NCBI RefSeq assembly: GCF_000315625.1
Contig: NW_005434432.1
Location: forward strand, 10,216 to 53,189
Source: Guillardia theta CCMP2712
Lineage: Eukaryota; Protista; Cryptophyta
Reading direction: 5' to 3'
Length of the DNA: 42,974 bases
In this document: in pieces, positions 1 to 42,974 of the stretch
Position numbering within the stretch: position 1 is the stretch's first letter
How the letters are laid out: each line of letters starts with the position of its first letter
Notes under the pieces: generated by a model
Seen by the model: the letters and a program-made list of their open reading frames with translations, nothing else
The model's database searches: none
Told to the model about the DNA's origin: nothing
Position numbers and translations under genes: made by a program

Positions 1-1446
1 CAAAACACAAGCCCGAAAAGAACCAGCACTGCTGGCACCCAGACCCGGCACCGCCAGCCCAAGCGCGAAGCCGCGCAGACAAGCAGCCTAAGGGTCAAGC
101 AATCAAGCAACAAACAGCAGGAGCATGCAGGAGGAATAAAATCCCTTAGACGCGATACCTGGAGGCAGCCGACTGACCACTGTCAGTCGAGACGTCCGCG
201 GCTGCCGCCACAAAGCTGGCGGCCGCGGACGGAGAAAGGGCAGCCGCCGATTTGCTGCGAGGTTTAGCTTGTTCCTGCTTGTTTTGCTTGAGGCACTTTT
301 TACCTTCTGCCAGTAAATCCGTAGGTGCTGCTGGTCCGAGCTCGCCTGCTTCCTCCCCGGCATCGGTCGGGTCACGCCGGTCCTTGGGCATTGCCAAGTT
401 GCTGCGGCGTCGCCGCCGTCACGGGCGGCTACCGCTGACTCGGCGGCTAGCGAGGAGGACTACCTCGAGCGGTACCGCGGTCCTGTGTCCAGCCTCCCTC
501 CGTCCGCTGCCCCAGGCGGACCCCCGGGCAACGCCGNNNNNNNNNNNNNNNNNNNNNNNNNNNNNNNNNNNNNNNNNNNNNNNNNNNNNNNNNNNNNNNN
601 NNNNNNNNNNNNNNNNNNNNNNNNNNNNNNNNNNNNNNNNNNNNNNNNNNNNNNNNNNNNNNNNNNNNNNNNNNNNNNNNNNNNNNNNNNNNNNNNNNNN
701 NNNNNNNNNNNNNNNNNNNNNNNNNNNNNNNNNNNNNNNNNNNNNNNNNNNNNNNNNNNNNNNNNNNNNNNNNNNNNNNNNNNNNNNNNNNNNNNNNNNN
801 NNNNNNNNNNNNNNNNNNNNNNNNNNNNNNNNNNNNNNNNNNNNNNNNNNNNNNNNNNNNNNNNNNNNNNNNNNNNNNNNNNNNNNNNNNNNNNNNNNNN
901 NNNNNNNNNNCACACAAAACACAAGCCCGAAAAGAACCAGCACTGCTGGCACCCAGACGCGGCAGCGCCAGCCACTCGACGTGTTTCCCACATCGGAGTC
1001 GGAGACCTCCGGCGAAGACTCCCCCTCGGGCGACTCGACAAAGTCCGAGGAGGAGCTGTCCTCTGGCTCGAGAAGTGCTTGCGCCCGCAAGGGCGTCATG
1101 CGCCTGGCACCAGACAAGAGCGCCTCCAGCGTCAGCTGCATAGTGAGGCGCTGATAGGTGGCGGCGCGTTTGCGAGCCAGGACCTCAGCAGCAGGGCCGT
1201 CATCAGGCACGAAGTGCCGACCAAACGCCGCATCCTCAAGAGGCATCGAGCGCTGAGCAATGATGTCCGCGAGATACCAGATGAAGCGGAGGGTGTCAGG
1301 ATGCAGGGTACCGTCCGTCGAGATGGCAAGAGGGATGAACGCTCGAGGAGGAGTAGTCATGGCATATGCACCCACTTGGTCAGGTCGGCAGAGCTACCAA
1401 TGGAAAATGAGCGTGACCTGAGCCACTCTCCGATGCGAGTCTCGAA

Positions 1447-1753
1447 AGGGGGCGCGGCAGCCTTCACCGCCCCAAGGACAGCAGCAGCAGCTGCAGCAGA
1501 AGCAGCAGCAGCAGCAGCAGCAGCAACTTCGGCGGTCACCTCGGCACCTGCAGCCCTCGTCCCACAGCAGCAGCTGCAGGAGTCGGAGCAGCTGCAACCG
1601 CCCCAGCAGCCCTCGCGAGGGCGGCGGCAACGGCAGAAACAGCAACGGCGGCGGCAGCCACATCCGCAGCCGCCGCAGCCGCAGCCGCAGCCGCAACACC
1701 ACCGCCACCAGCAGCACCCGCAGCAGCAGCAGCCGCAGCCGCAGCACCCGCGT

Positions 1754-1802
<49 letters not shown>

Positions 1803-1869
1803 GCCAGCGTCAGCAGCAGCGTCCGCGTCAGCAGCAACACCAGCAACCACCACAGCAGCGACCACAACC
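1447..1869 (+). repeat. CAG/CCG/CAA-rich poly-Ala/poly-Gln segment, N-terminal part of the retroelement ORF
   Basis: Ends in ACAACC (1864-1869). The RT fragment resumes with ACAACC (4159-4164) in the same frame: ...QQRPQP|RGPREQRQ... Confidence 0.75.
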
Positions 1870-1877
1870 TGCTTGAG

Positions 1878-4113
1878 CATATAGGATTTACTGGCAGAAG
1901 ATAAAAAGTGCCTCAAGCAAAACAAAGCAGGAACAAGCTGAACCGGCAGGTACACAGTCCACAGCGAGAAGCTGCACAATCACACACAAAACACAAGCCC
2001 GAAAACAACCAGCACTGCTGGCACCCAGACGCGGCAGCGCCAGCCCAAGCGCGAAGCCGCGCAGACAAGCAGCCTAAGGGTCAAGCAATCAAGCAACAAG
2101 CAGCAGGAGCATGCAGGAGGAATAAAATCCCTTACACGCGATACCCGGAGGCAGCCGACTGACCACTGTCAGTCGAGACGTCCGCTGCCGCCACAAAGCG
2201 GGCGGCCGCGGACGGAGAAAGGGCAGCCGCCGACAAGGAGCCGGCGTTGCCCGGGGGTCCGCCTGGGGCAGCGGACGGAGGGAGGCTGGACACATGAACA
2301 CGGTACCGCTCGAGGTAGTCCTCCTCGCTAGCCTCCGAGTCAGCGGTAGCCGAGTCAGTGGTAGCCGCCCGTGACGGCGGCGACGCCGCAGCAATGCCCA
2401 AGGATCGGCGTGACCCGACCGATGCCGGGGAGGAAGCAGGCGAGCTCGGACCAGCAGCAAGCACCCCAGTGGTGTCGAGCTCTCCGGAGGCACCCGACGT
2501 CACAGTGAGGGACGGAGACGCCTCGCCAGCTCCGCGCCGATCGTCGGGGCCACTCGAAGGGTTTCCCCCATCGGAGTCGGAGACCTCCGGCGAAGACTCC
2601 CCCTCGGGCGACTCGACAAAGTCCGAGGAGGAGCTGTCCTCTGGCTCGAGAAGTGCTTGCGCCCGCAAGGGCGTCATGCGCCTCGCACCAGACAAGAGCG
2701 CCTCCAGCGTCAGCTGCATGGTGAGGCGCTGATAGGTGGCGGCGCGTTTGCGAGCCAAGACCTCAGCAGCAGGTCCGTCATCAGGCACGAAGTGCCGACC
2801 AAACGCCGCATCCTCAAGAGGCATCGAGCGCTGAGCAATGATGTCCGCCAAATACCAGATGAAGCGGAGGGTGTCAGGATGCAGGGTACCGTCCGTCGAG
2901 ATGGCAAGAGGGATGAACGCTCGAGGAGGAGTAGTCATGGCATATGCAGCGCGATGTTTGCGAATCTTCTCAGACGCTGCAACATGGAGGGCGTCGAGGT
3001 TGACCTCCCCCCACTTGGTCAGGTCGGCAGAGCTACCAATGTAAGGGTGGACCAACGTCACGTCCGCCATCAAGCCCTCGTACTGCTCGGACCCTCGATC
3101 GCGGATTCCAGGGATGTGGATATCGCCCTTCATCTTGCGGCCATGAGGATGGGAGGGTACCTGCCGTCGAGAACGAGGATCCCCCACTGTATCGATGACG
3201 CTCTGAAGACCAGCTTCGTTCAGCATCGACCGAATCGTACGAGTAAGGTTGTCATGCGCCGTGGGAAGCTTGGAGGATCGGCGTTTGCAGGTCTGGAGAT
3301 GATGTGCAGCAACGGAGGGATCGAGCTCGCGCTGACATCCATCACATTTCGTCGGACACTGGCAGATCGGCATGCCATGGAGATAGCAGTCGAGCATCTG
3401 AGCATAGCGGTGCGGGAAGGCCTTGAGGGGGTAGTAGCTCGAGACTCGCATCGGAGAGTGGCTCAGGTCTCGCTCAGGAAAATGAGCGAAGATGGTAGAC
3501 TGCAAGACCCTATCCTGCGACTTGAGCGAGTGTGTCCTGCGGCTGTGCAAGGTGAGGATATCACGCTGCTGATCGGTCAGCGCAGCGCGAGCATGCACAT
3601 GTATATAGGATTTACTGGCAGAAGATAAAAAGTGCCTCAAGCAAAACAAAGCAGGAACAAGCTGAACCGGCAGGTACACAGTCCACAGCGAGAAGCTGCA
3701 CAATGTCGAGGGAAGACGCGCATTACAAGAGGAGTCACATTTCGCTGCGCAGGGGGAGGAATGAAGTGCTCATGAGACGAGTCGACGAGAGCGCGCAAAC
3801 CAGGGATGTGTACCACAGATGCCGGGGGGCGTCCTGCGTCATCAGGCACAGCAGCCGGGGCAGGTGGGATCGCCGCGCCATCTGCAGCCGGTGCAGGAGC
3901 CTTGACACGACGGTAGAGGATCGCTCCAGCATTATGAACGAAGTCGTGCGCCTCAACGAAGAAGGTCGCCAGAGGATGCTTCTGGGCACGGAGAGATCTC
4001 GAGCAGTGAACGTCCAGGCTATGAGGAGAGGGCAACATCCGGGACATCGGCTGGTCAGAGTACCAAGCGAGGAAGCGAGCGATAGCCGTATAGTAAACAG
4101 CGGGGTGTAGACC
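1878..4113 (-). mobile_element. 2.2-kb 5'-truncated copy (post-RT region, CCHC knuckle, RLE endonuclease, acidic tail, 3' UTR), interrupted by a 100-bp insert at 3603-3702
   Basis: CDGC-x9-HHLQTC, AHDN, KGDIHI, MADVTLVHP, EKIRKH and FIPLAISTDG match the RLE pattern of CRE/R2-group elements. Flanked by the TSD CTTGAG (1872-1877 / 4114-4119). Confidence 0.88.
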
Positions 4114-4158
4114 CTTGAGGCACTTTTTATCTTCTGCCAGTAAATCCTATATCTATCT

Positions 4159-5930
4159 ACAACCGCGCGGGCCGAGGGAGCAGCGGCAGTCCGGCCAATC
4201 GTCTCAGGAGTCTGAGCCTGCTCCTCCGCCGCGACCTACGCTGTCCCTCACCTCTGCGAGCGAGCGCCAAAGACAGTTGGCGATTCATCAGTTCACTGCG
4301 GGTGACCTTCATCGGGCGGTACGGACACTACTGAGCTCCGGCATCTACAGGGCTGAATCTTTCGCTGATCTTCTTGCTGAAGCACAAGAGAAGTTCCCTG
4401 ATGGTGCGTCGCCTGCCTTTGGAAGTGCTTCCGCGGATCATCTCACCCAGCAAGCGCTTGCAGTACTGCAGGTGGATTTGACTGACATCCTCGACACCAC
4501 TAGCCTGATCCAGGCAATCAAGCGCTACAGCTCCTTTGCGGGGACCGATGACCAAGGGTGGAGGATTCGGCAACACCTGTCACCCCTTTCTAGTCATCCT
4601 GCAGCTTTGAAGCTCTACTGCAAACATATCCTCCAAGGGGTCCTTCTTGGCCGGATGCCGGATCTTCTTATTCCTGCCCTGTCAGCCATTCGTCGAGGAG
4701 GCAGATTTATTCCCCTCTCCAAGGGAGCTGATAAACCTGGTCTCCGGCCAATTGTCATCGGTTCTGCACACCGTCGACTCGCGACGAAGCTTGCTTTGGC
4801 AGCGATTCGCTCATTTCTTGACCAGCACTTCCTCTCGTCTCACCCTCGAGCGATTCAGTTCGGACTCGATCGAGACGGCTGTCTGAAGTTCTCGCAAACC
4901 GCGCCAGCGCTCCTGCCCCTTCACGCTCGCGGTGATGATGAGGATGTTGCCAACCCCACAGTGCTGGTGAGTTTGGATGCAAAGAACGCCTTCAACTCCC
5001 TCGACCGCCAGGCTCTCTTCGATGCAATCGAGGGACGTGCGAGTCGCGACTACTTTGATGGGAGCATCACTGAAGGCGCAAGCTTGCCCTCTTGCGAGCA
5101 TCTCCGTTTGTTCGCCTCCTACCTCTCCAGCTACTATGGAGACTCTGCTGACCTTCGACTCTTTCACAAAAGTCAGTCAGCCTCCGTTCAGTGTACCTCG
5201 GGCGTCTGTCAGGGCGATGTCCCCTCCAGCGTATTTTTCTGCCACAGTATCCACCCCCTGCTCCTCCATATCGCAGAGCTTTTTCCCTCTGTTCGAGTCT
5301 TGGCCTATGCTGACAACGTCGTGCTTGTCGGTCCACTCGAGGATGCCGTTGCAGCTACGTCCGCTATGAAGAAGTACATGTTAGCTGATCTGAAGCTAGA
5401 GATTCAACCTCGCGAGTCGAAAGTTTACATCCCCTCCTGGCATCAACACCCTGATCTCTCGCAGCTGAAGAAGAGCCTTAAGCGCCGTCTCAAGACTCAA
5501 CTTCTTCACTTCGAGGTCGTCACTGGCGGGATTACACTTGGCGGCCTGCCTATCGGCACGGATGGATTTCATGCTAGTCAGCTCCGAGCGAAGGTTTCTA
5601 CCCTCAACGAAGAGCTCTCGAAGCTCGGGCTCGTCCAGCATGGCTTCATGTTCAAGACGCTGGTGAGCTCCAGAAGCTTGACCTCTCTGTCCACCTGGCG
5701 CTTGAGAAATACCACCGCTGGCCTTCCTCGCAGTACCTCGCCGCGCATCCCGACCTGCTAGAGTTTGCGAGGTTCAAGCGGGAGCTTCCGCATAGTCGGG
5801 GAGGGGACGAGTTCACGCCCTCTGAGGGTCTACACCCCGCTGTTTACTATACGGCTATCGCTCGCTTCCTCGCTTGGTACTCTGACCAGCCCATGTCCCG
5901 GACGCTGACCTCTCCTCATAGCCTGGACGT
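4159..5930 (+). pseudogene. Reverse transcriptase of the CRE-like element, frameshifted near 5670-5700
   Basis: RT motifs LRPIVIG, QFG, SLDAKNAFNSLDR, GVCQGDVPSS, AYADNVVLVG, LGGLPIG. The downstream frame LLEFARFKRELPHSRGG joins sequence seen in other copies. Confidence 0.9.
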
Positions 5931-6184
5931 TAGGGATTTTATTCCTCCTGCATGCTCCTGCTGCTTGTTGCTTGATTGCTTTGCCCTTAGGCTGCTTGTC
6001 TGCGCGGCTTCGCGCTTGGGCTGGCGCTGCCGCGTCTGGGTGCCAGCAGTGCTGGTTCTTTTCGGGCTTGTGTTTTGTGTGTGATTGTGCAGCTTCTCGC
6101 TGTGGACTGTGTGCCTGCCGGTTCAGCTTGTTCCTGCTTTGTTATGCTTGAGGCACTTTTTACCTTCTGCCAGTAAATCCTATA

Positions 6185-7626
6185 CTTCGTTCATAATGCT
6201 GGAGCGATTGCGATCCTCTACCGTCGTGTGAGGGCTCCTGCACCGGCTGCAGATGGCGCGGCGATCCGGAGGACTTAGGATTTACTGGCACCTGCCCCGG
6301 CTGCTGTGCCTGATGACGCAGGACGCCCCCCGGCATCTGTGGTACACATCCCTGGTTTGCGCGCTCTCGTCGACTCGTCTCGCTGTGGACTGTGTGCCTG
6401 CCGGTTCAGCTTGTTCCTGCTTTGTTTTGCTTGAGGCACTTTTTACCTTCTGCCAGTAAATCCTATATCTACCTCGTCTCATGAGCACTTCATTCCTCCC
6501 CCTGCGCAGCAAAATGTGACTCCTCTTGTCATGCGCGTCTTCCCTCGCCATGTGCATGCTCGCGCTGCGCTGACCGATCAGCAGCGTGATATCCTCACCT
6601 TGCACAGCCGCAGGACACACTCGCTTTGCTTGAGGCACTTTTTACCTTCTGCCAGTAAATCCTATAACCTCGCTCAAGTCGCAGGATAGGGTCTTGCAGT
6701 CTACCATCTTCGCTCATTTTCCTGAGCGTGACCTGAGCCACTCTCCGATGCGAGTCTCGAGCTACTACCCCCTCAAGGCCTATGCTCAGATGCTCGACTG
6801 CTATCTCCATGGCATGCCGATCTGCCAGTGTCCGACGGAATGTGATGGATGTCAGCGCGAGCTCGATCCCTCCGTTGCTGCACATCATCTCCAGACCTGC
6901 AAACGCCGATCCTCCAAGCTTCCCACGGCGCATGACAACCTTACTCGTACGATTCGGTCGATGCTGAACGAAGCTGGTCTTCAGAGCGTCATCGATACAG
7001 TGGGGGATCCTCGTTCTCGACGGCAGGTACCCTCCCATCCTCATGGCCGCAAGATGAAGGGCGATATCCACATCCCTGGAATCCGCGATCGAGGGTCTGA
7101 GCGGTACGAGGGCTTGATGGCGGACGTGACGTTGGTCCACCCTTACATTGGTAGCTCTGCCGACCTGACCAAGTGGGGAGAAGTCAACCTCGACGCCCTC
7201 CATGTTGCAGCGTCTGAGAAGATTCGCAAACATCGCGCTGCATATGCTATGACTACTCCTCCTCGAGCGTTCATCCCTCTTGCCATCTCGACGGACGGTA
7301 CCCTGCATCCTGACACCCTCCGCTTCATCTGGTATCTCGCGGACATCATTGCTCAGCGCTCGATGCCTCTTGAGGATGCGGCGTTTGGTCGGCACTTCGT
7401 GCCTGATGACGGCCCTGCTGCTGAGGTCCTGGCTCGCAAACGCGCCGCCACCTATCAGCGCCTCACTATGCAGCTGACGCTGGAGGCGCTCTTGTCTGGT
7501 GCCAGGCGCATGACGCCCTTGCGGGCGCAAGCACTTCTCGAGCCAGAGGACAGCTCCTCCTCGGACTTTGTCGAGTCGCCCGAGGGGGAGTCTTCACCGG
7601 AGGTCTGCGACTCCGATGGGGGAAGG
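6185..7626 (+). pseudogene. Post-RT, Zn-knuckle and RLE endonuclease part of the element, broken by three short self-insertions
   Basis: ORF 6694-7878 is nearly identical to the C-terminal part of ORF 2132-3703. Inserts at 6268-6288, 6382-6472 and 6626-6668. Confidence 0.85.
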
Positions 7627-10600
7627 CGACCGATGCCGGGGAGGAAGCAGGCGAGCTCGGACCAGCAGCAAGCACCCCAGTGGTGTCGAGCTCTCCGGAG
7701 GCCGGGCACCCGACGTCACAGTGAGGGACGGAGACGCCTCGCCAGCTCCGCGCCGATCGTCGGCGCCACTCTGGATGTTTCCCCCATCGGAGTCGGAGAC
7801 CTCCGGCGAAGACTCCTTCTCGGGCGACTCGATAAAGTCCGAGGAGGAGCTATAGACGGATTTACTGGCAGAAGGTAAAAAGTGCCTCGGGTGCCAGCAG
7901 TGCTGGTTCTTTTCGGGCTTGTGTTTTGTGTGTGATTGTGCAGCTTCTCGCTGTGCGCTGTGTGCCTGGAGGTTTAGCTTGTTCCTGCTTTGTTTTGCTT
8001 GAGGCTTTGTTTTGCGTGAGGCACTTTTTACCTTCTGCCAGTAAATCCATTGTTTCCTCAAGCAACGGAGGGCGTCATGCCGCAAGGGCGTCATGCGCCT
8101 GGCACCAGACAAGAGCGCCTCCAGCGTCAGCTGCATAGTGAGGCGCTGATAGGTGGCGGCGCGTTTGCGAGCCAGGACCTCAGCAGCAGGGCTGTCATCA
8201 GGCACGAAGTGCCGACCAAACGCCGCATCCTCAAGAGGCATCGAGCGCTGAGCAATGATGTCCGCCAGATACCAGATGAAGCGGAGGGTGTCAGGATGCA
8301 GGGTACCGTCCAAGAGGGATGAACGCTCGAGGAGGGAACCATGTCGGATTTACTGGCAGAAGGAGGAGTAGTCATGGCATATGCAGCGCGATGTTTGCGA
8401 ATCTTCTCAGACGCTGCAACATGGAGGGCGTCGAGGTTGAACTCCCCTGCTGCCCTTTCTCCGTCCACGACCGCCCGCTTTGTGGCGGCAGCGGACGTCT
8501 CGACTGACAGTGGTCAGTCGGCTGCCTCCGGGTATCGCGTCTAAGGGATTTTATCCTCCTGCATGCTCCTGCTGCTTGTTGCTTGATTGCCTGACCCTTA
8601 GGCTGCTTGTCTGCGCGGCTTCGCGCTTGGGCTGGCGGTGCCGCGTCTGGTTGCCAGCAGTGCTGGTTCTTTTCGGGCTTGTGTTTTGTGTGTGATTGTG
8701 CAGCTTCTCGCTGTTCGCTGTGTGCCCGGAGGTTTAGCTTGTTCCTGCTTTGTTATGCTTGAGGCACTTTTTACCTTCTGCCAGTAAATCCTATTCCCCA
8801 CTTGGTCAGGTCGGCAGAGCTACCAACGTAAGGGTGGACCAAAGTTGTCACGTCCGCCATCAAGCCCTCGTACTGCTCGGACCCTCGATCGCGGATTCCA
8901 GGGATGTGGATATCGCCCTTCATCTTGCGGCCATGAGGATGGGAGGGTACCTGCCGTCGAGAACGAGGATCCCCGACTGTATCGATGACGCTCTGAAGAC
9001 CAGCTTCGTTCAGCATCGACCGAATCGTACGAGTAAGGGTTGTCATGCGCCGTGGGAAGCTTGGAGGATCGGCGTTTGCAGGTCTGGAGATGATGTGCAG
9101 CAACGGAGGGATCGAGCTCGCGCTGACATCCATCACATTCCGTCGGACAATGGCAGATAGGCATGCCGCAGTGCCATGGAGATAGCAGCCGAGCATCTGA
9201 GCATAGCGGTGCGGGAAGGCCTTGAGGGGGTAGTAGCTCGAGACTCGCATCGGAGAGTGGCTCAGGTCTCGCTCAGGAAAATGAGGAAAGATGGTAGACT
9301 GCAAGACCCTATCCTGCGACTTGAGCCACTGGCAGAGTTGGGTACGGGAAGCTGAGGGAACGGATTTACTGGCAGAAGGTAAAAAGTGCCTCGAAGCAGT
9401 AAGGCGGGAAGGTGCTCAAAGAGCAGAACAAGGGTCTGATAGCTGGACGAGGAAGGATCATCTGCGCGGCTTCGAGCTTGGGCTGGCGAAGCCGGGTCTG
9501 CTGACGGTTGCCAGCAGTGCTGGTTCTTTTCGGGCTTGTGTGTGTTTGTGCAGCTTCTCGCTGGTCGCTGTGTGCAAGCAGGTTTAGCTTGTTCCCAGAG
9601 GGTTAAGGATTTACTGGCAGAAGGTAAAAAGTGCCTCAAGCAAAACAATGCAGGAACAAGCTAAACCTCCTGGCACACAGCGCACAGCGAGAAGCTGCAC
9701 AAACACACACAAAACACAAGCCCGAAAAGAACCAGCACTGCTGGCAACCGTCAGCAGACCCGGCACCGCCAGCCCAAGCGCGAAGCCGCACAGACAAGCT
9801 GCTCAACGAAGCTGGTCTTCAGAGCGTCATCGATACAGTCGGGGATCCTCGTTCTCGACGGCAGGTACCCTCCCATCCTCATGGCCGCAAGATGAAGGGC
9901 GATATCCACATCCCTGGAATCCGCGATCGAGGGTCCGAGCAGTACGAGGGCTTGATGGCGGACGTGACGTTGGAGGGGACGAGTTCACGCCCTCTGAGGG
10001 TCTACACCCCGCTGTTTACTATACGGCTATCGCTCGCTTCCTCGCTTGGTACTCTGACCAGCCGATGTCACGTACGCTGCCCTCTCCTCATAGCCTGGAC
10101 GTTCACTGCTCGAGATCTCTCCGTGCCCAGAAGCATCCTCTGGCGACCTTCTTCGTTGAGGCGCACGACTTCGTTCATAATGCTGGAGCGATCCTCTACC
10201 GTCGTGTGAGGGCTCCTGCACCGGCTGCAGATGGCGCGGCGATCCCACCTGCCCCGGCTGCTATGCCTGATGACGCAGGACGCCCCCCGGCATATGTGGT
10301 ACACATCCCTGGTTTGCGCGCTCTCGTCGACTCGTCTCATGAGCACTTCATTCCTCCGCCTGCGCAGCGAAATGTGACTCCTCTTGTCATGCGCGTCTTC
10401 CCTCGCCATGTGCATGCTCGCGCTGCGCTGACCGATCAGCAGCGTGATATCCTCACCTTGCACAGCCGCAGGACATACTCGCTCAGTGGCTCAGGTCTCT
10501 ATCCTGCGACTTGAGCGAGTACGTCCTTCGGCTGTGCAAGGTAAGAATATCACGCTGCTGATCAGTGAGGGCAGCGCGAGCATGGGACATGGCGAGGAAA

Positions 10601-11765
10601 CATCCGCAAGACAAGAGGAGTCACATTGCGCTGCGCAGGCGGAGGAATGAAGTGCTCATGAGACGAGTCGACGAAAGCGTCCTGCGTCATCAGGCACAGC
10701 AGCCGGGTCAGGTGGGATCCCCGCGCCATCTGCAGCCGGTGCAGGAGCCCTCACGCGACGGTAGAGAATCGCTCCAGCAAACGCGGCTCAAACACACGAA
10801 ACATGAGACCAACAAGACGGATTTACTGGCAGAAGGTAAAAAGTGCCTCAAGCAAAGACCGAAGGGTCTAGTTGCCAGCAGTGTTGCTAACTTTCGGTCT
10901 TGTGTTTCGTGTGTTTGAGCCGCGTTTGTTGGTGTGTTCCGTACACCACTTTTGTTGCTGTGTGCTCTCTGCCTGACGGTTTTGCTTGTTGCTGCTTTCT
11001 TCTGCTTGAGGCACTTTTTACCTTAGTAGTCATGGCATATCCAGCCCGGTGTTTGCGACCATCAAGCCCTCGTACTGCTCAGCCTTGCCTTGCTTGGTTG
11101 GGGTACGAGAAGCAGATGAGAAACAAAGTGATCCTGTCATGGGAGGAATGCAAGAGCAAGATTCTCAAGTTGAAGGAGGAGAAGTCAACAAGATGCTCGG
11201 TATGGTCAAGCCGCGCGAGAGAGTATGCAGTCCCCAGAGACAGATGCGAAGTATCCTACAGATGCAAATGGTCAGTCACAGGTCACTCAGTGTGAGTCCT
11301 TGACTAACGACAACTCGACTGTCTTTGACTTGCCCTGATAGCTCCAGAGCCCTTATTCCAAGGCTTGTAGTAGTGTGTCAGTGTGGTAGAGGACTGAAAT
11401 TCTTCCAAAGTGTTGCGGGCTGAAGCTGAACCAACCGGAAAGAAACACTGAAAGCCCGATGTTGCTGAGACTAGCTCTGATGAGGGAGTCTGCTTGACTC
11501 AAGGGAGTCTGCTTGACTTTGAGTGAGGCTACACCTCCAACTCAGGTGTAGCCTCTCCTCCATCTCAGCAGGGTCCACATCTAGCAAGTAACCATTGAGA
11601 CCTTCGCTTTTCACTGCATTTCTTCTATGACGGTAAGATCAACTCATTATCAGTGATGTTACTAAGGGTATAATTGTTTGTATTCTTTGTAAGGGTATGA
11701 TTGTTTGCTGTCGAAAAATCAAGATCGATATGCTCATGGACCGGCGAATCATATTGATCGTTCCA

Positions 11766-13478
11766 TCAGAAGCATTTGCGTCCCACAATTGCTTTGCCAT
11801 ACGTGTGGTATTCCTTTGCTGAGATCCAAGTTGTTTGCCTTGCATACGACGCGTCATATACAAGAGATGAAAGAAGAGCTTACCCGCAAATCGTGGCCAT
11901 AACTGCAGCACCAAAAAATGCGAGGCAATCGCGCTGTATGACTTAGATCACCTAGAGTACAGAACCAAAGGTCCACACCTCAGGTTTTGCAATGACTCTG
12001 ACCTTCACCGTGCGTGGAGCCAAGGCAACAACCTCTGCCTGCAACCTTTCTTGAAAGCCCTCATGCATTGTAGTTCCTCCAGATAATACGATATTTGCGT
12101 ACAGGTCCTGGAAAGACAAATTTACAAAGCGAAGCTTTCATGACAAGATTTTCTTCACTTTACGGATGTCTAGATCGCTTTTCATGATGCTGCAGGCAGA
12201 AAAGGTCAGGCAGCACAGGAGGGTCCGAGACAGCAACCTGTTGTACACCATCCAGTGGATTCCGACATCCTCCAAACCAAGGAGCGAGGGACGGAAAAGT
12301 GCTTCGAGACATCGAAATCTCTCGCTCCCTATTAGGACAATCTTGGATTGGGATCATTTCAGAGATCAGAGAATACACTCATGGTTTTCCATTCTTACCT
12401 GACCATCTGGCATCTCATAAGATACGTGCAGCTCATCAGACATTGCGGCTTTGTTCAGAGCTTCCTCATAGTCGAGTGCAACAAAGCCTGTTGAAACTGC
12501 TTCAAGGTTACCAAGACTGCCATGCTTGTGTTACAATGTTTTTCTTTCATGTCCCGAACTATCTCATACTCGGCAGATGATTTGAAGCAATAGCCTCTTT
12601 ACGTGGGAGTCAACAAATCTAGAAAGGTCGTGGGCTTCAAACCTTTCTCTCAGAAGTTTTGACAGGTATTCTGTGAGCTCATGACCAGCCAAATTCAAGC
12701 GTTTGATTGCATGCCAGATGGCATAGCCTTGGTAGATCGGAACTGAACATGAAACCCCTTGGCCTGAAATCAAGGTGTAAACATCTGAACTTCAAATCCT
12801 GCGTGAAAGCAAACCTGACTCTACGACAACACCAGTAATCTTTCCAGTAGAATATAAAGACATTACAGCCTGTATTCCGATATAGAAGGCCTAGGTTTCT
12901 CAAATGCTTATAGGTCGAAAAAAGCAACGAGAACTTACTGGGCAATCGAACCCTTCAAAGAATCTCTCACAAACTTCCTCTCTTTTGGCTTTCGGGTTTA
13001 GCGGAGCTTCTGTCAACAGTACAGGGTGATGTTTGAGGGATACTCCAAGCCCTGTCATTAGTACAAATCAAGAAATTCGATACCTAAAACGTACATCTCG
13101 TTGTTAAGTACCGGTAATTACAGAACTCCAAACTTTCTCCATGCCATTCCAGTCCGAAATTACTCCTATTCCCGAGTTTGATATGAAAAATTCTCGTTAA
13201 ACATAGTTTAGGCTGCTTACCATGCTTAATGGGATAACTCAATTTCAGAATCGCTCTGTGAGCCAGGGCATCATTGCCCACGTAACATTGCTGCGATTCT
13301 GAAAAAGAAAAAAATTTCTTGTGCTTGACTTCGCCGACGACATTTGGACAAATGAATCGCGGTCGCTGTGAAAATACACATCTGACTCACCATGACATAA
13401 ACGAATATGAGAATAAGAACCTCGTCAGAAGCAAACCCTGCTTTAATTCTTCCACTTCCATTATCGATGATGACAGGT
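11766..13478 (-). CDS. Divergent actin / actin-related protein, multi-exon
   Basis: Spliced translation includes [139 protein letters not shown] and GRKCF*. Introns are about 50-60 nt GT-AG. Confidence 0.95.
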
Positions 13479-13535
13479 CTGAACCACATGTAACACGTCC
13501 AACAACAATGAAAAATAAGTGATCTCAAAGCATAC

Positions 13536-16500
13536 ATGACTTGAAATGGGTCCACAGACACACAATCCACGGGATCTGATGACAAGACATAAGTCATATC
13601 CTCAGTACAACACCTTCATGATACCAACCTCCTTCAGCTGCCTCAACAGCATTCGCATCAACGATTCTCTCAGCATTGCCAGACGACTCGTGCATGCTCT
13701 TATTCTGCATCCTGATACAGGCTTCGTCGTGAATGAGTGTATGCTCGGCCATTGTGACCTCCTCTTCCTGCATCATAGAGAGTTGATCTTGCTCAACAGA
13801 CGCACTCCGCTTATCAGCCTGGGGCCCGTGTCCCTGAGGATCCGCTGCGTAGATTCGTTCACGGCCTCCTTGAGCTTCCGTTGATCTCAGCACAGGCACG
13901 ATCTTATGCTCAGGCCCATTGCCCTTTCCTGCCCGAGCCCCTGCCTCTGCATCAGGCTTGACCTCCTCGTCTGACGGTCTGAGGCTGACTGCTGGGTGCC
14001 AAGACGTCGCTTCTCCCCAATCGTTATGCGCAGTCTCAGCCTCAGTCTTTGCTCCAGCCCCGCCCCAAGTCAAAGCCTCGGCGTCGTCTCCAGCCTGAGC
14101 CTCAGCAGGATCACAAGGCACAGCATCACTGTATGACGTCCTCGAGTCGTCACATTCATCTACGGCTTGAAGTGCTGCCTGCGCTACCCTCCTGTCTGGC
14201 TTCAAGGCTGGTGATTGAAACCCCTGTTGCTCTTCCTGCTTGGCTCCCTTTTTCTGACGGCGTATCCGGGCTCCTATGTCAGTAAGAAATGCAACCTTGT
14301 GCAAAGACCCGGCTTCCGCCGTATCTGCTACCTCAGCTCCAGCCTCTTCTTCAGTTCCAGTTCTACCCACACTCTGTGCTCCAGTCTTAGCCTTATCCGT
14401 CTTTCCTTTCCCTGGGTCAGAAAGAGCTTGAGACCCAGCCTCTCCTTTATTATTTGCATTGATCAATGAAAGGCAGCGAAGCTGAGCTCCCACAATTTTT
14501 CTTTGATTCAATCCAAGATCCCGGAGCTTCTGTCCGCCCTCCCTAGTGCCAGCCACATCTCCAGCCCCATCTCGAATTTTATCCTGTGGTCGAGCTCCAG
14601 CGCCAGCTTCAGCGCCAGCTCCAGCTCCAGCCTCATGCAATACCTTGGCTTCCGCCTTATCTGCAAGTCCAGTCCCAGCCCCAGCCCCAGCCACTGTATC
14701 AGCCTGAGCCCAAGCGTCATCTGTATCTTCCACCTCAGCGCCAGAAGCTTCATATCCAGCATCCACTACAGCCTCAGCCCCACCATCAGTCTCATCCACA
14801 TCTGATACGTCAGTCACATTGCCAGTCCCATTCCTAGACCTGACCAAAGCTTTGGTCGTAACGGCTCCAGCCTTGCCCATACACATCTGACTCACCATGA
14901 CATAAACGAATATGAGAATAAGAACCTCGTCAGAAGCAAACCCTGCTTCAATTCTTCCCCTTCCATTATCGATGATGAAATCAGATCGATCAGCATCTGC
15001 AACCTCGGACCGTGCCGACGACCGAGGCTTTGAGAGTGCCTGGGCTTGACGAAGGGTCTGCAGCTCTCCTTCCAGCTCCTTAGAGCTTGCTTCCAGCTCG
15101 TTGCGCTCCTGCTGCGTGTGTGCCTGGGCTTGACGAAGGGTCTGCAGCTCTCCTTCCAGCTCCTTAGAGCTTGCTTCCAGCTCGTTGCGCTCCTGCTGCG
15201 TGTGTGCCTGGGCTTGACGAAGGGTCTGCAGCTCTCCTTCCAGCTCCTTAGAGCTTGCTTCCAGCTCGTTGCGCTCCTGCTGCGTGTGTGCCTGGGCTTG
15301 ACGAAGGGTCTGCAGCTCTCCTTCCAGCTCCTTAGAGCTTGCTTCCAGCTCGTTGCGCTCCTGCTGCGTGTGTGCCTGGGCTTGACGAAGGGTCTGCAGC
15401 TCTCCTTCCAGCTCCTTAGAGCTTGCTTCCAGCTCGTTGCGCTCCTGCTGCGTGTGTGCCTGGGCTTGACGAAGGGTCTGCAGCTCTCCTTCCAGCTCCT
15501 TAGAGCTTGCTTCCAGCTCGTTGCGCTCCTGCTGCGTGTGTGCCTGGGCTTGACGAAGGGTCTGCAGCTCTCCTTCCAGCTCCTTAGAGCTTGCTTCCAG
15601 CTCGTTGCGCTCCTGCTGCGTGTGTGCCTGGGCTTGACGAAGGGTCTGCAGCTCTCCTTCCAGCTCCTTAGAGCTTGCTTCCAGCTCGTTGCGCTCCTGC
15701 TGCGTGTGTGCCTGGGCTTGACGAAGGGTCTGCAGCTCTCCTTCCAGCTCCTTAGAGCTTGCTTCCAGCTCGTTGCGCTCCTGCTGCGTGTGTGCCTGGG
15801 CTTGACGAAGGGTCTGCAGCTCTCCTTCCAGCTCCTTAGAGCTTGCTTCCAGCTCGTTGCGCTCCTGCTGCGTGTGTGCCTGGGCTTGACGAAGGGTCTG
15901 CAGCTCTCCTTCCAGCTCCTTAGAGCTTGCTTCCAGCTCGTTGCGCTCCTGCTGCGTGTGTGCCTGGGCTTGACGAAGGGTCTGCAGCTCTCCTTCCAGC
16001 TCCTTAGAGCTTGCTTCCAGCTTCGTTGCGCTCCTGCTGCGTGTGTGCCTTGGGCTTGACGAAAGGGTCTGCAGCTCTCCTTCCAGCTCCTTAGAGCTTG
16101 CTTCCAGCTCGTTGCGCTCTGCTGCGTGTGTGCCTGGGCTTGACGAAGGGTCTGCAGCTCTCCTTCCAGCTCCTTAGAGCTTGCTTCCAGCTCGTTGCGC
16201 TCTGCTGCGTGTGTGCCTGGGCTTGACGAAGGGTCTGCAGCTCTCCTTCCAGCTCCTTAGAGCTTGCTTCCAGCTCGTTGCGCTCTGCTGCGTGTGTGCC
16301 TGGGCTTGACGAAGGGTCTGCAGCTCTCCTTCCAGCTCCTTAGAGCTTGCTTCCAGCTCGTTGCGCTCCTGCTGCGTGTGTGCCTGGGCTTGACGAAGGG
16401 TCTGCAGCTCTCCTTCCAGCTCCTTAGAGCTTGCTTCCAGCTCGTTGCGCTCCTGCTGCGTGTGTGCCTGGGCTTGACGAAGGGTCTGCAGCTCTCCTTC

Positions 16501-18220
16501 CAGCTCCTTAGAGCTTGCTTCCAGCTCGTTGCGCTCCTGCTGCGTGTGTGCCTGGGCTTGACGAAGGGTCTGCAGCTCTCCTTCCAGCTCCTTAGAGCTT
16601 GCTTCCAGCTCGTTGCGCTCCTGCTGCGTGTGTGCCTGGGCTTGACGAAGGGTCTGCAGCTCTCCTTCCAGCTCCTTAGAGCTTGCTTCCAGCTCGTTGC
16701 GCTCCTGCTGCGTGTGTGCCTGGGCTTGACGAAGGGTCTGCAGCTCTCCTTCCAGCTCCTTAGAGCTTGCTTCCAGCTCGTTGCGCTCCTGCTGCGTGTG
16801 TGCCTGGGCTTGACGAAGGGTCTGCAGCTCTCCTTCCAGCTCCTTAGAGCTTGCTTCCAGCTCGTTGCGCTCCTGCTGCGTGTGTGCCTGGGCTTGACGA
16901 AGGGTCTGCAGCTCTCCTTCCAGCTCCTTAGAGCTTGCTTCCAGCTCGTTGCGCTCCTGCTGCGTGTGTGCCTGGGCTTGACGAAGGGTCTGCAGCTCTC
17001 CTTCCAGCTCCTTAGAGCTTGCTTCCAGCTCGTTGCGCTCCTGCTGCGTGTGTGCCTGGGCTTGACGAAGGGTCTGCAGCTCTCCTTCCAGCTCCTTAGA
17101 GCTTGCTTCCAGCTCGTTGCGCTCCTGCTGCGTGTGTGCCTGGGCTTGACGAAGGGTCTGCAGCTCTTCTTCCAGCTCCTTAGAGCTTGCTTCCAGCTCG
17201 TTGCGCTCCTGCTGCATGTGTGCCTGGGCTTGACGAAGGGTCTGCAGCTCTCCTTCCAGCTCCTTAGAGCTTGCTTCCAGCTCGTTGCGCTCCTGCTGCG
17301 TGTGTGCCTGGGCTTGACGAAGGGTCTGCAGCTCTCCTTCCAGCTCCTTAGAGCTTGCTTCCAGCTCGTTGCGCTCCTGCTGCGTGTGTGCCTGGGCTTG
17401 ACGAAGGGTCTGCAGCTCTCCTTCCAGCTCCTTAGAGCTTGCTTCCAGCTCGTTGCGCTCCTGCTGCGTGTGTGCCTGGGCTTGACGAAGGGTCTGCAGC
17501 TCTCCTTCCAGCTCCTTAGAGCTTGCTTCCAGCTCGTTGCGCTCCTGCTGCGTGTGTGCCTGGGCTTGACGAAGGGTCTGCAGCTCTCCTTCCAGCTCCT
17601 TAGAGCTTGCTTCCAGCTCGTTGCGCTCCTGCTGCGTGTGTGCCTGGGCTTGACGAAGGGTCTGCAGCTCTCCTTCCAGCTCCTTAGAGCTTGCTTCCAG
17701 CTCGTTGCGCTCCTGCTGCGTGTGTGCCTGGGCTTGACGAAGGGTCTGCAGCTCTCCTTCCAGCTCCTTAGAGCTTGCTTCCAGCTCGTTGCGCTCCTGC
17801 TGCATGTGTGCCTGGGCTTGACGAAGGGTCTGCAGCTCTCCTTCCAGCTCCTTAGAGCTTGCTTCCAGCTCGTTGCGCTCCTGCTGCGTGTGTGCTGGAC
17901 TGACGAAGGGTCTGCAGCTCTTCTTCCAGCTCCTTAGAGCTTGCTTCCAGCTCGTTGCGCTCCTGCTGCGTGTGTGCCTGGGCTTGACGAAGGGTCTGCA
18001 GCTCTCCTTCCAGCTCCTTAGAGCTTGCTTCCAGCTCGTTGCGCTGTTGACGAAGGGTCTGCAGCTTTTTCATCTTTTTGTTCAATTTGAGTATTTTCAG
18101 CTGTATTATCTCAATCTCATCAATTTTATTTGAATCCTGTTCTATCCAGATAAGTTCCATGGTTATTTCGAGCATTGTGTTCAGGAAGGTATTGATTCCT
18201 GCAATCTCCATCTCACACAT
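13536..18220 (-). CDS. Long N-terminal extension (28-aa coiled-coil repeats plus Ala/Glu/Gly-rich linker), probably spliced to the actin domain
   Basis: The frame is open from the repeat array through ALSKPRSS...IIDNGRGRIEAGFASDE and ORF 13594-14898. Introns 13576-13628 and 13479-13535 join it in phase to actin. Indels at 16021-16290 and near 17895 break the frame as assembled. Confidence 0.65.
14879..14978 (-). repeat. 100-bp duplicate of 13374-13473 (first actin exon plus most of the following intron)
   Basis: Identical except for two substitutions, AGT>AGG and AAA>GAA. Confidence 0.95.
15036..18066 (-). repeat. 84-bp tandem array, about 36 near-identical units, encoding QQERNELEASSKELEGELQTLRQAQAHT
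   Basis: Directly visible period of 84 bp; heptad pattern of Leu. Confidence 0.97.
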
Positions 18221-19023
18221 CTTTCTTTTTGTTGTGTTGACAACGAGATCACGAGATGAGTCTGTTTGTTGCCTCCAATTCTTTGTTCGTTCCCACCACG
18301 ATGTTTTGAGCTCACCTGTCGAACTAACTTTTATGAGGCTCTTATGAGTATTTCAAATTACAGAGAAACAAATCAAACTTTTGTTTTAATTCCTTTAAAC
18401 AGTTTTACGCCCGCGGCCGGTCAAAAATCAGTGCCGTAGGACAATCAGGAGAGACTCCGACCGCGAGGAGGCTTGACCCTGACACTGTCGCACAGGCCAA
18501 ACGTCGAGAAGAGAAAAGACAGCGAGAACCAAACCCAATCCTGCCGACTGCTGTCCCCCAAACTTAACCGTCGATACCTTCACCTAAGGCTGCGCGCGGG
18601 ACAATCCCGCCGCCGGCCCCGCGCCATCACGGCATGTGCCGCTGAGCGATGTCGCTGCGGCCGCCGCCGAAGGAATGAGACGCATACCGGACCGCACCTG
18701 CGATGATCGCACCGACTGCCAGTGACATGAACTGGCTTCGCCGGAACTTTCACGCCCCGGGCCCGCGGCCGCCGCGCCGCGGCCCGGCCCGCGGCCCGAG
18801 TCCCGGCAGCCCTGAGGCCGCTCCGAGGGTCAAGTTTGAAACAACCCGCCTCAGCAGATGTTATGTACCCAGGAGGGCAATGGTGGGAGGGAAGTGAAAT
18901 GAAGGAATGGAGCATGGGTTGAGAAGCCGTCAATGCTAACTTGATGTCAGATGTTCCAGGTTCAAGACAATGAAGACAATGATTTGATGTCGGATCTTGC
19001 TTAATCGAGCTCAACTATAACAA

Positions 19024-19883
19024 ATGAATTCGAATTTTGTCACGGAGATTCTATGCAGCGTCTCATTTCTTGTTTACTTGACTGCTGCAGCATCTTGCAG
19101 CTTTGAGCAATCTCATCGAGTCAGTCATCGAAGAGCGGCTATCAGTCAGTCTGAGCATGGAGGAGGCATCAGGCTGAGAGGAGGAGAGGATGGGAAGTCG
19201 GAGACGATTGTGGTGCCGACAGACTGCAAAGGAGTCGCAGAAGCCGTGAAGGTCTGCTTGTCTGCAGGTATCTCCTCATCTCATGGTATCGGCGTAGTTG
19301 GCATGTGGGCAGCTCAAGAGATACGTCACCATGCCCTCGGAGATGGAGCGAGAAGCAGGCAAGATTCTCGACCCGGACATCAACAACGTGCGTTCGCTAT
19401 TGATGGGGTTGGAGCTGAGCTTGTTGGCAGTACGGCGAAGCCGTCCTCCCCGAGACTTACGAGTGGACCCCAGCGAGTGGGCAGAAGATCCGCGTGAAAT
19501 GCGGAGAGTACGAGTGGGGGGGATGGTCGGACAGGAAGCAGTGCTTCAAAGACCCTCAGGAACTCATGCTCGTCTTCACCTCCGACCCTGACGCATCGTA
19601 GGCGTTGATCATTCGATCCCACCTGGACTTCCGTGGCGAAGATGGAGTGTGTTGTATGTGGTCAGCTCTGCTGGTTGAGGCGTTGAGGCTGATGCAGGTG
19701 ACGGAGAATGGTTGATGGCCCTGGGCTCTTCGGGCATCTTCAAAGACGTCATGCTGCTTTCTACTCATGTATCGGAGAGGAAGAGGGGTGTCGATAGTTG
19801 TATGTGAGAGGAGGAGGAGTTGACGTATGTATGTGAGAGGAGGAAGAAGAGGGGGAGGAGGAGGAGGAAGAGGAGGAGGAGGG

Positions 19884-19925
<42 letters not shown>

Positions 19926-20992
19926 GGAGGAGGAGGAGGTGGAGGAGGAGGTTTTGGTGGTGATGTCGTTGGCAGCACATGCCGGGAGTGGGGGGAGGAC
20001 TGACGCTCAACATTGGGGACGGTGACTGGAGGATCGAGAATTGTCAGCTGAAGTTTGACCCTGTTGCTACTTTGAGAATGTGAGAGTGATTTGTGCGTTA
20101 GAGTATTTCCTGGGCCCTTGACGGGAGTGCTGGCGGCTAGCGGAAATGTGAGGAAGAGGGGGAGGGAGGAGAGGTGCTCACGGACCTCAGTCAAGAGTCA
20201 GTCTGCTTGATTGCATCTTGTTACCTGTCGAGCTTACAAACATCGGCACTCATGGGTGAGTCGCTTTGAGCGCTGGTCGAGGCTGAAGGTGTCAGGTATG
20301 GAATGTTCGCTTGGGGTCAGAGCGTTGTGAAGTTTGTCGGGTGCGAGGTCCAAGACTTTCAGGTTTTGTAGACATAGAGAGACGTGAGCCGATCTGTGTG
20401 CCGTCAGGTGGGAGCTGACGTCTCATTCAACGCCTCCGTTGTTTTCGAAAGGTCTTGTTGCTCGTCCTGTTGCTTTCTCACCCCCAGCAGCTGTGACGTG
20501 TCTCACAACCGCTTCGCCATCTACCTCCATGACGAGGCTCACGTCAGCATGTCCAACTGCACATTGACGCAGAACCACAAGGTGCGAGAAGGTTGTGAGT
20601 TGTGAGCTCACGCGTGTCGTTCAGAGCGCTTTTTGTGTGGGTCACCATGGCAAAGATCGAGCATCGCTAGCGCTCAGAAATGTCTCGCTGCTGGTGAGCA
20701 AGAGGGTGATCAGCATGCGAGGATGACAAGCTCGGGCAGGGCAACAAGCTGTGGAGTGACGATGACCGACCGAAGACGCTCGTCGAGGAGAATGTTGTGA
20801 TTGACCTGGAGAACTTCTCTTTGCCTGTCGTCTACCGGGTGAGAAGCTGGATGGAGAAGCGAGGGGTCTTTGTCATTCCCAGCTGATTCACTTCCCCAGG
20901 ACACCAACTTCACCATCGCTCATGTGGATCAAACGTTCGATGAAGAGAGCGAAGCCGAACGAGCATTCCTACACGAGTACATGACCAAGTGA
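19024..20992 (+). CDS. Signal-peptide protein with probable right-handed beta-helix (pectin lyase-like) repeats, multi-exon
   Basis: Hydrophobic N-terminus, then IRLRGG, TIVVPTD, GDWRIENCQL and CDVSHNRFAIYLHDEAHVSMSNCTLTQNH. Last exon ends ...FLHEYMTK*. Confidence 0.6.
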
Positions 20993-21149
20993 GATTTTTA
21001 ATCCCGCCTCCGGCTTGACTTGCTCTCAGCATTACGATGAACATCACCTCCTTGCATCCCTTGCAGGAGCCGATAAATTGGACTCTAGCGTATCCCTTCG
21101 ATGATTTGGGACGCAGAATTCGTTTGAATCTGACGAGTAAATCAAGTGG

Positions 21150-24100
21150 ATGAATCAAAGTCGTACCTCTAGTCTTGACACTGTTAAGCCCAGCCGCGGT
21201 TCTCGTTATCTTCGCCTCTCACTACCATCGGACGAGTCCGCCTCAGAAAGTGACCACAAGGACGGACTCGTAACGTATACTGTAACGGCGATCAATCATT
21301 GTATCTGGGGCGGACTTGGGTCTTTTTTCCCCCAGCTGCTCTCGAACAGCGATGGAGATGAAGATGAAGATGAAGATGAAGATGACGATGGTGGTGGTGA
21401 TGATGATGACGACAACTACGATGCCAGCAAGACTTTCCTCCTCCTCCTCTTCATCTCTTTTAGAAGATCCCACCCGATCTTTTCTTCAGCCCCCGTCAAC
21501 TTCCGCTGCAAATTGTCTCTATGACCCTGGGCATCAAGGTTCTGACTCCCATCACTTGGCTGTCTCAGCTGCTGCATGTCCCTGCCCGTCATCGTCTGAC
21601 ATCTCAGCATCTTTCAAGCTCTCCTCAGACACTGCAGAGGTTGGCTGGAACACCAATAAGGAGGCCTCAGTCGGTGACCGGGTGCTGATCGCAATCAACT
21701 TTGAGGGTCGAGGACGAGATGATGTGTACATGCTGCAGCTGCAGCTACGACGAGCTCTTGACGTCCTAGTCATGAAAGAGTACCTGACGTCTCCAGAGAC
21801 GTTCTCATCGCACGCCAGATGCTTGTCCTTCACCTACGAGCATGCGCTGCCTGGTGCGCACCTGGTGAGCGTCATGCTGTTCTCCTCTGACAAGAGCGAA
21901 TCGAAACCAGAGCTACTCTTCTCCTCTCATCATAACTTTCAAGTCAAGACAGATGCTCGTGTATCGCCGCCGCATAATCTCAGCACTGGCTCACCAGCCT
22001 CTCTTTTGCTCAATACCGTCAAACTAAACGGGCAAGAGGTCGAGATCCCCTTGTATCTTTGCGGTGTTCTGCGAGGAACATGCCTGGTCTTGGTTGCTGT
22101 GACAGAGACAGAGACTCTTGAAGTGTCCAACAAAGTTCTGCTGCTTGACCTGGACTGCAAACAAGGTCCCTTCAATGTTTCACTTGCTATTCCCTCGGGG
22201 AAGGAATATTCTCTGTTCGTTGCTCTTACAGAGCTCAAGGACGACTTGCCTGCAAGCCTCAAACCAGCTCTACAACTTCGAAAGTTTTTCAACTTTAACA
22301 GGTGCGTCATGAACGAGTGCTCCCTTGCCGACCACATGTCACCACCCTCTTCCGAACTTCATACTCCGGCTCTTCCTCCTACCCCAGCCGCCAACTCGGT
22401 GGCCCCTCACCCGGAGGACCTCTTGTGCTCTATACACCTTTCATTTTTCCCAGGCGAGACAGTACACGCGCTAGAAACTTTCACTGTGCAAGTCAACATG
22501 GCTGGCTTGGCCAAAGGAAGCAGATACAAGATCGTTTTGTTCATAACTCTCAAGGAGACCGGGCTGGTGATGTTCGAGAAGACCGAGGTCTTCCATGGCG
22601 ATGCATTGCAGTTCATCAAGCATGACATCTCCTCCTTCTGGCCTGGAGAGTTCGTAGTGCATGCAATGCTGTTTGACGATCACTCACAAATCGAAGGTGA
22701 GGACACGATTTTGGCGAAGCTGACGAGGAAAATAGTGTCTGTTGCCTCCTGTCAGGTTTCTTACCTGTGGTCTTCCTCTGGTAGTCCTCTCTTCAACGGC
22801 TCCTTGCCCTACAAGGATGCTCCTTTCTCTGCCCCCGCTGCAAGCTCAACATCGCTTTCCGATAAGGAGCTGCCTGTCACTCTCGTGACTGTCGCTACGG
22901 TGGATCGCGCGGTCGTGCTGGTCAATGTAGCAGCTCACTGGAAGGAGGACATGGCGGTTGCCTTCTACGCGCGATCTCAGTCAGACGAGCAGCAGATCAG
23001 GCGCTTCGTGAGAGACTCACTCGGCCCGTGGTTCTCTTCTCGCGGCAGGCAACTGGAGATCGTAATGCTCACTCTTTGTCCTGATGCTGACGCGGAAGCT
23101 CGTTTCGCTGTCTTTCCGATCAACATGCTCCGAAAGATTTCATGTGCCATAGCAAAGAGCGACCTCGTCTTGTACAGCGACGTTGACATGATCCCGTCAG
23201 ACTCCCTTGCGCATCAGATTCGACTTCTCTATCAAACTTCGACTGTCACGTCCCAGCAGCTGCTGGTCGTGCCATCCTTCAAGAGCAATGGTGCCTGGCC
23301 TCCTTACGCGCATGTCGAGCTGCACAACAAGTCGCTGCTCGTGAGGACTCATGCCGTCACCTTCCTTGACCTCGTCACGAGCTTCGACGCCTGTCAGGTC
23401 AACATTCCTGCAATGCCTTGCGGCCTCTGGTCGCCCTCCCACCGGTGGACAGAAGCTGGAGTCTACCATGCTCCGACCGAGTACAGCAGGTGGTTCAACA
23501 CCAGCGTCGCGTACGAGGTCGACTACATCACAGGCTACGAGCCTTATGTGGTCGTCAACCGCAGCTCGTGGATGGGCAGGCATGGGGCTGGAATGTATGA
23601 TGACGGCTACATCAGTTGGGGCTGGGACAAGTCCTCCCTTACTCTGGAGGCTGCGCTGCTCGGCTACTCCTTCCTCGTCCTTCCCATGGGTTTCCTCGTG
23701 CACGCCTCCTCTCAGATCAAGCAGAGACAACTCAACGTCCGCCTCTTCGCCATGGGGCAACAAATGTATCCGGGCTGGGGCCCACCAGACACTCGAGGAA
23801 GGCAGCGGTTCCATGCGATGCTGTTCTCCAATCAAGTTGACCCGCAGCCCAACGTCGCTATCCGCTCCTACCTCGTGCCAGCCTTCAAGGCCGACGGCTG
23901 CAGCATGGCAGGGCTGCGCTTGGTGCCAGCTGACCGCGTGGAGGTGTCAAAAGAAGGGCACGTGCTGCGAGTCACAGCTCAAGGGCTGTGCGAGGGCGTC
24001 GGGTATCAAATCTATGTGAGCGTGCTGCAAGCGAGCGATCGGATGCCCTTGCATAAGCTCTTCTCTCAACACACTCTCCTCCCGCGTCAGTTTGCGGGCA

Positions 24101-24267
24101 GCAGCCATGAGACCCAGCTGAAGCTCGGTAGGCTCCCAGCGGGAAAGGTCGTGCTAAAGCTCGAGCTTCAAGACCTGCAGGCTTCCAAAGTGCTCGAGAG
24201 AAGCGGGCGAGCAACAATCGACTGGACGGAAAGGAAGTATGAGATAGGCAAACTCGACGCCTCCTGA
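21150..24267 (+). CDS. Glycosyltransferase family 49 (LARGE/B4GAT1-like) domain protein; start uncertain
   Basis: 983-aa ORF with FPINMLRK, SDVDMIPS (DxD), LVVPSF, YEPYVVV, WGWDKSS and YSFLVLPMGFLVH. Confidence 0.85.
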
Positions 24268-24289
24268 TCCTCCTCCTCCTTCTCTTCTT

Positions 24290-26644
24290 CTTTCCCCTCC
24301 TCCACTCAGTGCCACAACTGATGAGTCACTCTTCCTCCCTTCCTCTTTCTCGTTTGTTCGGAGTCTAAGGCTTCGTCTTCTTCCGGGTTCCAAGTTAATA
24401 CTCTTGACATGCTTCTTCGAAAGAACAAGCGAAATGATTCAACAATGGTTCTTCACTTCGTCTCTGAGAGATCTAGTCTTGTATTGTTGGCTCGAAGGCA
24501 TGAGAGTCGATCTCATCCCGTTTGGCTGCAGCATGAAGTTAGTCAGTGAGCTTTGAGGTGCATCATTGGTTTTGTTGTACTTCAAAACTTCTTGCAGAGC
24601 TTTATTGACTGAAAAAGGAAAGGCAAACTTCAGTGTAGCTTGTCTTGACTTCTTTTTTTTGTCTACTTCCAAACAAGCCCGCCTCACGGTTTACCCCGAC
24701 GAGCCAGAAAGTCAGTAAAGTGAGTCAGAGAAAATGAATAAGTTTATGTTTAGTCAAATATATAACTAAACTATTTGTCTGTCAACTGCCATGGAAGACA
24801 CGACAAGCAGGTGCTCCTCCTCCTCCTCCTCCTCGCCTCCTCCTCCTCCTCCTCGCCTCCTCCTCCTCCTCCTCGCCCTCCTCCTCCTCCTCCTCCTCGC
24901 CTCCTCCTCCTCCTCCTCGCCTCCTCCTCCTCCTCCTCGCCCTCCTCCTCCTCCTCCTCCTCGCCTCCTCCTCCTCCTCCTCGCTTCCTCCTCCTCCTCC
25001 TCCTCGCCTCCTCCTCTCCCTCTACTTTTTCATCCTCACTCTTTTTCTAGATGCTTTCGACTCGTCATTCTCCTCATGGACGAGCTTTCCTGCCGCCTTC
25101 GCCAAGTGTTCGAGAGGTCTTTCTCGTCTACCATTGCTGCCACTCTCTCTGCTACCTCCACCCTGATCTCCCGCGCGTTTTCCTCTTCTTATTTGTGCTC
25201 CTACTGATCACAGGGAGTTTCTGCTGCGCACGCGAGTGTCATGGGGAGAGCGAGAGGTGTGCGGGCGAACCTTCTTGATGATGAATCGACGGGCGATGCT
25301 GGAGTGCAAGAGTCTCTCGGCGATTGTAAGTCAGCGACTTCTCTGCTCTTGTCTCACTTCCTGCCCTCGTCTTATTCTCCTTAGGATTATCGCGAGTTGG
25401 GCATGGGCAACCTCAAGGGTGTTTCGGTTGACGGTCTCTTCCGCATCCTCCTTCAAGTCGTTTCAAACCGCCTGAGACGACCAGACGGGCAACCTCGTTA
25501 CCTCTCTTTGGTGCTGCTCTCATGCTTGCGTCCTTCCTCATCGCTGCTTGACTGTATCTTGTCGCTCGTCACGCTGCAGGTGAATCCTCTTCTTCGGCGA
25601 GCGGCGCGGAAGCCTTTTGGAGCCAACGAGGCAGCGGGTGAGAGTCCAAGGGTTGAGGAGACGCTGACGGGCAGAGCGAAGGACAAGAAACGGGAGACAT
25701 CAGGGTGACGCGAGCATGCGAGGAGCTTCAAAAGTAAACAAGGAGAAGGGGAGGAAGAGGAGAGGGAAAGTGTGTGTGTGTGGGGGGAAAGAGGTTGGGA
25801 GAGGGAGAGTGAGGCTTTGAAATCTAATGGAGGGTCATGGCAGCTTGCGGCAGAATTTCTTCATGCAGGTCAGGATTCTGTGCCGTCCTTCTCAGCTGCA
25901 CCAACCTACTCAACCTGCCTCGCGCAAGTGAGCGAGGGGGCAAGAGAAGGGAGCAGAGGGAGGAGGAGGAGGAGGAGAAGGGAGGAGGAGGGAGGGGGTA
26001 GAGGAGGAGGAGGAGGAGAAGGAGGAGGGCGAGGAGAAGGAGGAGGAGGAGGAGGAGGGAGGAGGAGGGAGGGGGTAGAAGAGGAGGAGGAGGGGGTAGA
26101 GGAGGAGAAGTTTGACTCCCGGCAGGTGCAGCTTGACATCTCCTCTTGACCTAGAGGAGATGTGGAACCAGACCACCAGTAACCTCAACATGTTGGGACC
26201 TCAAGGTGCTGCTAATGTTTCTTCCCTCCCCTCCTCCTCCTCATCGTGCTTGTTTACTTCTTCGGCTTCACCTCCTTGTGCCCTTCCCCTTCTTCCTCTT
26301 GCCGTCTTGCTCTCCCTGCCTCCCTTTCTGATGGTCTCGTCCAGGTCGAAGTCTCGTCTACCAGCAGCCGTGGGAGCAGCTCCGAGTCGCGTCCCTGCAC
26401 GAGCTCATCCGCGAGGCCTCCGTGAGCGCGTCAGGCTGCAGCTCTGTCGCTCCCTCACTCTGACGAGGCTCAGGGAGACCATCGTCCTGCTCAGCTCCAT
26501 CGTGATGGCCAACGACCCTCCCTTGTTCAAGGACGTCAAGAAGACGGAGGAGGCGAGCTTTCCCTCCCGACCTTCCTCCCCTCACTTCTTTTCCAGGTGT
26601 CTTCGCACAAACTTCGCGATGCTGTCAACAAAGTCATCGCTCAT
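24290..26644 (-). CDS. Hypothetical multi-exon, low-complexity protein; boundaries approximate
   Basis: Exon-like blocks (MSDDFVDSIAKFVRRHLEKK..., LASSVFLTSLNKGG...) separated by GT-AG introns with GGA/CCT microsatellites. Confidence 0.35.
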
Positions 26645-27019
26645 GGTCGCTTCTCCACTCGCTGCTCCCTCGCGGGCAGGTGAAGCAAAAACTGATCCTG
26701 GTCCTATCTCACTCTCCTCAGTTTGCAGCGCCCGCAGTCAAGCATGGAGCAGGAGCTCAAAATCTACAGGAGAAGTGAGCAAGGAGGGCGTGCAAGTCAG
26801 ACTAGTCTGACTGCTGCATGCCAGGCCTTGCGCAGGCACAGAACGAGAGCCTTCTGGATATGCTGGAGGATGATTGAAGAGAGACGCTGGGAGGAGGCAC
26901 GAGCCCAGATGCGCTGCTGGTGCTGTGCTGGTCCATGTACATAGTTGGGAGGTTGTGTGTAATAGGAATCAAGTGGAAGGACAACATAAAGAATAATGAG
27001 ATGAGAGACAAGAAGAAAA

Positions 27020-29558
27020 TCACGAGGCAAGCGCAAAGTTCTGCTGCATACCATCAGCGAGTGAGACACACCTCCTCGTTTTCACCTTCCCCGTCTCCTC
27101 TCGCTCTCTCTGCATGCTCACAGCTGCCGGCCCGTTGAGTTTGCTTCCTCCATCGAGAGGCGTGCGAGGAAGAACCTGAGTCAAGTCATAGGCGGCGACT
27201 GAAGCCTCTCACCCGGTACCTTAGTGGTGGAAACAGAGGAGGTAGAAGGGGTGGTCGAAGCAGAGGTTGAGGAGGAAGAGGAGGGGGTGGTGGAGGAGGC
27301 GATGACAGGAGACGCACTGAGGCCGCCATGGAAGTTCAAGCTAGCAAGCTGAGGCAGGATTTTGAGTAAGCGAGAGGTGGGTAGAATGACGAGGGTGACT
27401 TACAGCTGAAGGCACAGCTGGGGTAGCAGGAGAAGGCGGAAGATGAGCGCGCTTGGGAGTCTGAAGGGGAGTAGGAAGAGGCTTGTCCTTTGACGTCCTG
27501 CGAGCTTTGCGTCACTCCCTCTCCTTGCCCAGCACGGTCCTTACCCCACGAGCCCTGCCGCCTCCAGCTGGGTTTTCGCCTGACAAGGAAGAGGATCGTT
27601 GCGCTCGAGGGGCTGCAGCGTCTTGCCGTTCATGCAGTCCTTGCAGTCGCACTTGGAGGAGCAGCTGACGCCGAACTCGAAGCACTCGCAGTACCTGAAG
27701 CAAGGATGAGGGTGAACGAGCAGACGGAGGCAAAGGAGAGATAGAGCGAAGGAGAGTGAAGAGAGGAAACCTGACACTGGGAAGGAGAGGAATGAAGCGG
27801 GAGAGAGAAATGGGGCGAGAGACAAAAAGGACGACAAGACAAGCAACGGACTCACTTCTTTAGGCACTTGGAATTCTTGCATTTGCATCCTCGGACATGC
27901 TGCTTGGGTTTGCTCTCTACGCTCACACTTGCTGCGTCACCTTCCGCCCTCACGCGGTCCGCGAAGGCAAGCGGGTCTGAAGTTTTGATGTGCTCGATGG
28001 CCGCAAGTCGTTCCTGCAGGAGCTTAAGTCCGCTTCCTCTACCCTCCTCTCCTCACCTGCTCGTGCTGTCCGTCGTTGTAACAATCGACGCAGTCGCATC
28101 CTTCACAGAGCAGAGCAGCACGGAAGCAGACGCAATACTGGCGGACACACTTCGACTTCTTGCACTTGCACATCTTCGAAGGGTCTCGAGCTCGTGACGA
28201 CTTCGACACACTTGACGTCATGCTTGTGGTACTTGCGATAGCCTGACTGTTGGAAGAAACCTTTTGAACTTCAGCCCTGACTGTTGACGTGGTTGGTGTC
28301 GTGGATGTTGGTGGTGTAGATATGCCGCTAGTCGCCGATGCCTTGGCAGCTGGAGGTGTTGGTGTTGGTGTTGCTGGAGGAGGAGAAGGTTCTGTCTTGT
28401 GTGAGCTTGAATGTTTCGCCGGTTCCTGGGCCATCGCGTTGTTTGGCTTCATTTTCGGTTTGTCTTCGACTTGCTTGTCCTGTCATTACCTCATCCACTA
28501 GCTCAAAGTCACAGCAGCCCTCACCTCATCCTCTCGCGATAGCTCACGATCGAACTCGCTGCCGTAGGAGAGTCTGCTGCTTCCATCGCCCTCTAGGTGA
28601 CAGACCTCCTCTTGGTTCAGCTCCACCTCAAGGCTCCTGGCCTTCCTCGTCATTCCCCGACCACAGAGAGCTAAGCAGCTCAACCTTCTAAGTTGATATC
28701 TCCTGTGCCTCATTGGGCCCGCTAGAATGATTGGTTTGGTGTTACCAGTCTTGTTGATGAAGTCGCCGAAGGCTCCAATGGACACAGTCTCACTTGTTAC
28801 CTTCTCAGCTGTGAGTCTTGATCATCGTTGCGAGAACTCAAGTCGTACCTCATTCTCTCCGAAGCACATCAGCTGCAGTTGAGGTGAACGGGGGGTGAGC
28901 AGCTGAGAAGATGATTCTCGCGACGAGTCTTCAATCAACGTTCTCCTCACTTTCTTGTTGGAGGAGGCTGGCGTTTTCAAGTCTTTGCTTCTGCAAACAA
29001 TTCAGGCAACATGAAACATAATGATCTTTCATTGACATTGGAGGGGAGATTTCTTGAGACGGGAAGGCCCAGGAGGAAACAGAAGAGTTCGTCACTGTGG
29101 GTGAACCAGGAAGAAATCCTAAGGCACTTTGCGTGAAGTAGCCGAGAGGCTGTGAGAGATGGTCAAAGGAGGAGGAGATTTCGCATCGAATCTCACAGAT
29201 GAAGGAGTGTGAAATGTCGTTGCAGGTCGTTTCCGATCCACACTGTTGAGGTTGGGAAGATTGGAAGCGAATCCAGAGAAAGGAGAAGCCGGACAGGAGC
29301 CTGAAAACTCTTCCGCTCTCACCATTCGCCTGCCGACCAACTTTCAATTCAGGCAGCGTTATCGAAGAGCCGAACCCTTCCGAGACAGGAGGAGAGTTCA
29401 GAGAGTCTAAAAGTTGTAGCCGACATGTCTTCGGGGTAAGGGCAAACTCACGAGAGAGCTCGTCTGCTCAAGTTATGTCAGAGTGCATCGAGAAGAAGTA
29501 GGCGCCGCCCACCTGGCGGCAGCGGAGAGAGCCGATCCCGAGACCTCTTTGCTGCCAT
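27020..29558 (-). CDS. CRC-domain (tesmin/TSO1/LIN54-like CXC) DNA-binding protein
   Basis: CKCKKSKCVRQYCVCFRAALLCEGCDCVDCYN, a DPLAF hinge, and GCKCKNSKCLKK|YCECFEFGVSCSSKCDCKDCMN. Confidence 0.88.
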
Positions 29559-30883
29559 GTTGCAATGACAACCTTGGCAACGATCCGATCAGCGACAAGA
29601 ACACTACTGATGTGACGTGGTCTGAGATCTAAACAAGATAAGAGCAGGACAGGACAACCAGCCAGCAGTATCCTTCCCGAATCAAGTGATAAATGTGTAC
29701 ACGAGAAGCAAGGAAGAGGAGAACCAGGAAGAGGATAGGAGCGAGAGGGGCCCCGAGGGAGGGGCCGGGCGAGGGAGCGAAGGGCGGGGAGCGGGAACGA
29801 GGGAAAGGAGGAGGAGGCGGAGGAGGAGGAGGAGGAGGAGGAGGAGGAGGAGGAGGAGGAGGCTGAGTCAGCGTCGATCGACACATTCAAGCCAAGAATC
29901 TGAACTAAGAGAAGGAGAAAGAAGCGAAGGAAAATCAGGAACTTGCTCGACATCAAGGACGCAATGAGGCGCGGGATCAGCGAGGGTTTGATGCACACAA
30001 GAGGACGAGGAGGTTGGGACGAGCATGACAAGGGAGGCGGAGGGGAGGAGGCGATGGGTGCGGAAGTGTATGTAGCCGGAGGGAGAGGACGGTGGGCAGC
30101 AGAGCAAGGGAGGGGAGGAGCACGGCGAGTTGCCCGACACTGCATGGGTGAAGGGCTTGGTGGCGGGGAGGGGCTTGGTGGCGGGATAGGAAATGGTAGG
30201 GTAATCCTACAGTATCATCGAGGGGTAGGGGTAATGACCCTCGTTCACAAGGTTATTTACATGGGAAATCAAGGGGTGATACAACAGTAATATCTTCTAG
30301 GGTGGGTTTAGACGAGATTAAGGGGGTGGGGTATTATGATCTCGGGGCAGACATTGGGTAACAGGAGGGGTACATTGAGGAATTTGGTGGGGTAGGGTAT
30401 CATTCCTGTGGGTATTGGTAAACATTGGTAGGGTAGACAATCACGGAGGGGTAGGTGAAGGTGGGTGAGGGAGCTGGAAAGGGGGGGTAGTCTATGGTCA
30501 TCGGGTTTCAGTGCCCCGCCGGGGCCCGGTGCCGCCCGGCGCCGAGTCAACTTGATGATGAGTCAAGTGACTGACCTCCACCGACTCTCACAAGCGGCAG
30601 CTCACAGAGTCAGCGCTACCAGCAGCAGCAATCAGAAGCAGCAGCAGCACAGTGAGCAGCAGCAGCAGCAGCAGCCGCGAGCACTGCGGCAGCAGCAGCT
30701 GAGCAGCAGCAGCAGCTGAGCAGCGCGACAGCCTCCTGCGAGGCCCCCGCCGGGTCACACGGTGCTACACGTCATATTGCTCTTTCATAAGTTCGGTCCT
30801 TTTTCATCTATTACAATGATCATCGTGTTCATGTCGGTCGTTCGAGTCGGCTGCCAAGCATCCTCAAGGCTCAAGGGCCCACC

Positions 30884-33476
30884 ATGGAACCTCAACGAGG
30901 GCAGGTGGCTCAGTGTAGAGGCCTGCAGACATGCAGTCAGCCTCCTGCACCTCCTGCACCTCCTGCACCTCCGCTCCCCTCACCTTTCTGCCTCTCTTGC
31001 GGCACAGGGAAGAGAAGAGGAGCATCCTGCTGCTTATCCAGCTCAACGTCTCAACCCTCCCCTCCTCTCGCTCCTCTCCCTTCACTCACCGCGACGCAGT
31101 CCTTGGACACCGAGACTGTCATGCCCTCCGCGTTTGAGATGCACCTTATGTGCGGCCCAATGGACCCACACTTCCGCTCCTTCCTCGCCTGCGCTCACAT
31201 TTCAACGCCAACTGCTGCTTGGGACTATTGCCTGACCACTGTAGACGGCTCCTGATCCTTCTTCTTTTCGCGTTCTCGTTTCCTGGTAGACTGTCCCTCC
31301 TGCATTCGACATCATCGTCATCGTCTGACTCAGATGTTGGGAGCGTCAGTAGCACCGCATTCAGGATTCTCTCTATCGTCGATGCTGTCTTCTCATCTTT
31401 CTCCCTGCAGCGACATCACGAGGGCCCTGATCTCTAGCACCTGACTTGTTCGATTGCTCCTTTCGTCTTCGCAGATGTTCTGTGCGAGAGATCACACACT
31501 CTCAACAAGTTCCTGAGGGCAGCACCAGCTCGTCTTGCGAGGGTCATCGGATCTGCTTCCTTCCTTTCGCTCTTCTCTTTCTGTCACCAGCATGTCACAG
31601 CCAACGCGATTCGGATTAGCCTCACCATCATGGGCAGCGCTAGCATGTCGTGTTCGCGACTACGCCTGCTTGATTGTTTTGAAGCTTCGGGAACGAGTGA
31701 ACGACTGGGAGAACAAGCTTGCTCTCACATCTCGAGACGCTGTCGTTGCCATCAGAGATCTCGTCCGAAAGCTCATCTGTCATGATGTCATCTCGGAGAA
31801 CTTGAACAAAACAACATCACCCTCTTGCTCTGCCACGTCTGCGTCCGGGTTGTACTCATCGCTATAATATCCTTATCAGCAGGGCGAAGGGCAATGCATG
31901 CACATGCTGCGCAAACCTGGAGCGAGGTGTTTGCTTGATCGTTTCAGAGCTTGAGTGAGAACAGATCAATACGTTCCTCGCTAGCCCCTTCAACACCAAT
32001 ATACCTGTCTTCCCATGCGCCGGGGATAGCAAGCTGAACCAGCAACTTCAGCAGCGTTACAAGCAGGAAATTCTCACCTTGATAACAATGCTGACAGGGT
32101 TGCTTCGACCCGGGAATGGAACTCCATGCACCTTCAGTCAAAAAGGTCAAGAAAACATCAGCGATTCAACCTGTCAGTGTCACCTTGGGCCAGACTTTGT
32201 ATCGCGGCAAGTCTGATTTCTGACGATGTTGATTCAGACACCATCAGTTTCGAACCAACAATATACCGTAGCAGCTTGAGTGGGGAGCTTGATCTTCAGC
32301 TTCGGGATTGAGATTGGAAGATCTGCAGAGACAATGAGGGCGAACGGGAGGACGAGGAAGTGACCGGCGCTAATCTCCTTCTTCTTAAAGAACTTCTTGC
32401 GAAACTCGATCGGAAGCGTACACTTGCATCGCTCAGTCCGCTGCTTCCCAACCATCAGCAAGGCGGATCTTCAAGCAAAATGTCGTACCTGGCCGTTGAG
32501 CTTGATGACGACATGGCATCTCCACTTAAGCTGCAGCAAAATTAGACGATAATGCAGCCCATCTTTCACAGGCATGTATCTTCATCTCTCAGCACGTATC
32601 TTCATCTCTCAGCACGTATCTTCATCTCTCAGCATGTATCTTCATCTCTCAGCATGTATCTTCATCTCTCAGCATGTATCTTCATCTCTCAGCATGTATC
32701 TTCATCTCTCAGCACGTATCTTCATCTCTCAGCATGTATCTTCATCTCTCAGCATGTATCTTCATCTCTCAGCATGTATCTTCATCTCTCAGCATGTATC
32801 TTCATCTCTCAGCATGTATCTTCATCTCTCAGCATGTATCTTCATCTCTCAGCACGTATCTTCATCTCTCAGCATGTATCTTCATCTCTCAGCATGTATC
32901 TTCATCTCTCAGCATGTATCTTCATCTCTCAGCATGTATCTTCATCTCTCAGCACGTATCTTCATCTCTCAGCACGTATCTTCATCTCTCAGCATGTATC
33001 TTCATCTCTCAGCATGTATCTTCATCTCTCAGCATGTATCTTCATCTCTCAGCATGTATCTTCATCTCTCAGCATGTATCTTCATCTCTCAGCATGTATC
33101 TTCATCTCTCAGCATGTATCTTCATCTCTCAGCACGTATCTTCATCTCTCAGCATGTATCTTCATCTCTCAGCATGTATCTTCATCTCTCAGCATGTATC
33201 TTCATCTCTCAGCATGTATCTTCATCTCTCAGCATGTATCTTCATCTCTCAGCATGTATCTTCATCTCTCAGCATATCTTGTCAGATTCCAACTCCCTAT
33301 CTCATCCTCTCTTCACCCCGTCTCCCTCCTCTTCCTGTCGCATCGTACCTCCTCAGCCTCCTCCGCCATGCCGCGAGCGTCTGCTGCCCTGGGAAGGTCG
33401 TAGAGAGAGGCTAATAAAGGGACTAAGAAACGTCAGAAAATCGAAGCTGTCCTTTACTCTGAGGCGGATGAAGTAG
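30884..33476 (+). CDS. Hypothetical multi-exon protein; structure unresolved
   Basis: Exon-like blocks with short introns; no recognised domain. Confidence 0.3.
32572..33277. repeat. 20-bp minisatellite (GCAYGTATCTTCATCTCTCA), about 35 units
   Basis: Directly visible; a single C/T variant position. Confidence 0.98.
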
Positions 33477-33541
33477 AAGCGACTCAAGTCTCCTCTTCTA
33501 CCCTCCTCACTTGTACTCTCCTCCTGCCCCTCTTCTCTTAC

Positions 33542-33652
33542 CTATCCTCCTACATCTCCCCCCTTATCTATCCTCCTACATCTCCCCCCTTATCTATCCT
33601 CCTACATCTCCCCCCTTATCTTTCCTCCTACATCTCCCCCCTTATCTATCCC
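33542..33652. repeat. 26-bp tandem repeat (CTATCCTCCTACATCTCCCCCCTTAT), about 4 units
   Basis: Directly visible. Confidence 0.9.
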
Positions 33653-33768
33653 GTCGCCCCCAACCTGCTCGCACATGAATTCAAACTGGCTTCTCTTCAC
33701 GCTTCTGTTTTGTCTTCATCTTCCTATCCTGGCGTTTCCTTGCAAAGTCGACCATTGCGCGGAGCAGG

Positions 33769-35828
33769 ATGTTTGAGGTTGCGAGGAGCAAACAAGCGCT
33801 ACATGTATCAACAGCTCCCGCCTCCAATGACAGGTGAGCCTCTTCAAACTAGTCTGGAATGGGAAAATACCTAGACGAGGCTTGTACACTAGAAGAGGCT
33901 CGTGAAACTGACGATGCTGGCAGTCTGCGAGGGGACGTATGAGAAGTTTGACATCGACAACTTCACATACAACGAGACGATCAGTGAGGTCAGCTCGATC
34001 TTTCTCTTCCTCTGCTCCTAGAGCTACTCCCGTTGCATGCCTGTGCTGCCATCAAGCTGACTTACAGTGAAGCTTCGGACCGACGACATGGAAATGCCAA
34101 TCTTAAGCATGTTAGTCACCAGGGCGAAAGAAGGGGGAGAAGAGCTCTTGGTGAGGGATGACTGAGATGATGATGATGAGACGATGTTGGTGACGAGAGA
34201 GAGGATGATGTTGGGATAGGAGACATTATGATGATATATGTGTGCATTGATGGACGCAAGTGAGGGAACATGCTGAATGTCTTCACAGGTGACAGGAGAC
34301 GGTGAAGGTCGCATCCGAGTGTGGGAAACGGAGACTTGGAAGCAGCTCGTGCAGTTTGCCGGGCATCGCTGCGGCGTGACGACGATGATCGTTGCGGAGA
34401 CAGGTCAGATCATTAGCGGCGGAGCAGACAACGACATCTGGAGTTGGAACCTCCTCTCCTTCAAGGGCGAAAAGTTGATCGCTGGAGTCCCTCCGGTACT
34501 TGACGTCCTCGTCCTATCTCCTCCCACTCTTCTCACTCACTTCTTGCCCAGATCGCCATGAACGCCTTCATGGACTTGAAGACTGCACTCACTGTCACAT
34601 GGAACGGACACGACGCTTCCATCTTCAGCCTCGGCCTGGTCAACGCGACGCGGGAAGGAGTGGAGGAGGCAGGAGGAGGAGACAGAAAGTTCGAGTGGAA
34701 GGGGAGTCTGGTCAGGACGAAGGAGGAGGTTGAGGGTGATGGAGGCTTCTTCCGGGCGCTAGTGAGTGGTGACTTCCACGGCAAGATCATGGTGAGGAGG
34801 GGAGGGGAGGGGAGTTGAGGGGAGTTGAGGGGAGGAGGGGAGAAGGGGAGGCTAGGTGAGTTGAGGGGAGGAGGGGAGGAGGGGAGTTCGAAATGGGAGC
34901 AATGAGAGAGAAGAAGGAACTCATGAAAGGCTGAGAGCAGGTGTGGGACACGCGGGTGAAGCCTCCTGAGCTAGTCGCTGAGCTGGACGATCACGCGGGC
35001 CCAGTGAGGAGAAAGGGAGGAGGAGGGAGGAGATGACGAGGGGGTGGACAGGTGCGAGTGCTGGAGGCTCAGGAAGAGAAGAACTTGTTGTTCTCTGCGG
35101 GGGAGGTGAAGTGGGGGTGAGGGTTTGTTTCCTGCTCATGCCATGCAGGACTGGGCGATCAATGTTTGGAGAACGGACACATTCAAGCTCGTGAGGAGGC
35201 TGATGGGTCACGGGGCTCCGGTAGGGAGGGAGGGAGGGAGGGAAGAATGGCGGAGGTGAAGATCAAGCAGGTCCGGTGCTTGAGGAGAGTTGGCGAGCTG
35301 TTGCTGAGCGGGTCCATGGATTGTTCGCTGAGAGGTGAGGACGGTCGTCTGCCCTCGAGGTGACGCGAAAGCAGGATGGAACCTCCTGGCTGGTGGACAA
35401 CCGGTGGATCTAGCTCTCAACCATACCGGGTACTGCATCCTCCTCCGATGTTCAGCTGACCCTCAGGAAGGTGGGTGATGAACATGCACGTGGACGAGGC
35501 GCGGGAGCGGATTATCACCGGGTGAATATGGCGAGGGGTAGGAGGGGGAAGGGAAGGCTGAGAGGAGGAGCAGGTGTAGCGACGGTGGGGTCTACGTGTG
35601 GGACTTGAGTTCGCATGCGCTCCTCTCAGAGACTCCAAGTGAGTAGGAAAATGCTCCTTCTCCTCCTCACCTTGTGGCAGCTCATGACGGGTGGGTCCTT
35701 GCCCTGGCCATGGTGACCGGTACAGCATGCTCTTGATGATGGCAGGGACCTGACGGTGGGCAGGCGGACGAGTCGTCTCCTCCTCCAGCGAGCTTGATCT
35801 CGCCATTCGCCCGCTAGAGCTCTGCTAG
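33769..35828 (+). CDS. WD40-repeat protein, multi-exon
   Basis: VTGDGEGRIRVWETETWKQLVQFAGHRCGVTTM, IISGGADNDIWSWN, GHDASIFSL, LVSGDFHGKIM and LLLSGSMDCSLR. Confidence 0.85.
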
Positions 35829-35877
35829 CGACAAGCTTGACCAGTTTGATGCACCTTCATTCAACGATACCCTCTCC

Positions 35878-37946
35878 TTACGCGTCCACCCTCTTGACCT
35901 CCGCTCGGTCGCATCCTTTCACCAACTCAGAAACCAGCAGGAGAGGCTGGCAGGGCAGCAGGAGCAGCAGGGCATTTGGTATGGGAAAGAAGTTGCGAAG
36001 CAAGGCCGAAAAAGGAGGAGGAGGAGGAGGAGGNNNNNNNNNNNNNNNNNNNNNNNNNNNNNNNNNNNNNNNNNNNNNNNNNNNNNNNNNNNNNNNNNNN
36101 NNNNNNNNNNNNNNNNNNNNNNNNNNNNNNNNNNNNNNNNNNNNNNNNNNNNNNNNNNNNNNNNNNNNNNNNNNNNNNNNNNNNNNNNNNNNNNNNNNNN
36201 NNNNNNNNNNNNNNNNNNNNNNNNNNNNNNNNNNNNNNNNNNNNNNNNNNNNNNNNNNNNNNNNNNNNNNNNNNNNNNNNNNNNNNNNNNNNNNNNNNNN
36301 NNNNNNNNNNNNNNNNNNNNNNNNNNNNNNNNNNNNNNNNNGCAGACGAACGACAAGCACGTGCCCCTCTCGAACTGCTCGGTGAAGACTGCTGTCTCCG
36401 TCCACTGCCCTCAAAGTCATGATGCCTCCCCTCCCCATCGCATTCTTCACCGTTATTCTGTGCGTTAACACAAGCACCATGCGCTAGAAGCAGCTGCGAG
36501 GTCCCTCAGGACTATCTTCCCTCCCTTTCTTCCCGCTACCTTAGCGCACTCAAGGTGTCCGGAGTTGGCGGCGAACAGCAGGGGAGTGTTTCCCTTGAGG
36601 GTCCGAGCATCCACGTCCGCCTGCTTGAGCTTGAGGGGAAGCAGAAGGGAGGAAAGGGAGGGAGGGAGGGAGGAAACATCTTAGCTGACCTTGGCCTCCA
36701 GCAGGGCTCGAGCTACCTCCACGTTCCCCTGGCATCTGGTGAGGATGCGAATCGAGAGATTCTGCCGCACCTGCGCCTTCACTGCAGCATGTAGAGCCGT
36801 GACACCAACGTGATCAGTCTGATATAAACTATCCTGATAGAGGTCGTTACCCTCCTCCTCCTCCTCCTCCTCCTCACCTCAAACCACCAGCACGGCAATA
36901 CAGCATGGTTCACGTCAGCCCTTCCTTGGAGTAGAAGTTTCACCATTTCTCCTCTCCCCTACGATATTGTCATTCTCTTCCTCCTCCTCCTCCTCCTCCT
37001 CCTCCTCCTCCTCCTCCTCCTTTCTTCCTCTACCTCGCCCGCTGCTATTGTTAGGGGTGGAAATACCCCTGTGTAAAAGTTGCAGTCCTAATCCATGATG
37101 AGATTTCGACGAGGAGAAGGAGGAGGAGGAGGAGGAGGAGGAGGAATGAGGGAGGAGAGAGGAAAGGCGGGAGGGGAGAAGACCAGAAGGGAAAAGAAGG
37201 AGAAATGAGGGTAATGGAGGCAGGGAGGGACGGGGACCATGACGGAGGAGGGAGGAAGAGGGAGTGGAGGAGGATGAGGACAAGGAGGACAAATCACCTT
37301 CCCACTCTTGACATAGCGCGAAACAAGTTGCACATTTTCAGTTCGAATTGCTAGCAGAAGGGATTCTGCCTTCCAGCAGAGCTGAAGACATTGACGGGTC
37401 AGACGGGAGGAGGTGACAAGATGTGAAGCAAAACAAGAGGATGGGGGTTGGGGTTAGGGTTGGGGATCAGGAGGAGGAGGAAGAGGAGGAGGAGGAGGAG
37501 GCAGGGATCACCTGTGCACATGCCCGACAGACTCTCACAGGCTGGAGGAAGTCGAACTTGGGGAGAGGTCGTTTCTCTCGGCAGCAGCTGGTGAGTACAA
37601 GGTGTCAGCAGCGCAGAAGCTTGAGAGCGGCGGGACCTAGCACAGAAGATATGACCGCAATGGCGGCAGTGATGTCTGCGGCAGCTTCACACGACCTCCT
37701 CCCATCCCTTCCTATCACCTTCTGAGGAGCAGAGTGAACCTGCTGTTGCAGCTCCTGCAGCAGCTACGAGCACAGCAGTTCAGAGCCTTGTCCCCTCTCC
37801 TCTCCTCTTCTACTCTGTGCTAGAGTCGTCGTCCCATGTCGGAGCCCCGTTGACGCTTGATGCCGCTGCCATGGCGTCAACACGAGGAGGCGACAAGTGA
37901 AGTTAATGACCTTGATAGATCCATCCCTTGCCCTGTCAGACAGCAT
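35878..37946 (-). CDS. Ankyrin-repeat protein, multi-exon, spans an N gap; ends approximate
   Basis: GVTALHAAVK, GNVEVARALLEAK, ADVDARTLKGNTPLLFAANSGHLECAK and DGDSSLHRAVREGHVLVVRL. Confidence 0.8.
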
Positions 37947-38580
37947 ACCCGTCACTCTTGATACATGTGACTAAGTAGAAGAAGAGAACAAACATTCCGA
38001 CTATCACTCTCTCCTCCCTCCCCCCCACCCCCGCCTGGGTGGGGGACCCATGAAAATGACCGGGTCCTCCCCACCCCAGTTGAGGAGGTTATCCGATGGT
38101 CATGGCGAGGATCAGCGAATTCTGAGGCGAACCCTAATCACCCACTTGGAGACGAAGTGGGGCAACTGCAGGACCTGAGAGGAGGGGAGGGGGAAGCTTG
38201 AAGGGGGATGCTCGACGGTTGTGCATCACAGAGCCTAGGCTGCAGGAAGGGGCCTCAAAAGTTTCGGGGGGGNNNNNNNNNNNNNNNNNNNNNNNNNNNN
38301 NNNNNNNNNNNNNNNNNNNNNNNNNNNNNNNNNNNNNNNNNNNNNNNNNNNNNNNNNNNNNNNNNNNNNNNNGAGGAGGAGGGGTTTAGGATGTGATGAT
38401 GAAGACTAGGAGGGGAGGAGGGGTAGAAGGAGGGGAGGGGAAGACGAGGAGAAGGGGAGTCGAAGTAAGGAGAAAGAAGAGGAGGACTGTCGAAAGTCTG
38501 CCATAAGGGGAAGAGCTGGAGGCGAAGGGGTAGAGGAAGGAGAAATAGCTGGGGAACTGCAGGCTGACTTGAGCTGGCAG

Positions 38581-40137
38581 AGTCTCAAGTACCTGGACTT
38601 CGCTTCGTCCCAGCGGAAGGTTCAGCTCCGTGACTTGATGAAGCATATCGAGGAGTTCGAGCGGAGCAGGTGAGCCTTCTCCTCCCCCAGCGACCTTCAG
38701 ACTCACTTGTGTAGAATCAACGACGAGGAAATGTTCTCGTCCGGTGAGAAGGGAGGAGAGTCGAGGTGGGAGGGGGAGAGAAAGGAGGAAGCGGGTTTGG
38801 GGGCGGGGCGGGGCTGGGGGGTGAGGGGGGAGAGCTGGAGGAAGAGGATGAGCTGGAGGAGGAGGAGGAGGAGGAGAGGAGGAGGAGGAGAGGAGGAGGA
38901 GAGGAGGAGGAGCTGGAGGAGGAGAGGCAGGTTCCGGTGGGCAGTGAGAGCAGCAGGTGCATGCCAAGTGACGTTGACGGTGACGAGATGAGGCAGATGA
39001 GGTGAAGCAGATCGTGAAGGATCTGTCGGAAGACCTCAAAACAGAGATGTTTGATCAGCTCCAGAGAGTGTCTCATCACACTGCGGTACCTGCAGCATCA
39101 GCTTCGACCGCGAGGAGCTGAAGGAGTTCGCAGGTTCTGTTGAGGCACGTCTTTCTGCAGGCAGAAGACAACAACATGCAGATGCTCGTCGATTTTGCGA
39201 GCTTGGAGGATGAGTAAGTCTGCTCCCCTCCCCCTCTGCTGTGCTCTGCTCGATTCCCTGCTGCTATGCTGTGCCGNNNNNNNNNNNNNNNNNNNNNNNN
39301 NNNNNNNNNNNNNNNNNNNNNNNNNNNNNNNNNNNNNNNNNNNNNNNNNNNNNNNNNNNNNNNNNNNNNNNNNNNNNNNNNNNNNNNNNNNNNNNNNNNN
39401 NNGGCAGCTACTTTCGCTGGCAGCCAAGATGAGGAAGCAGGGAGACAAGCTTGAGAGCTCGTTGGACCCCTCCTCCTTGCTCCCCCGCGTGTCGAACTCG
39501 AAGCTGCCGACGCTGGAGAGCAGCAAGCAACTTGATAGCTACGCGAGTGAGAACAGCAGCTTGAAGCAGAAGGTCGAAGACCTCGAGAAGCAGGTGAGGC
39601 CAGGAGGTGGAGAAAGAGGGGAAGCGAGGAGAGGGAGAAGTAGGAAGAGGGGGACGAGGAATGGGAGTCAAGGTAAAATCAAACTTTGAACATTTGGAGC
39701 AGATGGCGAGCATGCGTCAGAGTAGCGATGATTCCAAGGCGGTGAGTGACAGAGGATGGAGGGGGGGGGGGGTGAGGAGGAGGAGGAGGAGGAGGAGTCT
39801 GAGGACATGCAGGTGGATGTACGAGCAAAGGAGGAGGAGATTGCTGGTCTCAAGGCTACGCTGGAACAGCGACTGGATCAGGTGCTGGGTTGTGGGTGGT
39901 GAAGCCAGAGGAGGAGGAGGAGGAGAAGGGACGAGGAGGAGGAGAAGCGAGAGGATGGGGGATATCAAGAGGCGGAGGAGGCGGAGGAAGGAGTGCTGAA
40001 TCGCTTGACAGGCGCCACAATTTCGAGCTTTGAAGCAGATGCTACAGACGAAGAACGAGGAGATCAAGCAGCTGCGAGCTATCTTGACTGCTAATGGCTG
40101 GCAGGATCCTAACGTGGGGGAGGAAGAGGCTGCATAG
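38581..40137 (+). CDS. LZTFL1: Leucine zipper transcription factor-like 1 (BBS17) homologue; start lies upstream and is unresolved
   Basis: KYLDFASSQRKVQLR, DEVKQIVKDL, AEDNNMQMLVDFASLED and C-terminal QAPQFRALKQMLQTKNEEIKQLR parallel remembered LZTFL1 motifs (YMRFARSKR, AEKWYLKLQTDISELEN, YRNMKEILTKKNDQIKDLR). Confidence 0.7.
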
Positions 40138-40257
40138 CTCTATTCTTCCTCTTCATCTCCTTTCCTAGATATTTCCTTCATCTTTATCCTCTCCTCCTTC
40201 TGATACCCCCCTCCCTGCGTCTCTTCCCCAGCGGGCGAGCATCCTCCCGCCCCTCCT

Positions 40258-42974
40258 TCATCGACTCGCTTGTCGCAGCAGGGACCTGCTCTCTCCGTCA
40301 GCTCCTGGGCCTTGCCGTCTTCTCCTCACCTCCTCTCTCCCTTGCCCAGTCGCCGTCGCATCCACAGGAGGATCACGAAGGGCGAGAGCTGCAGGCGCGT
40401 CAGGCCAACCCCCACAACACAGGACAGACTCACCATGAGGACGCAGAAGGCGAGGGCGATCAGGGACCAGACGGCAGCTTGGAACAGAACCTTGCTCTTG
40501 TCCGCCTCCTCCTCGATCCCCTCCAGGTCTCCCGACCCCACATCGTAGGAAGGCTCTCGCAGCTGACGACTTGTCACGCTCCTCCGCTGCTCAACCTCTT
40601 CCTCCTCTCCCTTACCACGTCGACGTTCCTCGCCACCGTCCTCTTTCCTCCCTTCGTCTGTCTTGCACCCTCTGTCTGCAAGGGCCCCATCCTCACTCGC
40701 CTCGCGCTGCTCCTGCTGGTCTCTTCATCCTTGTCGTGAAGCTCCATGAGGCGAGGAGCCTGAAGCTCAACGGGGGAGGACAGTTCCTCGCACAGCATGG
40801 AGGAGAAGTTGCTGGGCATGCCTGCGACTTTCTTCCTCCTGTTGAGCACGAAGGATGGGGTCGTGGTGATCCCCATCCAGCTGGAGTATCCGTAGGAGGC
40901 GGCGACGAGCTGCTCGCCGTTGCCGTTGGCGCAGGAGACAAGCAGGTCGATGTCCATCGCTGCCTCTGACGCGCACTGGGAAGCGAGGAGGGGGATCTGA
41001 GAGACTGAGCGCAAGTGAGCAGGAGGAGAGGGTGAAGTGAGGATAGAAGATATAAAGATGGGGAGGAAATAACGGGAGGAGGGCGAGGAAGGGAAGGAGG
41101 AAGGGCAGAGGAGGTTCGAGGGCTACCGTTTCTGTCCATGCATGAGATGAATTTCACGTATTGGTAGTCACGTGCATAATGTTGTCTGGCGCAGAGCTCC
41201 AGTTTCTCCCCCGCCAGCTCTGACGCTCCATGGATCGCCTGTTCCACGTCAGCAAGGATCCTGGAGGAGCAGGAGGATGGGGAGGAGGATGAGGAGGAGG
41301 AACGTCCAATACCTTGAGGTTTGGCTCTTCGTAGCTCCCATCGTTCAGCCCCACCATATGCAGACGAAAGTCTAGCTGACCCTCAACTGTCCTCCCGTCT
41401 TGTTGGCACGTGAACTTGCAGTTGAGCTTCTCCTCCAGCTCCTGCAGCGCCTTCCCACACCAGGGGCACTTCCCCATGACGTACATGTCCAGCTGCAGGA
41501 CCTGCATGTGACCCCTGATGTCATCCTCCTTCCTCCTCCTTTCTCCCCCTCACCGGCTCTCCCTTGCGAGGAGGATCACAAGCAGCAGGGGGCTTGTCCT
41601 CCAGCGGCTGGTCGATGCCTCCTTCGATCTGCCAACGGGCTTGCACGTCGGCGATGAGCGCGAGGCGCATCGGCCGCGTCATGCAGTCGGGCTGGAGGTT
41701 GTCGCACACCCGATCTATCCTCATCTGCAGCTCCAGGTGAGGGCAGGGGGCAGCAGCAGAGCAGCGGGACCTGAGGGGAGGAGGAGGAGGAGCTGATGGG
41801 GAGAAGGAAGAGGGAGGCGTTGAGGCCAAACTCCCGCGGGAATATCGCGCGACTCCAGTCAGCCCGTCGGATGCCCCATGCGGTCACAACATTGTGAATC
41901 TTCCAGGCAAAGAGAATGGCGTCGTGCTTGGAGCGGAGGTGGGAGAGCTCGGCCTGCAGCTGCTCGTCGTGGTAGAAGGAGCGGAAGTGGCTCTTGCAGA
42001 CCGGGCAGGGGAACACGTGGTAGATCGAGTCGAAGATCGACCGGAAGGAGGCGAGGGCGCGAGCATCCGGCTGCTGGTCGAGGTAGACGCTGCTGGCATG
42101 GATGAAGGTCCAGAAGGCTCGGCCGAGCATGGTGCGGTCGGGGGGCAGGTCGCGAGCGTCCCTGCGGTCGAGGGGGTCGACGACGAGCCCATCCCTCATC
42201 CTCCACCTCGCGCTCGTCGCCTGCAGGACTTCGTCCTTCTCTGCTCGTCCCAAGTCTCCCAGATGCAGCTGAGGAGGAAGAGAGTGAGAGGAGCAGGAGG
42301 TGGAAGAGAACCGCACCCTTGCCGTCGCCCCGCGCTTGAAGCTGTCAACCCCTATGCCGAGGCTGCAAACATGACGATGAGGAGGAGAAGAGGGGGAGGA
42401 GCGAAGGGTGAGGACAGGCAGAGGAAGGGACAAGGAGGGGAGAGATGAACCTGGCAGGGAACGGGCTGCGGGAAGGAAAGGTCTCAGCCGAGATCATCTG
42501 TTGCGCGAGGTCAGGAGCACAAGGAGCAAGGAGAGGAGCTTGACGTTGTGTAGCTTCCACATGAAGAGCTGCGCGTCCTCAGCCTGCGGGGGAGAGTGAG
42601 AGGAACCGAACGAGAGGAGCGAAGCGAGTCATTTCACCGTCGACATGGTCGTGAACTCTTCCTTGACATCCGGCAAGTCCAGCAGAGCAGACACCAGAGC
42701 TCCTCCCTGCCCGCTCCTCACCCTCTCCTCCCACCACCGACCTCTGTCAGCCTTCACCTTCCCGGGATAGAGGTGCTTCACTGCAGTCACCAAGTCTTGG
42801 AACCCTGACGGCTGCGTCATGTGCGCGCGGGGAGAAGGCAGAGGAAGGCACCTTTGATCTCGTCCTCCTGCAGGTCTGCAGGGAGGTAGGCGGCGGTTGT
42901 GTGCAGCATCTGACATGCTCGTCACGACTGCTCGACTCCTCCCTCCCTCACCGTCCATGTCGCTCTCCCCAGCA
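40258..42974 (-). CDS. Pseudo-Erv + Erv/ALR sulfhydryl oxidase + GILT-like thioredoxin fold + TM protein; 5' end outside the window
   Basis: Erv: LGRAFWTFIH, FPCPVCKSHF, WKIHN. GILT: LDMYVMGKCPWC, IHGASELAGEKLELCA, FISCMD, TTTPSFVLN. C-terminal hydrophobic helix. Confidence 0.8.

Follow-up and report, generated by a model that had tools for sequence, protein, structure and literature searches.

A self-nesting retrotransposon family with a restriction-like endonuclease forms candidate centromeres in the cryptophyte Guillardia theta

The window analyzed here is a stretch of 42,974 nucleotides that ends the 53,189-bp contig NW_005434432.1 (C242 below; other contigs and scaffolds are likewise given C numbers) of Guillardia theta CCMP2712. 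Its first 11,075 nucleotides are a mosaic of pieces of one non-LTR retrotransposon family. To resolve the mosaic, the window was mapped on one natural long copy of the element (L026:2679-7600), which was used only as a ruler. This gave about 38 pieces, which derive from many different element coordinates and lie in both orientations, as follows.

1-250 (-), 3'UTR and C-terminal coding sequence (ruler 4807-4561); 261-320 (+), a 60-nt 3' end (ruler 4850-4910); 326-536 (+), C-terminal coding sequence (ruler 4332-4552). These three pieces are 88-96% identical to the ruler.
537-910, assembly gap. The left flank (326-536) is + strand and the right flank (911-973, ruler 4811-4749) is - strand; hence the flanks are not continuous, at least one junction is hidden in the gap, and no reading frame can cross it.
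911-1405 (-), three pieces: a 3'UTR fragment and two fragments of the RLE/C-terminal coding region.
1408-1869 (+), a 38-nt coding fragment (1408-1445, ruler 3318-3355), then a piece of the CAG-rich (polyQ-coding) 5' region (1445-1869), which is cut at 1869 by the next insertion.
1880-4115 (-), a 2.1-kb 5'-truncated copy with its 3' end at 1880, holding the CCHC knuckle, the RLE, the Ser/Asp-rich C-terminal tail and the 3'UTR. A 100-nt (-) 3' piece interrupts it at 3604-3704, with a target duplication of about 20 nt.
4114-4151 (+), a 38-nt 3'-end piece followed by an 11-nt TAT-rich tail.
4159-7624 (+), a 3.2-kb copy running from before the reverse transcriptase to the RLE (ruler 1044-4228). It lacks about 73 nt at 5667/5678 that other copies have, and is interrupted by three same-strand 3' pieces (5932-6184, 6378-6467, 6625-6668) and by a short (-) terminus at 6278-6291.
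7625-9461, a dense mosaic of (-) coding pieces (7625-7851, 8080-8447, 8796-9326), 3' pieces of 31-347 nt (7858-7888 -, 7889-8048 +, 8346-8359 -, 8449-8794 +, 9362-9398 -) and two (-) fragments of the 5' region (9326-9461).
9461-10856, an inverted pair of 3'UTR pieces (9461-9595 +, 9602-9802 -), two (+) coding pieces (9800-10485), two (-) coding pieces (10499-10779) and a (-) 3' end (10819-10856). A sub-threshold hairpin hit was obtained here.
10857-11075 (+), the edge of the nest, with the 3'UTR of an older, diverged subfamily (82% identical to the ruler) whose terminus is cut at 11022, and small coding scraps. Unique DNA follows.

We searched the window for the 31-nt terminus of the element, GAGGCACTTTTTACCTTCTGCCAGTAAATCC. 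It occurs 13 times with up to three mismatches, all between 290 and 10849, with six copies on the + strand and seven on the - strand, whereas no shuffled sequence gave a match. The last 14 nt of the terminus add two short copies at 6278 and 8346, for a total of 15, and a copy lacking its last bases lies at 11008-11022. None was found in 11.1-43 kb. The sequence-only reading, which had described 11 kb of essentially one family with about 15 3' ends in both orientations and none in the next 32 kb, was therefore accurate. The window starts directly after another run of undetermined bases (C242:10001-10215) and the family continues to the first base of the contig. The nest thus spans about 21 kb of C242 and is cut by the contig end. 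C242:1-2.4 kb is an inverted duplicate of window ~5900-7600.

The element is about 4.9 kb long and has one long ORF that encodes, in order, an N-terminal helical region, a polyQ tract, a reverse transcriptase, a CCHC knuckle, a PD-(D/E)xK endonuclease and a Ser/Asp-rich tail of about 190 aa. A 3'UTR of about 250 nt follows, ending in ...CAGTAAATCC plus 0-12 variable TAT-rich bases (TATA 34%, TATG 13%, ACTA 7%, ATTG/ATTA 8%). Pfam RVT_1 matches the window ORF at 4115-5761. In a search of the PDB a family profile matched R2 proteins best (E 3e-21), ahead of L1 ORF2p (6e-4) and of group II intron and retron reverse transcriptases. Downstream of the reverse transcriptase, residues C50, C53, H65 and C69 of the knuckle and D124, D144 and K176 of window ORF 6694-7530 are invariant in 13 relatives. 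The AF2-predicted structure of that ORF (pLDDT 78, pTM 0.80) had R2 proteins as its top seven PDB matches, followed by other PD-(D/E)xK nucleases. No Pfam domain, and hence no apurinic-type endonuclease, was detected upstream of the reverse transcriptase in the G. theta copies or in P0004:1-400, although a negative Pfam result is weak evidence. These data confirm the sequence-only assignment of the element to the non-LTR retrotransposons having a restriction-like endonuclease (RLE).

The insertions bear the marks of target-primed reverse transcription. The genome holds 699 3' ends but only six 5' ends, and the median 3' piece is under 100 nt. In 36 simple insertions the target duplications are mostly 2-10 bp, and two insertions carry deletions of 64-73 bp. 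We read this as target-primed reverse transcription that usually aborts very early, and thus most insertions are 3' stubs of 30-350 nt.

To determine whether the nest is a local feature or recurs on each chromosome, the terminus was mapped genome-wide. On 23 of the 24 largest scaffolds all listed termini and reverse transcriptase pieces fall in one interval of 1-29 kb (C21 also has one stray terminus 57 kb away), and the same holds for dozens of smaller scaffolds. The intervals total about 171 kb of about 26 Mb. The exception is C16 (1.0 Mb), for which no terminus was listed. On scaffolds C1-C22 the nests lie 22-86% along the scaffold and at least 155 kb from its ends. Scaffolds C2, C5, and C7 have CCCTAAA arrays in telomere orientation at both ends, and each has exactly one nest, although at several scaffold ends the telomere arrays lie 0.1-10 kb inside the end rather than at the very tip. 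The one-cluster-per-chromosome test proposed in the sequence-only reading is therefore positive, whereas its subtelomeric alternative is rejected by the nest positions on C1-C22. Note that the census is incomplete. About 18 of the 60 largest contigs show no nest and may be chromosome arms. Moreover, the assembly is an older scaffold assembly with gaps inside most nests, so the true array sizes are unknown.

The restriction is specific to this family, as sister RLE families (37-45% identical) lie dispersed on the arms of the same scaffolds. To test whether a sequence target accounts for it, the insertion junctions were examined. Of 102 distinct downstream flanks, 85 are the element itself, at scattered coordinates and with only a weak C-rich bias. 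No RNA gene was found in 100 kb of nests compared with Rfam. The nests are also layered, in that identity to the ruler is 95-99% inside three of the four nests examined in detail and 83-92% at the edges of all four, and a diverged subfamily sits at nest edges on many contigs. These four nests hold no satellite and are made almost only of this one family, apart from one unrelated repeat. Tiny patches of the mosaic that lie away from the nests (C21:590 kb and C90:300 kb) have stayed at 300-530 bp, which argues that element sequence alone does not attract insertions.

The explanation we favor, with a probability of roughly two in three, is that new copies land almost only inside the existing nest at no fixed sequence, giving each chromosome one self-nested array of about 2-30 kb that is younger inside and older at the edges, and that these arrays are the centromeres. 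In this reading the element is guided by centromeric chromatin or by a kinetochore-bound partner rather than by a DNA motif, and the family-specific C-terminal tail is our candidate for the guiding segment. However, in the absence of CENH3, kinetochore or Hi-C data, centromere function is inferred from position and number alone, and chromatin guidance is likewise an inference. One observation does not fit pure chromatin guidance: insertions favor the orientation of the host copy (55:30, p=0.009). This hints at a strand-specific nick preference or at some role for the sequence or transcription of the host copy.

Of the alternatives, homology-guided self-insertion, in which the RNA or cDNA of the element pairs with existing copies and the nests have nothing to do with centromere function, survives best but seems unlikely. 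It would account for the 85 of 102 flanks that are the element itself, the orientation bias, and the microhomology seen at some 5' junctions. However, insertion points are spread over the whole element and are not homologous to the inserted 3' end, the small isolated patches have not grown, and homology alone does not explain exactly one nest on each telomere-bounded scaffold. Slightly more doubtful is tethering to a non-centromeric heterochromatin island or safe haven, of which each chromosome happens to have one. The same locus restriction without a target motif speaks for it, and the nests sit in gene-dense DNA and contain no host genes. In contrast, one island per chromosome, never at chromosome ends, is the signature of centromeres rather than of general heterochromatin, and another repeat family is dispersed and only occasionally lands in or near nests, so the nests are not general transposon graveyards. 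Random insertion followed by selection for one dispensable region per chromosome is improbable. The sampled flanks do suggest a gene-dense genome (ORFs with Pfam domains begin a few kb from the nest), but stubs of 30-350 nt should be tolerated in intergenic DNA and introns, yet only three small patches away from the main nest of their scaffold were seen among 699 termini, and sister families of similar size persist dispersed on the arms. Least likely is an assembly artefact or subtelomeric DNA: although gaps lie inside most nests and many small contigs consist only of nest sequence, unique sequence flanks the sampled nests on both sides, the nests of C1-C22 are 155 kb or more from scaffold ends, telomere repeats lie elsewhere, and sequencing runs from other studies and years reproduce canonical element sequence and one junction seen in the C7 nest.

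R2, the site-specific RLE retrotransposon of 28S rDNA (structures 9nl3, 9dou, and 8gh6), is the best sequence and fold match. It shares the order of reverse transcriptase, CCHC knuckle and PD-(D/E)xK endonuclease, and inserts by target-primed reverse transcription with 5' truncation. However, R2 cuts one defined rDNA sequence, read by N-terminal zinc-finger and Myb domains, whereas in the G. theta element no Pfam-detectable N-terminal DNA-binding domain and no target motif were found, and no rDNA or other RNA gene was found in the nests searched. Insertion at one defined target is typical of the R2/R4/NeSL/CRE/Hero group, but not strictly defining. In addition, motif C of the reverse transcriptase reads YADN, not YADD. 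The sequence-only reading had called the element CRE-like, an assignment that remains unverified. Elements of the CRE clade are probably early-branching RLE elements with locus-restricted insertion, targeting spliced-leader genes (CRE1/2, SLACS, CZAR) or telomere repeats (Cnl1, MoTeR). No spliced-leader gene was found in the nests searched, and the telomere repeats lie at scaffold ends, 155 kb or more from the nests. The 3' end is not A-rich, although an A-rich tail may be typical of that clade.

In its behavior the element resembles Zepp and ZeppL of the green algae Chlorella vulgaris, Coccomyxa subellipsoidea, and Chlamydomonas reinhardtii, where a single family appears to nest into itself in one cluster per chromosome, absent from the arms, that is taken as the centromere marker. 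Zepp elements seem to belong to the L1 clade, with an apurinic-type endonuclease and poly(A) tails, whereas the G. theta element has a C-terminal CCHC knuckle and an R2-type RLE, lacks poly(A), lives in a cryptophyte host, and leaves mostly extreme 3' stubs. It therefore works like Zepp but is not a member of that family. Other retroelements enriched at or confined to centromeres are DIRS-1 of Dictyostelium, the CRM chromoviruses of plants, G2/Jockey-3 of Drosophila (PMC6516634), the Celine LINE of poplar (PMC11288735), and Grem-LINE1 of Mucor (10.1101/706580). Of these, DIRS-1 also inserts into its own copies. These retroelements use other integration machinery (tyrosine recombinase, integrase with chromodomain, or APE-type LINEs) and most sit within or beside satellites or other repeats.

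We found no description of nuclear centromeres for any cryptophyte in the searchable literature, and a 2026 preprint atlas of centromere architectures states that Cryptista are unrepresented. If the nests are centromeres, G. theta gains about one mapped candidate centromere per chromosome, together with an estimate of roughly 70 chromosomes of about 1.2 Mb, a figure extrapolated from three telomere-bounded scaffolds. Self-nesting, single-family retrotransposon centromeres would have arisen independently of the L1-type Zepp elements of green algae, using different integration machinery. It is about as likely as not that the nests are the functional centromeres of a cryptophyte and consist essentially of one RLE-type retrotransposon whose target-primed integration is directed by centromeric chromatin or a kinetochore protein. 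If so, a member of the normally sequence-specific R2-like group has switched to reading an epigenetic address and continually rebuilds the centromere from the inside. As the element is small and recently active and has dispersed sister families in the same genome, together they would allow a direct comparison for asking how a target-primed retrotransposon finds centromeric chromatin.

To establish the extent of the repeat, the window was searched with the 31-nt terminus GAGGCACTTTTTACCTTCTGCCAGTAAATCC. The terminus occurs 13 times with up to three mismatches, whereas none of 100 shuffles gave a match. The first 11 kb of the window are one repeat family and form a mosaic of about 38 pieces. As a coordinate ruler only, we used one natural long copy of the element (C77:45678-50599; locus L026, positions 2679-7600). 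The main features are as follows.

290-10849, both strands: the 13 termini, 6 on + and 7 on -
326-536, + strand: left flank of an assembly gap, ruler 4332-4552
537-910: the gap
911-973, - strand: right flank of the gap, ruler 4811-4749
4159-7624, + strand: a 3.2-kb copy carrying three same-strand 3' stubs
6278 and 8346: two short copies recognized by the last 14 nt of the terminus
9461-9802: two 3'UTR pieces lying head to head, which form a long hairpin
10857-11024: a diverged 3'UTR variant
11008-11022: a copy of the terminus cut before its end
11.1-43 kb: nothing of the family; ORFs with host-type domains (a coiled-coil protein, a Glyco_transf_49 protein and an Erv1/Alr protein)

The flanks of the gap are not continuous, and thus at least one junction is hidden and no frame can be read across it. 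The window begins directly after another N run (C242:10001-10215, C242 being the contig that holds the window), and the family continues to base 1 of the contig. The nest is therefore about 21 kb long and is cut by the contig end. Within it, C242:1-2.4 kb is an inverted duplicate of window ~5900-7600, whereas C242:2.5-7 kb is an unrelated repeat that is otherwise dispersed in the genome. The 757-aa open frame of this 4.5-kb repeat has no Pfam domain. The repeat has a 100% identical copy at C9:152.9-156.9 kb and further dispersed copies, some near other nests (C75:314 kb, C211:44-48 kb).

Five long copies share sequence upstream of window 4159 through a CAG-rich tract, and two of these continue to a common 5' end, ACTGTTTCAGCTTGATTCC..., from which the distance to the 3' terminus is about 4.9 kb. 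The coding sequence reads as one long ORF. It begins with an N-terminal helical region (its motif L..LP.LLL...I..R...F..G.W..L is shared with distant relatives), followed by a polyQ tract of variable length, a reverse transcriptase (RT), a linker, a CCHC knuckle (CQCPTKCDGCQ...HHLQTC), an endonuclease (KGDIHIPG...ADVTLVHP...K) and a Ser/Asp/Pro-rich tail of about 190 aa, which ends about 250 nt before the terminus. RT motif C reads YADN rather than the usual YADD (window 5290-5320, LAYADNVVLVG). This holds in the family and its nearer relatives (the proteins P0004, P0197, P0044, P0075 and P0046), whereas the more distant relatives P0020, P0102 and P0076 keep DD. As copies are 99-100% identical, the family is clearly active and the change is tolerated, although any link to the very short inserts is speculation. 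Note that P0076 (1577 aa) is named 'Ubiquitin carboxyl-terminal hydrolase' by its source and has a long N-terminal extension before the shared helical region; it may be a fusion of an RLE element with a deubiquitinase-like domain.

To determine the element type, we first searched Pfam, which detected RVT_1. A single-sequence search of the PDB found nothing, but a profile of ten full-length relatives matched R2 proteins best (9nl3 and 9dou, E about 3e-21), with a colinear weak match covering the knuckle and nuclease, whereas L1 ORF2p reached only 6e-4. In an alignment of 13 relatives C50, C53, H65, C69, H80, D124, D144 and K176 of window ORF 6694-7530 are invariant. The AlphaFold model of that ORF (pLDDT 78, pTM 0.80) has seven R2 structures as its top PDB matches (E 7.6e-6 to 5.7e-3), followed by other PD-(D/E)xK nucleases. 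These data confirm the sequence-only reading that the element is an RLE-type non-LTR retrotransposon. The further proposal of that reading, that it is CRE-like, is unverified, as two word-indexed protein searches, an exhaustive HMMER search, a cluster look-up and an ESM Atlas search gave only unnamed metagenomic or transcriptomic relatives and G. theta proteins. The element has neither the spliced-leader nor the telomere target of CRE elements, and its 3' end is ...AAATCC plus 0-12 variable, TAT-rich bases rather than an A-rich tail.

The manner of insertion is illustrated by the copy at 4159-7624, in which the three 3' stubs of 253, 90 and 44 nt are bounded by a 64-nt target deletion and by 8-nt and 6-nt target duplications. 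Across all nests sampled, 100 pieces that reach the 3' end have a median length under 100 nt, with a quarter under 40 nt, and 36 simple insert-in-host events have duplications of mostly 2-10 bp. The genome holds 699 3' ends but only 6 copies of the 5' end. These are the marks of target-primed reverse transcription that usually aborts early. Of 102 distinct 3' junctions, 85 downstream flanks are the element itself, at coordinates spread over its whole length (denser in the 3' half, which is simply more abundant). Only a weak C-rich bias and no strong motif were found. Of these flanks, 55 have the same orientation as the insert and 30 the opposite (binomial p = 0.009). To test for the classic RLE targets, 100 kb of nests and window 1-14 kb were searched with Rfam. 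No rRNA, tRNA, snRNA or spliced-leader gene was found and nothing reached threshold; the sub-threshold MIR862 (35 bits against a cut-off of 100) and isrG hits are the inverted UTR pair at 9461-9802 and the CAG tract. No satellite DNA was found in the nest apart from the element's own CAG tract.

The sequence-only reading had proposed a candidate centromere or subtelomere, to be supported by one cluster per chromosome. We therefore mapped the family across the assembly (87.1 Mb in 669 contigs). Every hit found on the 24 largest scaffolds (C1-C24) falls in one interval per scaffold, 1-29 kb long, except that C21 also has one stray terminus 57 kb from its nest and C16 (1.0 Mb) shows no hit at all. 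The nest of C16 may be hidden in a gap, the scaffold may be a mis-join or a chromosome arm, or it may have a different centromere. Further searches by tail class and with the RT region put every additional hit on those scaffolds in the same intervals and added one interval each on dozens of further contigs. The intervals on C1-C24 total about 171 kb of about 26 Mb. On the scaffolds of known length (C1-C22) they lie at 22-86% of scaffold length and at least 155 kb from an end. The telomere repeat is CCCTAAA, and C2, C5 and C7 carry it in telomere orientation at both ends, each having exactly one nest of roughly 10, 16.5 and 13 kb. C8 starts with the repeat and has its nest at 788-793 kb. From the nests on C1-C22, the subtelomere alternative is therefore rejected. 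Note that at several scaffold ends the telomere array is short and lies 0.1-10 kb inside the end, with ~18-20-nt repeats such as GCTGCCGAAAATAACGGC outside it, which is either an odd chromosome-end structure or a scaffolding artefact. In this census, which is incomplete, only two contigs have a second site away from their nest, C21 at 590.2-590.5 kb (about 300 bp) and C90 at 300.4-301.0 kb (about 530 bp). These are tiny multi-piece mosaics 57 and 96 kb from the main nest, and could be relics of moved or former nests or small segmental copies. C1 has a 1.9-kb patch 6 kb from its nest.

Related RLE families in the same genome provided an internal control. P0197 is 37% identical to the nest family, and another family is 42-45% identical to P0197. 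Copies of these families lie dispersed on the arms of the same scaffolds (C19:796.7-800.5 kb, C22:193.6-197.3 kb and at 307 and 572 kb, C31:86.0-89.7 kb, C4:598.7-602.1 kb, C5:506 kb and others), and their flanks are unrelated to one another. One of the two is about 4.3 kb, with ends TTTTGAAATGGCGTG... and ...TTAACTTAACTTTGAGT. The assembly can therefore place dispersed copies and the genome tolerates them, and the restriction to one nest per chromosome is a property of this one family.

Four nests were examined for internal structure. Identity to the ruler is 95-99% in the interior of three of them, whereas the C2 nest is older throughout (87-95%), and it falls to 83-92% at the edges of all four. 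The diverged 3'UTR variant present at window 10857-11024 lies at nest edges on many contigs. This layering fits continued insertion into the core. The C5 nest also contains blocks of the mosaic repeated in tandem about 1.8-1.9 kb apart at 100% identity (C5:696-701 kb), which may be a first step from a transposon nest towards a satellite-like array or may be an assembly duplication. Sequencing runs from other studies and years also hold the element. Their short Logan contigs reproduce the canonical sequence upstream of 4159, the 83 nt that the window's copy lacks at 5667/5678 and a junction seen in the C7 nest, although they are too short to span this window's mosaic or its gap and do not establish transcription. 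Lake-water, runoff and aquatic metagenome runs hold about 60% of the sampled words of window 911-6900, and thus near-identical element DNA turns up in environmental samples.

Literature searches for Guillardia or cryptophytes together with centromeres or retrotransposons found no description of this arrangement, although an earlier mention in the original genome paper or in Repbase cannot be excluded, and a 2026 centromere atlas preprint states that Cryptista are unrepresented. One nest per telomere-bounded scaffold, internal position, self-nesting, an age gradient and family specificity together are what is expected of a centromere-specific retrotransposon. A centromere is thus strongly suggested by the distribution, although it is unproven in the absence of CENH3 data. 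The pattern appears to be that of the Zepp/ZeppL clusters of green algae, but the machinery here is different, an R2-like RLE element. We favor guidance by centromeric chromatin or a kinetochore partner over pairing of the element with its own sequence because targets have no strong motif, isolated scraps of the element have not attracted further copies and sister families disperse. The orientation bias shows that something strand-specific also matters, the simplest cause of which would be a nick preference on the pyrimidine-rich coding strand. The Ser/Asp-rich C-terminal tail is present in this family and in its 70%-identical relative P0004, whereas in the alignment the other relatives, including dispersed P0197, end soon after the nuclease. 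By inference only, this makes the tail a candidate guiding module.

What the first reader, a model, noticed from the sequence alone, without database searches (positions are those of the whole stretch)
11766..18220. Giant coiled-coil-actin fusion protein
Seen: GT-AG introns 13576-13628 (phase 1) and 13479-13535 (phase 2), the same size class as the other introns, join the upstream ORF to actin as ...[29 protein letters not shown].... Predicted protein is about 1900 aa: ~1000 aa of 28-residue (4-heptad) coiled coil, a ~450-aa acidic linker, then a complete divergent actin. Known: a 28-residue periodicity typifies myosin rods, and actin fusions are rare (POTE-actin, filactin). Inference: a tethered or dimerised actin acting as a long spacer, nucleator or cytoskeletal fibre component.
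Basis: partly seen in the sequence, partly recalled or inferred. Interest (0 to 1): 0.75.

Follow-up and report, generated by a model that had tools for sequence, protein, structure and literature searches.

The report
Candidate coiled-coil–linker–actin fusion gene
In the alga Guillardia theta, a fast-evolving actin copy has lost its own start codon and most likely reads on from a long acidic segment and a young 36-copy coiled-coil repeat. That would be a rare natural actin fusion, but no RNA or protein evidence supports it yet and the repeat is not one open frame as assembled.

Summary
- an 84-bp x 36 tandem array encoding a 28-residue heptad unit;
- a 416-codon acidic open frame continuing from the array;
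- a complete divergent actin (13 GT-AG introns of 45-60 nt; 53.5% identical to conventional actin).

The two proposed introns exist, keep the frame, score like real introns and form the best of 168 in-frame paths.

New points in favour of fusion:
- The closest paralog shares all 12 internal intron positions and has its own ATG. Here that ATG is lost and the former 5' leader is read as protein.
- The upstream frame ends with no intergenic space.
- A 100-nt copy of actin exon 1 plus the start of its intron lies between array and linker, read in frame.

Against:
- There are no transcripts and no relatives.
- Public annotation holds only a 122-residue product, ended by the first frame break.
- Seven homopolymer-length indels break the array.
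- ATG 13597 offers an independent start.

Verdict: probable linker-actin fusion (about 0.5). The whole ~1,900-residue protein is less certain. Function is unknown; the myosin-rod analogy is not supported. The scan noted this same stretch twice, not on other DNA.

The parts
18046..18220 (-). Start codon (ATG 18220) and unique, AT-rich, heptad-like N-terminal ~58 residues
   Evidence: ORF list and sequence. The exact product of 18220-17855 (122 aa) is a public G. theta protein, P0006, from NCBI, UniRef and EukProt. The neighbour gene GUITHDRAFT_121643 starts at 19024 on the + strand, so the two genes lie head to head with an 803-nt spacer.
15036..18045 (-). 84-nt tandem array of 36 units, each encoding 28 residues of heptad coiled coil (net charge -3 per unit)
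   Evidence: TRF and unit-by-unit comparison. 27 units are identical. There are 4 substitutions, all nonsynonymous. The array is unique in the genome. Heptad period is 3.5. Coiled-coil Pfam hits. No credible intron lies inside a unit.
17869..17950 (-). 82-nt unit (two 1-nt run-length deletions plus one substitution) that ends the frame from ATG 18220 at stop 17852-17854
16021..16356 (-). Four adjacent odd units of 83, 83, 83 and 87 nt, summing to exactly 4 x 84. The shifted stretch holds one stop, TAA at 16174-16176.
   Evidence: The frame before this stretch equals the frame after it.
14979..15035 (-). Unique 19-codon junction between the array and the exon-1 duplicate
14879..14978 (-). Derived 100-nt copy of actin exon 1 (last 54 nt) plus the first 46 nt of intron 1. 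The array's frame reads it in the actin frame.
   Evidence: 98% identity, and both differences are nonsynonymous (S to R in DNGSG, K to E). tblastn to actin residues 7-24 gives E = 4e-4.
13629..14878 (-). Linker: Ala/Gly/Glu/Asp-rich open frame (414 residues scored: D+E 73, K+R 45), an orphan
   Evidence: Stop counts and codon score. Shuffle test. Composition. Unique in the genome. No Pfam family. No relative in 1.84 billion representatives. Atlas blank.
13576..13628 (-). Candidate intron 1 (53 nt, phase 1, GT..AG). It contains the stop of the upstream frame (13594-13596) and the alternative ATG (13595-13597).
   Evidence: PWM sum is 11.1, against a leave-one-out median of 9.4 for 25 real introns.
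13536..13575 (-). 40-nt mini-exon, derived from the ancestral actin 5' leader and the start of its first intron
   Evidence: Alignment with the C169 paralog and spliced alignment.
13479..13535 (-). Intron 2 (57 nt, phase 2). It is stop-free, so the frame is kept even if it is retained.
   Evidence: The paralog has an intron ending at the same place.
11766..13478 (-). Divergent actin: 13 exons and 12 internal introns, with the stop at 11766-11768. Introns: 13420-13366, 13220-13166, 13111-13052, 12938-12891, 12814-12764, 12642-12597, 12534-12488, 12398-12342, 12237-12190, 12158-12108, 11978-11934, 11883-11839.
   Evidence: PF00022 at 138.8 bits on the genomic stretch. Exons score individually. 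Spliced alignment. Identities are 53.5% to conventional actin and 61.8% to the C169 paralog.
13374..13473 (-). Ancestral copy of the 100-nt duplicated segment (exon 1 plus 46 nt of intron 1)
   Evidence: It is taken as ancestral because the flanking leader and intron are homologous to those of the C169 paralog.

Best explanation
One young, lineage-specific gene of Guillardia theta runs from ATG 18220 to the stop at 11766 on the minus strand. It is a fast-evolving duplicate of the intron-rich actin on contig C169.

This copy lost its own start codon and gained an N-terminal extension. A first exon carries a short unique head, a recently expanded 28-residue coiled-coil array, a vestigial copy of actin exon 1 and an acidic, probably disordered, linker of about 415 residues. 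That exon is spliced through two ordinary small introns (13628-13576 and 13535-13479) onto the actin fold.

The seven frame-breaking indels in the array are most likely homopolymer-length errors of the assembly.

Inferred, not shown:
- The rod dimerises and holds two actin-like heads at the end of flexible tethers.
- Because the actin N-terminus lies on the filament surface, the heads could join or cap conventional filaments.
- The catalytic changes D154E, D157Q and H161C suggest nucleotide binding with altered hydrolysis.
For: Shown:
- The linker frame is open far beyond chance. It ends 11 codons after a donor whose intron scores above the median of 25 real introns. Introns that good occur about 6 times in 6.8 kb of long ORFs, and not at all in the linker or the array.
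- The C169 paralog shares all 12 internal intron positions and phases. It begins at its own ATG, 7 nt before its first intron and about 625 nt after the upstream ORF.
- In this gene that ATG is absent. The homologous leader (the 12-nt GATCCCGTGGAT match at the same distance from exon 1) is read as protein.
- The upstream stop overlaps ATG 13597, leaving no room for a promoter or a 3' UTR.
- The array's frame runs without splicing into a copy of actin exon 1, read in the actin frame, and on into the linker.
- The frames before and after the odd units coincide.
- All 7 array indels are run-length changes. The conventional actin on C194 carries two CCCC-to-CCC frameshifts, which shows such errors occur in this assembly.
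- The public annotation starts a model at ATG 18220.
- The actin has diverged more than 45% yet keeps every splice site and has no stop, so it is under selection as a protein.
Against: - I could reach no transcript, peptide or ortholog.
- No public protein contains the linker, not even a G. theta gene model. The only public model is the 122-residue product ended by the first frame break.
- ATG 13597 is in frame and would give an independent actin with a 20-residue leader.
- A phase-compatible GT within the 45-60 nt size class of the acceptor would arise by chance roughly 3 times in 10.
- The acceptor's pyrimidine tract is inherited from the old leader, so part of its score reflects ancestry.
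- Three consecutive units carry the same 1-nt deletion, which could be a real variant that was amplified.
- The language-model recognition score of the linker is low.
- The array and the duplicate are so young that the open frame cannot be credited to long purifying selection.
Confidence: 0.5

Rival explanations
1. Two units. The actin is translated on its own from ATG 13597, with a 20-residue leader and the 57-nt intron spliced or retained in frame. The upstream head, array and linker form a separate orphan gene ending at 13594, or a recently disabled one.
For: - ATG 13597 is in frame with the mini-exon and exon 1.
- The upstream frame has its own stop.
- As assembled, the array is frame-broken.
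- Public annotation stops at 17852 and includes no linker.
- There is no expression evidence for the upstream part.
Against: - The stop and the ATG overlap (ATGA), so the actin promoter and leader would have to lie inside the upstream coding frame. The paralog has about 625 nt of spacer.
- The pyrimidine-rich leader of the paralog is not kept beyond about 30 nt upstream.
- The ancestral ATG was lost rather than kept.
- A good, size-typical intron sits exactly at the end of the frame.
Confidence: 0.28
2. Alternative first exons. The duplicated exon-1 copy at 14978-14925 donates its intact donor site and splices across a 1,560-nt intron to exon 2 (acceptor 13366), fusing the coiled coil directly to actin. 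The linker is then intronic, or belongs to a second isoform.
For: - The copy keeps the exon end, the donor and 46 intronic nt identical to the working site; donor score 6.1.
- The exon-2 acceptor is strong, at 9.3.
- The product would be a complete actin fold with no repeated segment.
Against: - It leaves the 416-codon open linker frame unexplained.
- All 25 introns in the two paralogs are 45-95 nt, and the neighbour gene's exon matches leave gaps of similar size.
- The copy carries S to R in the phosphate loop DNGSG and K to E, both nonsynonymous. That argues against actin-type constraint.
Confidence: 0.07
3. The upstream part is not a gene. It is a GC-rich minisatellite that happens to be open in several frames, plus a misassembled or non-coding spacer. 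Only the actin is real.
For: - The unit is also open on the + strand, giving ORFs of 337 and 557 codons.
- Codon score does not separate the sense frame from its antisense frame in the array.
- The array length exceeds a Sanger read, so copy number and indels are uncertain.
- There are no relatives anywhere.
Against: - The sense frame gives a clean heptad pattern with Leu at d positions, while the antisense gives Leu/Cys-rich nonsense.
- The linker frame is significant on its own.
- The array is single-locus, not a dispersed satellite.
- The duplicate copies differ at two sites, so they are not an assembly collapse.
Confidence: 0.12

Closest known systems
Filactin (Dictyostelium discoideum Fia)
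   Same: An actin domain at the C-terminus of a long N-terminal extension in one polypeptide. [quoted passage not shown]
   Different: Filactin's actin domain is close to conventional actin; this one is only 53.5% identical, with changed catalytic residues. From my own knowledge, filactin's extension holds filamin-type Ig repeats. Here the extension is a tandem coiled coil plus an orphan acidic segment with no Pfam domain.
POTE-actin (primates) and ubiquitin-actin (chlorarachniophytes); own knowledge, not checked here
   Same: Natural chimeric genes in which an actin copy sits at the C-terminus of another module. They arose by recent gene rearrangement.
   Different: The partner modules differ (ankyrin/POTE; ubiquitin, which is cleaved off). 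Neither is a coiled-coil rod.
Intron-rich actin paralog of the same genome (G000 contig C169, 93.5-95.3 kb)
   Same: All 12 internal intron positions and phases are shared. It has the same GSGRIKAGF motif and 61.8% identity. It is the only locus that matches at DNA level.
   Different: The paralog is 75.1% identical to conventional actin. It keeps DAGDGV and H161, and its own ATG behind a ~625-nt spacer. It has no coiled coil or linker upstream.
Myosin II rod 28-residue repeat
   Same: It has a 28-residue (four-heptad) period.
   Different: Here the period is only the length of a near-identical DNA repeat, with no alternating charge zones evolved over time. Pfam Myosin_tail scores 28 bits against a cut-off of 38.1. 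There is no motor domain.
Exon-intron cassette coiled-coil arrays elsewhere in G. theta (earlier scan note s1-446814)
   Same: These are tandem DNA arrays that lengthen a helical stalk in the same genome.
   Different: Those units need splicing. Here the 84-nt unit is a multiple of three and open, and every GT..AG pair inside it scores negative.

Membership tests
Actin family (Pfam PF00022) | Profile match above the curated cut-off over the whole fold | tested here: met
   138.8 bits (cut-off 27) on the genomic stretch despite introns. Three single exons each pass the cut-off. Spliced alignment covers conventional actin residues 1-374.
Actin family (Pfam PF00022) | Nucleotide-binding motifs: phosphate loop 1 (DNGSG), Q137, SGGTT, K213/E214 | tested here: met
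   All are present in the alignment columns.
Conventional actin | Phosphate loop 2 (DSGDGV) and catalytic H161 intact; identity to conventional actin in the range of true isoforms | tested here: not met
   The loop reads ESGQGV and H161 is Cys. K336-W340 and the D-loop are rewritten. Identity is 53.5%.
Conserved ARP classes (Arp1-Arp11) | Orthology to one ARP class in a phylogeny | not tested
   No reference ARPs could be brought in: the joined model may not be searched, and the exons are too short for the length window. The shared 12/12 intron positions and the DNA match to the C169 actin argue for a recent actin duplicate rather than an ancient ARP.
Coiled coil | Heptad hydrophobic periodicity with apolar a/d positions, few helix breakers | tested here: met
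   The period peaks at 3.5. The d positions are L, L, L, T and the a positions R, S, L, Q. There are 0 Pro and 1 Gly per 28 residues. Several coiled-coil Pfam families pass their cut-offs, for example DUF7801 at 70 bits and ERM_helical at 59 bits. The weak a positions leave the oligomer state open.
Myosin tail (PF01576) | Profile match above the cut-off | tested here: not met
   28 bits against a cut-off of 38.1.
Single fused transcription unit | Spliced RNA or peptide across 13629|13575 | not testable with these tools
   No transcript collection for this alga was reachable. The protein collections hold no product containing the linker.
Single fused transcription unit | One uninterrupted reading frame from ATG 18220 after splicing | tested here: not met
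   As assembled there are stops at 17852 and 16174, caused by 7 indels. These may be assembly errors but that is unproven. The frame is uninterrupted from 16173 onward.

The most novel reading that the evidence does not exclude
A natural coiled-coil-actin fusion of about 1,900 residues. A roughly 150-nm acidic dimeric rod would carry, on flexible tethers, two divergent actin heads that can enter or cap conventional filaments, acting as a built-in cross-linker, anchor or nucleation seed. It would have been created recently by a rearrangement that used a 100-nt templated copy of actin exon 1 as the junction.
Probability: 0.3. Interest if true: 0.75.

Novelty: new variant of a known kind. Interest (0 to 1): 0.5.

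Why it matters
Actin is almost never found as part of a larger polypeptide, and each natural exception has been informative about what the fold tolerates. If this gene is expressed as read, two things follow:
- It is a rare snapshot of a gene fusion in progress. The ancestral start codon is lost, the 5' leader has become exon, a filler duplicate sits at the junction, and a repeat array is still expanding.
- It gives cell biologists a natural actin tethered in pairs to a long rod.

It also shows that the public annotation of this locus (a 122-residue fragment) is probably truncated by assembly errors.

Tried and rejected
**Searches for relatives (all blank)**
- Word search with the linker and the coiled-coil part.
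- Full HMMER search of the linker against 1.84 billion representatives.
- ESM Atlas.
- Two metagenome scans, with the linker tail and with actin exon 2.
- Rfam on the window.

**Look-ups**
- The genome paper (doi 10.1038/nature11681) is not held, so the sequencing chemistry is unconfirmed.

**Readings rejected**
- Dispersed satellite or transposon origin of the array or linker: both are single-locus.
- Exon-intron cassette reading of the array.
- Coiled coil upstream of the paralog.
- Linker as a decayed actin copy: only chance-level tblastn matches, E > 1.
- A short in-frame intern intron after the exon-1 copy (54 nt, 14925-14872): possible, but the acceptor score is -2.8.

- No joined spliced protein was handed to any search, fold or look-up tool. 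Exons were searched by reference only.
- As a result the actin part was not classified against ARPs. The annotated actin model and any Hanusia phi ortholog were not retrieved.
- Splice-aware protein-to-DNA alignments were run only inside local scripts.

The contig is not human.
Full report
**Where and what**

The window is G000 contig C242:10216-53189 of an 87.1-Mb, 669-contig eukaryotic assembly. The large ORF at 21316-24264 is 100% identical to GUITHDRAFT_121643 of Guillardia theta CCMP2712, on a 53,189-nt contig. This confirms the organism named in earlier scan notes. That neighbour gene starts at 19024 on the + strand. The finding lies on the minus strand, head to head with it.

**Observation**

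TRF reports an 84-nt array at 15036-18045 with 35.9 copies and 99% matches.
- Cut at a fixed anchor, it has 36 units, 27 of them identical.
- There are four substitutions, all nonsynonymous.
- There are seven indels, confined to five units: one of 82 nt at 17950, three of 83 nt at 16356, 16273 and 16190, and one of 87 nt at 16107.
- The sense frame gives a 28-residue unit. Its strongest hydrophobic period is 3.5, with Leu at three of four d positions, no Pro and net charge -3.
- Pfam returns only generic coiled-coil families; Myosin_tail is below its cut-off.
- The + strand is also open but reads Leu/Cys-rich nonsense.
- The array occurs nowhere else in the genome.
- No GT..AG pair inside a unit resembles an intron. 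The exon-intron cassette reading that another note gave for a different G. theta array therefore does not apply here.

Downstream, the same frame stays open from 16173 to the stop at 13594.
- The last 416 codons (the linker) have no stop. The other sense frames have 12 and 43, and the antisense frames 6 to 14.
- This frame has the best codon score of the six.
- None of 5000 dinucleotide-preserving shuffles gives an open run longer than 254 codons.
- The linker is Ala/Gly/Glu/Asp-rich and acidic, and is unique in the genome apart from short GCN-type repeats.
- It has no Pfam family. It has no relative among 1.84 billion cluster representatives, and does not even find a public copy of itself. 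The Atlas gives no look-alike.

**The actin**

I wrote a splice-aware protein-to-DNA alignment and used the conventional actin of contig C194 as guide. It recovers a full-length actin fold ending at stop 11766-11768, with 13 GT-AG introns of 45-60 nt.
- Identity is 53.5% to conventional actin and 61.8% to the paralog on C169. That paralog is itself 75.1% identical to conventional actin.
- The C169 gene has introns at the same 12 internal positions and phases. It is the only other locus matched at DNA level.
- This is therefore a fast-evolving recent actin duplicate, not evidently an ancient ARP.
- DNGSG, Q137, K213/E214, SGGTT and the C-terminal KCF are kept. The second phosphate loop reads ESGQGV, H161 is Cys, and the D-loop and residues 336-344 are rewritten.
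- So much divergence without a single stop or lost splice site implies selection for a protein.

**The junction**

I built a position weight matrix from the 25 introns of the two paralogs.
- Intron 13628-13576 scores 11.1 and intron 13535-13479 scores 11.4. The leave-one-out median of real introns is 9.4.
- Pseudo-introns that good and 45-60 nt long occur six times in 6.8 kb of long ORFs. None occurs in the linker or the array.
- Taken alone this is moderate evidence. Given the acceptor, a phase-compatible GT in the right size window would arise by chance roughly three times in ten. The acceptor's pyrimidine tract is also inherited.

**New evidence from the paralog**

C169 starts at its own ATG, 7 nt before its first intron and about 625 nt after the previous ORF.
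- Its leader motif reappears in our gene at the same distance from exon 1, but without the ATG that follows it in the paralog.
- The donor has moved 40 nt downstream, so the old leader and the start of the old intron are now read as protein.
- Upstream of that, the paralog's pyrimidine-rich leader is replaced by the purine-rich linker frame.
- The next in-frame ATG (13597) overlaps the stop of the upstream frame (ATGA). This leaves no room for a promoter or a 3' UTR if the two were separate genes.

**The duplicate**

A 100-nt direct repeat of 98% identity lies at 14879-14978 and 13374-13473. It consists of the last 54 nt of actin exon 1 plus the first 46 nt of intron 1.
- The downstream copy is ancestral, because its flanks are homologous to the paralog's.
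- The upstream copy sits exactly between the array and the linker. The array's frame reads it in the actin frame and runs on into the linker.
- Its two differences are both nonsynonymous, one of them in DNGSG, so it is not constrained as an actin segment.
- Because 100 is not a multiple of three, it cannot be a simple insertion into an older array-linker frame.
- My guess, untested, is templated filler at the rearrangement that created the fusion.
- Its intact donor also allows a rival reading in which it splices over 1,560 nt to exon 2. That reading leaves the linker frame unexplained and needs an intron far outside the local size class.

**The frame breaks**

As assembled, the frame from ATG 18220 stops at 17852, and a second stop lies at 16174.
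- All seven indels are single-base run-length changes.
- The four adjacent odd units sum to exactly 4 x 84 nt, so the frame before equals the frame after.
- The conventional actin on C194, otherwise perfectly conserved, carries two frameshifts, both CCCC to CCC. Homopolymer errors therefore exist in this assembly.
- I think assembly error is the likelier cause, but the same deletion in three consecutive units could be a real, amplified variant.
- The public annotation holds exactly the 122-residue product of 18220-17855. The annotators' pipeline therefore chose the same start and was stopped by the first break.

**What could not be done**

No transcript data were reachable.
- Look-ups of gene context are withheld for this genome.
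- Metagenome scans found nothing.
- The actin part was therefore not placed among ARPs. The annotated actin model and any Hanusia phi ortholog were not retrieved. Hanusia phi is in the protein collection.

**Verdict**

- A linker-actin fusion is the best reading, at about 0.5.
- The full coiled-coil-linker-actin protein additionally needs the array indels to be errors, at about 0.3-0.4.
- The main rival is an independent actin starting at ATG 13597, with an orphan or dying gene upstream.

The near-identity of the repeat units and of the duplicate marks the whole extension as evolutionarily very young. The myosin-rod comparison is not supported. Any role as cross-linker, anchor or nucleator is inference from the position of the actin N-terminus on the filament surface (established knowledge) and from the dimer-forming tendency of heptad repeats.

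Noticed in passing
L002 (G000:C194:1-3320), minus strand about 700-1820: The conventional actin of this assembly is split over three frames by two single-base deletions, both CCCC to CCC, in an otherwise perfectly conserved sequence. These are most likely homopolymer errors of the assembly on a small contig.
   Followed up: partly
L027 (G000:C169:84000-93999) 5777-8850 and L004 1-781: Upstream of the paralogous actin lie long ORFs of 278 and 728 residues, the second with an SH3-like stretch. They look like a separate gene ending about 625 nt before the actin ATG. I did not analyse them.
   Followed up: no
L027 4553-5152: A 23-nt tandem repeat with 26 copies and 98% matches, next to GC-rich simple repeats.
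   Followed up: no
window 18316-18378, minus strand: A 63-nt GT..AG pair with a good splice score (12.3) lies just upstream of ATG 18220. It may be a 5' UTR intron of the coiled-coil gene.
   Followed up: no
window 19024-24264, plus strand: GUITHDRAFT_121643 is a beta-helix plus glycosyltransferase-49 protein of 1,349 residues. It has a 63%-identical Hanusia phi relative and two G. theta paralogs. tblastn of the public protein shows several low-identity stretches (54-77%) at 19428-20702, which suggests the public exon model is imperfect there.
   Followed up: no
window 15046-17937, plus strand: The antisense strand of the array is open for 337 and 557 codons, reading Leu/Cys-rich. This is a by-product of the repeat that gene finders could mistake for a gene. 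Neither product is in the public collection.
   Followed up: yes
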